Source of the DNA: an uncultured Acidobacteriota bacterium
Lineage (GTDB): Bacteria > Acidobacteriota > Blastocatellia > RBC074
DNA length: 64,000 nt
Reading direction: 5' to 3'
Assembly (NCBI GenBank): GCA_963796275.1
Contig: CAWCKY010000003.1
Span: 736,001 to 800,000 of the forward strand
This document shows, piece by piece, positions 1 to 64,000 of the stretch (position 1 is the stretch's first letter; every line of letters starts with the position of its first letter). The translations under genes and the position numbers were made by a program. The notes beneath the pieces are model-generated. The model saw nothing but the letters and a program-made list of their open reading frames with translations. It was not told where the DNA came from and searched no databases.

Positions 1-1322
1 AGGTCGGAGACTATCAAGGTCTCGCCCGCGGCCAGGCCGTCCGTCACTACGACATTCGTATCGTTTCCTGTCCCGAGCTTCACCTCACGCGCGACGGCCT
101 TGTTATCTCTGACAACGTATACGGTCTGTTTCCCGCCACTCTCGGTCACGGCGCGGCGCGGGATGATGAGTTTGGTAGGGGCGACCGCTTCGAACCTGAC
201 GGCTTCCTTGAGGAAGGTCGCTTTCGCATTCATTTCGGGGCGCAGGTAGCTGTCGGGATCGAGCACTTTCACTTTTACCTGAACGGTCGCTTTCTGACGG
301 TTTGCTTCAGGCGCGATCTCTTCAAGGCGTCCTTCGTATCGGCGATCCGCGTATGCCTCCGGGACGATCACGGCGTGCTGTCCCATGCTCAACCGGGCGA
401 AATCTGCCTGCGAGACATCGATTTCGACTTGCAGATCATTGAGGTCGGCCAGTGAGACGACTGATGATTTGGCGCCCCGGTCGCCGACGAACGAGGTCGT
501 CACCATCTCGCCGCGTTCAACCAGCCGTTCGAGAATCGTGCCGTCGATCGGCGCGCGGATCTCCGTCGCTTCCAGCTGAGTCTTTGCGAATGCGAGCGCG
601 GCTTCAGCGGTGTTGACGGCGGCACGCTGAGCCCTTATCTGCTCCTCGCGCGGTCCAATCTCCCAGAGGTCGAGCGATCTGCGCGCCGACTCTACCTGCG
701 ACCTGACGACATCGTATCGCGCTTTGGCATCGTCGAGATTCTGCTGCGTTTGCACACCGTCACTTACCAGTCGTTCTATGCGTTCATAAGTAACTTTTGC
801 ATTCTTCAGGTTCGCCTCGGCGAGCGCCAGGTCGGCTTTTCCGCGCGATATCTCTTCCGGGCGCGATCCGTTTTCGAGCTCACTCAATTTCGCCTGCGCT
901 GACAACAGAAGCGCTTGAGCTTCGTTTACGCGCGCCGTGTATTCCTGATCTTCCAGCCGTACGAGCAACTGGGATTTTTTTACCCGGTCGCCCTTTTCCA
1001 CGCCGATCCAGGCCACTTTACCCATCACCTTCGATCCAAGCTGGATTTTGTGATGGGCTACGATGTAACCGGCTGCAGTCAGTACCGCCGCAGCTGAGTT
1101 TTCAGGCGCATCGGCTTGCGGCGTCACTCGTATGGTAGAGACTTCTATCGCGCGATTGCTGAATACCGTCGCGGCGAATATCCCGCCTCCGATCAAAATT
1201 GCCGCGGCCATTATCAATATCCAGGGCCGGCGCCGCCTGGGCGCAGTGCTCATACTTTTCATAGCGGGATCGATCCGCAAGTTTTTGAGTTCGTCAGCGG
1301 CAGATTCCGATATCTTTGGCAT
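1..1322 (-). CDS. Efflux periplasmic adaptor subunit (HlyD/MacA family), 3' end outside the window
   Basis: Manual translation from ATG 1322: MPKISESAADELKNLRIDP..., N-terminal TM, then VAWIGVEKGDRVKK, coiled coil, IRAPIDGTI and YLRPEMNA; not in the ORF track because it runs off the edge. Confidence 0.9.
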   Translation of the reverse strand, partial: MPKISESAADELKNLRIDPAMKSMSTAPRRRRPWILIMAAAILIGGGIFAATVFSNRAIEVSTIRVTPQADAPENSAAAVLTAAGYIVAHHKIQLGSKVMGKVAWIGVEKGDRVKKSQLLVRLEDQEYTARVNEAQALLLSAQAKLSELENGSRPEEISRGKADLALAEANLKNAKVTYERIERLVSDGVQTQQNLDDAKARYDVVRSQVESARRSLDLWEIGPREEQIRAQRAAVNTAEAALAFAKTQLEATEIRAPIDGTILERLVERGEMVTTSFVGDRGAKSSVVSLADLNDLQVEIDVSQADFARLSMGQHAVIVPEAYADRRYEGRLEEIAPEANRQKATVQVKVKVLDPDSYLRPEMNAKATFLKEAVRFEAVAPTKLIIPRRAVTESGGKQTVYVVRDNKAVAREVKLGTGNDTNVVVTDGLAAGETLIVSD

Positions 1323-1456
1323 AAATATCACCTTATGTTTATAAGACAGGAGTCAGAATTGCAGAGCAAAACGAACATAAGTAGCTAATAACGACGCTTC
1401 TCCCGTTAACAGAAGTAAGGAGACGCGATTTTATAACTCTTGACGTCCCTCTCTTC

Positions 1457-2621
1457 TTAATGTGCCCGCAGCGCCGTCACGATTTGTTCGCGCGCCGCCT
1501 TGAGAGCCGGAAGCGAACCGCCAACCAGGCCTATCAGTGCAGAGAAGATCAGAGCCGAGGTGATCAGTTCGCGGGAGACCCGGAACTGAAAGGCGATTTC
1601 GCTGAACGTGCTGAAATTGGTTGTGCCCGTTGCCAGACCGTTGATCGGCAATGCGACCAGGGAACCGACGATGCCTCCCAATAAGCGAGAGCGCCACCGA
1701 TTCGATCGCAAACGAAAGCCAGATATTGAAGCGCGAAAAACCGAGAACGCGCAGCGTACCTATCTCCCGGGTTCGATTGGCAACCGAAGTATACATCGCA
1801 TTCATGGCTGCGAAGGCCGCTCCCACTGCCATCAATACCGCGATGAACATTCCGAGCACCTGAACCGGAACGGCGGAACTGGTCTGCTTGCCATAATAGT
1901 CGGTCTCGCTCATAGCATCGAGCCGCAAATTGCGGTCATCTTTAATACGCTTCGTCAATGCTTCGAGTGATTCGACATCGGTCGTTCGCGCGAGTATCGA
2001 TGAATAGACGGTGCGGTTGTAATCGTTCATCAATTGATTGACATCGCACCAGATTTCGGAATCGAAGGCAGTGCCCCCGGCAGTGAAAATTCCGACGACG
2101 TGCCATTCGCTTCTTCCGAAACGCAGCCGTTCACCGATCTGCGTGTGGGCGAACCGGCGCGCCGTCGCCAAGCTCACCACGACTTCCCGCGAACCGGGCC
2201 GAAACCATCGGCCCTCGGTTATCTGCACCTGCGGACGCAACTGCAGGCCTATCTCGGATATCCCGCGAATAATGACGTTAGATCCAGCGGGGTTATCCAG
2301 GCGCGGCAGGTTGATGAGGACGATGGTCTCCGCCGAGGCGACCGGCACTCCATCGCCGTTGCGTGCGATTCCCTCGAGATACTTGATATTCTGGAAATTG
2401 GCTGGCGATACCGAGCTGTTCGTCTCGGTGTCGGAATTCTGACGCAGAACGATCAGGTTGCGGCTGCTGCCCGTGGAGATGAATGCTGCTTTCAATCCAT
2501 TAGCGAGCGCCATCATCGTCAGAAAAACGGCAACCGTCAACGCTATGCTGCCGGCCGTGAATAACGTGCTCGTCTTTCGCACGAAGAGATTCCTGATGTT
2601 ATATTTCAGTGGAATTCTCAT
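1457..2621 (-). CDS. ABC transporter permease (MacB/FtsX family), with an apparent 1-nt insertion frameshift near 1678
   Basis: MRIPLKYNIRNL...RTREIGTLRVLGF; C-terminus GGIVGSLVALP...ALRAH lies in another frame (ORF 1457..1711). Confidence 0.85.
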
Positions 2622-2630
2622 TACATCTCT

Positions 2631-2750
2631 GCAACCACCAACCACCAACCACCAACCACCAACCACCAACGATCAACCATCAACGATCAACCATCCACGA
2701 TCAACCTATCGAACTATCAACTATCAACTATCAACTATCAACCATCAATT
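2631..2750. repeat. Heptamer tandem repeat (ACCACCA grading into ACGATCA/ACTATCA)
   Basis: Directly visible 7-nt periodic array between the two permease genes. Confidence 0.9.
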
Positions 2751-2779
2751 AACACCTATCTACGCCTCGCTCGTTTCAT

Positions 2780-3925
2780 TCATACATTTCTCAGGGCAGT
2801 CGCAATTGTCATCTTCGCGGCGCGATAGGCCGGGACGATCGTGCTGGCGAATGCTATCAACATCGCCACGCCCAAACCTATCAATAGAGTCCTGGGCGTG
2901 ACCTCGAGTCGTTCAATGAAGAAAAGACTGACCTTCGAATAATCGAGATTGGAGTAAAGCATGCGCGCACCGACCGAGCCGAGCAACCACGCGATCAGGC
3001 CAAGTAACAGCGATTCCGATATCAATAGCCCCAGGATCAGCCGGTTGCGGAATCCCATAGTTTTGAGCACCGCGATTTCAGTCGTCCGTTCTCTGATCGA
3101 CATACCCATGGAATTGGCGACAACCAGCAGGATCGTAAAAACGATTACCGAGGAGACGGAGATGATCAGCGTCTTTATGTTGCCGAGCATCGCTACGAAG
3201 CTCAGTTGAAAAGCGCGCTCAGTTTCGGTCTTTGTCTGTGCAAGCGAGTTGCGGAATTTCGCGTCGACCGCATCCATGATGCGCGGAACATCGTCGGCAG
3301 ACTTCGCCATAATGTAGAACGTACCGATGGAGTCCGCGCGCCCCTGTGATTTGAGGTTTTCGTTGAGATATTCCTGATTGAAAAAGAGAACGCTGGGGTC
3401 TTCCCCATCGTAGATCGCTCGGATGGTCAATTGCAGATCGGCGGGAAAGATACGCCCCTGGAGTGTGATTCTATCTCCGAGCTTCCAGCCGTAGCGATCG
3501 ATCAGTTTTCTCCCGACCAGACAGCCCGTTCGATCTCTTACGAAATCTCCGAGCCGGATGGGTTCGACCTTGAGTTCCGGAAATATCCGAGCGAACTTGT
3601 GGGGCTCACAGCCGAATTGAGCGAAGAAATTGCGCTCGTCGACGTAAACGCCTCCGAACCATTGCATCTGCATCGTGGCAGCGACGCCGGGAATCTGATC
3701 CAGTTGTTGTTGATATGCGATGGGTAGAGGGTTTGCCAGCGAGATCGCATTGCGCGTCACCAGTCTGAGCGCGGCTTCCTGAGCGGTGGGCGTCCGCTCG
3801 AGCTCCGTCACTACCGTTAACAGTGTGGTCATCAAAAAAAGCGAGAGCGCGATGCTGAGCACAGTGAGAGACGAGCGCCGTTTGTTGCGCAATGCATTGA
3901 TCCATATGAGGCGAAGAAACTTCAT
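2780..3925 (-). CDS. ABC transporter permease (MacB/FtsX family)
   Basis: N-terminal TM, periplasmic domain, ERTTEIAVLKTMGF motif and C-terminal TMs. Confidence 0.92.
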   Translation of the reverse strand: MKFLRLIWINALRNKRRSSLTVLSIALSLFLMTTLLTVVTELERTPTAQEAALRLVTRNAISLANPLPIAYQQQLDQIPGVAATMQMQWFGGVYVDERNFFAQFGCEPHKFARIFPELKVEPIRLGDFVRDRTGCLVGRKLIDRYGWKLGDRITLQGRIFPADLQLTIRAIYDGEDPSVLFFNQEYLNENLKSQGRADSIGTFYIMAKSADDVPRIMDAVDAKFRNSLAQTKTETERAFQLSFVAMLGNIKTLIISVSSVIVFTILLVVANSMGMSIRERTTEIAVLKTMGFRNRLILGLLISESLLLGLIAWLLGSVGARMLYSNLDYSKVSLFFIERLEVTPRTLLIGLGVAMLIAFASTIVPAYRAAKMTIATALRNV

Positions 3926-4135
3926 AAATTTTGTTTACGCCCGTGTTGCCGGGCGTGTTCGAGGTATTTCAGAAGAATCAAAAAGGCGTAACGCGAGATC
4001 GAAAGCGCAAATCTCCGCTCATACACGCTGTCTTCTGTTTCCATCAACTAATTCAAAAATCCATTGTAATTGAAGGGTAGCGTGTAAATAGGATACACTT
4101 CGCCCTATTCATAATATAATTTGTTTTTTGGCACC

Positions 4136-4171
4136 TGCCAATTTGCCCCATTTGCCCCATTTGCCCCATTT
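4136..4171. repeat. Nonamer tandem repeat (TGCCCCATT)
   Basis: tgccaattt followed by three copies of gccccattt. Confidence 0.8.
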
Positions 4172-4182
4172 TGCTTTATATT

Positions 4183-5190
4183 TCAGCCGCAAGTAAGCAC
4201 CGCCGCCCCACGCACCGCATCGTGTTTCAAGGCATTCAACGCCGCATTCGCTTCGACCAGGTCGTAATTCTGTGTTTGAGTCTTAATGGGGATCTCCGCA
4301 GCAACGCGCAGGAAATCCAAACCGTCCTGCCGGGTATTATTGGCGACGCTGCGGACAGTTCGCTCGTGGTAGAGAAGCTGATAGTCGATCGGCGGGATCT
4401 GGCTCATATGGATGCCTCCGAGCGCGATCGTTCCGCCTTTCTGCAACACTTTCAACGCCGAGATAACCAGCTCGCCCGCGGGCGCAAAGATGATGATACT
4501 ATCCATTTTATGCTGTGGTTGATCGTCGCTTCCGCCCGCCCAGATAGCGCCCAAATCCGCAGCGAGCCGCTGATGCCGTTCATCCCGGGTGAAGGCGTAA
4601 ACTTCAACGCCCCAGTGGAGCGCCACCTGGATCGCGACGTGAGCCGCTGCGCCGAAGCCATATAGCCCGAGCCGTTTGCCCGGACTCTCTCCGGCGATCC
4701 CGGCAAGCCGCAGCGAGCGAAAGCCGATGATGCCGGCGCACAGAAGAGGCGCGGCTTCGATATCGCTGAAGGCATCCGGAATCGGATAGACGAAATCCGC
4801 TGGAGCGACGATGTATTCAGCATAACCGCCGTTGACGAGCCATCCGGTGAAAAGCGCGTTTTCACAAAGATTCTCTTTGCCATTACGGCAGAATTCGCAG
4901 ACCCCACAAGTCTGGTGTAGCCAGGGGATGCCGACTCTATCGCCCGGCTTGAATCGCGCAACGCGTTCGCCGACCCGCTCGATGTAGCCGATGACTTGAT
5001 GGCCGGGAATGATGGGCAGGACTTGCCGGGGCAGTTCCCCTTCGATGACGTGCAGGTCGGTGCGGCAGACGGCGCAGGCTTTAACCTTCACCAACACCTG
5101 ATTCTCGCGCGGTTCCGGCGTGGGTACCTCGGCGAGTTCGAGCGGGTTGGTTTCGATTGGCGAATTGGAACGAAGAAGACAAGCTTTCAT
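4183..5190 (-). CDS. Zinc-dependent alcohol dehydrogenase (AdhP-like MDR)
   Basis: CRTDLH, GHQ, CGVCEFC...NLC zinc ligands, PLLCAG and GFGAAA. Confidence 0.93.
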
Positions 5191-5356
5191 AATCGAACCC
5201 GGCAGAGAGGCTATTGAGTTGAATGGAGAAGGAGCTAAAATAAGCGAAATAAGTGGAATTTTTCAACCGTTGTGTGGCTCGATCAATTCAAATAGGTTTA
5301 CCACTCATAATAAGAATGAGGATATGCAAAGCCTGTTAGGAGTGCAGTTGTAAGCG

Positions 5357-5561
5357 GGTACCCCATAGCTGATTTTTGAAACCGGTGAAAACAAAGTCGT
5401 TGGCGAATTGCCGCCAAATAGGATCGCTGGATCAGTACCGCGAGCGGTAGCGAGCGGCGCCTCAATATAAAGTGCGCTCGCTACCGCTCGCGGTACTGAC
5501 TTCGCTTCAGCCTCTGAAGGTCTGTTAAATACAAAATTTCAAAAATCCTGTCGGGAGTACC
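5357..5561. mobile_element. MITE-like element with imperfect terminal inverted repeats and an internal REP-like hairpin
   Basis: Outer IR 5357-5381/5537-5561 (19/25 match); inner perfect 25-bp IR TCAGTACCGCGAGCGGTAGCGAGCG at 5432-5456/5475-5499. Confidence 0.65.
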
Positions 5562-5582
5562 TGCAAACGAGTGCTGGCGAAT

Positions 5583-7803
5583 TCATTTTGAACGCCGAAC
5601 TTTCGCCCCCTTTTTTCTTTTCACCGGTTTTCCCGACCGCTTCGTTTTATTGCCTCCCCTCTCGACCACCGAAAAATCTACCAGATGCCGATCCACATTC
5701 ACCCTATCCACCCTCACTTTTACGCGGTCACCCAGTCGAAATTTACGTTTCCCTCTCTGCCCGGTCAACGTATGTACCCCTTCATCGAAAAAGTAACGGT
5801 CATCGGTCAAACTCGACACGGCCACCAACCCATCGATGAAGAAATCGTCCAGCTCGACAAAAAAACCGAAGTCTCTCACGTTGATGATCATCCCGTCGAA
5901 CTCCTCTCCCAGGTGTCGCGGCCATAAAGACGGCTTTTCGCCATTCGTCAACTTCCTTCTCGGCGGCGTCGGCGGCTCGTTCGCGCTCGCTCGACTCTTC
6001 GGCTAACAACTTGAGCTCGCCGAGCGGGAGCGGATGTTGCTTCGGGCGTTTCATCAACTCACGCAATATGCGATGGACGATCAGATCGGGATAACGGCGG
6101 ATCGGCGAGGTGAAATGCGTATAGATCGGCGCGGCCAGTCCGAAATGGACGGCATTGTTCGCCGAATATTTCGCGCGCTGCAACGAACGCAGCATCGCAT
6201 AAGACAGCACCCGCTCTTCCGGTTTCCCTTCGAGCTGTTTTGACAACCGCTGGTAATCCTTTGAACTCACACCGTCGACCGGAAAGCGATATCCGTACGC
6301 GCTCGCCAGCTCGGCGAATTCGATGACGCGCTGCGGCTGCGGTTCTTCGTGAATCCGGTAGAGCGAGGGCACGTTCAATCGCGACAGGTGGCTCGCGACC
6401 GTCTCGTTCGCCAGGAGCATGAATTCCTCGATGATGCGGTGCGCGATATTGCGTTCGGCTTTGAGCACGCCTTCGATTCGCCCCTCGTCGTCAAATTCAA
6501 AGACCGATTCGGGCAGGTTGAAGTCGATGGCGCCGCGCTGCTGGCGCCTCTTGATCAGAATCTGCGCCAACTTTTCCATCGTCTTGAAGAGATCGATTAA
6601 ATCGGAGTAGCGCATGGCCAGTTGCGGATCGGCGTGCGTGAGGAGCTTGTTGACGTTGGTATAAGTCATCCGCTCATTGCTGCGTATGACGGCTTCGCGA
6701 ATCTGATATTTCACGACCCGGCCGCGGCCGTCCACCTCCATCAAGGCCGAGAGCGCTAACCGGTCAACCCGGGGATTGAGAGAACAGATGCCGCTTGAGA
6801 GTTTTTCAGGCAGCATCGGGATCGCACGTTCAGGGAAGTAGACCGATGTGCCGCGCAGAGCCGCCTCCTGATCGAGCGCTGTCCCCTGTCGCACGTAATA
6901 GCTAACGTCAGCGATGTGAACGCCGAGGTCGAAATTACCATTGGCGAGGCGGGTCAGACTGATCGCGTCGTCGAAATCGCGGGCCGTCTCGCCGTCTATC
7001 GTCACCGTCGGCACATCGCGCAAATCGAGTCTCCCCGAGATCTGATCTTTGGTTACCTGTGGCGAAATCGTTTTGATCTCTTTCGTTACTTCATCGGGAA
7101 AAATGTGGGGAAGATCGTGTTTATAAATGACGATTTGAATGTCCATTCCCGCAGCTTCGCTCGACGATCCGAGGCGTTCGACTATGCGACCGGCCGGATT
7201 GCTGCGACCCGCGGGATACCTGGTGATTTCAACCAGAACTATCCATCCTTCTTTCAGTCCCGCTCCATCTTTGCTTTCAATCTCGATATCGTAAGGAAAT
7301 TTTTCATCGAGAGATTCGACCCACGATTCGCGGAAACCATGCTGCAGCCGTCCGATGATCTTCAAACTACCGCGCCGCAGTATCATCTCGACCCTGGCTT
7401 CACGATCTTTGTCCGTCGAGGCGCGTAAGAGGCCGGCGACCACGCGATCGCCGTCAAACGCTCCGTTCAGGTCCTCAGACCCGACGCGGATTCTCCCCCG
7501 CGCGCGCTGCTGAGCTTCATCGGGAATGAAACTGATAATTTTTCGGCGCCGCTGCCTGATTGTGCCGATTAACGCGCGAGGCGTGCTCGACCAGCGGTAC
7601 TCCTGCCCGGAGCGGCGTAGCATGCCAGCGCTCTGCAGGCGGTTGAGAAATTCGGTGATGGTCTTTTGCCCCGAACGCCTCAACTCGAACATCTCGCCCA
7701 GGTCACGCGCCGATATGCCCTCCGGAGATTCGCGCAGTGCTTCGATCACAGCATCAATTTCGAAAGGTAAGGAGTTTTGATCGGTCTCTCTTCGCCGGCT
7801 CAT
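5583..7803 (-). CDS. rnr: Ribonuclease R, with an apparent frameshift near 5920 before the S1 domain
   Basis: TIDGETARDFDDAIS and HFTSPIRRYPDL motifs; the S1 domain and basic tail (HLGEEFDG...) are in ORF 5583..5951. Confidence 0.93.
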
Positions 7804-7807
7804 ATGA

Positions 7808-7910
7808 AGAGAATACGAAACAATCGATAATATCGAAATAGATGAAAAGTAAAAAACGTCTAAATCGTTCTTTTAATCATTATTTTCGTTTATTCGTATT
7901 TTCTCCGATA
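7808..7910. repeat. Degenerate inverted nonamer array (CGAAAnAnA ... TnTnTTTCG)
   Basis: cgaaacaat cgataatat cgaaataga ... tcattattt tcgtttatt cgtattttc in the divergent intergenic region. Confidence 0.55.
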
Positions 7911-7995
7911 TCCTTGTCAAGAATGGTCAATCCAATTTATAAATAAACTGTTTCCCGCTTTTCAGAATAACCGCAACAAAACTGAGGATGCGATT

Positions 7996-10900
7996 ATGTC
8001 TAAGATAATCAAACTCGCGTTTTGCCTTCTGGCAGTCTGTACTTCGGGCGCGATGCTGTTAGGAGAATCGTCAGCGCAGCAGCGGCCTGTCGATTTCCGG
8101 CGCGACATCGAGCCGATATTCCGCGCCAATTGTTACGGCTGTCATGGTGCGGATATGGCTTCGGGGCAATTGCGGCTCCACCTTAAGGGGGCGGCTATGA
8201 GAGGCGGCATCTCCGGCGCGGTGATCTTACCTGGAAAGAGCGGTGACAGCCGCTTATTGCGCCGGATTCTGGGTGAAGATGGTGAGACGCGCATGCCGAT
8301 GGGTGGCGATCCGCTGCAGCCCGTTCAGGTCGAGCTCATTCGCAAATGGATAGATGAAGGGGCGAAATGGCCGGATGAAGCGCAGGCGAGCGAGGGAGCG
8401 GAAGAGAAGGAGTTGCCCAAGCACTGGGCGTTTGTCAAACCTGTGCGCCCGGCCGCGCCGCCCGTAAAGAACAAGGCCTGGGGTCACAATCCGATCGACC
8501 TGTTCATCCTCGACGCCATAGAAAAGCGAGGTATCACGCCAGCGACAAAGGCTTCCAAAACAGCATTGATTCGCCGTTTGAGTCTGGACCTGACCGGATT
8601 ACCTCCCACGCTCAAGGAGATAGACGAATTTCTCACGGACACTTCGCCCGATGCCTATCAAAAGCTGGTCGAACGCCTGCTCGCTTCTCCGCACTACGGA
8701 GAACGCTGGGGGCGCTGGTGGCTGGATGCCGCGCGTTATGCCGATACGAATGGTTATGAGAAAGACCTGCCGCGATCGATCTGGCCGTACCGTGACTGGG
8801 TGATCGAGGCTTTCAATAACGATATGCCATTCGATCAATTCACGATCGAGCAGCTTGCGGGCGACTTATTGCCGGATGCGACGCTCGATCAGCGCATCGC
8901 CACTGGTTTCCTGCGCAACTCGATGCTCAACCAGGAGGGCGGGGTAGATCCTGAACAGTTCCGCGTGGAGGGACTGATAGATCGCGTAGATGCGGTCGGT
9001 AAAGCTTTTCTTGGTTTGACAATCAACTGCGCGCAGTGCCACACGCATAAATTCGATCCGATCACCCATAAGGAATATTACCGTTTCTATGCTTTTCTCA
9101 ACGGCGACGACGAGCCCGCGATAGATGTGCCCGACGATGACGTTATAAAGAAACGCCAAGGTATTTTGTCAAAAATCGAGAAGGTCGAAAGCGAGTTGAT
9201 GGCGAAGACTCCCGATCTGGCAAACCGGATGAGCGATTGGGAGCAGAAAGTGAGTTATGACGCAAACCAATGGACGGTTTTAACGGATGCGGACATATTT
9301 GCTTCGTTCGGTGTGAAGTTCGACAAGTTACCTGATGGCTCATTCATCGCCAAGGGAGACAATTCGACCGGCAACAATTACAAGGTCACGGCGCGCACCA
9401 AGCTGAAAAATATAACGGGATTCCGGCTGGAGCTTTTAACCGACCCCAACCTTCCTCGAGGCGGGCCCGGTCGTGCGAATGATGGAAACTTTCTCCTCAC
9501 CGATTTTTTAGTCGATGCCGCTCCCTCGGATAAGCCTGATAGTGCATCGAAAGTTGTGCTGAGCAGCGTGACAACGGATTTCGAAAGACCCGATTTCCCG
9601 GTTAAAAATGTCATCGACGGCGATTCCAAAACTCACTGGAACGGAGATGCCGGCCCGGGCTGGCGCAACGATGATCGCGAGATCGTCTTCGTTGTATCGG
9701 GAGCTCCCGGTTTCGATGGTGGAACGGTTCTGACATTCCAGGTCGCGCAGAAGTTCGATGAATCGATCGATCTGAGAGGTGGGAAGCCCAATATCGGGCG
9801 CTTCCGCATCTCGGCGACGACCGCGGCGAATCCTAAGGCCGACCCATTGCCGGCAAATGTGCGCCGGATTCTCGCTATTCCTGCCGAAAAACGGTCGCGA
9901 GAACAGCAACGCATAGTATTCGGTTTTTACCGCACGACCGTCCCCGCATGGGCGGAGGCGAACAAGAAGATCGATGGACTGATGAAAGAATGGCCATACG
10001 GCGCGACAACTCTGGCTCTGACTCAGCGCCAGTGGCCGCGCGAGACGCATATTTTCAGACGCGGCGATTGGAAGCGGCCGGATGAATCGGTTGACCCGGG
10101 AACCCCGGCAATTCTTCATCCGTTCCCGCAGGATGCCCCCCGCAACCGATTGGGGCTGGCCAAATGGATCGTAGATAAAAACAATCCGCTTACGGCGCGC
10201 GTGATCGTCAATCGCATCTGGCAGCAATATTTCGGTGTGGGATTGGTCACCACACCGGAGGATTTCGGAGCGCGTTGCGAACGGCCATCAAATCCCGCGT
10301 TATTGGATTGGCTGGCGGCGGAGTTTATGAGTCCGACCGTGAATGGGGAAGGCGAGGAGATCGGGCAACAGAGCGCCGTCCCCAATTGGAGCGTCAAACA
10401 CATTCACCGCTTGATCGTGAACTCTGCGGTTTACCGCCAGTCGTCGAAGGTGAGGTCGAAACTGTTCGAGGTCGATCCGACCAACATCCTGCTGGCGCGT
10501 GCGCCGCGTCTGCGGGTCGAATCCGAGATCGTGCGCGATATCGCTTTGACTGCGGGCGGCCTGTTGAGCGAAAAGATTGGCGGGCCGAGCGTTTATCCGC
10601 CGATTCCCGACGGTGTGTTGAATCTGGGTTATGGTTCTCCCATGCCCTGGCCGACCAGCGTGGGCGAGGAACGCTATCGCCGCGGAATGTATACATTCTG
10701 GAAGCGCTCCGTACCCTATCCGGCGTTGCTCGTCTTCGATCAACCAAACGGCGATTTCTCCTGCACGCGCCGCATCAGTTCGAATACCCCGCTGCAGGCA
10801 TTGACCACCCTCAACGATCAGATGTTCGTCGAGGCCGCACAGGCTCTCGCCCTGCGCGTAATCAAAGAAGGCGGTGCCACTAACCGGACCAGGGTGATCT

Positions 10901-11133
10901 ATGCCTTCAGGCTCTGCACCGGGCGCAAACCTGATGAAATTGAACTGCGGCATCTGCTGACGCTCCTGCGGAAAGAGCAGATCGTTTTCGCTGGACAGAC
11001 CGCGGCGGCCGTTTATGTCTCATCGTCGGATATGAATAATCTGCCCGAGAATGTCGATCTGCACAGAGTGGCTGCCTGGACGATGGTGGCGCGGGTGTTG
11101 TTGAATCTGGATGAAACAATTACGAGAGAATAG
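7996..11133 (+). CDS. Planctomycete-type cytochrome c / DUF1549 / DUF1553 (PSD1) protein
   Basis: Signal peptide; CYGCH and CAQCH heme motifs; [40 protein letters not shown] and LLNLDE. Confidence 0.92.
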
Positions 11134-11225
11134 AATTGAAACCTTGATGAAGAATACCAAACAAAATCCACCAACCCGCCTTATGCAAATTTTGTTGTGA
11201 ATGTCTTCTTATCGGAGAGGAACCT

Positions 11226-12719
11226 ATGAAATTGAGAGAAGAGATCATCCACGAGTATAAAAAGGTATTGACGCGGCGCCATTTTTTCAAGGAGTGCGGC
11301 GTCGGTCTCGGTTCCATCGCTCTCGCCTCACTCCTCAATGAGGATATCCTCGCATCGCCCCTCCAAACGGGGCAAACGGGGCAAACGGGACAAAAGAACC
11401 GAAAAGGGCATAAAGGGCAAAATCCGCTGGCCCCGAAGACGCCGCATTTCACAGCCAAAGCGAAACGGGTGATCTACCTCTTCCAGGCTGGTGCACCCTC
11501 GCAACTCGACCTCTTCGATTACAAACCGGGGCTAGTCAAATATAACGGTAAGTCCGTGCCGCAGGAGCTGGTCAAAGGCATCAACTATGCGTTTATCAGG
11601 CCAGATGCGGGCCTCTACGCTTCGGAGTTCAAGTTTAATAAACACGGTCAATCGGGCGCAGAAATATCGGAAGCATTTACATTGCTGCCTCAGGTTGCCG
11701 ATTACATCACTATCATCAGATCGATGACCACCGAAGCGATCAATCATGCGCCGGGGCAGATTTTCATGAACACCGGATCGGTCCAATTCGGCCGTCCGAG
11801 CTTTGGCGCCTGGGTGACGTACGGGCTTGGTTGTGAGACGCAGGACCTGCCGGCATTTGTAGTACTGTCGTCGGCCGGCGGGACGAGCGGCGGCGCGGGA
11901 AATTGGGGCTGCGGATTTTTGCCGACGGTCTATCAGGGAGTGCCTTTCCGCCGTACCGGAGATCCGATCCTCTCGCTTGCGAATCCTCGGGGAGTCACAC
12001 GAAAAATGCAGCGCGAATCGCTCGATACGTTGAAAGCGCTCAATGAGCATCATCTCGAACTCACCGGCGATCTCGAGATAGCAACGCGCATCAACTCATT
12101 CGAAATGGCCTATCGGATGCAGGAGAGCGCTCCTGAATTGATGGATTTAACCAAGGAAAAGAAAGAGACGCTGGAGATGTATGGCGCGACCCCGGGCAAA
12201 GCCTCATATGCGAATAACTGTTTGCTCGCGCGGAGATTGATCGAGCGCGGCGTACGTTTCGTTCAGCTTTTCCACGAAGCGTGGGATCATCATAGCGAGG
12301 TTGTGAAGGGAGTTACCTCGCAGTGTAAGGCCACCGATCAAGGGACGACTGCGTTGCTCAAAGATTTAAAACAGCGCGGCCTGCTCGAAGACACAATCGT
12401 AGTCTGGGGCGGAGAGTTCGGGCGAACGCCGATGGTTGAGAGCGATCCGGAAGCAAGTCGTTCGAAGGGCCGCGACCATCACAACAAAGCTTTTTCGATC
12501 TTCGTCGCCGGCGGCGGGTTCAAACCCGGCATCACCTATGGCGAGACCGATGAGCTCGGCTTTAACGTCGCGAAAGATCCGGTTCAGGTTAATGACCTGC
12601 ATGCGACGATACTGCATCTGCTCGGTTTCGATCATACGAAATTGACTTATCGTTTTCAGGGGCGCGATTTCAGGTTGACTGACGTTCACGGTACTGTGCT
12701 CGATAAATTGCTCGCTTAA
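11226..12719 (+). CDS. DUF1501 family protein (sulfatase-like fold) with Tat signal
   Basis: TRRHFF Tat motif, [24 protein letters not shown] and GRDHH. Confidence 0.92.
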
Positions 12720-12773
12720 AATCCAATGCAATCTGATTTTGGGGTAAAATAAGCTCACGAAAAACCCCGATTT

Positions 12774-13508
12774 ATGTCTGACGAATTATTGCGCCTTTCA
12801 AAACTGATGGCTGAAAGAGGCATCTGCTCCCGCCGCGAAGCAGATGCCTTTATCGCTGATGGCCTCGTTCTGGTTGACGGTGTAGTCGTGGATCAACTCG
12901 GCATTAAAGTTTCTCCGAACGTACACATTGCGCTCGCACCTAAGGCGCTGAGAAAACAGAAGGCCCTGGCCACTATCGTTTTGAACAAACCGGTCGGTTA
13001 TGTCTCAGCTCAGCCGGAACCTGGTTACACTCCGGCGATCAAACTCATCACTGCGGCCAATATGTTCGGCAAGTCCGAGCTGAAATTACGCCCGGAACAT
13101 ATGAAAAACCTGGCAGTCGCCGGGCGTCTGGATATCGATTCCCAGGGTTTACTCCTCTTCACTCAGGATGGAAGGCTGGCAAAGAAGATCATCGGGCCGC
13201 AGAGCGGGATCGAAAAAGAGTATCTCGTGCGTGTCGTCGGGGGCTTGCCCGATGAGCATCTGCGACTCCTGCGACACGGTCTTGCGCTTGATGGCAAATC
13301 GCTGTTGCCGGCTCAGGTTGAATGGATCAATCGCGACCAGTTGCGAATAGTGTTGACTGAAGGACGCAAGCGCCAGATACGCAGAATGTGCGATCTGGTC
13401 GGATTGAGAGTTACAGGTCTAAAACGTGTGAGGATCGGTACGATCAAACTGGGAAATTTGCCGGAAGGGAGGTGGCGATTTTTAGAATCCGGCGAGCATA
13501 TTGAATGA
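12774..13508 (+). CDS. rRNA pseudouridine synthase (RsuA/RluB/F family, S4 domain)
   Basis: [28 protein letters not shown] and [10 protein letters not shown]. Confidence 0.93.
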
Positions 13509-13608
13509 ACGATAGGAAACTTACCGCAAAAATCACAAAAAACTACAAAAAGACGCAATTGGATATCTTGCGTTCTTGTATGTTGTAATTTTGTGAATTT
13601 GCCGCGAT

Positions 13609-14820
13609 TTATGTCGCGCGATCCGCGACCATCTGGTTGATTCGCTCGATGGCTTCCTTCAGCGCTTCGAGAGAATTCGCGTAGGAAAGCCGCAAATAGC
13701 CATCAGCGCCGAACGCCGAGCCGGCGGTCGTCACAACCCCGTATTTCCAAAGCAGTTCATCGGCGGCCTCCTTCGAACTCGCGAAACCGCAATTTGCCAT
13801 CAATCCCTTGATATTCGGAAAGGCATAAAACGCACCTTCCGGCTTGCCGCACTCGATGCCCGGTATCGCATTTAGCGCCGGTATGAACCAATTTGCCCGG
13901 CGTTGGTATTCAGTCAGCATCATATTGACCGAATCCTGCGGCTGGGAGAGAGCGGCGATCGCAGCTTTCTGCGAGATAGAAGCTGCGTGAGTCGCTGACT
14001 GGCTCTGAATCTTAATGACCTCCGTCACCCATTCCTGCGGCCCAAGCGTAAAGCCGACGCGCCAACCCGTCATAGCATAGGTTTTTGAGAGCGAGCCGGC
14101 GATCAGCACGCGCGCCCGCAGCTCGGGCGGTAACGCTGCCGCTGAATATGGATTTTGCGGAGGATAGACGAGTTGCAGGTAGCATTCATCCGAAATCACC
14201 CAGAGACCGTGCTCAACTGCAATTTGTACGATCCGTTTGAACTCGGCCGGATCGATGACGCGACCCGTCGGATTCGATGGGGAATTGATGATGAGCAATT
14301 TGGATTTGTGCGTGATCGCGGCTCTCACCAGCTCGGCATTCAGATGAAAATCGGTCGCTTCGGTATCGATGGATACCGGCTTGCCTTCGGCGAAGTTGAC
14401 GATTTCGGGAAATGAGACCCAGCAGGGATTTTCGAGCAGCACTTCATCGCCCGGGTCGATCAAAGCGAGGACGGCATTGAAGATGCCCTGCTTGCCGCCG
14501 AGCACGACGCAACACTGCTCGGGCAGATAATCGGACCCGAAATTCGAATTCGTATATTCACAAATCGCTTTGCGAAGAGGCGCGATTCCGCTGGCCGATG
14601 TGTATTTGGTGAAGTTCTCATCGAGCGCCTGTTTAGCGGCATTCTTGATGTGATCCGGTGTCGGAAAGTCCGGCTCGCCGGCCCCCAGATCGATTACTTT
14701 AACGCCCTGTGAACGAAGCTTTTCGGCAGCCATCACCACCATTGCGGTCGATGACAGCCTGGTCATCCGCGCTCGCTTGGAAGCCGGGAATCCGGAAATG
14801 GATATTGCGGTCGTGCTCAT
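13609..14820 (-). CDS. PLP-dependent class I aminotransferase (aspartate aminotransferase-like)
   Basis: [21 protein letters not shown] and [14 protein letters not shown]. Confidence 0.93.
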
Positions 14821-15314
14821 TTTGCTCCATCGATTTGTTGTTTTATCTTCATTCGCCTGATGACGGCCTCGGGCACCAAACCTTCGATCGAACCACCTAA
14901 ATTGAATACTTCCTTGATCAGACTCGAGCTGATATAAGAATTGTTTTCTGAGGCGGTCAACAGGACCGTCTCGACCTCCGGATTAAGACGGCGATTCATC
15001 AAAACCATCGGTAACTCGTATTCATAATCCTTGACCGATCGTACGCCGCGCACGATCGCTTGCGCTTGTCGTTTGCGTGCGTAATCGACCAACAGACCTT
15101 CGAATATCTCGATTGTGACCTGGGCGAATCGCGGGTTGAGGACCTCGGTCAACATCTCGACGCGTTCAGCAACGGTAAACATGGGTTGTTTACCGGCATT
15201 GACGAGAATAGCGACGATCACTTCATCGAAGAGTTTGCACGCGCGCGCAATGATCTCCAGATGTCCATTGGTCAACGGGTCGAATGACCCGGGATAAATT
15301 GCTCGTCGTGCCAT
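14817..15314 (-). CDS. coaD: Pantetheine-phosphate adenylyltransferase
   Basis: [19 protein letters not shown] and ISSS motifs. Confidence 0.96.
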
Positions 15315-15372
15315 AGATTGATGTTAGCACATAGCGATTGTCAGAGACCACGCCTCGGGCATTATCGCGGCG

Positions 15373-15924
15373 TTAACGATCGCCGTAAAACGTCAGGCAC
15401 GATTCTCCCTGCACGATCTCGCGATATGGGCGCAATTGGTCGTAATCAGGAGTGAGCAGAGTCTGGCGGCGATGTTCGACGATCACTATGCCGTCTTCCG
15501 CCAGGATATTCTGTTTCGCAATCTGCCATAAGACAGGAGAATGGATATCCGAATCATAGGGCGGATCGAAATAGATGATGTCGAACTTCATTTCGCGGGA
15601 TGCTAGGTATTTAAGAGCTGTCAGCGCATCTCGATTGATGACGCGCACGCCTTCTCTGATATCGCACTGGCGGAGGTTCTCGCTGATAACCCCTGCCGCT
15701 TTACGTGACGACTCGATGAATGTTACGTTTGCTGCACCACGCGAAAGGGCTTCGATGCCGACGGCGCCCGATCCGGCACAGACATCGACGAAATCGGCTC
15801 CTTCGATCCGGGGCGCAAGCACATTGAATAACGTCTCACGCAACCGATCAGAGGTCGGGCGCACGCGCATTCCTTCGAGCGTCTTCAATCTGCGGCCTTT
15901 GTATATCCCGGCGATGACTCGCAT
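15373..15924 (-). CDS. rsmD: 16S rRNA m2G966 methyltransferase
   Basis: [34 protein letters not shown] and DPPY; next to coaD. Confidence 0.95.
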
Positions 15925-15928
15925 AAAA

Positions 15929-16023
15929 CAGTTTTCAGTTTTTAGTTTTTAGTTTTCAGTTCGCAGTAAATAGGAATGAAGTTTTCGATATGATAGCCGA
16001 TGGCTAGCTGAAAACTGAAAACT
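15929..16023. repeat. Inverted heptamer arrays (AGTTTTC)n ... (CTGAAAA)n
   Basis: Left array 15929-15967, right array 16008-16023. Confidence 0.8.
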
Positions 16024-16999
16024 ATTCCTCATATCCCTCCGGATGTGCCTGATGCCAGCGCCACGCTGATTCGATAATGCGGTCGAGCTCGCTATGCCGG
16101 GGATTCCAACCCAGGTCGCGCATGATTTTGTCAGGATTCGCGATTAAAACCGGCGGATCGCCGGCGCGACGCGGCGCGGCCTCCGTCGATATCCATCGGC
16201 CCGTGACCTGACGCGCCATCTCGACAACTTCTGCGACCGAATACCCGTTACCATATCCTAAGTTATAAACATCGCTCCTGTTCTCCGTCACTCTCAGGGC
16301 CAATATGTGGGCGTTCGCAAGGTCTATCGCATGGATGTAGTCGCGCACACAGGTCCCATCCGGCGTATTATAGTCTTCGCCGAAAATATCGACATGGCTC
16401 GCTTCCCCGGAAGCTACTCGAAGTACATTGGGGATGAGATGCGTTTCAGGATCGTGGTCTTCACCGAACCGCTCGCTTGCACCCGCGGCATTGAAGTAAC
16501 GCAGACTGACATATCGCAATTGATAAGCCTCTTCATACCAGCGCAGCATGCGCTCAAAGGCCAGTTTCGACTCACCATAGGGAGTGGATGGCTGCAGCGG
16601 CATCTCTTCAGTGATCGGGACTGTCTCCGGCTCTCCATAGACTGCTGCTGTAGAAGAGAAGACGATACGTTTGATGCCGGTCGAGAGCATGGCATCGAGC
16701 AGCGCGGTCCCCGCCGATACGTTATTCGTGAAGTAAAGGTGCGGGTTTCGCATCGATTCTTCGGCCTGGCTTGAGGCAGCCAGGTGAATCACGGCTTCAA
16801 CCTTGTGCCGTTCGAAAGCGCCGATGAGTTTATCGCGCTCGCTTAGGCTGCCTTCGATCAGAATCGAATCCTCGGCAACTGCGGCGCGATGTCCTCTGCC
16901 CAGATCATCGTATACAACGGCTGCGTGGCCGTGCTCGATCAGTTGTTCAACGACGAGGCTGCCGATGTATCCGGCGCCACCTGTGACAAGAATATTCAC
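16022..16999 (-). CDS. galE: UDP-glucose 4-epimerase
   Basis: [32 protein letters not shown] and [10 protein letters not shown]. Confidence 0.95.
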
Positions 17000-17018
17000 T
17001 TGAGGAAACTTTGTTTAG

Positions 17019-17984
17019 TTATTGGGGAGCCTGGCCTTGGCCGGTAGAATTGGTCTGTTGTCCCGCGCGAACGCATTGGCCGCCGATCGATATTTCACCC
17101 TGCTTGCAGTTATTTTCCAAACCGTTGCCGCGTTGTTGATTATTCGCTGTTCCAATCAAAGCCGCCCTGTTGAATCCGCCCGCGACTACCTGCACACCCG
17201 GGAAGAAAAGCGCGTGATCGTATGAATCTATTCCGTAATAGGATCGGAACATCTCGTCGGTTTTACGGCTGACGACGCCGATGATCGGCAGATTACCCGA
17301 TCCGCCAAGCCCGGGTGTATCAGGAGGACCGCCAGCCGGAGCGCCGGGTTCCGTTTGCGTGTCTGATTGCGTGTCTGATTGCGTGTCTGATTGCGAGTCG
17401 GATCCCTGTCCCGGAAGTTTGACCGATCCCATTTGCGCAAAGGTCCTGAGGGCGTTCGGCACCGGGACCATTATGCCATTCTGCTGTTGTTGTAATGAGA
17501 TGAGAGCATCCATCAACTCTTTCGGCAGAGGGTCGCCTGGATGAACGAGCCGCCAGTTGCTTTCTCCCGGCTCGCAAGGGGTCATCGGATCGCACAACGC
17601 TGATGGTCGCAGAAACCGCACCTTCTTAATGCCTACCATGACGCCTTCGACCAGCTCTTTGAGTTCTCTCGGATATTGGTTCTGACGAGCCATTGAGAAG
17701 AGCATCAGCGCTTTTTGAATTTGTTGACCCCGCCAGAGCATCTCTTCTTCGCGCTCACGCTGGGATTCATATTTGATTTGGGGCGCCGCGGCTGTGGTCA
17801 GAATCAGAGCGAAGAGCATGACACCCATCAGGCCAACGAGTGCATAACCGCGCTCGCCGGAATTTCCCACGGTTCGGCGCACCGGCATCTGCTCGGATAC
17901 GGACTGGATCCGTGAGCAGCCGTCGCACCCTTGTCGCTCCGATGCGAGTTTTTCGATGATTGTTCGTATAAACTTTTTGCTCAT
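17019..17984 (-). CDS. Type II secretion / type IV pilus pseudopilin-like protein
   Basis: ERG|YALVGLM prepilin-like hydrophobic segment, [19 protein letters not shown] and DPMT; the start could be 17993. Confidence 0.7.
17354..17403. repeat. 12-bp coding tandem repeat (SDTQ)x~4
   Basis: TTGCGTGTCTGA units encoding [16 protein letters not shown]. Confidence 0.9.
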
Positions 17985-17985
17985 A

Positions 17986-18840
17986 TCAGCCATTTTCGCC
18001 GGTGAAATCGATCGTGTGTGTGACCTTGATAGTGGTATCTTCAAGCACGATCCGCTGCGGTGTGATGCTGATTACTTTCCAACGCCCTCCGAAAACGGAG
18101 TCCCTGGATACACTGAATGCCTGTTCGTCATTTTGTGCTTTAAGGACGGCAATCGCACCGGCCTTCCTCTCTATCCGGCCGATGTAGCGGTATGGCGGTG
18201 GAGGTGGCTCGGTAACATTGAGCGGGAGTTGATTTGAGTAGAGCTTGGCATCGCTGGAGCTGCGAACCAGGATACCCAGACTTCCCGCGCTCCTGATGAC
18301 ATCTCCGGTTACCCGCGTTCTCAATTCCCGCGCATTGACGACTGTGGTCTCGAATTCGCGGCCATTGATTAAAATTTTTCCGTCTTGCGGTATCTTTTCA
18401 CCGAAAACCGCCAGATTGAAATCCGGTGATCGAGCGAAGACGTTTCCCGGGTTCGCTGAAAAAAGGACGACCGGTGGCGGAATAGGAGTCGGCGTCGGCG
18501 TCGTCGGCTTGGGAGTGGGCGGAGGAGTCGGCGTCGGATAGATGAAAATATTTCGACCTGTTCCATCACCCGCCCCCGTACGGTCTGTCATTGATGCCAG
18601 ATCAAGCGGTTCCGAAATGGTCGGCACATTCTTGTCCCCCGCGCGCGGGGTCGCGGTGGCTGCCGGCGTGGCTCTCCCCCTTGCTGCACCTGATGCATTC
18701 CCCCGCGTCCTGTTATTTCCGCCGGTGAAGAACTGTGAATAAAGAACGCCGATCAAAACAACCCCCAGCGCGCCGAGCAGTATTTGCTTGCGCTTATCGC
18801 TCTTTTTTTCCGTCTTCGAATTATCCTGACTCATAATCAA
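17986..18840 (-). CDS. Membrane-anchored PilP/GspC-like protein with Pro/Thr linker and IPT/Ig-like domain
   Basis: N-terminal TM, GRNIF motif, PTPTP linker and C-terminal YRYIG...GGRWKVISIT; follows the pilNO-like genes. Confidence 0.6.
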   Translation of the reverse strand: MIMSQDNSKTEKKSDKRKQILLGALGVVLIGVLYSQFFTGGNNRTRGNASGAARGRATPAATATPRAGDKNVPTISEPLDLASMTDRTGAGDGTGRNIFIYPTPTPPPTPKPTTPTPTPIPPPVVLFSANPGNVFARSPDFNLAVFGEKIPQDGKILINGREFETTVVNARELRTRVTGDVIRSAGSLGILVRSSSDAKLYSNQLPLNVTEPPPPPYRYIGRIERKAGAIAVLKAQNDEQAFSVSRDSVFGGRWKVISITPQRIVLEDTTIKVTHTIDFTGENG

Positions 18841-18846
18841 GTCCTG

Positions 18847-19596
18847 CTATTGAGACTTTCCGGATGGCTTCTGAAAATAGGTATCCATTTCAATCTTCAA
18901 CGAGACGGGAATCGCTTCGGGGCTGCTCAGTTCGAACTGCTGTTGAGGCCTGCCCGCATTATTATTACCCTGAGCTCGTTGAAGTCTTTCAGCTTCTCCC
19001 TGAAACTGGACTGAATTGATGACCAGGAACTGTTTGCTGCGTTCGAGGTCGAAGATGAAACGCCGCAGGTTGCGATAGTCGCCGGTGACCGTGGTATCGA
19101 TGCCGAGCACCGGATAGAAATCTATCGCCTCCCGCGTCACTTTCCTGGTAGCCGGGCTGCCGTTCTCATCCGTTACCGGCGCGGGTTCGGTGAAATTATA
19201 GTTGGATCCGTCGGAGAGAATCTTATGCGTTTTGCATAATGCATTGATCTCGTCGATGATCTGCGTCATCCCGCGCGCATCGGGTTTCAGGTTATTTTCG
19301 AATTTGATCAGGCTGTCGAGAATCTTCTCTGCGTTCGCTGATTGTTCGCCTCGTTTCCGCTCTTCGATGCTCAGCTTGTCGAGCTGCTGGCGAAGTCCTT
19401 GTTCCTTGGCGCGAAGTGTTGCTGCCTGGGAGCTGATCGGTTGAATTTTCGTGAGGTAGAAGAACAGTACGATGACCGCAAAGATCAGAGCGGCGACCAA
19501 TGAGCCGATCTCGAAGACGCTCAGCCGCGCCTTGCGATGAAGGGTGCTCAGTAAATTCATTAACTCGGCTGCGTTGATCTGCGGTTTCAGGTTCAT
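18847..19596 (-). CDS. PilO/GspM-like assembly protein
   Basis: TM, coiled coil and VTGDYRNLRRFIFDLERSKQFLVI ferredoxin-like motif. Confidence 0.75.
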   Translation of the reverse strand: MNLKPQINAAELMNLLSTLHRKARLSVFEIGSLVAALIFAVIVLFFYLTKIQPISSQAATLRAKEQGLRQQLDKLSIEERKRGEQSANAEKILDSLIKFENNLKPDARGMTQIIDEINALCKTHKILSDGSNYNFTEPAPVTDENGSPATRKVTREAIDFYPVLGIDTTVTGDYRNLRRFIFDLERSKQFLVINSVQFQGEAERLQRAQGNNNAGRPQQQFELSSPEAIPVSLKIEMDTYFQKPSGKSQ

Positions 19597-20219
19597 TGTT
19601 TCTTTTCAGCAATCTGATTATTTGTAGGCGGTTTGGGCTCGGCGCGGAGCGGCGTGTAATCGACTTTCAGTGAATACTCCACTTCTTCCGTGCCCTCGAG
19701 CGGTTTCATCGACAACGGGGATACCTTGAAGCGGCGGGTATCTTGGAACTTGTCGATCATTGAAGTCACGTCCTGCGCGCGTTTGCCGGTGACCTCGAGC
19801 AAGAGTGTCGCGGCTATACCGCTCCCCGCAATCGCTACCCCGTCTTCCTGCCCCTGAATTTGCGCGACATCCACCCGCCGGATGCGGACGGCGGGCGGCA
19901 AGTTGCGTTCAATATCGCTGAGCAACTGGGACCATGAGAATGCGCGCCTGTCCCTCAACTGACTCGCCGCAAAGAGCTGGCGGTTCTTTTCAGACGAGAT
20001 CGTTATGTTGCTCTGAGCCGGCTTCTCTAATTTCTTGAGTTGCGCTTCCAGACCGCTGACGCGAACTGTGCTTTCGGATATCTGGGAACGCAGCGTGGCT
20101 ATGCTCTTGATCGCCTGTACTCCCAGGAGCGACGGAATCGCGAAGAGAAGCGCTATCGCCAGCCAGAAGAGACGGCGATTTTGAAATGGTTCGCTTGCCA
20201 GGTTAACTAGTGGTTTCAT
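19593..20219 (-). CDS. PilN/GspL-like assembly protein
   Basis: VNLASEPF, TM, coiled coil and WSQLLSDIERNLPPAVRI. Confidence 0.78.
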   Translation of the reverse strand: MKPLVNLASEPFQNRRLFWLAIALLFAIPSLLGVQAIKSIATLRSQISESTVRVSGLEAQLKKLEKPAQSNITISSEKNRQLFAASQLRDRRAFSWSQLLSDIERNLPPAVRIRRVDVAQIQGQEDGVAIAGSGIAATLLLEVTGKRAQDVTSMIDKFQDTRRFKVSPLSMKPLEGTEEVEYSLKVDYTPLRAEPKPPTNNQIAEKKQ

Positions 20220-20724
20220 AATTTCGCGATTGTGATTGCCATACAGTTATACAAATATTCGTTCGCAATTGGATCTGAGGATTGGGACAATCAAATCAAT
20301 GCCAAACTATAGCATAAATATCGTGGTAGCGAACAGCCGGTGAAAGGCAATCCTCAGTTGATTTAGACAAGAAACCGGAACGAATGCGACGGGGGGATTT
20401 ACGGATTTTTCCATATTGACCGTCGCGTCCGCGTTAGATCGCGGCTAATACTTACCCGGTATGAACCGATAGATCATAGCGCTAGGTAAAAAAATCGAGG
20501 TGATCGTCCAGCTCTTTTGCGTGGCTGACCACCTCACACAAACTACACACATCAACTAAACACGCGGTTTTTTGCAAAAGGTTCCTCGAATTTTTGCACG
20601 ACTAATCAAAAATGTAGTATTGCTTGATATTTAGCTGCCCCCTCGGCATACTTAACGACTCTTTCAGCGTGACCACCCCGAATCCCATAATAATGAGAAA
20701 CCAACATACCCGAGCAGCATCCGC

Positions 20725-22494
20725 ATGATCCCATCCACCATGAAAATATCGCGAGGGATTACAGGCGCGCGTTGGCGGTTGAGTCATTGTGATGAGACGG
20801 TCCTCGAAAAGCTCCGGAAAGAGACGGGCGAAGATGGCGTACTGCTGCGCTGTTTGCTCAACCGCGGTTTGACTAATGCCGATAGGATTAAAGAGTTCCT
20901 CGATCCACAGTTCACTCATCATCTGCACCCGCCGATGCTTCTGCGCGATATGGGGCGCGCCGTAGAGCGGTTGCGCAGGGCCGTGCGCGATAGCGAACGC
21001 ATACTTATCGTCACCGATTTCGATGTCGATGGGACGACCTCGAGCGTCATCATTTCTCAAACACTGAAACTGCTGGGCGGCGGAGGTTTGATCTCGTGCT
21101 ATATCCCTGACCGTTTCAGCGAAGGTTATGGGCTTTCCCGACAGATCGTCGAGCGTGCGGCGGCGGAAGGTTACCGGGTGATCGTCACAGCTGACATCGG
21201 GATCAAGTCGCATGCCGAAGCACGGCTGGCCCACGAGCTCGGGATCGATCTTATCATTTGCGATCACCATCTGCCGGATGGCGAAGATGTGCCGGCTGAA
21301 GCCTTCGCCGTGCTTTGCCCGAAAGGCTCTTCGGGAGCCGACTATCCGAATAAACACCTGGCGGCTTGTGGCGTTTCGCTCAAGCTCGCCGATGCCTTGC
21401 TCGATGGCCATGCCAAGCGGCTCGCTCTGCTGGCTTCGCTCGCCAAGTTGACGGCGATCGGCACGATCGCAGATATGGTCGATCTATCGGCCAATGAAAA
21501 CCGTGCCATCGTTGCGCACGGGTTGAAAGCGCTCTGTGAGCGGAGCAATAATCCGGGCCTGCGCGCGCTACTACGATTGGCGCAGGTCAACGATCCGATC
21601 ACGACATACGATATAGGCTTCAAGATCGGTCCACGAATAAATGCCGCCGGTCGCATTGCGCATGCCAACTCCATCCTCGCCCTTTTCGATGCCAAAACGG
21701 ATGAGGAAGCCACGATTCTGGCGCTCCAGCTCGACGCTCTCAATTCCGAACGCCAGCACATTCAACACGTGCTTCTCGAAAAATTGAAGAAGACCATCCT
21801 CGATCAACAGCCGGACCTCGAACGGGTGATAATTCTGGCGGGATCCAATGCGGAAGGATTTCATCGCGGCGTAATAGGTATAGCCTGCTCGAAAGTGGTG
21901 GAAATGACGGGACGTCCGACACTCATCTGTTCGGTCGATGACGAAGGGATCGCTCATGGCAGCGCGCGTTCGATACAGGGGTTTCATCTGGTGGAGGCGC
22001 TCGATCAGGTCTCTGACCTGCTGCTTAAATACGGCGGGCATCCGATGGCGGCGGGCTTCACTCTAGCTGAAGAAAAGATCGATGAGATGCGTCGCCGGCT
22101 CAATCTTCACGCGGAGAAAATGATACCTGATGATGAAATAGGCAGGACTCTGACAGCCGACGCGGAGATCTGTATCGATCAGGCGACCGTCGCGACGGCA
22201 CGCTCCCTTCAGCGGTTGGAGCCCCACGGCGTCGGGAATCCCGCTCCGCTGTTCTGGTTGCAGAATATCCCCCTCGATTCGCTTAAGTTGCTCAAGGAAA
22301 GACATCTCAAGTTAGCGGTTAGAAGTGAGACTGGAAAAATGGAAGCATTGTGGTGGAACGCTGCGGAGCATCGATCGAAACTCGATGGGGCAAAAGAGGT
22401 CAGCCTCATATGCCGCCTTGAGATCAACAGATGGAACGGCCGGGAGAACTGTCAGCTGAAGGTAATCGATGCGGCAGTTGACAAAACAAATTGA
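20725..22494 (+). CDS. recJ: Single-stranded DNA exonuclease RecJ
   Basis: [35 protein letters not shown] and [10 protein letters not shown]. Confidence 0.96.
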
Positions 22495-22507
22495 CGCTCT
22501 GTAATAT
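22478..22507 (+). promoter_or_regulatory. Putative sigma70 promoter of tRNA-Pro
   Basis: TTGACA-N18-TAATAT upstream of the tRNA. Confidence 0.5.
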
Positions 22508-22539
22508 GCACTGTCGCACTAAATGCGGAGTGACCATTA

Positions 22540-22614
<75 letters not shown>

Positions 22615-22649
22615 CTTTTAATATCAATAAGTTTTAGTATCAATAAGTT

Positions 22650-22679
22650 ATGGCTTCCAGATGGGAGCCATTTTCTTTT
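22650..22679 (+). terminator. Putative intrinsic terminator after tRNA-Pro
   Basis: ATGGCTTCC-agat-GGGAGCCAT stem followed by TTTCTTTT. Confidence 0.6.
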
Positions 22680-22730
22680 AGTGTCACAATTCGAGATTTG
22701 GCGAAGCACAGGTCACCGAAAGTAACTGAG

Positions 22731-22770
22731 ATGAAAACCATCGGACTGATTGGCGGTATCCAGTTGGCCC
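22731..22770 (+). pseudogene. N-terminal remnant of an aspartate/glutamate racemase
   Basis: MKTIGLIGGI followed by frameshifted SW matches the typical MKTIGLIGGMSW start; no continuation. Confidence 0.5.
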
Positions 22771-22815
22771 CAACATCGAGCCGATTGTTCAGCATCACTA
22801 TTTTTTTTAGGATGT

Positions 22816-23130
22816 TCAATGGGATAACGTGCCGATCACGAGACCTGCCACTATGATCGCGAGCACGGCGGCGGCGGTGGCGGCAAATCGGTAGTCGCGG
22901 CCCTTTAGAAAGAGGACCAGCATCAGGATCACGCGCAGGATTGGTAACAGAATGAACAGCGCAATTCCGACGGTCACTACCTGCGAGCCGGTGGGAAACG
23001 GCGCACTCACCGGGAATAGCGGCCGCGCCATCCCGAGAGCGATCACCGCTGATGCCAGCCAGGTTCCGAAATTCAGCATTCCCGCCAGCAGCCCTTCGAT
23101 GCGGTTGGAATCCTTCTGATTCTCGCTCAT
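22816..23130 (-). CDS. DUF1634-like small membrane protein
   Basis: MSENQKDSNRIEGLLA...GIALFILLPILRV; ATGA overlap with the TauE gene, a common pairing. Confidence 0.8.
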   Translation of the reverse strand: MSENQKDSNRIEGLLAGMLNFGTWLASAVIALGMARPLFPVSAPFPTGSQVVTVGIALFILLPILRVILMLVLFLKGRDYRFAATAAAVLAIIVAGLVIGTLSH

Positions 23131-23993
23131 TCCGTCCTCCGTATCACATCTACGCCGAAGACACCGAGAAACATTTGGACCGCCAGGGCGATCAGCGCTA
23201 CAACGAACAGCAGGCGTATCTTCTCGTTCGACACGGCCATGAGGACGCGCGCACCGATGACCGCACCGATGACCGATCCCAGCGCGACGGGACCCGCGAT
23301 CGGCGCGATGATATCGCCGCGCACGAAATATGCGCCGGCGCTGGCCGCGGCCGTCACGCCGATCATGAAATTCGAAGTCGCCGACGATACCTTGATGGGC
23401 AGGCGCAGCGCCGTGTCCATAGCCGGAATTTTGAGGACGCCGCTGCCGATGCCAAGCAGCGCCGAGATCAGTCCCGCGCCATACATAAGCGCCAGCCCTA
23501 TCGGCAGGCGCTCCACCCGATAGGTGATGTCGCGGCCGAGCACGCGATCCGGATAGCTCGAATCTAGTCGCCGCATCGTCGAACCACCAGTCATGACCGG
23601 TGCTGGCGCGAGGGCGGGGTCGCGGCGCTTGGCAAGCATCTGCTGGGCTGAGAGCAACAGGATCAGACCGAATATGAAGAAGAGATACGACGCCGGGATC
23701 AGGCCTGAGAGCAGCACCCCGGTCAGCGCTCCTGCGGTCGTGGCCGTCTCCAGCACAATCGCGAGGCGAACATTGGTGAGGCGCTCCTTCAGGAATGTGG
23801 CAGCGCCGCCGCACGAACACGCAATGACCGAGACGATGCTCGCGCCGACGGCGCTGTGAATCTCGATGTGGCCGAACATCGTCAAGATCGGCACGATGAA
23901 GATGCCGCTTGCCATACCCAGCATGCCGCCCAGTGCACTGGCAAAAAGCGACACAGCAAACAACCAGAGTTCGGTTCCGGGGTTTATCTCCAT
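23127..23993 (-). CDS. Sulfite exporter TauE/SafE family protein
   Basis: GGMLGMASGIFIVP, LLGIGSG and SSATSNFMIG; AGAAAGG RBS before ATG 23993. Confidence 0.9.
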   Translation of the reverse strand: MEINPGTELWLFAVSLFASALGGMLGMASGIFIVPILTMFGHIEIHSAVGASIVSVIACSCGGAATFLKERLTNVRLAIVLETATTAGALTGVLLSGLIPASYLFFIFGLILLLSAQQMLAKRRDPALAPAPVMTGGSTMRRLDSSYPDRVLGRDITYRVERLPIGLALMYGAGLISALLGIGSGVLKIPAMDTALRLPIKVSSATSNFMIGVTAAASAGAYFVRGDIIAPIAGPVALGSVIGAVIGARVLMAVSNEKIRLLFVVALIALAVQMFLGVFGVDVIRRTE

Positions 23994-24059
23994 ATGCTGC
24001 CTTTCTACGACGCCAAGGTGCGCCGCGCCAACCGGGCCCCACACAATATCCCAAGCGCC

Positions 24060-24285
24060 TTCTCTAAAGATGTCTTCCCGGCGCGGCGACCGTCACCTCA
24101 AGTCCGCGCATCTTGAGGTTGGCAGCCGTTTCCATACCGATGAAGCTCGTGCCGATGACGACTACGCGCTTCGCCTCTCCGGCTGTCTAGATAATCGTAT
24201 CGGAGTCCGCAAAACTGCGCAGCATGAAGACGTTCTTCAGAGCGCTTCCGGTGACGGGGCAGCGTTTGCCTACGCGAGGCATTCT
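24060..24285 (-). pseudogene. Internal remnant of an FAD/NAD ferredoxin-reductase-like oxidoreductase
   Basis: Manual translation NVFMLRSFADSDTII*TAGEAKRVVVIGTSFIGMETAANLKMRGLEVTVAAP, with an in-frame stop. Confidence 0.75.
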
Positions 24286-24360
24286 AGCCTCGCCATGATC
24301 TATGTTCAATGTTTGAAAAGGCACCAGGTCGGCACGCGTTGGTAGCGGAGTCCCAAGTCT

Positions 24361-24471
24361 TCATCGATTCGCGAAACAAAAACCGGGGAGAGTCCACTGG
24401 ATATTGATGCGATCGCAACAGGAGAGCATATTGTCAATCTGGTCGGCATAACGTTCGGTGAGCAGTGACAT
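24361..24471 (-). pseudogene. N-terminal remnant of a putative transposase-like protein
   Basis: MSLLTERYADQIDNMLSCCDRINIQWTLPGFCF resembles, from memory, the start of a multicopy family (..LSCxDRxxIxGTLP..); truncated. Confidence 0.45.
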
Positions 24472-24609
24472 ATAACCTGTTTCTGATGTTTGTGACGCAA
24501 TAATCCGAGCGGGAATCATCGCCGAGCGCCGGGCATTACACTCCGCCTTCCCTTGACATTCTACCAAAACAAGCCTCTACTCTGATATTGGATTCCACTA
24601 GAGAGGCTT

Positions 24610-24963
24610 ATGCGAATGCCAAAAGACGACCCAATCGACATGCTGCAGGGGACGCTCGACATGCTTATTCTGCGCACCCTGTTGTTCGGACCGAGGCACG
24701 GCCAAGCCATCGCCAAATCGATCGAGCAGACTTCACAAGACGTGCTGAGAGTAGACCACGGCTCGCTCTATCCGGCATTGCAGCGGCTGGAGCGGCGCGG
24801 ACTGGTCAGCGCCAAATGGGGGACTTCGGAGAATAACCGGCGTGCCAGGTTCTATCGCCTGACGGCTGCCGGCCGGAAGCAACTGACGGCCGAGACCAGT
24901 AAGTGGAAGCGTTTGAGCGAGGCGATCGCCCACATCCTCAACCCGAATCGAGAGGAGGTCTAG
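24610..24963 (+). CDS. PadR family regulator (acidobacterial type)
   Basis: [21 protein letters not shown] and [12 protein letters not shown]. Confidence 0.95.
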
Positions 24964-24965
24964 CC

Positions 24966-27674
24966 ATGCGCTGGTGGTACGAACTGAAATACCTCGTCCG
25001 GAAACTTAACCGCGGGCATGCGGAACAGGAGTTGGAGGAAGAGATTCGCGCTCACCTGGAGCTGGAAGCCAGTGAGAATATGGAAGCCGGGCTTTCGTCT
25101 GAAGATGCGGGATATGCAGCGCGACGGGCATTTGGCAGCGTCGCTTTAGCCAAGGAGGAGAGTCGTACGATGTGGGGATTCCCGAGATTGGAGACATTGT
25201 GGCAAGACCTTCGTTACGGTGGGCGAATGATACTGAGGCATCCTAACTTCACCATGGTCGCGGCGCTTACGCTCGCGCTCGGCATTGGAGCGAACACGGC
25301 GATCTTCAGCATCATCAACGGAGTATTGCTCAAACCGCTGTCCTACCCGCAGCCGGATCGACTGGTGACTCTGTGGGAGCGAGCTTCGGAGCGCGGAATT
25401 GAGCAGGAGCGCGTTAGCGGCCCCAACTATCTGGACTGGCGTAGACAGAATTCGGTGTTTTCTGACATGGCCGTTAGCCCCGGATGGGACAGCAGCGACT
25501 TCAAACTCGTCCTCCGCGACAGCATCGTCAAGGTTCGCGGGATGTATGCCTCCTCAAGTCTATTCACGACGCTCGGGGGCGCCCCTTTGCTGGGCCGCAC
25601 ATTTTTATCCGAGGAAGATCAGAAGGAAGGAAATCGCGTGGCCGTCGTGGGCTACAATTTGTGGCAGCAGCAATTTGGCGGCGACCCCAACGTCCTCGGT
25701 CAGACGCTCACGGTGGATCGTTATGGGAGACGCGATTACACCGTTGTAGGGGTGATGCCGCCGGACTACGGCTCGCTGAGTGGATGCGAGGTGTGGCTCC
25801 CGATCGGCTGGATGGGTGTCAATCTTGATGATCATCGTTCTGCGCATTGGCACGACGTCATCGCTCGGCTCAAGCCTGGCGTATCACTCGCACAGGCGCA
25901 GGCGCAAATGAACGCGATCCAGGCGCGGTTGAAGCAGACCTATCCGGGAGAAACCATCGGTTCGCAAGTCTCAATCGTGCCGCTCGTTCAACAGGCCGTC
26001 GGGCGGAATTTTCACACGGCGCTGTTCGTGTTGTGGGGCGTCGTGACAGGCGTGCTGTTGATCGCCTGTGCGAATGTCGCCAACATGATGCTGGCTCGCG
26101 CCGCTTCGAGACAGAAGGAGATCGCGGTGCGCCTCGCGCTGGGCGCTGGGCGCTGGCGTGTGATGCGGCAGTTGCTTACAGAAAGTATTTTGCTAGCCCT
26201 ACTCGGCGGCGCTGCGGGTGTGTTGCTGAGTCATTGTGCGGTGAAGTTGTTTATCGCCGCCAGTCCCGCAAACATCCCTCGTCTGGCAGGGGTATCGCTC
26301 GACAGCACAGCGCTCGCTTTCACTTTCGGAGCAGCGTTATTGACAGGTGTGATCTTCGGGTTGGCCCCCGCCTGGCAATGTTCGCGGCTCGACCTGAACA
26401 AAGCTTTGAAGGACGGTGGCACTGGGGCGTCCACGGGAGCTTCCTCCAAATTCACACGTAATGTATTGGTCGTCACGGAGGTCGCATTGGCGATCGTTCT
26501 GCTGGTCGGGGCCGGCCTGATGTTGCAGAGTTTCAGAAAGTTGCTGGCATCGGATCGAGGTTTTCGTGCGGAACAAGTCGTGACGGCGGAATTGGATTTC
26601 TCCGTATCCGGATTCGGCGCCTGGTTTCGCCCGGCCGTCACCAGGCCGCAAGTGTATATGGCGGAACTGCTGGAACATGTCCGCCACCTCCCCGGAGTTC
26701 AGTCGGCCGGGGCAGCGTATCGCCTCCTGCGTCGTGATAACCATCCCCCAAACCAGTCATTCGCCATCTTCGGCAAGCCGGTCGACCCCGATGCAGAACG
26801 TCCCAACGTCGAGGCCAATGCTATTACGCCCGATTCACTTCGCGCGCTCGGCACGCCACTCCTGCGCGGACGTGACTTCACCGAGGCCGACAGGCTGGAA
26901 GCGCCTGGCGTAGTGCTGGTGAATGAGAGTTTCGCCCGCCGGTTCTTTTTCAACGAAGATCCGCTGGGCCAATACATCACGATGGTGAAATCACCGGGAC
27001 CGCTTGGCTCCAGGGACGCCGCCGGCGTGCCATTCTGGTACGAAATCGTCGGGGTGGTGGGCGATGTGAAGTCGCTGGGCCTGCCGCCGGAGGCAGTGCC
27101 GGAAATCTACCGGTCCTACTGGCAATTCCCGATGGATCACCCGACTCTAATCGTCCGCGCCACGGGTGATGCGTCCGAACTGGCGAAGGTCATCCAGCGT
27201 GAAACCAAGGCCGTCATTCCCAATCTGCCCGCCCCTGAAATTCGGCTGATGACCGATCGTGTCCGCGAGAGCATGGCGCAACCTCGATTCGAGTCCGGAT
27301 TGTTGAGTCTATTCGGCGTACTCGCGCTGCTCTTGGCAGCGGTCGGCATCTATGGCGTGCTCGCTTACTCAGTGGCTCAACGGCAGCACGAAATCGGCAT
27401 CCGCATAGCGTTGGGTGCGGGACGCGGCAACATCCTGCGTCTGATTCTAGCGCAAGGGATGAAGCCGGTTTTCATCGGCGGCGCCATCGGTCTGCTCGCT
27501 GCAACTGCCTTGATGCGATTGCTGAAGACCTTGTTATTCGAGGTGAGTGCGACCGATCCGCTGACGTTTGCAGTGATCGCGATTTTGCTGACGCTCGTGG
27601 CGCTGCTGGCTTGTTACCTACCGGCGAGGCGGGCGGCGCGGGTGGATCCGATGGTCGCACTTCGGCGCGAATAA
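24966..27674 (+). CDS. ADOP duplicated MacB-type permease with N-terminal prefix domain
   Basis: [17 protein letters not shown] prefix, [24 protein letters not shown] and RVDPMVALR; directly after PadR. Confidence 0.93.
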
Positions 27675-27807
27675 CCGCGTCTTTAGTTCAATAACACTAC
27701 AACCGAGTGCATCTCTCGGAGGTCGCGAGTATTCAATCCTTCTTTGGTTCCGGCTCGTCGGGCCCCAGTCATTCTATGAGGGCGCAATGGCAGCTACAGA
27801 TAGGACA

Positions 27808-27985
27808 GGTTGCGGCGCCGGGTAGAGCGAGCCTTCCTCGACCTGCCGCACGTCGCCCGATATCTGCTTGATGTGTGGGCGGTCCCATAGCCGTGCATCA
27901 GCCCGCGTTGCGCTCGATGGTCTTGAGGATTAGTATCTCCAGCTTGCCGGATTTGCGGGAAGCCCGATTGGCGCTTCTTTATATG
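27808..27985 (-). pseudogene. Degraded second PadR gene
   Basis: Across frameshifts it reads GKLEILILKTIERNAG/MHGYGTA/IKQISGDVRQVEEGSLY; RBS AAGGAGG followed by ATA where a start would be. Confidence 0.7.
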
Positions 27986-28035
27986 AAATCCTCCTTCATC
28001 CTCTGCAAGAGTCATTTCGGAGAAACGGTTCGCTC

Positions 28036-30597
28036 CTACTCGGTGCGTAGCGCGACCATAGGGTCGACTCTCGCGGCGCGCGCAGCGGGAATCCAGGATG
28101 CCAGGAGCGCGGCGGCGCAGAGTAATAATGTGGCGATGGCGAGCATGCGCGGATCCCACGGCGAGACGCCGAAGAGTTGATGCGTCATGAGCCAGCCGGC
28201 GGCGATGGCGAGCGGAATACCGAGTCCGAGTCCGATCCCGATCTGGAAGAATGCGCTGCGAAGGACCATGCGGACCACGTTGGCACGATCGGCGCCAAGC
28301 GCCATGCGCACTCCGATCTCGTGCGTACGCTGTTCGACGGTGTAGGCCATCACCCCGTACAAGCCCACCGCGGCGAGAACAAGGCCGAGCACGCCGAAGA
28401 GCATGGTGAGGGTGGCGATCATGTTCTCCTGTTGAAAGGCGCCGGCCAGAATTTTCGAGTACGGATTCACGCCGTAGACCACCAGGTTGGGATCGATGCT
28501 GGCGAGCGTTTTGCGTACCTCGGCTTCGATACCGGGCGGATTGCCGGGAGCCCAGATGACGATATTGTAGAGGAAGTGGGAGAAGAGGTCGAAAGTAGTG
28601 AATTGCGGATCATCGTATTTGACGCTTTGTGTTTCGGGCAGCCAGTACATCGGGCGGATAGGATCCTTCATTCCCCAGGTCATGTAACGGATATCGCGTA
28701 CAACGCCGACGATTTCGAATGTATTGGCATACTGAATGCGGTTCATGCCGAAGTGCTCACCGATCGGGTTCTGGTCTTTGAAGAAGCGTCGAACGAAGGC
28801 TTCGTTGACGACGGCGATCGGGCGAGTCGTGCCGGTGTCCTGCTCTTCGATGGAGCGGCCCAGCACGATTTTTGCGCCGATAGTTTCAAAGAAGCCGGGC
28901 ATGACGCGGGCCCAGCCGGCGCCGTTGTCTTCCTTGGGCCCGGGTTCGGGGCGGCCTGCGATACGAATGCCCTCGTTCCAGCTATCGCCGCTCATTGGGG
29001 CATAGAGAACGGGAGCGACCATGCGCACTCCGGGCACGCGCAGGAGGCGCTCGTCGATACGACGGTAGAACTGCTCCATTTGTTCGGGCTTGTAGTTGCC
29101 GAGCGTTGGGTTGATGGAGGCGAGATAGCGGTGTTTCGTTTCGAAACCAAAATCCTGGCGCTCGAGATTGAGCAGACTCTGGCCAAGCAGAGCAGCGGCC
29201 GAGAGCAGGACGAGCGACATTGCGGCTTGCGCGATAACCAGCGATTTTTGCGCGATGGAGCTGCCGCCGCGCACGGAACGGTTGCTGCCGCGCATAGCTT
29301 CGACCGGATCGACATGCGAAGTCATCCAGGCGGGAGCGATGCCGAAAAGTATTCCCGTGAGTAGTGAGACCGCGAGCGTAAAGAGCAGAACGGACCAGGA
29401 GGGCGACGCATTGACCGGGATGTAGTTCATCGGGCCGCTGTTATAGAATGCGAGATAGAGAATCAGTTTACTGCCTCCGTAGGCGATTCCGATTCCGAGA
29501 ATGCCGCCGATGATGGCAAGCAGGGTGGACTCAACGAGCGCTTTGCGCACCAACCGGCTGCGTGACGCGCCGAGAGCGACGCGCAGAGCCGTCTGCGAGC
29601 GTTCCTTCAAGCCGCGGGCGAGCATGAGATTGGCGAGATTGCCGCAGGCGACAAGCAGTACACAGCCGGCTGCGATGAGCAGCAACTTCAAACCAGCCTC
29701 ATATTGGTCGCGCATGGCCGCGGTACCGGCGCCGCCGGGGATGAGATTCAGGGTTTGCTGCTGCCAGGTCTGCTTTTCGCCGGGCTCCATGTCGGCCACA
29801 TGGCTTGCGAGCCATTCATACAACTCGACGCGCAGCTTGGCTTCGAGCGACTTGGGATTCACGCCGGGACGTACGCGGCCGATGATGTCGAGCCAGTTCG
29901 TGTTGGGGCGTTTGAGGCGCTGGGCTTCGCCGCCGAGCAGAGGCTCGGTGTTGGTCGGGAGCCAGATATCGGGCATGCCCCAGCTGGCGAGCTTGGCGCC
30001 GTAAAAGCCCGGCGGAGCGACGCCGATCACGGTAAAGAGCTGACCGTTGATCTGATAACTCGCACCCACAACCGAAGGGTCGGAGGCGTATTTCTCGCTC
30101 CAGATGCGATAGCTCATGACGGCGACGGGAGTTGCGCCGGGCTGATCGTCGGCGTCCGTCAGTAAGCGGCCGATCCAGGGATTGACGCCGAGGGTGCGGA
30201 AGAAATTGCCGGAGACGTATTGGCCATTGCGTGTGTCGACAGGGTCCTGCGACCCTCCCCGGCGAACACCGAGTGGCGCATTGCCGGCTTGCAGTGCGGC
30301 AAGGTCGACGAACTCGGGCGTGTGATCGCGGAAATGCTTGTAAGCTTCATAGGAGAAGAGCGAAAAATTGCCATCGTTATCCTGCGTATACCCGCCCCAG
30401 TTGCAGCAGCGGACTTTGTCGCCCACGCGCCAGAGTTCTTCGGGCTTGGTGACCGGCAGAGACTTGAGCATCACCTGATGAACGAGAGTGAAAATCGCGG
30501 TCGTGGCGCCAATACCCAAGGCGAGCGTGATAACCGCAGTGATGGTAAATCCGGGCGCTTTTCTGAGTCGCCGAAGCGCTTCCTTCAAATCCGACAT
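28036..30597 (-). CDS. ADOP duplicated MacB-type permease (no prefix domain)
   Basis: MSDLKEALRRL, LALGIGATTAIF, LLVACGNLANL and [11 protein letters not shown]. Confidence 0.93.
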   Translation of the reverse strand: MSDLKEALRRLRKAPGFTITAVITLALGIGATTAIFTLVHQVMLKSLPVTKPEELWRVGDKVRCCNWGGYTQDNDGNFSLFSYEAYKHFRDHTPEFVDLAALQAGNAPLGVRRGGSQDPVDTRNGQYVSGNFFRTLGVNPWIGRLLTDADDQPGATPVAVMSYRIWSEKYASDPSVVGASYQINGQLFTVIGVAPPGFYGAKLASWGMPDIWLPTNTEPLLGGEAQRLKRPNTNWLDIIGRVRPGVNPKSLEAKLRVELYEWLASHVADMEPGEKQTWQQQTLNLIPGGAGTAAMRDQYEAGLKLLLIAAGCVLLVACGNLANLMLARGLKERSQTALRVALGASRSRLVRKALVESTLLAIIGGILGIGIAYGGSKLILYLAFYNSGPMNYIPVNASPSWSVLLFTLAVSLLTGILFGIAPAWMTSHVDPVEAMRGSNRSVRGGSSIAQKSLVIAQAAMSLVLLSAAALLGQSLLNLERQDFGFETKHRYLASINPTLGNYKPEQMEQFYRRIDERLLRVPGVRMVAPVLYAPMSGDSWNEGIRIAGRPEPGPKEDNGAGWARVMPGFFETIGAKIVLGRSIEEQDTGTTRPIAVVNEAFVRRFFKDQNPIGEHFGMNRIQYANTFEIVGVVRDIRYMTWGMKDPIRPMYWLPETQSVKYDDPQFTTFDLFSHFLYNIVIWAPGNPPGIEAEVRKTLASIDPNLVVYGVNPYSKILAGAFQQENMIATLTMLFGVLGLVLAAVGLYGVMAYTVEQRTHEIGVRMALGADRANVVRMVLRSAFFQIGIGLGLGIPLAIAAGWLMTHQLFGVSPWDPRMLAIATLLLCAAALLASWIPAARAARVDPMVALRTE

Positions 30598-31005
30598 TTC
30601 GTTTCCCCTGAATGTGTTTGGTGCCGCTATCGTGAACCGGCATGTGGTTAGCAAATGGCTCGCGGCACAGTTGCAATACTCGGCAGGACCGGTTTGGTTA
30701 CCAGCCGACCTCAATTTTGTGACTGACAGAGCGGAATACGCACAGGCGGGTCGATAAGATCCAAAAGTTTCGATGATTTTAGCGTTGCGCTCACCCCCGG
30801 ATTACGACGGCCTTCGTCTCCAGCTCTGCGTGTTAACCGAACGGTGGTAAGTGACGTTTCAAACGAAATCGTTTCAGGTTTCACGCAATAGCTCAATTAT
30901 TGATAGCCACACAGAGTTCCTAAAAATAAGAATCGTAATGGCTTTATTTCCAGCGAAAATTTATCGAAATCGTTGGTTTTGTTCTTCTGGCTAAAAGAAC
31001 CAAAT

Positions 31006-32661
31006 TCAGTGCTTTGGAGAAAAACTTACGGGCTTCGCCACGAATCGCGGTCCGTTTGCGCTGTCAGCGAACGTCCAGCCGGTGAGGTAGGCCAGCTTCA
31101 AAATTTTCTCCATTTTCGTGAAATTAATGCGGTCGACCGTATCTGTGGGTTGATGATAGTCGGGATGGAAACCGGTGAACCACCAGATCGCGGGTACCTC
31201 GCGCAGCGCAAATGGAAATTGATCGCTGCGCTGATAGATGTTGAGCGCCGCATCGTTATCCCATTTATAGTTGAGTTTCAAGCCGACCCGCTTATTTTCG
31301 CGTTCGACGACCGAGCGATAATCGGGACTGTTGATAGTCCCGATCAGGTTCAATTCGTTAGAGGTGTCGGCGGCGATTTCAATCAACCCGTCAGTCTGGG
31401 TGCTGGGGGTCTCATTTCGTCCGATCATATCAAAGTTGATCACTGCCCGTGTCAGTTCGAGCGGCCGCAGTGGATGCACGACGTAATAGTAGGATCCGAG
31501 CAGTCCGCGCTCTTCCGCTGCAAACGAAGCGAAGAGAAGCGAACGTTTCGGCTTCGCCGGATTCGCCGCAAATGCCCGCGCCAATTCGATCACGCCCACG
31601 GTGCCTGAACCATTGTCATCGGCCCCATGAAATATCTTTCCTTCGCGAATGCCGTCATGGTCGTAATGGCTGCCGAAGACTATCGTTTCGTTCTTCAATG
31701 CCGGATCGCTGCCCTCTACCAATCCGATAACGTTGTAGCTCGTGGCGCGCCGGTGCTCCGCATTGACGATTCGCATCTCGACGACTGTATCAGCCAGCTC
31801 CTGCGACTGTGGGCGTAGTGTCGAATCGATCGCCGTCTGCAACTCGGCCGGCGTCTTGCCTGAAGGTTCAAGCAGTCTGCCTGCCACCGCATCGCTGACC
31901 GAGAGCAGCGGAATTTTCGTTTCATTCTCCGCCAGTGCCTGCGATGCATTTCGCGTGATTCGCTCGAGTATACCGGGAATGCGGGCCAACCGTTCTTGAT
32001 TCGATAGGTGCTTGCGATTGGGTTCGCTAACTACCAGGACGCCGACCGCTCCGCGTCGCTGGGCATTCAATATCTTCAGTCTCGAGTTGACGTGGCGCGT
32101 ATTGCCGACACCGTTGAAAATGGATTTCGGGTCGTTCTCCTGCGGCTCGTGATCGAAGACCAGTACGATCTTTCTCTTGACGTCGAGCCCCTGGTAATCG
32201 TCATAGTTGAATTCGGGCGCGGTGATGCCATACCCGGCGAAGACTACTGGGGCGCTGACCGTCGTTTCGAGCGGGTAGGTGCCGAAGAAATCTTTGACAT
32301 ATTTGTATCGCTGCTCGCTCCCGCCGCGTTTGAGAGTAATGTTCATTTCGTGAATGTCTGGACGATACTCGATCAGTTCGACCGCCTGAAGATACGATTC
32401 ACCGACCAGAGGTTTGAGACCGGCTTTGGCAAATTCAGCTGCGATGAACTGAATGGCGATATCTGAGCCCCGCTGCAACGACATCCGTCCTTCGAGGGCA
32501 TCGGAAGCCAGGAAGGTCAGGTCGGCGTGCAGATTTTTGGCGTTGATGGCGTTGAAGCCGGTAGCGAGGCGTGAATCGATTCCGTTTTGTGCGAGCGCAG
32601 CGGTGGCGATTAGTAAGATCGAGCAGAGTGTGAAAAATCGATTTGACTTGTGGGTCTTCAT
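31006..32661 (-). CDS. Secreted M28 family peptidase with PA domain
   Basis: Signal peptide, VFAGYG, SHYDH, GADDNGSG, AEERGLLGS, DMIG and YHQPTD. Confidence 0.93.
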   Translation of the reverse strand: MKTHKSNRFFTLCSILLIATAALAQNGIDSRLATGFNAINAKNLHADLTFLASDALEGRMSLQRGSDIAIQFIAAEFAKAGLKPLVGESYLQAVELIEYRPDIHEMNITLKRGGSEQRYKYVKDFFGTYPLETTVSAPVVFAGYGITAPEFNYDDYQGLDVKRKIVLVFDHEPQENDPKSIFNGVGNTRHVNSRLKILNAQRRGAVGVLVVSEPNRKHLSNQERLARIPGILERITRNASQALAENETKIPLLSVSDAVAGRLLEPSGKTPAELQTAIDSTLRPQSQELADTVVEMRIVNAEHRRATSYNVIGLVEGSDPALKNETIVFGSHYDHDGIREGKIFHGADDNGSGTVGVIELARAFAANPAKPKRSLLFASFAAEERGLLGSYYYVVHPLRPLELTRAVINFDMIGRNETPSTQTDGLIEIAADTSNELNLIGTINSPDYRSVVERENKRVGLKLNYKWDNDAALNIYQRSDQFPFALREVPAIWWFTGFHPDYHQPTDTVDRINFTKMEKILKLAYLTGWTFADSANGPRFVAKPVSFSPKH

Positions 32662-32835
32662 AGCAAGTTTCCATCCATCGAATAATGTTACTTATGAATA
32701 ATGTTACTTAGAGCGTAGCGCGACATTCTCATACTATAATCGGAAAAGAAACATTTCTTATTTGCTCTTCAAATTTTTAAGGCTCTGATTGATTATTCTA
32801 TGCGCGAGATTATCAAGTTGTACAGAATCACACAC

Positions 32836-33290
32836 GATGCCAGAACCGGAAAGGAGCGGTGGCACAAGCTGATCGCCGATGTGAAGCAGGAATACTTCTC
32901 GACGCCGGCTCCGCTCGTCATCCGCAACCACGTGATCATCGGTATGGGCGGCGATTCTCTCGACGTCCCGGGCTGGCTGGAATCTCGCGATCCGGAGACC
33001 GGGGAACTGCAGTGGAAATGGTACACAACGCCTCGTAAAGGGGAGCCCGGATTCGAGACCTGGCCGGATGAATACGCGGCAGCTCACGGAGGCGGAATGC
33101 CCTGGCAACCCCCGACCTACGATCCCGAGCTGAATCTGCTTTACGTGCCTACCGGCAACCCGAATCCAGTGATGGCCGGTCAGAGCCGCAAAGGGGACAA
33201 CCTGTGGACGGCTTCAATCGTTGCGCTCAACCCGGATACCGGAAAGATGGTCTGGTATTTCCAGTGCTCGCCTCACGACACGCACGATGA
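32836..33290 (+). pseudogene. Internal fragment of a PQQ-type beta-propeller quinoprotein
   Basis: DARTGKERW, DPETGELQW, YDPELNLLYVPTGNP, GDNLWTASIVAL and PHDTHD; both termini missing. Confidence 0.8.
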
Positions 33291-33370
33291 TGTCGTATCA
33301 GGACTTATCAGCCATCGGCGCCTCCGAGTGCCTACGTGGTCGAATTTAGTTACACTCACATAAATCGCGT

Positions 33371-34168
33371 TTACTTGCTGCTCGTGAGCATTGAAAGCGG
33401 TCGCATCTCGAGGCTGAAATCTTGTGGATGTTCGCCGATGATAGCGGCGGCGACCAGCGCCGGCGTGTACCCCGCGCCTTCTCCTTGAAAATTCGAGCTG
33501 AGCGAATCCTTCTTTTCGGTCAATAAGCAAATGCTACAAGCCGCGCCGCGCGCTTCGCCAACCGCGCTTAGCATCTGTTCGACGGCGCGTTCCCCCTGGT
33601 TATATGCGAGCAAGCTCAACCACAAGTCTCCTGCAAAGCGTCCTTGTAATTCTGAGAGATAGCGAGCGGCTGCATCAGCTGCTTTCGTGGGATCGCTGCG
33701 TTCATCGGCGGTGAGCCCAAAGCGCGTTGCAGTCTGTTCCATGAATTGAAACATCCCTGAAGATCCCGCCGGGCTTATCAGATCATTGCGATATTCTGAT
33801 TCCATCAGTGGCAGGTAGATGCCGACCAGCGGCGAAAGATTGTACGCCCGGAAAATATTAGCGAACTCCGGCGCATGCCTGGCCCCCCGCATCAAGACCG
33901 AGCGTAAATCTTCCTTGTCCCCGTCGTTGCCGATGCGCTCGGCGTAAGCTTCGACGCGCTCGACGATGAGCGCCAGGTAGGCGTGCGATAAATCAGACGA
34001 ACGTCCGGTGATAGCGGCGCCGATCCGGTGAGCCTTATCTTTCACATAAGCCTGTTTGTCAGCTGCCGAGCGCTGCTGAAAGGTTTGCGCAATTGCGTCG
34101 ATCGATGCCCAGGAGATGAGCAGACAACAGAGAGAAGCAAATATTGGCATTTTTGAAATTTGTTTCAT
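33371..34168 (-). CDS. Secreted lytic transglycosylase (SLT/MltD-like)
   Basis: Signal peptide; LMESEY (catalytic Glu-Ser), GMFQFM..TA and LAYNQG motifs; GAGGAGG RBS. Confidence 0.88.
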   Translation of the reverse strand: MKQISKMPIFASLCCLLISWASIDAIAQTFQQRSAADKQAYVKDKAHRIGAAITGRSSDLSHAYLALIVERVEAYAERIGNDGDKEDLRSVLMRGARHAPEFANIFRAYNLSPLVGIYLPLMESEYRNDLISPAGSSGMFQFMEQTATRFGLTADERSDPTKAADAAARYLSELQGRFAGDLWLSLLAYNQGERAVEQMLSAVGEARGAACSICLLTEKKDSLSSNFQGEGAGYTPALVAAAIIGEHPQDFSLEMRPLSMLTSSK

Positions 34169-34241
34169 AATACGAATCCTCCTCTAAATTTTCGCGTGAA
34201 AAGAGTTGCGGTTAAGATTTCCGCAGGTTTCGATCTCAGTA

Positions 34242-35300
34242 TCATTTGCGTGCGGCGTATGCCTGCTTGACGAATTCAGGCACTTTAGGTTCAAGTTCGA
34301 ACTGCTCGATGGTAGGTTGATGTTTTTTTGTCAGCGCCCAACGTTGCAACCATGAAATCCCGGCTCGCCCTGTAAACCTATCCTCCAGGCTGTACGCTTT
34401 GTCTTGAAATGCATCTTCCAGCGAAATGAATTGATAGCCGCGCTTTTTCATCATTGCGATCAGCTTGTCAAAATGATCTGCATTGAGCATGTTTGCGTGT
34501 ACCAATAATATTTGCTTTATTTCGTAGCCCAGCAGCGTGGCGGATTGTTTTTCATAGAACTCTATCGACGCTTCCATGTACGGCACGTAAGCCTCAGCAA
34601 CGCGATTCATCATTGCACGATCATTATTTTTTAAAGCGTCTGCATAAACAGCGGCGAAGACATAGTCCTGATTATCGACAGTTACCGGAGCTACGATATA
34701 CTTCCGTTCGGCCAAAATATTTTCGAAGGCATTTTTCATTTCAAGAGATGCGCCGGTGTTGAGGTAGGGATGGCGAAAATACCGTATCTTCATCTCTCTG
34801 GCGATCAACAATTTTTGCGTAATTTTCTCGCCCGCGAGCAAATCCTGTTCGAACTTCTCGGCCGAGGCCGTGAACATATCCAGGTGCGAATACGTGTGAT
34901 TGCCGAGTTCAAATCCCGCCTCGACCCATAGCTGCAAAATGCTTGTGCGCGCCTCGACTTCATCGTGTTGATATGGAGATCCAGCGCGTTGATGTAATTT
35001 CCCTTCGTTAATGAAACCGATTACCGGGACCTTGTTTCGCTTGAGCGTCTCGATCAATTTGCTTGTCAGGGCTTTCAGTTCCTTCACCGGATAAGTCGGC
35101 ACCGATGGCAAATCGTCGAATGTGATAGCGATTTGCCTTTGTGGTTGAACGGGGCTCGTTGTCCCGGTACGAGCCGATGAGCGGTGTATTTTTGCAGCAG
35201 CTATTCGCTGATCATTCTGTGTGAACGAGCCGATAGAAAGGCCGGTAATAAGGGCACAACAGCAGGTGGCAAACAGCGCCACCACAAAAAATCTTTTCAT
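34242..35300 (-). CDS. Secreted polysaccharide deacetylase (NodB/CE4)
   Basis: Signal or TM segment; TFDDLP, GNHTYSH, YFRHPY and ILLVH motifs; AAGGAGG RBS before ATG 35300. Confidence 0.9.
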   Translation of the reverse strand: MKRFFVVALFATCCCALITGLSIGSFTQNDQRIAAAKIHRSSARTGTTSPVQPQRQIAITFDDLPSVPTYPVKELKALTSKLIETLKRNKVPVIGFINEGKLHQRAGSPYQHDEVEARTSILQLWVEAGFELGNHTYSHLDMFTASAEKFEQDLLAGEKITQKLLIAREMKIRYFRHPYLNTGASLEMKNAFENILAERKYIVAPVTVDNQDYVFAAVYADALKNNDRAMMNRVAEAYVPYMEASIEFYEKQSATLLGYEIKQILLVHANMLNADHFDKLIAMMKKRGYQFISLEDAFQDKAYSLEDRFTGRAGISWLQRWALTKKHQPTIEQFELEPKVPEFVKQAYAARK

Positions 35301-35475
35301 CTGATGGTTCTCCTCCTTATGGTATTCCCGTGAAACTCTTTTAGTATAACCGCGCATAAAAAACTGGTTGAGCATTTTGATCGATTTGTTACACTGTTTG
35401 CCTCTCTAGAACTAACGCGGCAAAAATGGCGAAATGACGACATTCTGACTGAATATTTTTTTTCTTAAGATAAAA

Positions 35476-36063
35476 ATGAGCGGATCAGCGGAACGGACAT
35501 CTGGTGAATTGACGCGATTGCTCATCGCATGGAGCAAAGGCGATGCGTGCGCGCTGGAAAAACTGGCGCCTCTCGTCTACGCCGAGATGCGCAAACTCGC
35601 GCACCGGTATATGAACCGCGAGCGCGCCGGGCATACCTTGCAAACCACGGCGCTCGTTCATGAGACGTTCTTACGTTTGCTCGGCAACCCGCAGGATAGC
35701 TGGCAAAATCGCGCGCACTTTTATGCGATCGCAGCACAAATGATGCGGCGCATACTGGTGGATTACGCGCGCGCAAATTTGCGTACGAAACGCGGTGGTG
35801 AGGCGACCCACATTGCTCTCGCGAATATCGATTTGCCGGTTGCCGACTCCGCGCTAAACCTCGATTTCATTGCGTTAGATGCGGCGCTGGAAAAGCTCGC
35901 AGCGATAGATCCGCGTCGTAGCCGCGTAGTCGAGTTGCGTTTTTTTGGCGGACTCAGCGTCGAAGAGACGGCGCTGGTGCTACAGGTTGCCCCGGATACG
36001 GTTGTGCGCGACTGGCGCGTTGCCAAGGCCTGGCTCTTTCGCTACCTGAATCATGCAAGCTAA
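35476..36063 (+). CDS. ECF sigma factor, kinase-associated type (ECF43 / TIGR02999-like)
   Basis: HTLQTTALVHE, AAQMMRRILVDYAR, VELRFFGGLSVEET and RDWRVAKAWL; overlaps the kinase start. Confidence 0.93.
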   Translation: MSGSAERTSGELTRLLIAWSKGDACALEKLAPLVYAEMRKLAHRYMNRERAGHTLQTTALVHETFLRLLGNPQDSWQNRAHFYAIAAQMMRRILVDYARANLRTKRGGEATHIALANIDLPVADSALNLDFIALDAALEKLAAIDPRRSRVVELRFFGGLSVEETALVLQVAPDTVVRDWRVAKAWLFRYLNHAS

Positions 36064-38068
36064 CGAATGGGAAAAGATCGGCTCGCTGCTTGATCGCGCG
36101 CTGGCCTTACCGGCTGCACAACGACAGGCATATCTTGCCGAAATAGCGCGCGTCGAAGGCGAAGCGATCAGCCGAGAAGTCAAAGCTCTATTACAAGCGG
36201 ATCAGGATTCGGACGGTTTTCTCGGTACCGACGCGCTGGTGCTGGCTGCACGGCAACTCGCCGACAATGCCCAGGCAGGGGAACGGATCCTAGAGAATGC
36301 GAAGTACGGGAACTATCGCATTCTCACGAAGCTCGGGGCGGGCGGCATGGGTGAGGTCTATTTAGCTCTGGATGAAACGCTCGGCAGACGCGTGGCGCTC
36401 AAGTTCTTGCCGCATCTTTTTATGCAGGACGAGACGCAGCTAGCCCGCTTCGAACGAGAGGCTCGCGCGGCATCGGCACTCAATCACCCCAATATTTTGA
36501 CAGTCTATGAAATCGGCCGCGCGCACGGGCGCGCATTCATTGCAACGGAATACGTCGAAGGGAGAACGCTGCGCGCCACGATCGCCGAACGAAATCTCTC
36601 GTACGGCGAGATTCTCAAAATTGCCGAACAGATCGGAGCGGCGCTCAATGCCGCGCACGTTGCGGGCCTCATCCACCGTGACATCAAACCCGATAACATC
36701 ATGCTTCGCCCCGATGGCTATGTGAAGGTTCTGGACTTCGGGTTGGCCAAACCCGTCAAAATGGCAGAAGCATCAAACCCAGGTTTTACAACCGCTCAAC
36801 GGCGGCTGAAGCGACAGCCGCGGCAACAAACGCAGGAGGGAATGGTTCTCGGCACACCCGGATATATGTCGCCCGAACAAGTTCAGGGAGAAACGCTCGA
36901 CGCCCGGTCAGACCTGTGGAGCCTCGGCGCAACGCTGTATGAGATGCTCACCGGAACCGCATTATCCGCGGGCGCTGCCGCTGTGCGAACCGTTGATGTT
37001 CTGGGCAGACACGCGATGGTTGACCTGTTAATGACCGGTAAACATCGACTGTTTCAACCGATGCTGCAAAAGGCTCTCGCGCAACAGCCGAGTCACCGCT
37101 ACCAGAGCGCCCGGGAGTTTCTCATCGATGTCGATCGAGTAAAAATGGCTTGCGCACGCGGCAAACCGAAATTTCCGAGCGCCCGCTCGAAAAGACTGGC
37201 CGTGATCGCGTTTTCGCTTTTCATCGTGTCGTCCCTCGGGCTGATCCTCTGGCGCGAAGCTGCGCCGGTCGAACGCCCGGCGGTTTCACAATATTCAATC
37301 GATCGGGGGAGGGTTTCAGAAGCGGAACTCTATTGGAAACTCAGCGATGCTGAAAAAATGGCGTTTATCCGTGAGGCAGCGCAGAACATCGCGAAAATGC
37401 TGGGCGAGGATCCTTCAGCACATACACACAGACAACTTTCTAAGATCAAAAACAATCTCGAAACTTTTGTGGTGAAGCGCAACAGCCTCTCGACCGACCC
37501 CGGACGGGAGAGCATCAAAGCTACTCATGCTCGCGCGAGCGTCTACGCTCCTTTCATCATCGATGCGTTCAGCGAACGCAACCTGCCGCCGATTTTGGGC
37601 TTGTACATTGCGATGAATGAGACGGAATATCACCCGTGCACGGAATCGATAGTAGGCGCGAAAGGGCTCTTTAGTTTTATGCCGGGGACCGCGCAGCGTT
37701 ACGGATTGCGACTGACCCCGAGCGATGAGCGTTGTGATCCGCGCAAAATCGCCCAGGCCGCGGCACATTACCTGGAAGATCTGACCAAATTGTACGGCCG
37801 AAATGCGGACGCTTTGACATTGGCAATGCTGGCCTACAATTGGGGAGATACTCGAGTGTCGCGCGCGGTGGCGGAGCTTAAGGCAAAAAACGTTCATCCC
37901 ATCAACTTCTGGACTCTCCTGGAAAATAATGCGCGGTTGTCCATCCCCATGAATTCAGAGAGCCAAAATTATGCGCCCCGATTTTTTGCGGCCGCGATAC
38001 TGGGCGAAACTCCTCAGCGCTTCGGATTGGAGACTCAGAGACTCTCAGCCTACACCGCGAATAAGTGA
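36053..38068 (+). CDS. Membrane Hanks-type Ser/Thr kinase with C-terminal lytic transglycosylase domain
   Basis: GAGGMGEV, VALK, HRDIKPDN, DFG and MSPEQ; TM LAVIAFSLFIVSSLGLILW; then MNETEY, GLFSFMPGTA and LAYNWG. Confidence 0.9.
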   Translation: MQANEWEKIGSLLDRALALPAAQRQAYLAEIARVEGEAISREVKALLQADQDSDGFLGTDALVLAARQLADNAQAGERILENAKYGNYRILTKLGAGGMGEVYLALDETLGRRVALKFLPHLFMQDETQLARFEREARAASALNHPNILTVYEIGRAHGRAFIATEYVEGRTLRATIAERNLSYGEILKIAEQIGAALNAAHVAGLIHRDIKPDNIMLRPDGYVKVLDFGLAKPVKMAEASNPGFTTAQRRLKRQPRQQTQEGMVLGTPGYMSPEQVQGETLDARSDLWSLGATLYEMLTGTALSAGAAAVRTVDVLGRHAMVDLLMTGKHRLFQPMLQKALAQQPSHRYQSAREFLIDVDRVKMACARGKPKFPSARSKRLAVIAFSLFIVSSLGLILWREAAPVERPAVSQYSIDRGRVSEAELYWKLSDAEKMAFIREAAQNIAKMLGEDPSAHTHRQLSKIKNNLETFVVKRNSLSTDPGRESIKATHARASVYAPFIIDAFSERNLPPILGLYIAMNETEYHPCTESIVGAKGLFSFMPGTAQRYGLRLTPSDERCDPRKIAQAAAHYLEDLTKLYGRNADALTLAMLAYNWGDTRVSRAVAELKAKNVHPINFWTLLENNARLSIPMNSESQNYAPRFFAAAILGETPQRFGLETQRLSAYTANK

Positions 38069-38227
38069 TTTTCTGGGCTTCGCCGTTTTATGCCCGCCTT
38101 GTTTTAAAAAAAGTAGTTATATAGTTAAATAACTGCTTGACTACCCTCTGGCCTTGGCAGATAATGCCGCCGAAATGTTCGATCGGAAAATAAATCAACT
38201 GACAACAATGGAAAATAGGAGGGTGGT

Positions 38228-38980
38228 ATGTCTCTTTCACTTAATGGGAAATCAGCGTTGATAACGGGGAGTTCCCGCGGGATTGGTCGTGCGATAGCCG
38301 AGCGTTTTGCCGCTGACGGCGCGTCTGTCGTCATTAATTACACGCAGAGTGAGAAATCGGCGCGTGAGGCGGTCAAAAGCATCGTCGATAAAGGAGGTCA
38401 GGCGGTTGCTATCAGGGCCGATCTCGCCAAAACCGCGGATATTAGGCGGCTTTTCGATGAAGCCGAAAAGGCTTGGGGGCGATTGGATATCGTGGTGGCC
38501 AATGCGGGTGTTTTTTTGGGGAAACCTCTGATTGAAAGCACAGTGGAAGACTATGATTACGTTTTCAACATCAATACCAGAGGTGTTTTCTTCACACTGC
38601 AGGAAGCTGCCAAGCGGGTGCGCGATGGTGGGCGCATCATTGTCGTTTCGACGGGAGGGACTAAGATGTATTTCGCCAATACCTCTCTCTATATTGGGAG
38701 CAAAGGCGCGATCGAGCAATTCGCCAGGGGACTCTCGCGCGAGCTCGGTCCGCGAAACGTGACCGTCAATATTCTCTCTCCGGGATTCACCGAAACGGAT
38801 ATGTTCGATAAAGCGGCAGATGAGCTCGGCAGCGATCAGATACGCGGCGGAGCGAGCCTTTCGCCTTTCAATCGCATCGGCACATCGGTGGAAGTGGCCG
38901 ATGTGGCTGGGTTTCTAGCTAGTGACGCCGCACGATGGGTAACTGGGCAGAATGTGCAGGCGGGCGGCGGAGTTGTCTGA
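38228..38980 (+). CDS. SDR family oxidoreductase
   Basis: TGSSRGIG, NAG, YIGSK and SPGFTET. Confidence 0.93.
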   Translation: MSLSLNGKSALITGSSRGIGRAIAERFAADGASVVINYTQSEKSAREAVKSIVDKGGQAVAIRADLAKTADIRRLFDEAEKAWGRLDIVVANAGVFLGKPLIESTVEDYDYVFNINTRGVFFTLQEAAKRVRDGGRIIVVSTGGTKMYFANTSLYIGSKGAIEQFARGLSRELGPRNVTVNILSPGFTETDMFDKAADELGSDQIRGGASLSPFNRIGTSVEVADVAGFLASDAARWVTGQNVQAGGGVV

Positions 38981-39272
38981 ATCTGGCTTCACCGCGATCG
39001 ACACGGATGCGACAGACTCACGGAATAATTACCGCGATCATCCGTGGCACCCGGTCGATCTGCGATGAAGCGTACTGCGATGAAGCGGATAATGTTACAT
39101 CACTAATTCCTCAGTCTCTTGTCGAATCTCAGCGACCCTGATAAATTCACTTCGTGACTCAGCATAAACGAATAGAATTCTCGAGAATTAATCCAATCAA
39201 GCAATTCATCAGCCCGGACTAACGGAGAGAGCGCCGCTCTGTCGCCGGAGTTGGAAGCATTGCCGAAACCGT

Positions 39273-41930
39273 ATGTCTATTATCAAGAGCAAGAGAGGAA
39301 GGGATTTCAAGGGGCCGGTAGCATGGCTTTTTGGCCGTGAGTTACTCAGCCAGCTCAAATGGATACTGCTCTATACGGCAGCCGGTAGCCGGTTCGACCC
39401 GCGCCAGTGGATGCAGGCTAATATCTACGATTACCTCAAAGAGGAAGGGGAAGGCGAGTCGATCGGAGACGAATTCTGGTTCGATTACCTTTCAGATACA
39501 GGCGATGGAATGAAAGCTACTTATAGTATCGCTTATCTCTGTATGAGCGACCTGTACGTGGAAGATTTGTCAACTGATTCAAACGCCGATCGGAAAGCTG
39601 AGCGCGAGGTCAGGCTTCATCATAAGAGGGGAAACTACAGGAACGTGCTCCCGCGCGGTCAATTTTTATTCGTGGGTGGTGATACCAGCTACCACCTCGC
39701 CGATTACGAGACCCTGGCCAACCGTTTTCAGACTCCTTTTGAATGGGCGTATGAAGACCTGTGTGCGGACTTGAAAGATACGCCCTCCGATTTGAATGTA
39801 CGGCGGCCGTTCTTCGGAATTCCGGCCAATCACGATTATTACGACGAGATCGACGGGTTCAGGCGTCAGTTTCGCCGTCAAGTTTCCGATGAAGACCTGA
39901 AGTGTGGGATCTGCGGTGCCACCGGAAGATACATCCGTGAGACAAAAAAAGACCTCGAATACGAATGCGTATCATGTTCTCCGCCGACCATAATCAAGAG
40001 ACCGCAGTTGCAAATATCGGCCTTCAAACGCTGCCAGGAAGCGAGTTATATCGCAATCAAGCTCCCATTCGGATGGTGGTTATGGGGGCTCGATACCGAG
40101 AGAGGCGGTATCGATTACAGGCAGAAAGATTATTTCCTCACCGCTCTGAAAAAGGGTGGTGGTGAAACCGGAAGTAACAACCGGAAGCACGTACCGGATA
40201 AGTTGATAGTGGCAAACTCTGTACCGATATTCGCCTTCGGGCAACTGGCGAAACTAGACGATGAAAAATCGACCCGGGCATACGATGAACTCGATCTCGG
40301 TCTTCCGTACCACAAGGGAGCCGTCGATCCTCTCGCTGCCGGACAATGCCGCCTCGATCTATCCGGAGACGTGCATCATTACGCGCGGTATGGCGGTCCA
40401 CATTGCACGGGAGATGATCCGCGAGCTGGCGGCCAGGCACCACGCTATACCAATAATAGCTATGCCTCGGTAGTCTCCGGATTGGGTGGCGCATTTCATC
40501 ACCCGTCGCAGACCTACGCCGACGAGATCAAAGAACAGGTTTTATATCCCCCCGAGAATATATCGCGAGCTGCAATAGCGGAGAGAATCTTTAAATTCCG
40601 GACGATATGGAAGGGCGGATACGTCGGCATCATCGGGGCAGTTATCGCGACAATTTTCTATTTCGGGCTTGCAGTCGGCATTCCGTTCCGTGGTTTCTAT
40701 AACATCACCACATTCGAAAGAGCTCGAGAGCCATGGCTATTCCCATTTGCTCAAGGTCCATCACTTTTCGCATTATCATTCCTCGCCTTATCAATAGTTG
40801 GACTATGGTTAGCCTTCAAAAGGGTCTCAGGTCTTCTGCAAACCGTCAGAAAATTCAAGGCGAGCGGCAGTAGAGCGAGGGATGGTGTTCAGGATTTGAG
40901 GCGAAATGAGAAAAAAACGATCATGCTGCTCTGTGCGATCACAATCGTTACCACTATAGCCTGGCTCGCTGGATTGTATAGACTAGATAGCTATACGCAA
41001 AACATTTCGCCCTTCTTTCACAGTATCATTATCTTCCTTTGCCTGCTCTGGGCTGGTGCGGCGATATGGCTAAATATCAGGTATAGCGATCTCATATCTC
41101 ATATGTCATCCTACCGCAATATAACAGTATTTCATCTGGTATTGACGTGGATGTTATGGATTGCTGTTATTACAATCATGCTTGGTGGGATTTATTTGTA
41201 TGGCGAACAGCGGTTTTCCGTCTTGGTCTCTGACCTCGTCTTAATATCCACGCTGCTGGGACTATTGTGCGCGGTACTCTATCTGGCTATAAGCGTGAGC
41301 GGGGAGATCGGCAGTAAGATGGGGTGGCCATTTTGGTTACTCCTGGGAGCGCTGCATCTGGTATTTCAGATGGCTGTTCCGCTTGAGATAGTAGTTAAAG
41401 GAGCATGGTATGTCTGGTTTATTGCAGGTGTATTGCTCTTGTATGTGTTTCCCAGAGCAGGCGAATATCTGATGAAAAATAACATTTCTTGGTTGAAACT
41501 CGGGAACAGATGGTGGTTACTGATTGCATGGGTGATTTTCGGTGCCGGCATAATGGCACTCACCTTCATAGAGGATACGCCGTTCATTGATGTCATCACC
41601 GAAACCGCTGTTCCTTATTTGCGGTTTGTAGTAGAAGAGGGGTCGGGAAAAGATTTTACAGGGTTGATTGCGGCCTTCTTCGTAGGAGGAGTAACAAGTT
41701 GCGTCTGGCTAGGCTGGTACCTGGCAGTCTCTCTCGGGTTTAACGGCCATAACAATGAGGTGGGAGGCGCGACGCGCATCGAGAATTTTAAACAATTCGT
41801 CCGTATTAGACTTACAAGAGATACGCTTTCAGCATATGTGATAGCCGTCGATGAACCTGAGCAGAAGGGGAAACTCTTGAAACCCAGGATAGTCGACTCA
41901 TTCACGCTCGTTGTGAAACATGAAGATTAA
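39273..41930 (+). CDS. Calcineurin-like metallophosphoesterase fused to a multi-pass membrane domain
   Basis: WFDYLSDTGDG, GGDTSY, IPANHDYYD, SGDVHHY and GGAFHHP, followed by about a dozen hydrophobic segments. Confidence 0.8.
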   Translation: MSIIKSKRGRDFKGPVAWLFGRELLSQLKWILLYTAAGSRFDPRQWMQANIYDYLKEEGEGESIGDEFWFDYLSDTGDGMKATYSIAYLCMSDLYVEDLSTDSNADRKAEREVRLHHKRGNYRNVLPRGQFLFVGGDTSYHLADYETLANRFQTPFEWAYEDLCADLKDTPSDLNVRRPFFGIPANHDYYDEIDGFRRQFRRQVSDEDLKCGICGATGRYIRETKKDLEYECVSCSPPTIIKRPQLQISAFKRCQEASYIAIKLPFGWWLWGLDTERGGIDYRQKDYFLTALKKGGGETGSNNRKHVPDKLIVANSVPIFAFGQLAKLDDEKSTRAYDELDLGLPYHKGAVDPLAAGQCRLDLSGDVHHYARYGGPHCTGDDPRAGGQAPRYTNNSYASVVSGLGGAFHHPSQTYADEIKEQVLYPPENISRAAIAERIFKFRTIWKGGYVGIIGAVIATIFYFGLAVGIPFRGFYNITTFERAREPWLFPFAQGPSLFALSFLALSIVGLWLAFKRVSGLLQTVRKFKASGSRARDGVQDLRRNEKKTIMLLCAITIVTTIAWLAGLYRLDSYTQNISPFFHSIIIFLCLLWAGAAIWLNIRYSDLISHMSSYRNITVFHLVLTWMLWIAVITIMLGGIYLYGEQRFSVLVSDLVLISTLLGLLCAVLYLAISVSGEIGSKMGWPFWLLLGALHLVFQMAVPLEIVVKGAWYVWFIAGVLLLYVFPRAGEYLMKNNISWLKLGNRWWLLIAWVIFGAGIMALTFIEDTPFIDVITETAVPYLRFVVEEGSGKDFTGLIAAFFVGGVTSCVWLGWYLAVSLGFNGHNNEVGGATRIENFKQFVRIRLTRDTLSAYVIAVDEPEQKGKLLKPRIVDSFTLVVKHED

Positions 41931-41985
41931 CCGTAAAAGCCATCATGTCGTTTTGATGTTACCTGGATGCGTATTTACTTGAGGG

Positions 41986-42210
41986 GTGTGTGCAAATTAA
42001 AGTTGGTTATTATCAACAGTTTCTGATTGGCTCCGGAGGAGCCCGATCTATATAGCATTTGATTACCCAAGCCTCACAAGCTCCGGAGGAGCGACATATG
42101 AATGCCTGTATGTCGCTCCTCCGAAGCTGTGAGATGTGGGAGAACGAGTTCTATAAACATCCCGCTCAGGAACGAGAACATTGATTCAATGATCTTTTAT
42201 TTGCACACTC
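41986..42210. mobile_element. MITE-like element with terminal inverted repeats and internal GCTCCGGAGGAGC REP-like units
   Basis: GTGTGCAAATWAAAG IR at 41988-42002/42194-42208 (14/15); inner AGCTCCGGAGGAGCGACAT...ATGTCGCTCCTCCGAAGCT. Confidence 0.6.
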
Positions 42211-42249
42211 TTTCATTTATTTCACTGCCTGTTCTTGCGCGCGCATAGT

Positions 42250-43779
42250 TCATCTTATCCCATGCAAGCGGTATTTCCGGGTGAACCGATTGGTGATGTC
42301 AGCGATCTCAACCTCGATAATTCCATTGGAATCACACGAATATACCTCTTCTATCAGATTACCGTACTGTTGTCCGCGAGTAATCTCAGCTTTTTTTATG
42401 CCGTCATCGGATTGTAAAGTGGGGTCGAAGGGAAAGACAATTTCATTCCATGGCGCGATGTCACCTAACGGTTGGCCCGTATGATCGACGCGGCCGCATT
42501 CGAGATAACGAAAATTACCGATATTATGTGTCGGAATATAACTTCGTTTGCGCGTTAATGGCGATTCCCCTTTGGTGGGTAGCGGGGTGTCCTTCTCGAA
42601 GAGCAAGTCGAATGAAATTGCGTCGCCGTCGTTCCATTCACGCCACACTCCGAAGTTGCGTGAGAACCGCTCGCGCAGCTTATATCCGGTGGCGGTGTCA
42701 GCCGCGATAGCCAGACCGATCGCCGTCGCCGCGTGTGGATAGGGAGAACGCCTGACCTGTCGCCCGTATCTCTCTTTGAGCAAGCGCAAGACCAGCGGCA
42801 GATCGCTCGACCCTCCTACGAGATAAACCGAAGACGGTTCGCGGATATCGAAACCGGATTCGAGCATCGATTTATCCATCGCCTGTTCCATCGACTCGAT
42901 CGTGCTTTCTACTAAAGGCCGGCATTCCTCATAAAAGTCGCTGACGTTGATTGTGACTTCGCCCGCGTCTTCGATCCCCAGGCCTAGATCGAGAGTGATG
43001 CGGCGAGTATTCGGATGCAGGCTCTCTTTTTTGTGGCGGCACTCCTCGAGCAGCCGCGCCAGCGCGATATCTGAAATTTTATTTATATCTGCTAGCTTGA
43101 GCGCCATATCGAGCAAGATAATGTCGAAGTTATCCCCGCCAAGTTTGGCGATGCCCTCGCTGCTCAGAACCTGGTGATCCCGCTCGACCAAGCTGATGAC
43201 GGAAGAATCGAAGGTGCCCCCGCCGAGATCGTAAACGAGAAGAGTCTCTCGTTTCGCAGCCGCGGCGCTTGCCGTAAGATGATGAGCGTATTCGATGCCG
43301 GCTGCCGATGGCTCATTCATCAATCCACGAACATCGAACCCCGCATCCCGAAAGGCTTCGAGCGTAATGAAACGCTGGTTGCTATTGGAATTGGCCGGCA
43401 CGGATATCATGGCTTGCAGTTTTTCGCGTGGTTTGATGTGCAGGTTCGAACGGCCGATCAGATCCTCGCGAAGGTGTGAAAGAAAATCCGTCAGCAATTC
43501 AAGCGCAAAGAAGTGCCGGTCTCCGATTTGAAGTGATTCGTAGGGACCGACCGATCCGAGCTGCCGTTTGAACGATCGCAAAACATGCCAGTCCGGATCG
43601 CTTTGCTTCGAAGCCGCATCGAAACCGAATAATAGTTCGCCGCCGCGCGTTGCTACTAACGATGGATACCAGCTGAGTGTGTCTCCGCTCTCCGGTTGAA
43701 AACTGACAATGGGATAGTTCCCCCGGTCTACTGCCGCAACAACTGTGCGGGTTGTTCCAAAATCAATTCCAAGAAGCAT
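42250..43779 (-). CDS. Atypical Hsp70-family protein
   Basis: GIDFGTT, NEPSAA, YDLGGGTFD, LGGDNFD and LVGGSS; short divergent C-terminus. Confidence 0.9.
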   Translation of the reverse strand: MLLGIDFGTTRTVVAAVDRGNYPIVSFQPESGDTLSWYPSLVATRGGELLFGFDAASKQSDPDWHVLRSFKRQLGSVGPYESLQIGDRHFFALELLTDFLSHLREDLIGRSNLHIKPREKLQAMISVPANSNSNQRFITLEAFRDAGFDVRGLMNEPSAAGIEYAHHLTASAAAAKRETLLVYDLGGGTFDSSVISLVERDHQVLSSEGIAKLGGDNFDIILLDMALKLADINKISDIALARLLEECRHKKESLHPNTRRITLDLGLGIEDAGEVTINVSDFYEECRPLVESTIESMEQAMDKSMLESGFDIREPSSVYLVGGSSDLPLVLRLLKERYGRQVRRSPYPHAATAIGLAIAADTATGYKLRERFSRNFGVWREWNDGDAISFDLLFEKDTPLPTKGESPLTRKRSYIPTHNIGNFRYLECGRVDHTGQPLGDIAPWNEIVFPFDPTLQSDDGIKKAEITRGQQYGNLIEEVYSCDSNGIIEVEIADITNRFTRKYRLHGIR

Positions 43780-44044
43780 ATTGATCTTTCCCGCTGATAA
43801 GTTTATTGAAGACTGCTCCGATTAAAGTAATATCTGCTCGCGAACTTTCGATTGGCTCCGATTGCGAGGATATAGCTTTCGTAAAAGGTAAATTTGTGAA
43901 TGGTCGATTGCTAAATCATTACCTGCCTTCGGCACCATCGCTTAACCGCTGATATATTGAACTTTAATTCGCAATGTCTTCCCCTGATTTAAAGTGAGGG
44001 CCTGAAAGTGGGTTTCGTTTCTTGCGTTTTTTATTTTGTGTATT

Positions 44045-44305
44045 TCATTTCCGTATCATTCTCGTTCTCTTATCTATCACGATGAGTCGCGTCTTGATGA
44101 GCATGTCTAACGCCTCCTGAAAAAGCTCTGCTTGATCACAGGGAGTTCCCCTAAACTGTTGCTCTGCCAGCTGGATCATCGCGAGTGCGCAGGCCTGGTC
44201 TTCCCGAATGTAGGTTGTGACCTCAACCAGGAGTGGTGAATCCGTTTGTGCGAGTTGAACGATCCACTCGTCATCATTTTCCTTATTCTCCTTATTCTCC
44301 TTCAT
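44045..44305 (-). CDS. Small hypothetical protein, possibly ribbon-helix-helix
   Basis: ORF with a VTTYIREDQ...AELFQEALDMLI pattern; ENK nonamer repeat at the N-terminus. Confidence 0.5.
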   Translation of the reverse strand: MKENKENKENDDEWIVQLAQTDSPLLVEVTTYIREDQACALAMIQLAEQQFRGTPCDQAELFQEALDMLIKTRLIVIDKRTRMIRK

Positions 44306-44507
44306 TGGAGCCCCCTGACCAGTGAAGATGAAGAGAGGAAAAGTGCTCTTTCCATTCGTTTCCCCGTCGTTTCATTTTGTGTTTTCATGGCCGCTGCCCC
44401 TGCGAAATGACCGACGAATCTATGTTAGCATCATTTTCGGTCAGACCTCGTATAAAAATAGAGTTTATCTCATCCTTGCATAAAAAATGTGCAGCAAGGG
44501 CGTGCAG

Positions 44508-44535
44508 TTGACAATAAGAAACTTAAACAGATAAT
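44508..44535 (+). promoter_or_regulatory. Putative sigma70 promoter for acyP-apt
   Basis: TTGACA-N16-GATAAT about 22 nt before the acyP ATG. Confidence 0.5.
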
Positions 44536-44557
44536 CGTTACGAGATTTTCCTTACAT

Positions 44558-44830
44558 ATGGTTGCGAGGCAGTTTCTCATTTCAGGCATGGTCCAGGGCG
44601 TTGGCTATCGCTTCTTTGTTCTGCGGGCGGCCGCGCGCCATCAGGTGCTAGGCATTGTTCGCAACCTGCCCGATGGGCGAGTCGAGGTGTTGGCCGAAGG
44701 CGATCGCGATGCGATGGATGAATTCAAGAAAGACCTCGCGACCGGGCCAGCCATGGCAGTCGTCACAGGTATAGACGAAATCGATTTGCAGGTAACCGCC
44801 CGTTACCGCGATTTCCATGTTGATCACTGA
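44558..44830 (+). CDS. acyP: Acylphosphatase
   Basis: GMVQGVGYR and VRNLPDGRVEV. Confidence 0.93.
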   Translation: MVARQFLISGMVQGVGYRFFVLRAAARHQVLGIVRNLPDGRVEVLAEGDRDAMDEFKKDLATGPAMAVVTGIDEIDLQVTARYRDFHVDH

Positions 44831-44871
44831 ATCTCGAATGAGTCCGAATTCAAGGAGACGAAGATAAGAAG

Positions 44872-45417
44872 ATGTCTGCTATTGAAACGTCAGATCTACA
44901 ATCGCTGAAGAAGCTGATCCGAGAAATTCCCGATTTTCCTAAACCGGGAATTCTCTTTTACGACATCACGACCCTGTTGAAAAATGCAAATGGGCTACGA
45001 TCAGTCATCGATCACATCACGGAGAAATTTCGTGATAAGAATGTCGATACGGTGATCGGAATTGAGGCACGCGGTTTTATTTTCGGCCCCGCGATCGCAT
45101 ATCACCTGGGAGCCGGGTTTGTTCCGGTTCGGAAACCGAAGAAGTTGCCATCGGATGTCGAAAGTTACAGCTACGATCTGGAATATGGTAAAGACACGCT
45201 CGAAATACATCGCGATGCGGTCGGCAAGGGACATAATGTCATCATCGCCGATGATTTGCTCGCGACAGGTGGGACGGCGGGAGCGGTGGTAAAGCTTGTC
45301 GAGAAACTCGGAGGCAATGTCGTCGGTTTATCGTTTGTCATCGAGCTGGAATTTTTGAATGGGCGCGAAAGGCTAGCCGGATATGATGTTTTCTCTCTGC
45401 TGAAATATCAGAGCTAG
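44872..45417 (+). CDS. apt: Adenine phosphoribosyltransferase
   Basis: [31 protein letters not shown] and DDLLATGGT. Confidence 0.96.
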
Positions 45418-45477
45418 CTAGACTATGGCCGCCAGTGCTGATAAAGTTGCGATATGCCTTCGTTTTATATTTGTAGT

Positions 45478-45552
<75 letters not shown>

Positions 45553-46047
45553 TTTTCCCGCACCTCAGCTTATTTCCTCAAATTTAACCGCATACTTACC
45601 TGCCGAATTCTTCATATCCCTCGATATGTTACACGATGTTACTTCAGGCAGTATTCATTCAACTCTACATGTACTGTCAGGTAAATCATTATCGCTACCT
45701 CATTATTAGTAAGTAGTTTTTATTACTAAGACTCGTACTTATCCTAATTACACAATAAGAGATGAATTTGATATTTGTAATATAGTAGTTACTTTAGCTT
45801 GGCGCATTATGAAAAGCCGATTCACGATGAAAGCCGATTCACGGAAAAAGGATCAAAAAGATAAAACAAGAAGAAAGAAGGTAAAAAGAAATTCCAAATT
45901 GCGACAGATATTGTGCCCTTCCTCACAGTTGGAGTTGTTAAGTGGGCTTAACGCCGCTCGTATTTTACCGAAGAGATTGAGGAAAAAAGAGAGAATATGG
46001 CTGCGTGAAAGCAATGAAGCGGTCAAACTTAATGGAGGGTAAAGCAT

Positions 46048-47316
46048 ATGACCACTAATCTTATTAGCCAGTTATCAAGAGAGTTTGGTGGGGATGCCAT
46101 AAACAAGATTGCCGGAGCCCTTGGTGAAGACAGCAGCCGAACGCAGGCTGCAATGGATGGAACATTGCAGGCGCTAGTTGGTGGTCTTGTCAACAAAGGT
46201 GCGACCAGAGATGGAGCCTCCGACCTCCTCGATCTCCTTAAAAGAAATAATCTTGACGGCACTCGTTTTACTAATGTGGCAAGCGCGATCTCGGGACCCG
46301 ATGGAATTTCGCGCATGGTCGAAACCGGTGGCCCGCTACTGAACTCGGTCCTCGGATCGCGTGCCAATTCAGTGATCGATTGGGTAACTTCGCTGGGAGG
46401 AATCAAGAAATCATCAGCCACGTCTCTATTGAGTCTGGCGTTGCCGGTTGTCCTGGGACAGATCGGAAGGTTAGTGAGCAGCGGTGGGTGGAATGTATCG
46501 AGTTTGATGAATCTATTGAACGACCAGAAGAATTATCTCAGGAATATGCCGACCGGATTGACGAACGCGCTCGGATATGGAGGGACAGAGTGGACCGGGG
46601 ATCGTGAGCGTGAACGGCGGGCAGCCCCCTCATATGTAAGCGAACCGATTCGCCGAGAGCGTGAAGGGACGGCTTGGTGGAAGTGGGCGCTGCCTCTGCT
46701 GGCTTTGCTGGCGCTGGGTTGGCTTTTGAGTCGCCTTTTCACCGGAAGAGAACGGCAGGTCCAAACCAATATTGCAGTTCCGACGGCGACCGCTACTCTG
46801 AGGGCCGAAGCGACAGCGACCATTGCACCGACGGGGGCTCCGGGCCGGCCTGAACTCGGTGCATTTATCGATAAGAGACTGCCCGACGGGACGATGCTGA
46901 GAATTCCTACGTATGGCGTAGAGAGCAAGATGCTCGTGTTCATCGAAGACCCTTCAAAGAGAGCTGACCAGGTAACCTGGTTCAGCTTCGATCGCCTGGA
47001 GTTCGAAACAGATTCAGCGACACTCAGGCCATCTTCGATGGAACAACTGCGAAATATCGCCGAGATAATGAAGGCATATCCAAATGTGACCGTGAAGATT
47101 GGCGGATATACGGATAACGTCGGAGACGACGCTTATAACATAAAGCTATCGCAGGAGCGGGCGAATAGAACGATGAATGAGATAGCTAGGCTGGGTATAA
47201 ATCCGTCGCGTGTGACGGCAGAAGGATACGGTGAGCAGCATCCGGTGGCGGACAATGCAACGGAGGAAGGACGTCAACGCAACAGGAGGATAGATATCCT
47301 TATAACCAAGAAATAG
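46048..47316 (+). CDS. DUF937-like N-terminal domain plus TM and OmpA-like peptidoglycan-binding domain
   Basis: Gly/Leu-rich helical N-terminus, WWKWALPLLALL TM, GYTDN..LSQERA and GRQRNRRIDI. Confidence 0.88.
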   Translation: MTTNLISQLSREFGGDAINKIAGALGEDSSRTQAAMDGTLQALVGGLVNKGATRDGASDLLDLLKRNNLDGTRFTNVASAISGPDGISRMVETGGPLLNSVLGSRANSVIDWVTSLGGIKKSSATSLLSLALPVVLGQIGRLVSSGGWNVSSLMNLLNDQKNYLRNMPTGLTNALGYGGTEWTGDRERERRAAPSYVSEPIRREREGTAWWKWALPLLALLALGWLLSRLFTGRERQVQTNIAVPTATATLRAEATATIAPTGAPGRPELGAFIDKRLPDGTMLRIPTYGVESKMLVFIEDPSKRADQVTWFSFDRLEFETDSATLRPSSMEQLRNIAEIMKAYPNVTVKIGGYTDNVGDDAYNIKLSQERANRTMNEIARLGINPSRVTAEGYGEQHPVADNATEEGRQRNRRIDILITKK

Positions 47317-47397
47317 GAGATTGCGGTGTGCAAGGAGTGCGGATTGCGGAGTTTTCTTCATTAACCGGCACTACCGCCAGCACAACTGCAATAAAAG

Positions 47398-47584
47398 ATT
47401 AGCCGGTGATTCAGCTACGTGACAGTAGTTTTGTTGGGGAAAGTACTGTCAAAGCGGTGCTTTGTAACCAAGGGAGGCCAAGACCATTTGGGATTTATAG
47501 GAGTAATGGTTTTGGTGGTTCAGGCACTAGTTCGAAATGTAAGGAGGAGCATTTCGAGCAATGGTAGTTGAATCACCGGCTAAT
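47398..47584 (+). ncRNA. Candidate structured RNA (four-way junction with GGA-rich loops)
   Basis: 21-bp closing stem plus three hairpins; several stem substitutions are G:U on the + strand; no family recognised. Confidence 0.5.
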
Positions 47585-47641
47585 GCTTACGACCGGGGCG
47601 CACGCCCCTGTCCATACGTAACAGACGTAACAGGAGAAATT

Positions 47642-48397
47642 ATGTTTCTGAGAAAGTACCAGATTATTTCAGTTATCATCTGCCTGGTTTCAGCATTGAG
47701 TCTTTCCGCGTTAGCAGATATGCAACAGGAGACCAAGGAGACCAAGCAACCGAAGGAATCGAAGGATACGAAGGAAGGAGCAGATCAGTCGCAAAAAGCC
47801 GCCACGGTATTTAAGGAAATTATGAGCGCACCGGATAAAGCGATCCCACAGAAGGTGTTGAACGGCGCCGAGTGTATCGCTGTCTTTCCGCAGGTGATCA
47901 AAGGTGGCTTTATTGTCGGCGGCCGCGGTGGCCGCGGTGTGGCCAGCTGTCGCACCGCCGGGGGGAGCTGGAGTGCACCTGCATACTTCGGCATGAAGGG
48001 CGGCAGCTTTGGGCTTCAGATTGGCGCAGAGGCGACCGATTTCGTGCTCTTGTTTATGAATGATACCGCGATGCAGAGTTTGCTCAAGAGCAAGGTCACA
48101 CTTGGAGGCGAAGCATCGGTGGCAGCCGGTCCAGTCGGACGCGAAGCCGGCGCCGAGACCGACGCGGCGATGAACGCGCAGGTTCTCTCCTATTCGCGGA
48201 GCAAAGGGGTCTTCGGCGGTCTCGAGCTTAAAGGGACTACGATCACAGCTGAGAAGAAAGTGATTTCTGAATCATACGGTCAAGGGATGACTGCGGAACA
48301 AGTGCTGAAGATGGATAAAAGCAAGGCGCCATCCGATGTCCAGACTTATCCGGATACCCTGACAAGTTACTCTGCAACGAAATCAGCAAAGAAATAG
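47642..48397 (+). CDS. Secreted lipid-binding SYLF (Ysc84) domain protein
   Basis: Signal peptide; KGGFIVGGRGGRG, WSAP, GGSFGLQIG, AAGPVGR and YSRSKG; CAGGAG RBS. Confidence 0.92.
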   Translation: MFLRKYQIISVIICLVSALSLSALADMQQETKETKQPKESKDTKEGADQSQKAATVFKEIMSAPDKAIPQKVLNGAECIAVFPQVIKGGFIVGGRGGRGVASCRTAGGSWSAPAYFGMKGGSFGLQIGAEATDFVLLFMNDTAMQSLLKSKVTLGGEASVAAGPVGREAGAETDAAMNAQVLSYSRSKGVFGGLELKGTTITAEKKVISESYGQGMTAEQVLKMDKSKAPSDVQTYPDTLTSYSATKSAKK

Positions 48398-48430
48398 AGA
48401 ACGAGTATTTGTTTGTATACCCCCGTCGAT

Positions 48431-48490
48431 GCTCGGTGCCCTTAGGTGCCCTTAGGTGCCCCGTTGCCCTCAGTTTGCCCCGTAGCCTTT
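48431..48490. repeat. Degenerate ~10-nt tandem repeat (CTTAGGTGCC)
   Basis: gctcggtgcc cttaggtgcc cttaggtgcc plus decayed copies. Confidence 0.7.
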
Positions 48491-48787
48491 GTGATATAGA
48501 ACGCGGATATGGCCAGAGCGGTCGGTCAATGAGAGATTGGACCAGGAAGGTGAGGTAAGCGATACCGATATTCTGCTCAATTCTCGTTCTATATCACCTA
48601 GGGATTAATGCAAATCAACATTGACATTAATTTACCCAAGAACTCAATTGGGTTTACACACCTCAGCTGACAATATAGAATCCGCTCACCCTCTTAATTA
48701 CCCTTTCTTATTTCAGGCTTGTTGATTCTGGTCAACGTGTCTTTACCCCCACTCGCAAAGTTCTATCTGCGAAAAAAGGAGGTCGGT

Positions 48788-49120
48788 GTGAATAAAACGA
48801 CAATTTTTACTCACATAGGGCGAATCTTCATTGTCGTAATGATTATGACAACTGTCATGCCGAGTTTCGCCATGGCAAACGGCTGGCGCGGCCGCGGCCG
48901 AGACAGGAAGTTCGGTAGGTTTATCAATCGCCATGACGGGCGCCATGGCCGATTCGATGACAGAGGCCCGAGAGGGGACCGGAGGTACGACAGGTGGTAC
49001 CGCGGCGATCGTGGTCGTTGGGACCGAGGTCGTAACAGATGGATGGATTGGGACCGCGATCGATTTGATAGACGGCACCATCACCATGATCGGCGCTTTG
49101 ACCGGCGCAGATTCTGGTAA
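48788..49120 (+). CDS. Small secreted Arg/Asp/Gly/His-rich low-complexity protein
   Basis: AAGGAGG RBS, GTG start, signal peptide ending AMA, then a DR/RW/GR-rich tail. Confidence 0.75.
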   Translation: MNKTTIFTHIGRIFIVVMIMTTVMPSFAMANGWRGRGRDRKFGRFINRHDGRHGRFDDRGPRGDRRYDRWYRGDRGRWDRGRNRWMDWDRDRFDRRHHHHDRRFDRRRFW

Positions 49121-49214
49121 ACTGCTTTTCCCAACAATTTAGGGGCTCGTAAACGATGAAGCGCTCGGCAGCCGCGGCTCCGTCGCTTGTGGGTTTACAG
49201 CCCCTTATTGAAAT

Positions 49215-50375
49215 TCAGTTGACGAAATTTGGATGGCCTATGCTGGTTTGCCAATTCCGATTGATTACCTGCTGCGCGAATTCCCGGAGAGCCAGATAAT
49301 GATCGCTGAAAATATTTTTCTGGTCGTGAGAGAGCGATGCTGTCCCACGACAGACCTCGCTGAAAGAAATCAGGCCGTCGATCTCGAGCGCGTATTTTAA
49401 ACACGCGATCATCTTCGGCACACACGCGCCGGACTCTTCGAACTTGCAGATCGCCTCAAATCGGGAGCACAAATCCCGATACTGCTCGATCATCTCTTCA
49501 TCCCCAGCCCAACAAACGCGCCAGGCTTTCTGCCATTCGCGAGGCATGACATTGGCGGGTCCGGATACCACTCCGATCGGCGGCGTATCGTTCAAGAGAT
49601 AGTCGCGCCACCCTTCGCGGAGGCGTCCGAACAGGCCGTGGCTTGGGCGATAGAGTTCGAAAATCAACATAGCGTTCCCGATGTAAACGCCGAACTCATC
49701 CCGTTGTTTGTAATGCAGAGCCGCCTTGGTGTAATTGCCGAGCGCACGCCGCGGAGCGGATACCTTGATTCCGCGGATCCACGGCAACCGGCTGAGGTGT
49801 TTGACTATCCCCGTTCGAATATGGGGAGCGCGGCCGGGAGCGGAGATTTCGGCATTGTCGTAAAGGAATACCGGTAATTCACGCCGGGATGCCTCCAGCA
49901 GATTCGTCAGGTCGCGTTGAAAAAAACGCACAATGCCGATCTCTTCCAGGTCCTCGATCGCCAGCGGCGCGATAACCGCCGCGTCAGCGCCGAGCTGGAT
50001 TGCGGCATCGAGGTTGGACAAAACTTCAGCGCGCGTACTGCCATTGATTCCGACCCAGGCTTCAACTTTTGATTGCGGACTGCGAGTCGCTGCTGATCCG
50101 GCTTGCTGGCTAAAGGCGGAGGGTTCACGAGAGACGAGTTCTTCATTGATGCGACGCACTTCATCAACTTCGATCTCCATGACTCGTTGGCGTTGTGAAT
50201 TGGAAAGGCGATTCCATTCACCAGTCGTCCCAACGCCGAAGACTATATCGGCGCCGCAACCGTCTTGGATGATGTGACGCAGGACGCGCCGTTGCTCCTT
50301 TTCGTTAACACGCCCTGTTTCATCCAGAACGGTGATAACGGGAATATTCAGCCCTCGTTTCAAGGTGTAAATCAT
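49215..50375 (-). CDS. Dihydrodipicolinate synthase family (class I aldolase-like) protein, divergent
   Basis: [19 protein letters not shown] and GIKVS (Schiff-base Lys). Confidence 0.8.
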
Positions 50376-50379
50376 GTTT

Positions 50380-51831
50380 TTACCTTCTTCTCCACAATAC
50401 ACATACAAAAAATCCTTCCGTCCCATGCCGGTGAGAAAAAGTTCGAGCTCCGAATGAAGACGTCAACAAAGTCACGGGGTCGAGACCCAGTCCCGTCAAA
50501 CGTTCGCGCGTAAGATCGCGAAACTCAGGATGATTTTGACGGAACCGCGCGATAACATCTTCGCCCTCCTCCACCTCGGTCGAGCAGACAGAATAAGTGA
50601 GCAGACCGCCAGGACGCACTTGTCCGGCTGCATTTGTGATCAACCTATCCTGCAGGGCGGCCAGCTCGCGTATTTTTTCGATGCTCATACGCCATTTGAT
50701 CTCGGGATTTCGTTGAAGAGTTCCCAACCCGGAACACGGAGCATCGACCAGGACCGTATCGAATGAACCTGGTCGCGGAAATGGCAGCTCGCCTGCGGCA
50801 TCGAGTTGCACAGGATTTATCCTCGTCTTCCCAAGTTTTGATGCAAGCTCTTTCATCGTCCGCAGGCGATGCAGATGGAGGTCTCCCGCAACGATCAAAG
50901 AGTTTGCGGGTAGGAGGGAGGCGAGGAGCGTAGTTTTGTTTCCCGGAGCGGCGCAGAGATCGATGAGGCGAATGCGATTTGTGGATATGGACGATTGGGC
51001 GACAGTGCGGCTGGGTGAATTTTTTTCATCGCCACCTTCCCCGGTCGCACCGTCCCCATGTCGCAAATCCGCGCTCAGATGCGCGACAAGCTGAGAGGCT
51101 TCGTCTTGCAGGTAAATCCAACCGTCACGTACGGGGTCTGGCGCGAGACTTCCGGATTCGATGATTTCGGCTCCCGGCGTCAGTTCGGATTTACGAGTTT
51201 TGATCCCGTGGTCATCGAGCCAGGCGCGCGTCGCTTCCTCGGATAAGGATTCCGTGTTGAACCGGAACGCAGTGCGCGGCGCATAGTTATGCGACAGCGC
51301 AAGCGCGCGGGTTTCATCCTCGCCGAAGCGATCGATCCATCGCCGGATAAGCCAAGATGGATGCGACGTCTCAATCGCCATTCTTGCAAGAGGGTCATTG
51401 ATCGGAAAAATTAGGTCCGGGTTCCTCTGCGCCGCTCGCAGCACGGCATTGACGAGCGGGGCTGCGCTGGCCTTCTTGTCCTCCTTGACCAGATTGACCG
51501 ATTCGTTGATTGCCGCGTGAGGTGGGATACGCGAGAGATTTCGCAGTTGATAAAGTCCCAGCCGTAAGGCTATGACGACTTCGGGGTCGAACTTGTTCAG
51601 ATCTCTTTGCGCGTAATGCTCGATGAGAAAATCGAGCTGTCCTTGCCAGCGCAAAACACCGAGTGTTAGCTCCTGAGCGAGCGCGTGGTCCTCTCGCGTC
51701 AGATCGTCATAGCGGTTGGAAGCCAGCAAATTGCCGGCGTAGGCGCCCTCACTGATAACCCGCCGGAGCACATCGAACGCCGCCCGCCGCGCAGCGGCCA
51801 CTCTGGACCTACCTCTATCCAAATCGATCAC
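50380..51831 (-). CDS. rsmB: 16S rRNA m5C967 methyltransferase
   Basis: NusB-like N-terminus, [24 protein letters not shown] and YSVCS; follows fmt. Confidence 0.95.
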
Positions 51832-52762
51832 CTCTGCTGAGCTTAACTCCGTTGAGGAAATCGCGGGCCGACATGGCGCGCTTTCCTTCAGGCTGAACCT
51901 CAGTAATGCGCAATCTTGTCCCCTCGCTGCAAGTTACAACAAAGCTCTCCTTCGTGACTTCGCACACAACGCCGGGTTCAATTGGCGGCAAAGATGCGCC
52001 TGCGGTCTCGATCTGAGCTCCGACGATCTCCAACCGCCGGCCATCAAAATATGTATAGCAACCGGGGAACGGGGTGAATCCGCGCAGCCGATCGAATATC
52101 TCCTGCGCGCCGGTCTCCCAGTTCACCTGGCCGTCTTCACGCTTGAGGATTGGGGCCAGGGTCGCTTCATCATCGTTTTGCCGGCTCGGGGTTATTTCGC
52201 CGCGCTCGAGTTTGCTCAGTGTCTCGATCAGAAGCTGAGCGCCTATCTCTGCCAAACGATGCGTCAGCGAGACGGCATTCTCGTCTCTCCCGATCTCCGT
52301 CGCGCGCAGTCCGAGGATTGCTCCTGTATCGAGTCCCGCATCCATCTGCATGATGGTGACGCCTGTCACACGTTCACCTCGCGCGATCGCCCAATTGATC
52401 GGCGCGGCGCCGCGGTATTTGGGAAGCAGAGAAGAATGAACGTTGATGCATCCGTAACGCGGCGCCGCGAGCATCCAGCCGGGCAGAATTCGACCGTAGG
52501 CCGCAATAATTCCCGCGCATGCATCTTTGAAGACCGGTTCGAAACGTTCGCGTGCCTCGGCATTCTTGATTTTTTCCGGCTGAAGAATCAGTAGCCCGTG
52601 TTGCGATGCAAAGGCTTTAACCGGAGGCGGAGTGATGGTCTGTCTGCGGCCGACTGGGCGATCCGGTTGCGTAAAGACCGCAATTATTTCGTGTTCGGCT
52701 TCGATGAGCCTGCTAAGAGAGGGAACCGCGAACTCTGGGGTTCCCATAAATACGAGTTTCAT
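51815..52762 (-). CDS. fmt: Methionyl-tRNA formyltransferase
   Basis: [30 protein letters not shown] and LDTG. Confidence 0.97.
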
Positions 52763-53001
52763 AATTTACCCTTGATGTTAAGTAGGGTGTCATATGGTTG
52801 ATTTACTTGCAAGATTTGTTTGATTCGGGATGGAATGGCTGTGGAGAAATAGTCGTGAGCGATTTATATTGCGGTTCGATAAGGATGCGTCGGGTCAAAC
52901 ACGGGGTTATAAGCCGAAAGCGCAAGGGCTTCTGTGGCCCACCAGATCAAAGAGAAGTAGACCAGATCAGTTTCTTCATAAACCTGTCCTCGCTGTCGAC
53001 T

Positions 53002-53229
53002 TCAAGATTTCGCGCGGCGTTTCACGCCGGTCAGGATAACGAGCGATTTCGGGTCATAATTTCGCCCCGTCTTTTTTGCCGCGGTTTCAAGTCGATCACG
53101 AATGGCGTCTATCCCCGGTCCCTCTTTGAGGGCGTTCTGCCAGTCCTTGCATTTATCCCGGAATTTGCATATCCAGTAGCAGACCTCGACAGCTTTTTGA
53201 CATCCGAATCGCGTACATTCGATCTGCAT
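53002..53229 (-). CDS. Small Cys-rich hypothetical protein (75 aa)
   Basis: AAGGAG RBS before MQIECTRFGCQKAVEVCYWICKFRDKC. Confidence 0.65.
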   Translation of the reverse strand: MQIECTRFGCQKAVEVCYWICKFRDKCKDWQNALKEGPGIDAIRDRLETAAKKTGRNYDPKSLVILTGVKRRAKS

Positions 53230-53417
53230 AAAAATCTCCTTTTTTATGTCACTGCTGATTGGCGCGTATGGTTTATGGCATTCGATCATCTACAATTCGC
53301 CAACTCCGAAGGTGCGACATCCCTCCAGTATCAGCTGCCGTTTCTTCGGAGCTGGAGATTTAAATCATCACCAAAGCTATAAACAACTACTACAAAATGA
53401 AGCTGAATTACGAATTG

Positions 53418-53600
53418 CATATGAAAACTGGCCACAGAAGCACAGAGAGAGGGAGAAATGGAGATTGCCGCCTGACATGATCAATTTTCCTTTTCTCCGT
53501 TCATCTGTGCCTCTACGACCAGTTTTCATATGTTTAACGCAAATGAGCAAAGACCAGTGTAAAAGATATATATTCTCCTTGAGTCTTTGCGTCTTTGCGT
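53418..53600. repeat. Two adjacent palindromic octamer-type repeat elements
   Basis: CATATGAAAACTGG/CCAGTTTTCATATG IR (53418-53532) with CACAGA/TCTGTG core, then ACGCAAA..GCAAAGAC/GTCTTTGCGTCTTTGCGT. Confidence 0.75.
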
Positions 53601-53626
53601 CAAATCGAAATTAAAGGCGCATGGAG

Positions 53627-54139
53627 TTAGAATGGAATGTCGTCCTCTTCTATGCTCACGAGCTCCTTGCCAGCCATCTCTCGGTTAGGCGTGCGTCGGG
53701 GTTTTCCCGATGATCTGCCCGGCTTCTCGTCTTCCATTCTTAAAATAGGTTCTTCGGCCTGATTGCTCTGCTCGGCTGCCTTTCCATTCTGGCTCGGTAC
53801 CGCCGCATCGCCGCGCTGACCTAGGAATTGAATGTCCGTGGCGTTGACCTCGGGGCTGATTCGCTGACTCCCTTCACGGTTGGTATACTCTTCCAAACGC
53901 AATCGCCCTTCGATATATACCTGGCGCCCTCTTGATAGATACTCATTGGCCAGTTCAGCCTGACGCCCCCAGACCGTTATGCGAAACCACGTCGTATGAT
54001 CCTCAGGCTCGCCGGCCACATTTTTTCTTCTCTCCGTCGTCGCTACGCTTAACTTGCAGACCGCGGTCCCTTGCGGCGTGTAACGCAACTCCGGATCCCG
54101 ACCGAGATACCCGACGATCATGACCTTATTGAATGACAT
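53627..54139 (-). CDS. ssb: Single-stranded DNA-binding protein
   Basis: NKVMIVGYLGRDPELRYT, VYIEGRL and C-terminal DDIPF. Confidence 0.96.
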   Translation of the reverse strand: MSFNKVMIVGYLGRDPELRYTPQGTAVCKLSVATTERRKNVAGEPEDHTTWFRITVWGRQAELANEYLSRGRQVYIEGRLRLEEYTNREGSQRISPEVNATDIQFLGQRGDAAVPSQNGKAAEQSNQAEEPILRMEDEKPGRSSGKPRRTPNREMAGKELVSIEEDDIPF

Positions 54140-54335
54140 TTTTTTACCCCCCTCCCCTCTGTGACTATTGACCTCAACAACATCCTGATTCTAGCGGGAT
54201 ATTATCCGTGTGTCAAGTATGAAACGCTTGATTTGTTGGTGAAACGCGAAAAATTGGGAGGGATGTCAAAAAAGTGCAGGGTATGGCAGCGCCCGTAGCA
54301 CGCATTAAGTATGTAATATATTGGAGGCTCTCAGG

Positions 54336-54842
<507 letters not shown>

Positions 54843-54907
54843 TTCCTCTTTGTAACTCCTCTTCTCAAATTGCTATGCCTCGTTCCCTGATCGAAACGCT
54901 CATCTCT

Positions 54908-56083
54908 TCAATATTCCGTGAGCTGCCGTTTGTAGCTCTCGAAATTGCGTTTCATCTCGCCCAACGAATCTCCGCCGAACTTCTCTCGCATCGCCCTCGC
55001 CAGGACGATCGCAACCATCGCTTCGCCGATCACCCCTGCTGCCGGTACCGCGGTGACATCCGATCGCTCGAAGTCCGAATCCATCGGCTCTTTCGTCTCG
55101 ATGTTAACGCTACGGAGGCGTTTACGCAAAGTAGCGATCGGTTTCAAATAGCCGCGAACGCGAACTTCTTCTCCATTCGTCATGCCGCCTTCTAGCCCGC
55201 CGGCCTTATTGGATGTCCGTCCGAACGCATGCGAACCGAAATTATAACAGATTTCGTCGTGTACTTGTGATCCGGGCTTCGATGCATTCGCCACTCCCTC
55301 GCCGATCTCGACCGCTTTTACCGCGTGGATGGACATCATGGCCTGAGCAAGTTGACCATCGATCTTGGCCGTCCAGCTGGTGTGCGATCCGAGACCGGGC
55401 AGGGAACCTCTAGCAACTACCTCGAAGATTCCACCCAGAGTGTCGCCCTCCTCCACCCCCGCCTCATCGATTCGCGCGATCATCCGTGCTTCCGCCTCTT
55501 TATCGGTGCATCTAAGTACCGCATCGTCGTAGACCGCTTCTATCTGCTCCCAGCCCGCATTCTGGTTTTCTATGGAGATCCCCCCGAGGTTGATGACGTG
55601 ACTGGCGATTCGCATATCGAATTCGCGCAGCAGCAATTTGGCGAATGCTCCGACCGCGACGCGCATCGTCGTTTCGCGCGCGCTTGCGCGTTCCAGAATG
55701 TCCCGCAGGTCGTGTCTATCGTATTTCAGTCCGCCTACCAGATCGGCGTGTCCGGGTCTCGGGCGGATCACTTTGCGGGCGCGTTCAGGCGGCGTATCCC
55801 TTTTTTCCGCCGCCATCACCTCGAGCCAGTTCGGGAAATCCCTGTTTTCGACCATTATCGCCACGGGTGATCCAAGCGTTTCACCGTGCCGGACACCTGA
55901 AAGGATTTGCATGGAGTCGGACTCGATCTTCATCCGGCCGCCGCGGCCATAACCCTGCTGGCGCCGCCAGAGTTCGTGGTTGATGAAGTCCTGCTCGATG
56001 GCCAATCCGGCGGGCAAACCTTCGATCGTTGCCACCAGAGCGCGACCGTGAGATTCGCCTGCGGTTGTGAATGTGATAGCCAT
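54908..56083 (-). CDS. aroC: Chorismate synthase
   Basis: [31 protein letters not shown] and RSD. Confidence 0.97.
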
Positions 56084-56225
56084 GAAGGAATTGTAGGATA
56101 TCCCATGTATTATGGGCAATTAGCTTATGCCTCCAGTTTGTTTGAACTCTTGTTTCTTCACCCCCCCTCCCTGTAAACTTTGCCCTCATTGCTCATTTTC
56201 AACTTCACCCACACTACGGAGAGCT

Positions 56226-57458
56226 ATGGAGAATACGAATAAGATCAGTCGCCGCACCTTTGTCTCGGGGTCTGCCGCCTCGGTCATCATGACTGCAGCC
56301 GGCGCGCAGAATATTCTGGGCGCCAACGAGCGGTTACGAATAGGAGTAATCGGATGCGGCGGGATGGCCAACAATCATATGCAGGCGCTTCTCAAGATGA
56401 AGGAGGATGACAATCTCGAGATTACGGCTGTCTGCGATATCTGGGAGAAACGCCTCGACGCCGCCGCATCTTTGACCGGCGGCCGACCATTCAAAGACTA
56501 TCGCGAACTACTCGATCAAAAAGAGATCGACTATGTTCTGATCGCCACCCCCGAACACTGGCACGCGCGGATGACCCTCGATGCTGCCGATGCTGGGAAG
56601 CACATATACTGCGAAAAACCAATGACTTACTCGATTGACGAGGCGAAGAAGGTGGTCAGGAAAATCGAGCAGTCGAAGGTCAAGATGCAGGTAGGCGTTC
56701 AGGGAATGTCTGACGATTCATATGAGACTGCGGCCACATACGTCAAAGAAGGCGCGCTCGGCAAAGTAGTTCAGGCGCAGATCGATTATTCGCGGAATCA
56801 CCGCGGCGATTTCTGGACCGGGGATATGGACGGAGATCTCAAGCCGGGAGAGAACCTGGACTGGAATGCGTGGCTCGGCCCGGCGCCCAAGCGCCCGTTC
56901 GATCCGGAACGTTTCTTTCACTGGCGGCGCTATTGGGATTACTCGGGCGGCATCGCGACCGATCTCTTCGTCCATCGCATAACGCGAATAATCAAAGCGC
57001 TCAATCTCAATTGTCCAGAGCGTGTAGTCGCCACCGGGGGCAAGTGGGAATTCACCAAGGGGCCAGCGGAAGTTCCCGATACCTTCGATATGATGTGCGA
57101 TTATCCGGGCGGTCCGACAGTCGTAGTCATTTCATCTATGGCGAATGACACGCCGATTCCGCACGTCATCCGCGGGCATCTGGCGACGCTCGAATTCACG
57201 CGCGACGGCTTCGTTATTCGCCCACAGGGATTGTACGCCGAAGGCAAGAGCGAGATCGTTCACAAGAAGACGGGAGGTGAAAACGTCACCTTCCACCATC
57301 GCAACCTGTGCGAGGCAATTCGCAGCGGTGCAGCTCTCAAGTGCGATGCCAAGCTCGGTTATTACGGCGTGGTTGCCGTACGGATGGCGATCGATTCTTA
57401 TCGGAAGAAGAAATATATGGCGTGGGATGAGAGGCGCGAAAAAGCAGTCGAGGCCTGA
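56226..57458 (+). CDS. Tat-exported Gfo/Idh/MocA oxidoreductase
   Basis: SRRTFV Tat motif, [18 protein letters not shown] and DLFVH. Confidence 0.92.
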
Positions 57459-57503
57459 TGCTTCGCGCATCGGATGTCAAGGCGCACCGAAAGACACCGG
57501 CTG

Positions 57504-57610
57504 CATTTATCATTTATCATTTTACATTTTACATTTGTCATTTCACTGCGGTTGTGCGAGTCAGTGACAAATGTAAGATGTAAAATGACAAATGTGAAAT
57601 GATAAATGAT
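57504..57610. repeat. Inverted heptamer arrays (CATTTRW)n ... (AAATGWN)n between convergent genes
   Basis: Left arm 57504-57548, right arm 57562-57610. Confidence 0.85.
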
Positions 57611-57657
57611 CGGGTACGGAGCAGAAATCGCGAGAATTCAGGTACGACAATATCTAC

Positions 57658-58500
57658 CTATCCCCAGATAGTATCGCGTATCACCCACCATAAGATGCGC
57701 GGATTTTTCTGGATCTGAGAGAAAGCGTAGGGCAACCACGAGTGTCCATATGGAATGTACAGCCGCACTCGCACGTCCAGCTCGCGTGCCACCTTCATGG
57801 CAGATTTCAAAGGTAGGCCGAACAGCAGCTCCATCTCACATGGTGTCCCGGAATCACGAAGACGTCGTAGCGCTTCGCGCGCCAGCGGCGGGTCATGCGT
57901 TGCGACTGCAACCTGACGAGCCTTCCCGGCGAGCCGGTCGACGACGGCTAAAAATCCTTCACGCAGGTCTCGTCCCGGGTCATCGGTTTCAACCCACTGG
58001 CCTTTAACGACGCGCACTCTCACGCCGGCATCGATTGCCAGTGACGCATCACGGACGCTCCTTCGCCAGCGACCGGGAAGCGTGCATCCGATACCGGGAT
58101 GATCCCGGGCAGCTTCGGTTATGAGCTCAAATGTGCGATCGGCAACTTCCGGTCCCAAAGAATCGAAGTGAATGCCGGCCCGCATGTTCTTTCCAGCCTC
58201 GATAACTTGAGTTAATAGACCTCGGTCGAAACCAATGGCTGGGGCCTTTATCGAAAGATAACAGTCAAGCTGGTTTGCCTTCAGCGCATTCAGAGCCGCG
58301 ACATATGCGTCGGCGACTTTTTCTTTGGTATCGCCATCGCCATCCCAATATCCGATGGTACTGGCCACCTTCTGCTCAGAAAACCTGTGGCAAGCCCGTA
58401 TTGCATCCGTCAGGTCAGGACCGGCGACATAAGCGCGACTGGCCAATCGGGCAATGGGAAGCGCGGAGGCGCGCATTATTCTCTGCAGATGCCGGTTCAC
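57658..58500 (-). CDS. Proline dehydrogenase-like flavoprotein, divergent
   Basis: AYVAG, LSIK, RVVKG, VATHD and YIPYG..W.PY motifs of the PRODH barrel. Confidence 0.8.
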   Translation of the reverse strand: MNRHLQRIMRASALPIARLASRAYVAGPDLTDAIRACHRFSEQKVASTIGYWDGDGDTKEKVADAYVAALNALKANQLDCYLSIKAPAIGFDRGLLTQVIEAGKNMRAGIHFDSLGPEVADRTFELITEAARDHPGIGCTLPGRWRRSVRDASLAIDAGVRVRVVKGQWVETDDPGRDLREGFLAVVDRLAGKARQVAVATHDPPLAREALRRLRDSGTPCEMELLFGLPLKSAMKVARELDVRVRLYIPYGHSWLPYAFSQIQKNPRILWWVIRDTIWG

Positions 58501-59582
58501 TTTTCACCTCCATTTTTCCTCAGTCTTCTGTTTATTCTCGCCCAAATGGAATTGGTCGCATCGGAAGCCATAACTGCGATGCCGCCAAAACTCAATGGAT
58601 AGCCACGCAGAGCAACGCAGGGGCGTAACAACTCGGTCCATGTGCGCGTCCAAGGTTCGGCTACTCCCAGAAATTCATATGATTTCAAAGCGCGCATAGC
58701 GGCATACCTGACAGAATAGAGCATCAGCAGATTCCCGGGAGAGCATTTTGAGAACTTGTCATCGTGACCTATTTTCAGGAGCCAGAATCGATCATCGCAT
58801 TCGATGGCTATTTGCATCCCCGCGGCCTGTCCGTCAATGCGTAAAAATACCAATCTCAATATTCCACGCGCGCTGGCAGCCAGGGCGTATTGTCGGTAAA
58901 AGGCCCCGCGTACCGGATCGGCCGCCAGAGCAGTACCCTGGGCGCCCTTCCAACTCGCCATCTCGATCTGATAAGCCTCTTCCAGAAGTGGGCCTACCTC
59001 TTCGGGCTTCGGCGACAGTATCTCGTAATTGACCTCTCCCAACTGGGCGGCGTGGCGTTGCGCCCGGCGGAAATCGGAGCGCCGGCCTGAATTGAAACAA
59101 CTTTCGGGTTCAACCCAGCTCGGATTTAGTTCAAGGTAAGGATAAGGATCGACCGGCAGTATGTGTACGATCCCACGTCTTCGGAAAGCGCTCTGAATTG
59201 CTGATATCGCGGGCGAATCTGCCGGCACCCGCCGTAACAAGATGGCGAGTCCCTGTTTCACCAGATTCCCCGCCAGAATATCGAGGGAAGCGCGGTCCGA
59301 ATATAGAAAATCCATCGGCTCATAGAGCTCTTTCACTCCGATCATTTCCAAGCGCGAAAAAAAATGCCTTCGTTTGATGAGCGGAGCGAGCGCGGTCGGC
59401 TGTCCTGCAGATCCGACCATGACGAATTGCGGTTTTCCGGCAGACTGAAATGTCTCGGCACAGGCAAGCGACCAAATGAAATGTTGCATCGGGCTATTCA
59501 TCGTGGTGCCGATGGTATTCCATGTTTGATTCAGTTCTTCGAGCTTGGTGAAAATCCGTATCTCAGTGTTATTACTAACCAT
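58497..59582 (-). CDS. CelD/BcsL-like GNAT acyltransferase
   Basis: SWKGAQG, LRLVFLRIDG, KIGHDDKFSKCSPGNLL and YEFLG. Confidence 0.85.
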   Translation of the reverse strand: MVSNNTEIRIFTKLEELNQTWNTIGTTMNSPMQHFIWSLACAETFQSAGKPQFVMVGSAGQPTALAPLIKRRHFFSRLEMIGVKELYEPMDFLYSDRASLDILAGNLVKQGLAILLRRVPADSPAISAIQSAFRRRGIVHILPVDPYPYLELNPSWVEPESCFNSGRRSDFRRAQRHAAQLGEVNYEILSPKPEEVGPLLEEAYQIEMASWKGAQGTALAADPVRGAFYRQYALAASARGILRLVFLRIDGQAAGMQIAIECDDRFWLLKIGHDDKFSKCSPGNLLMLYSVRYAAMRALKSYEFLGVAEPWTRTWTELLRPCVALRGYPLSFGGIAVMASDATNSIWARINRRLRKNGGEK

Positions 59583-59808
59583 AGTATTCAAGAATAATCA
59601 GTGGCAAAGCCAGATTACCAGAGAAGCGCCGTGCAGGAGAATTGAAACTGCAACTGGTCTTCACTGGACTCGTTAAATCCGGTTTACCGCTGAAGGGATA
59701 ATAACTGCAACCGATTACCCTCTGCTCCTCTCTCTGTGTTAGGACACCGGATTTCAGATAAAACCCGGCCGAGCTGAGAAGGCATTACAGAGATCGAAAG
59801 GGATATAT

Positions 59809-61587
59809 TCAGGATTTTGCCGTAGAACTGGTTACTACCTGATCAGCCGTTCTTTCTGAGGCATTAAGATGTTCTGGCGTATTCGACCAGCTTTTTGCTT
59901 TCCCGAATACCTTCCTCTTGAATAGGCTATAACGGTAGGTAAACCCGGTCTCCTTGACGGCGCCTAGTAGGGAGTGATTATCAGCCGGTACGCAGATGTA
60001 GGCGTACTTTGCGCCTTGTATCTGGGAAGCATCGCTTAAGATCTGGCAAAGCGAATCTCGCGTTAAACCAGCGTCCCGCGAACAGGTGTAGTAATCCGTC
60101 AACACGGCTGATTCGGGTGGTAAATCTGAAAACCATTCATTATCAATAGCAGGGTTGAGATTTTTGGGAATAGTCAGCCAGGCGAATTGCACCAACCTTT
60201 CGCGTTCAACGCGCGTGTATACGTGATGACCGTTCTCGATGTTCTTCATCGCCTGCTTCAAAAATTTATTTACCGGCGGCTGCCATGCTTCCATCGGCCG
60301 GTAAACCATCAGGTCGGGAAGATGGTCTCTGTTCATCGTCCGCGAATCGTATGAACAGGTTGTTTGACCCAGATCGAAAATATATATCAACAACTCCTCG
60401 GTGTGCCAGATGCTCCTTTTTATTATCCGTCCGATCTCCGCGAGCAGGCTGGTGAACTTCAAATGCGATAATTTTTCCCGATGATCCAGAAGCGTCGATT
60501 GCGCATTTCTCGCTTGCGCGGGAAGAATGTTTATTGTTGAAGCGAGGTATTTGATCGATTCGCTGATCTTCCTCCGAATCCTATAACGCAAGGATTGTGC
60601 GCGATTGAAGAATATATTCAACACATAGGCATGGTCGTAATCTGTCGCATATCGATCTTTATACTCGCCGCCTGGCGTCAGGTCGAAAATGGGAATTCCT
60701 TTTTTGGCTAGTTCGACGCCGAGCATCAAAAGATGGAGCGTTCCGGGTGAATATTTTGAATAGAATGGAGAATGCGTGATCAAACCCAGTAGGACTTGAT
60801 CCCGGTTATGCATGTGTATTTGCCCAGACACAAACTTATCGCCGACGCGCAGAACGGTGACGTTGAGAATGCCGGGCAATCTCAAGAGATTTGTCAAGAA
60901 CGTCTTTTTAAGCTGGTCGTGTTCGTTCTCGGTTATTTTATAGATCGCGCGCAGTCGAAAATTCTGGCAACAGATTATCTCATCTACGATCTCCTGAAAC
61001 TCCTCGGGGTCCTCGATCCGGTCGAACCGGAGCTCGCCCGTTCGTTTGAGCCGGTTGATCTTATTCTGATTCCTCTTTCTTAAGGAGTCTTTGAAAATGC
61101 TGCCGTCGCCGACCGCCATCAGACCGCGCGGGATCGTTCTCAGATGGCAGTTCCCGCTAAAGCGATTGCCAGGATTGGTCCATTCAACCGGCAAAGCTGG
61201 GTGGGCGAATAATAACGTGAGTTTTTGATTGGGGAACTTCTCGCGGAGCTTCTCGATAGCTGTTTCTATGAATTCATTGCCGTACTGGGGATCGGCCAGC
61301 CACCCCCCATACTCGGTATAGCGGTCGCCAGCCACTACCAGTTCACCGGAATCTTGGCGAGTAGCCAGGGTGAAGAGCCCTGCTATCTCAAAATGTTCGT
61401 GCTTACCAGTGACGATGACCGGTGTATATTGATTCCGGTAAGTGGAATACCATGTCGTAACGAAATCCAGTTCCTGAAATACCGACGCCCATGGGCATGC
61501 CTCAGCTAACCTTCTCCAACTTTCGCAGAATTCTATATTATCTAATAGTTTTTCTGCCTCTGTACCTATAAAAACATCAACCTTCAT
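59809..61587 (-). CDS. CelD/BcsL-like GNAT with a second C-terminal GNAT-like domain
   Basis: SVFQ..DF..TW, KYSPGTLHL and FDLTPGGEYK; C-terminal YICVPADNHSLLGAVKETGF. Confidence 0.8.
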   Translation of the reverse strand: MKVDVFIGTEAEKLLDNIEFCESWRRLAEACPWASVFQELDFVTTWYSTYRNQYTPVIVTGKHEHFEIAGLFTLATRQDSGELVVAGDRYTEYGGWLADPQYGNEFIETAIEKLREKFPNQKLTLLFAHPALPVEWTNPGNRFSGNCHLRTIPRGLMAVGDGSIFKDSLRKRNQNKINRLKRTGELRFDRIEDPEEFQEIVDEIICCQNFRLRAIYKITENEHDQLKKTFLTNLLRLPGILNVTVLRVGDKFVSGQIHMHNRDQVLLGLITHSPFYSKYSPGTLHLLMLGVELAKKGIPIFDLTPGGEYKDRYATDYDHAYVLNIFFNRAQSLRYRIRRKISESIKYLASTINILPAQARNAQSTLLDHREKLSHLKFTSLLAEIGRIIKRSIWHTEELLIYIFDLGQTTCSYDSRTMNRDHLPDLMVYRPMEAWQPPVNKFLKQAMKNIENGHHVYTRVERERLVQFAWLTIPKNLNPAIDNEWFSDLPPESAVLTDYYTCSRDAGLTRDSLCQILSDASQIQGAKYAYICVPADNHSLLGAVKETGFTYRYSLFKRKVFGKAKSWSNTPEHLNASERTADQVVTSSTAKS

Positions 61588-61881
61588 ACACAACCTAGTA
61601 CCTCAAGTGAGTGATAAGTAACAAACAGTACTTATACCTGGTTATTACTACAGTGTCGAAGGATATTCAAACTAACAATCTAAAGCTTTAGTAACTAAGG
61701 TTTAGTTATTAATTGTATAGACACAAGAGAACACCGCCAGACGTTGCCAGACTCACACTACATTTACTAATATAACCATCAGTTTCACGCTGTATTGAGA
61801 GCTTGTCGTGAGGCTGTGTACCCCAATCAAAGCTTATTATAGATGCCTTAGATTAGTCAATAGTGTTATTATACTTTTGTT

Positions 61882-62325
61882 ATGGGAAGCTCTGGTTCAT
61901 CGCGACGAATCTGCTTGCTCTATGGGCTGGCGATGCTGATATCACTGATAGGGCTCGGCGATGCCGTTTATCTGACCGTGCATCACTTGACTGGTCAAAG
62001 CGTCAGATGCGCGGTTTCAAGCGGCTGTTCGGCAGTACTTGGTAGCGCCTACGCTAACTTGGCCGGCATTCCCGTCGCGGCTATCGGAGCGGCGGCTTAT
62101 TTCCTGGCCTTCAGTCTTGCGACACTGGCGGCGTTCGGTTACTCCCAGGCGCGGAATTGGTTTGCCCTGGTCATCATTCCGATGCTGATATCGACTCTCT
62201 GGTTGCTTTATCTTCAGGCGTTCGTGCTGCGGGCCTACTGCGACTTCTGCCTTGTATCTGCGGGGATGACGATCTTGCTTACGACTCTGGTTGCGGCCGA
62301 CCGGTTAACCAGCCGGCGCGGATGA
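61882..62325 (+). CDS. Vitamin K epoxide reductase (VKOR) family protein
   Basis: Loop cysteines CAVSSGC, GIPVA and CDFC active site within TMs. Confidence 0.9.
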   Translation: MGSSGSSRRICLLYGLAMLISLIGLGDAVYLTVHHLTGQSVRCAVSSGCSAVLGSAYANLAGIPVAAIGAAAYFLAFSLATLAAFGYSQARNWFALVIIPMLISTLWLLYLQAFVLRAYCDFCLVSAGMTILLTTLVAADRLTSRRG

Positions 62326-62454
62326 GCGGTCACAAAAAATTGCGATCGGACATCAAGATAAACGAAAGCGAGGCGTTTTCGAGAAACGCCGGAGTCTTAT
62401 CATATGTCTTATCGTAATTTTGTGATGAAAAGTTGATTCTGGATTGGGCTTCGA

Positions 62455-63099
62455 TCACCCCCCATTCAACCTGCTCCTGATCTCGTTTCTCAAATTATCG
62501 AGTGTAAGAGATTTGAATGGTATCTCGCGACCGTCGATGAACACAGTCGGCGTGCTGTTGACGCCGAGAGTCTGGCCGCGCTGTAAATCTGAGTTGATGA
62601 TCGCGTATGTCCGGGGGTTGGCGGCATCGTTCATAAAACGGGAAACATCGATCCCCAGCTGCCTGGCATAACTGAGAAAGAAAGGTTGCACGTCCACGGC
62701 GCTGCTCCATGCCAGTTGATTTTTATAGATCAGATCGTGCATCTCCCAGAACCGCCCCTGAAAACCGGCAGCCACTGCCGCCTGTGCCGCGGGGTAAGCG
62801 TGCTGGTGGATTTGCTGAAGCGGAAAATGATGGAAGACGAACTTAATGCGATCCCCGAATTCTTCTTTTATCGTTTTCAGTGTCGGATGGAGATTTCCGC
62901 ATGGCGGGCACTGATAGTCTCCAAACTCCTCCAACGTTATCGTACCCGGTGGCTTGCCCGGATCGGCGGGCGTAGTTCCTGGCGTCGGCGGCGGAGTCGC
63001 GGAGGTTTGGGGAGCACTCGATTGATACATTACAGCGCCGACGACGAGCGCCATAATTAGAGCTGCGGCAATTATCGCAAATGGTAGATAGCGTTTCAT
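62455..63099 (-). CDS. DsbA family thioredoxin-fold protein
   Basis: N-terminal anchor, DYQCPPC, HHFPL and GVNSTPT. Confidence 0.92.
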   Translation of the reverse strand: MKRYLPFAIIAAALIMALVVGAVMYQSSAPQTSATPPPTPGTTPADPGKPPGTITLEEFGDYQCPPCGNLHPTLKTIKEEFGDRIKFVFHHFPLQQIHQHAYPAAQAAVAAGFQGRFWEMHDLIYKNQLAWSSAVDVQPFFLSYARQLGIDVSRFMNDAANPRTYAIINSDLQRGQTLGVNSTPTVFIDGREIPFKSLTLDNLRNEIRSRLNGG

Positions 63100-63309
63100 A
63101 TAAAAAAACTTTACAACACCGACTGGTGACAGGGCAATTCATAATTATCTTGTTTCTCATATCTGCTTGCTGTAGGCTTCCGCGATATCGAAAGATGGGT
63201 TTTGAGGCAAAGGCGCAACGTAAAAAAAGCGAACACTAGGCTGCCTTGTGACAAAACTAAGCTAAATTCCCCCCAGCGACTATTTTCGTAAGAAAGGAAT
63301 TGATTCAAG

Positions 63310-64000
63310 GTGGGAGAACAAGGTCTATATCTGGTGACCGGCGGCGCCGGTTTTATCGGTTCGCACATTGTCGAGGCTCTGGTGAGACGGGGCGAGCGCG
63401 TTCGCGTGCTGGACAGTCTGATCACAGGCAAACAAGTCAATCTCGCACACTTTGCTTCCAGGATCGAATTTATCGAGGGAGACATCCGGGACATAGAAAC
63501 TACCAGGCGCGCAATGAAGGATGTCGGCATCGTCTTTCATGAAGCCGCGATCCCGTCTGTTCCCCGGTCCGTCCAAGATCCTCTGCTGAACCATGAATCC
63601 AATGTCAATGGGACATTCAATGTCCTGCTGGCGGCGCGTGATGCCGGTGTGCGCCGGCTTGTTTATGCCGCCTCGAGCTCCGCTTATGGCGAAAAGGGCA
63701 CCGGGGCGAAGGTTGAAGATCAGCTCCCTGACCCCCTCTCTCCCTATGCCGTCGCCAAACTGGTCGGCGAATATTATTGTCAGGTCTTCACACACGTCTA
63801 TGGTCTGGAGACGGTCGCGTTGCGGTACTTCAACGTCTTCGGCCCGAGGCAGGACCCATCTTCGCCCTATTCGGGCGTGATCTCGAAGTTCATCACCTCA
63901 CTGCTCGGCGGCGAACCGCCTGTCGTTTTCGGTGACGGAGAGCAATCACGAGATTTCACTTACGTAGCAAACGTCGTCGAGGCAAATCTGCGCGCGGCTG
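63310..64000 (+). CDS. NAD-dependent nucleotide-sugar epimerase/dehydratase, 3' end outside the window
   Basis: Manual translation from GTG: YLVTGGAGFIGSH, HEAAIPSVPRS, ASSSAYG, YAVAK, LRYFNVFGPRQ and RDFTYV. Confidence 0.92.
   Translation, partial: MGEQGLYLVTGGAGFIGSHIVEALVRRGERVRVLDSLITGKQVNLAHFASRIEFIEGDIRDIETTRRAMKDVGIVFHEAAIPSVPRSVQDPLLNHESNVNGTFNVLLAARDAGVRRLVYAASSSAYGEKGTGAKVEDQLPDPLSPYAVAKLVGEYYCQVFTHVYGLETVALRYFNVFGPRQDPSSPYSGVISKFITSLLGGEPPVVFGDGEQSRDFTYVANVVEANLRAA

Follow-up and report, generated by a model that had tools for sequence, protein, structure and literature searches.

A four-way-junction element in an uncultured Acidobacteriota bacterium: a probable novel regulatory RNA derived from the ends of an ancient mobile DNA repeat

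Genomic setting and fold of the element

The window analyzed here is a 64,000-nt stretch (C3:736001-800000, contig CAWCKY010000003.1) of the genome of an uncultured Acidobacteriota bacterium (GCA_963796275.1), an assembly of 9.46 Mb in 7 contigs that is 94.7% complete. Coordinates refer to the window unless a contig is named. A 187-nt structured element lies between a gene encoding a protein with DUF937 and OmpA-family domains and a gene encoding a SYLF-domain protein. The features of the locus are as follows.

46048-47316, + strand: upstream gene, DUF937 + OmpA-family domain protein of 422 aa (PF06078, 1.4e-25; PF00691, 1.3e-21)
47320-47392, + strand: upstream spacer, with ATTGCGG twice (47320-47326 and 47343-47349) and GCAAT (47388-47392)
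47398-47584, + strand: whole element, four-way junction of 187 nt, delimited by the MFE fold (z -11.03) and by the edges of ortholog conservation
47398-47418, + strand: 5' strand of P1, 21 nt; the first 11 nt are ATTAGCCGGTG, the terminus common to Acido-Lenti-1-type doublets
47420-47451, + strand: P2 hairpin with the conserved loop UUUUGUUGGGGA (fold, alignment and pair changes)
47456-47528, + strand: P3, the long arm, with internal loop AAGGGAG(G) and an apical loop (fold and pair changes)
47473-47477, + strand: GGAGG in the P3 internal loop (sequence)
47489-47504, + strand: P3 apical loop, containing GGGA and AGGAG, the latter at 47499-47503 (sequence)
47530-47559, + strand: P4 hairpin, with loop 47541-47548 being AAGGAGGA (fold and pair changes)
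47564-47584, + strand: 3' strand of P1, ending in CACCGGCTAAT (fold and arm alignment)
47595-47608, + strand: small GC hairpin GGGGCG-CA-CGCCCC, 10 nt 3' of the element, not kept in orthologs
47642-48397, + strand: downstream gene, SYLF/Ysc84-domain protein of 251 aa (PF04366, 7.3e-35), with its own Shine-Dalgarno (SD) sequence AGGAG at 47632-47636

The MFE of the element is -88.8 kcal/mol, compared to -45.0 +/- 4.0 kcal/mol for 200 dinucleotide-preserving shuffles, none of which was as stable. The original prediction, made from the letters of the window, had proposed a closing stem of 21 bp including one G:U pair, and both the sequence and the fold bear this out. The MFE fold also reproduces the three predicted arms, namely P2, P3 with its AGGGAGG internal loop and GGGA..AGGAG apical loop, and the P4 hairpin. 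The GC content of the element is 45%. The minus strand reaches only -64.1 kcal/mol, leaving a gap of 24.7 kcal/mol between the sense and antisense folds. This gap arises because the non-Watson-Crick pairs of the window copy comprise eight G:U pairs and no A:C pair, as had been predicted for the + strand.

The SYLF gene likely starts at ATG 47642, 57 nt from the end of the element, since AGGAG lies 5 nt upstream of this codon and the resulting N-terminus resembles a signal peptide. An ATG at 47561, which had been noted beside the 3' strand of P1, is indeed present and shares the frame of the SYLF ORF, but it is not conserved, being absent from the orthologs, and was rejected as the start codon. 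A small ORF of 50 codons (47419-47571) was likewise rejected. Indels of +1 and -1 in the orthologs L191-L193 shift the frame across P4, and the paralogs contain stops, which together exclude a coding function; the peptides of this frame also differ (VRRSISSNGS vs EKEEHYPQQS). In the paralog C7_a and the ortholog L195, a hairpin, GATTGCGG-N4/N15-CCGCAATC, ends 5 nt 5' of the element. Judging from their sequence, the ATTGCGG and GCAAT motifs of the upstream spacer in the window may be the remnant of such an outer hairpin.

Copies in the genome and expression context

The genome contains four intact copies of the element, including that in the window, and two diverged or decayed paralogs. The additional copies are as follows.

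C7:614331-614511: full-length paralog (genome search)
C7:614613-614792: full-length paralog, in tandem with C7:614331-614511, 101 nt apart
C4:635339-516, minus strand: full-length paralog
C6:1464755-1464925: diverged copy
approximately C1:139283-139475: decayed copy

All copies have four-way-junction folds and are 59-76% identical to the window copy. Each of the six is oriented sense to both flanking genes, which are co-oriented. The genes beside the copies are unrelated between loci: apart from the DUF937-OmpA and SYLF genes of the window, they encode an ABC-2-type permease-like protein (by sequence inspection) and an OMP beta-barrel protein, a response regulator and a membrane protein, and a transporter of the bile-acid:sodium symporter family (SBF). 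The next start codon lies 6 to 632 nt downstream, depending on the paralog, and a uniform cis target is not evident. Other palindromic repeats are also abundant in this genome.

A consensus scan of 47200-47750 detected neither a sigma-70-like promoter nor a sense-strand terminator; the sole terminator-like site is on the minus strand, within P1. Inspection of the ortholog flanks by eye revealed no conserved promoter-like block upstream. A search of sequencing runs for the element returned 12 runs, with 0.04-0.07 of the sampled words, none of them RNA.

These observations bear on the possibility that the element is a trans-acting sRNA, perhaps excised at P1 out of a longer transcript, whose G-rich loops pair with C/U-rich mRNA sites or titrate an RNA-binding protein other than CsrA. 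The occurrence of paralogs among unrelated genes, two of them in tandem, is reminiscent of redundant sRNA families. The element folds as a self-contained unit behind a closing duplex of 21 bp, and its conserved single-stranded loops could act as seeds. However, the orientation of all six copies, sense to both neighbours, is better explained by co-transcription than by independent genes. The absence of a detectable promoter or terminator at the borders also argues against an independent sRNA, as does the failure to find a candidate protein partner. A trans-acting sRNA is considered quite unlikely.

Orthologs and distribution

A covariance model of the element, R1, was searched in 61 relatives and then in all 87 genomes of the family. 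The four-way-junction type was found in only two of the 87, this genome (G000) and that of a member of the same genus (G001), in which the single copy is diverged (44.8 bits) and has flanks without a match in G000. R1 matches in G043 (L011 and L013) were rejected as false positives formed by hairpins of a tandem 9-nt repeat. The R1 match in G020 is a GC-rich doublet of the kind described below, and the match in G101 (L142) is probably another, as its arm has a BLAST match to a GC-rich copy in G000. Sequence searches of plasmid and phage record collections did not find the element. SYLF homologs encoded in G001, G002, G003, G020 and G029 are 46-65% identical but have no DUF937-OmpA gene upstream, and synteny is lacking.

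Orthologs were recovered from metagenomes, in which a pattern built on the window-type termini matched seven loci. Six of these (L191-L196) contain the four-way junction; the element sequence of L196 is that of L192. DUF937-OmpA and SYLF homologs flank five of the six elements, and the contig of L194 stops before the upstream gene. At these loci, protein identity is 69-81% for the DUF937-OmpA homologs and 66-78% for the SYLF homologs. The elements of L194 and L195 are 88-89% identical to the window copy and those of L191-L193 are 73-75% identical. Alignment of the whole spacer among orthologs revealed conservation from 2 nt before ATTAG at 47398 to approximately 4 nt past CTAAT at 47584, and the spacers on either side are unalignable. 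At such divergence between orthologs, a neutral stretch of 187 nt would not be expected to survive. The retention of the element while its spacers diverged is the strongest argument for selection at the level of the host. Persistence at one orthologous site, with conservation far above that of the flanks, thus points to a host-level function and not to a selfish repeat.

Covariation and strand bias

Covariation was assessed in 11 sequences that MAFFT had aligned without structural information (A5), with the window MFE structure as the reference. In 83.5% of the alignment cells the bases form standard pairs; displacing the 3' partners by 1-3 columns leaves 30-47% paired. Changes on both sides were observed for 24 of the 68 pairs, or 4-5 pairs in each helix: 5/21 in P1 (helix 1, in which 93.7% of cells are paired), 4/12 in P2 (helix 2), 10/24 in P3 (helices 3 and 4) and 5/11 in P4 (helix 5). 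The covariation score is 0.253, compared to 0.06-0.12 with slid partners, and none of 500 shuffles reaches 0.253. Because the sequences are related, the shuffle statistics exaggerate their independence, and the reference structure was itself taken from one of the 11. The two most diverged rows, from C6 and G001, are poorly aligned. Covariation had been named in the original prediction as a means of checking the structure, and the stems do covary. In P1, six of the 21 pairs are invariant, indicating much more sequence conservation than a plain stem needs.

The sense strand folds better than the antisense strand in all 11 sequences. Over all rows there are 86 G:U cells and 31 A:C cells; with the eight well-aligned rows taken alone, the counts are 63 and 11. 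This bias fits the earlier suggestion that selection acts on RNA, here that of the sense strand. However, strand bias alone does not prove an RNA, because Y1 transposases act on one strand of single-stranded DNA, in which G:T pairs are tolerated. P1 itself may be recognized at the DNA level, because its sequence is common to mobile DNA repeats.

In the alignment, the apical loops are conserved and the junction nucleotides are variable. This pattern bears on whether the element is a ligand-sensing riboswitch or a dedicated leader of the SYLF gene, the latter having been among the functions originally proposed. Such a role would be in keeping with its position 57 nt before the SYLF start and with the synteny at the six metagenome loci, and four-way junctions are known in riboswitches. 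However, variable junctions with conserved apical loops are the reverse of the usual riboswitch pattern. Moreover, no alternative pairing with the SYLF SD sequence was found, the spacer between element and gene is not conserved, no terminator-like site is present on the sense strand, and unrelated genes follow the paralogs. Because the junctions vary, the loops are conserved and the SYLF spacer is not, a riboswitch or dedicated leader is very unlikely.

Purine-rich loops, CsrA and Shine-Dalgarno mimicry

The unpaired columns of the alignment are 44% G, 27% A, 21% U and 8% C. The 3' tail of the 16S rRNA of this genome is GGATCACCTCCTTTCT. The loop of P4 in the window contains AAGGAGG, which provides 7 nt complementary to this tail. 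Variants of the P4 loop (AAGGAGG, AAAGGAGG, GGAGGTG, AGGAGG and GGAGG) provide a complement of 5-8 nt in 10 of the 11 sequences; the exception is the G001 homolog, in which the SD-like/GGA loop of P4 is missing. The theme is repeated in P3, where the internal loop has GGAGG and the apical loop has AGGAG or GGGA. In total, 3-4 loops per element contain GGA or GGAGG in 10/11 homologs, and the GGA/SD-like loops on which the original prediction was based are thus conserved. The P4 variants slide along the anti-SD complement and do not retain a single fixed word. Such sliding would be the expected product of selection for pairing with the 16S tail.

The element matches no known RNA family. At E <= 10, Rfam gave four weak, unrelated matches in 46500-48500, none of them inside the element, and nothing relevant was found at the paralog loci at E <= 1. 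The element had been described as unannotated, and this status holds: it is a structured element outside every Rfam family. The CsrB, CsrC and RsmX/Y/Z models likewise gave no match, at E <= 10 in 46500-48500 and at E <= 1 at the paralog loci.

The GGA loops (AAGGA, AGGAG and GGGA) had suggested an RNA of the CsrB/RsmZ type that titrates CsrA/RsmA. Like those sRNAs, the element displays several GGA motifs in hairpin loops, and csrA occurs together with fliW, approximately 100 nt apart, in the relatives G001 (same genus) and G029. However, wherever csrA occurs in the family it adjoins fliW, an arrangement of the type with a protein antagonist, which argues against a sponge. Furthermore, the sole homolog in the CsrA-bearing G001 lacks the GGA loop of P4. 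The element also differs from CsrB/RsmZ in having only 3-4 motifs, which are extended to full SD complements and do not follow the A(N)GGA consensus. Most importantly, neither protein was found in this 94.7%-complete genome, where none of 42 scored candidates matched CsrA (PF02599) and neither of two candidates matched FliW (PF02623). The check for csrA does not support a CsrA sponge, an explanation that fails because the partner protein was not found in a genome carrying 4-6 copies of the element. It is the least plausible of the alternatives considered here.

The SD mimicry suggests a different function. The element could be an anti-SD decoy or standby RNA exapted from a transposon-end doublet, with 3-4 mimics of ribosome-binding sites on the arms of its junction. 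These would catch 30S subunits by the 3' tail of the 16S rRNA and either load them in cis onto the neighbouring mRNAs for envelope proteins or sequester them in trans. This specific role is proposed only tentatively. To our knowledge, no described bacterial RNA class works as an anti-SD decoy or standby site on a four-way junction, and a literature search found no SD-like small RNA acting as a 30S decoy.

Termini of Acido-Lenti-1 doublets and a Y1 transposase

The termini of the element, ATTAGCCGGTG and CACCGGCTAAT, occur 140-170 nt apart at 123 loci or more, which by record title belong to Acidobacteriota, Planctomycetota, Verrucomicrobiota, Victivallales and a few others. Among the matches listed are 125 distinct doublets. 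These are near-perfect palindromes with a GC content from 0.52 upward (median 0.61) and a gap between the folds of the two strands of 5.7 kcal/mol (median) and 14.6 kcal/mol at most. With approximately 20 nt of outside sequence, the doublet ends match the Acido-Lenti-1 RNA motif, Rfam RF01687 (Weinberg et al. 2010, PMC2864571), at 22-35 bits, the gathering score being 37. This genome has eight GC-rich doublets and 16 matches to RF01687 at E <= 0.01, five of them above the cut-off. None of the 16 is at the window element (C3:783398-783584), which has no match to the model at E <= 10 either. No description of the 12-nt terminus was found in the literature, and the excerpts available from publications on Acido-Lenti-1 and on REPIN/RAYT, small RNA and exaptation contain no description of the element; RAYT, REPIN and IS200 all go unmentioned in a 2026 preprint.

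A transposase is associated with the same ends. The genome contains nine Y1_Tnp (PF01797) loci. At one of them, C1:1056706-1057149, inverted copies of the ends border the gene on either side, and the termini of this cassette, at C1:1056623 and 1057430, equal those of the element. The encoded protein matches the NCBIfam IS200/IS605 transposase model at 64.6 bits and contains Y---Q--HH, which Quentin et al. (2018, PMC6006769) describe as the signature of TnpA-Y1 subclass 1.2. Of 201 genomes sampled from the phylum, 31 encode homologs of this protein. Acido-Lenti-1 matches adjoin the Y1 gene, pointing outward, at five of 20 loci scanned (seven matches, three above the cut-off).

Ten arms, including both ends of the transposase cassette, were aligned. 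The sequence TTAGCCGGTG is kept in nine of them, the remaining arm has a single substitution, and 10 columns are invariant. The similarity reaches approximately 24 nt, of which approximately 18 match a doublet from the same family. In the window type, the arm hairpin CCGGTGG..CCACCGG has become CCGGTGATTCAGCTACGTG, which does not pair with itself, and its second half is lost. By this alignment with the cassette ends, P1 is a pair of degenerate transposon ends. The closing stem is thus, as read from the sequences, not independent of the Acido-Lenti-1 hairpin doublets, whose termini it has. No direct repeat recurs in the sequences flanking the copies, and no target-site duplication was found; none is expected from HUH transposition.

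The element and the Acido-Lenti-1 doublets are therefore alike in their terminal 11 nt, which are identical on both sides, and both kinds coexist in the genome. In addition, the small GC hairpin that follows the 3' end of the element occupies the position of the second hairpin of Acido-Lenti-1, relative to the Rfam consensus. Unlike the motif, which comprises an 8-bp hairpin, a GCUAAU-type linker and a second small hairpin and scores at least 37 bits, the element keeps only the GGCTAAT end and an unconserved hairpin. It also differs from the doublets in GC content (45% vs 52% upward, median 61%), in having an asymmetric three-arm junction with purine-rich loops in place of a palindromic interior, in the strong strand bias of its fold, and in the retention of an orthologous site.

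The shared ends raise the main rival explanation, which is that the element is a repeat variant kept for single-strand DNA transposition. It would then be a selfish or neutral REPIN/MITE-like DNA repeat whose structure serves the handling of ssDNA by a transposase, without an RNA function. The identity of its termini with those of the Acido-Lenti-1-type doublets and the Y1 cassette supports this explanation, as do its multiple copies, including a tandem pair, the absence of a target-site duplication and the richness of the genome in other palindromic repeats. Furthermore, a different, AT-rich cargo lies between the same arms at L190, one of the metagenome loci. However, the hairpin that defines the repeat arms, and with it any match to Acido-Lenti-1, has been lost, and the strand gap of the window copy exceeds the largest among the 125 doublets. 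A mobile repeat is also difficult to reconcile with the confinement of the junction type to two of 87 family genomes and its absence from the plasmid and phage records. Finally, a single orthologous site was kept while the spacers diverged past alignment, and loop sequences are conserved atop covarying stems. Retention of the site and conservation of the loops indicate selection on each copy and not on transposition. It is unlikely that the element is only such a repeat. The multicopy MITE, named in the original prediction as a result that would refute it, is borne out with respect to the 4-6 copies and the homology of P1 to transposase-doublet repeats, but not with respect to the orthologous site, where the element surpasses its flanks in conservation.

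A proposed host-retained RNA module on transposon ends

Taken together, the results are consistent with the element being a structured RNA module that the host has kept and that arose from a doublet of transposon ends lacking a gene, an explanation to which we assign about an even chance. It draws on the observed fold and its covariation, the sharp edges of conservation, the retention at one site, the sense bias, the SD-complementary loops and the homology of the termini. According to this explanation, a doublet of Y1-transposase ends without a gene would have acquired or evolved the three-arm interior, a cargo absent from the ordinary GC-rich doublets, and the host would then have kept the product as a sense-strand RNA module. 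The candidate RNA would be transcribed in the sense direction, most likely within transcripts of its co-oriented neighbours, and would fold as an insulated module. The exposed loops AAGGAGG, GGAGG, AGGAG and GGGA are the presumed sites of action, at which either 30S subunits, through their anti-SD tail, or a GGA-binding protein would be bound. Capture or standby of 30S subunits, or binding of such a protein, is suggested by the combination of a self-contained fold, exposed SD mimics and co-oriented neighbours. In a standby or decoy role, the element might modulate the translation or the stability of adjacent mRNAs for envelope proteins. The long P1 duplex is also a plausible entry site for RNase III, by analogy with the Correia elements.

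Several known systems resemble the element in part. The REPIN/REP-RAYT system, for which the work of Bertels and Rainey in 2011 is said to be the reference, likewise involves inverted ends recognized by a transposase that pair into a long hairpin without a target-site duplication. In this genome, a cognate Y1 gene is bordered by the ends that the element has. The element differs in that its cargo is non-palindromic and conserved, its arms lack the recognition hairpin, and it occurs at low copy number in one genus, with a conservation that suggests selection at the host level (for repeats with terminal inverted repeats of tyrosine transposases and REPINs, see Di Nocera et al. 2013, PMC3733652, and Quentin et al. 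2018, PMC6006769). Classical MITEs of DDE transposases differ from the element, whose flanks are without a target-site duplication.

The nearest functional analogy for P1 is with the Correia elements of Neisseria, which are highly multicopy and polymorphic in presence and absence. Both are miniature elements with inverted repeats that pair in co-transcribed mRNA, putatively so in the present case, although the Correia elements belong to a transposon family unrelated to the element with Y1 ends. According to one report, Correia elements can be bound by RNase III, with cleavage or protection as the outcome, and can thereby control adjacent genes (PMC2649163).

If the proposed explanation is correct, the element is a well-supported candidate for a structured RNA from uncultured soil bacteria that lies outside all Rfam models. 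It would represent a clear case of an Acido-Lenti-1/Y1-transposase doublet turned into an RNA module retained by the host, and thereby a concrete intermediate bearing on the debated nature of such repeats as DNA repeats or as RNAs. Near-perfect mimics of ribosome-binding sites on an insulated scaffold would make regulation by 30S capture or standby a testable proposition. Even as a mere repeat variant, the element would mark the limits of the Acido-Lenti-1 family.

Finally, Logan contigs from four soil/plant runs, which are probably DNA, were compared with the locus and provide weaker support for retention of the orthologous element. A contig of 1,883 nt covers 46900-48400 and, over 1,501 bases, differs at 130 letters and has 33 gaps. 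The differences listed inside the element include T47458->C and A47526->G, which affect both sides of one P3 pair (U:A->C:G). The contigs of two runs have loose ends at 47585 that resemble the downstream flank of the C7_b copy.

Arms and flanking repeats of the element

A locus on a metagenome contig, found by its termini pattern (L190:1201-1374), carries arms of the type that forms P1, the closing stem of the element, ATTAGCCGGTGAGTCAA ... TTGAGTCACCGGCTAAT. These arms are the same as those of the element and enclose unrelated cargo, which has a GC content of 39% and an internal tandem duplication. Therefore, the arms are a chassis able to hold different interiors.

An inverted repeat, GATTGCGG / CCGCAATC, forming a hairpin whose 3' limit is 5 nt upstream of the element, is present in C7_a, a paralog from the genome that holds the window, and in the metagenome ortholog L195. 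The repeat region is located as follows:

Window 47320-47349, with two direct copies of ATTGCGG
Locus L002, ~1470-1495
L195, ~230-275

The upstream repeat may be what remains of the ancestral end module's outer hairpin, or it may serve as a protein site.

Other repeats and genes

Outside the window, the genome holding it (G000) encodes an IS200-like Y1 transposase of 148 aa within C1:1056603-1057700 (locus L147/L160). Inverted three-hairpin ends on both sides of the gene fit the pattern of the Rfam hairpin repeat Acido-Lenti-1, and to the right of the gene are two more copies of these ends, both degenerate (~1057467 and ~1057609).

A palindromic repeat family of ~180 bp, distinct from the element, occurs at L142:1086-1265, a locus matched by the covariance model. 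BLAST gave at least 30 matches to this repeat in G000, among others:

C7:609696-610642, with 46-nt sub-repeats clustered at 609984-610642
C7:276788-276974
C4:1113534-1113714

Two G043 loci (L011:1501-1634 and L013:1501-1677) are long hairpins made of tandem 9-nt GGGAGTCTT-type repeats; they had weak model scores, are unrelated to the element and were rejected as homologs.

The distribution of the fliW-csrA module across the family is patchy: it was not found in G000, G002, G003 and G020 among the genomes searched, and is present in G029 (C1:6391284-6391901) and in G001, of the same genus as G000 (C811 and C1067).

Downstream of the element is an ORF of 133 codons, a candidate gene:

Window 48719-49120 (+), C-terminal half a low-complexity run rich in Arg/Asp/His/Trp (RGRGRDRK...DRRHHHHDRRFDRRRFW)
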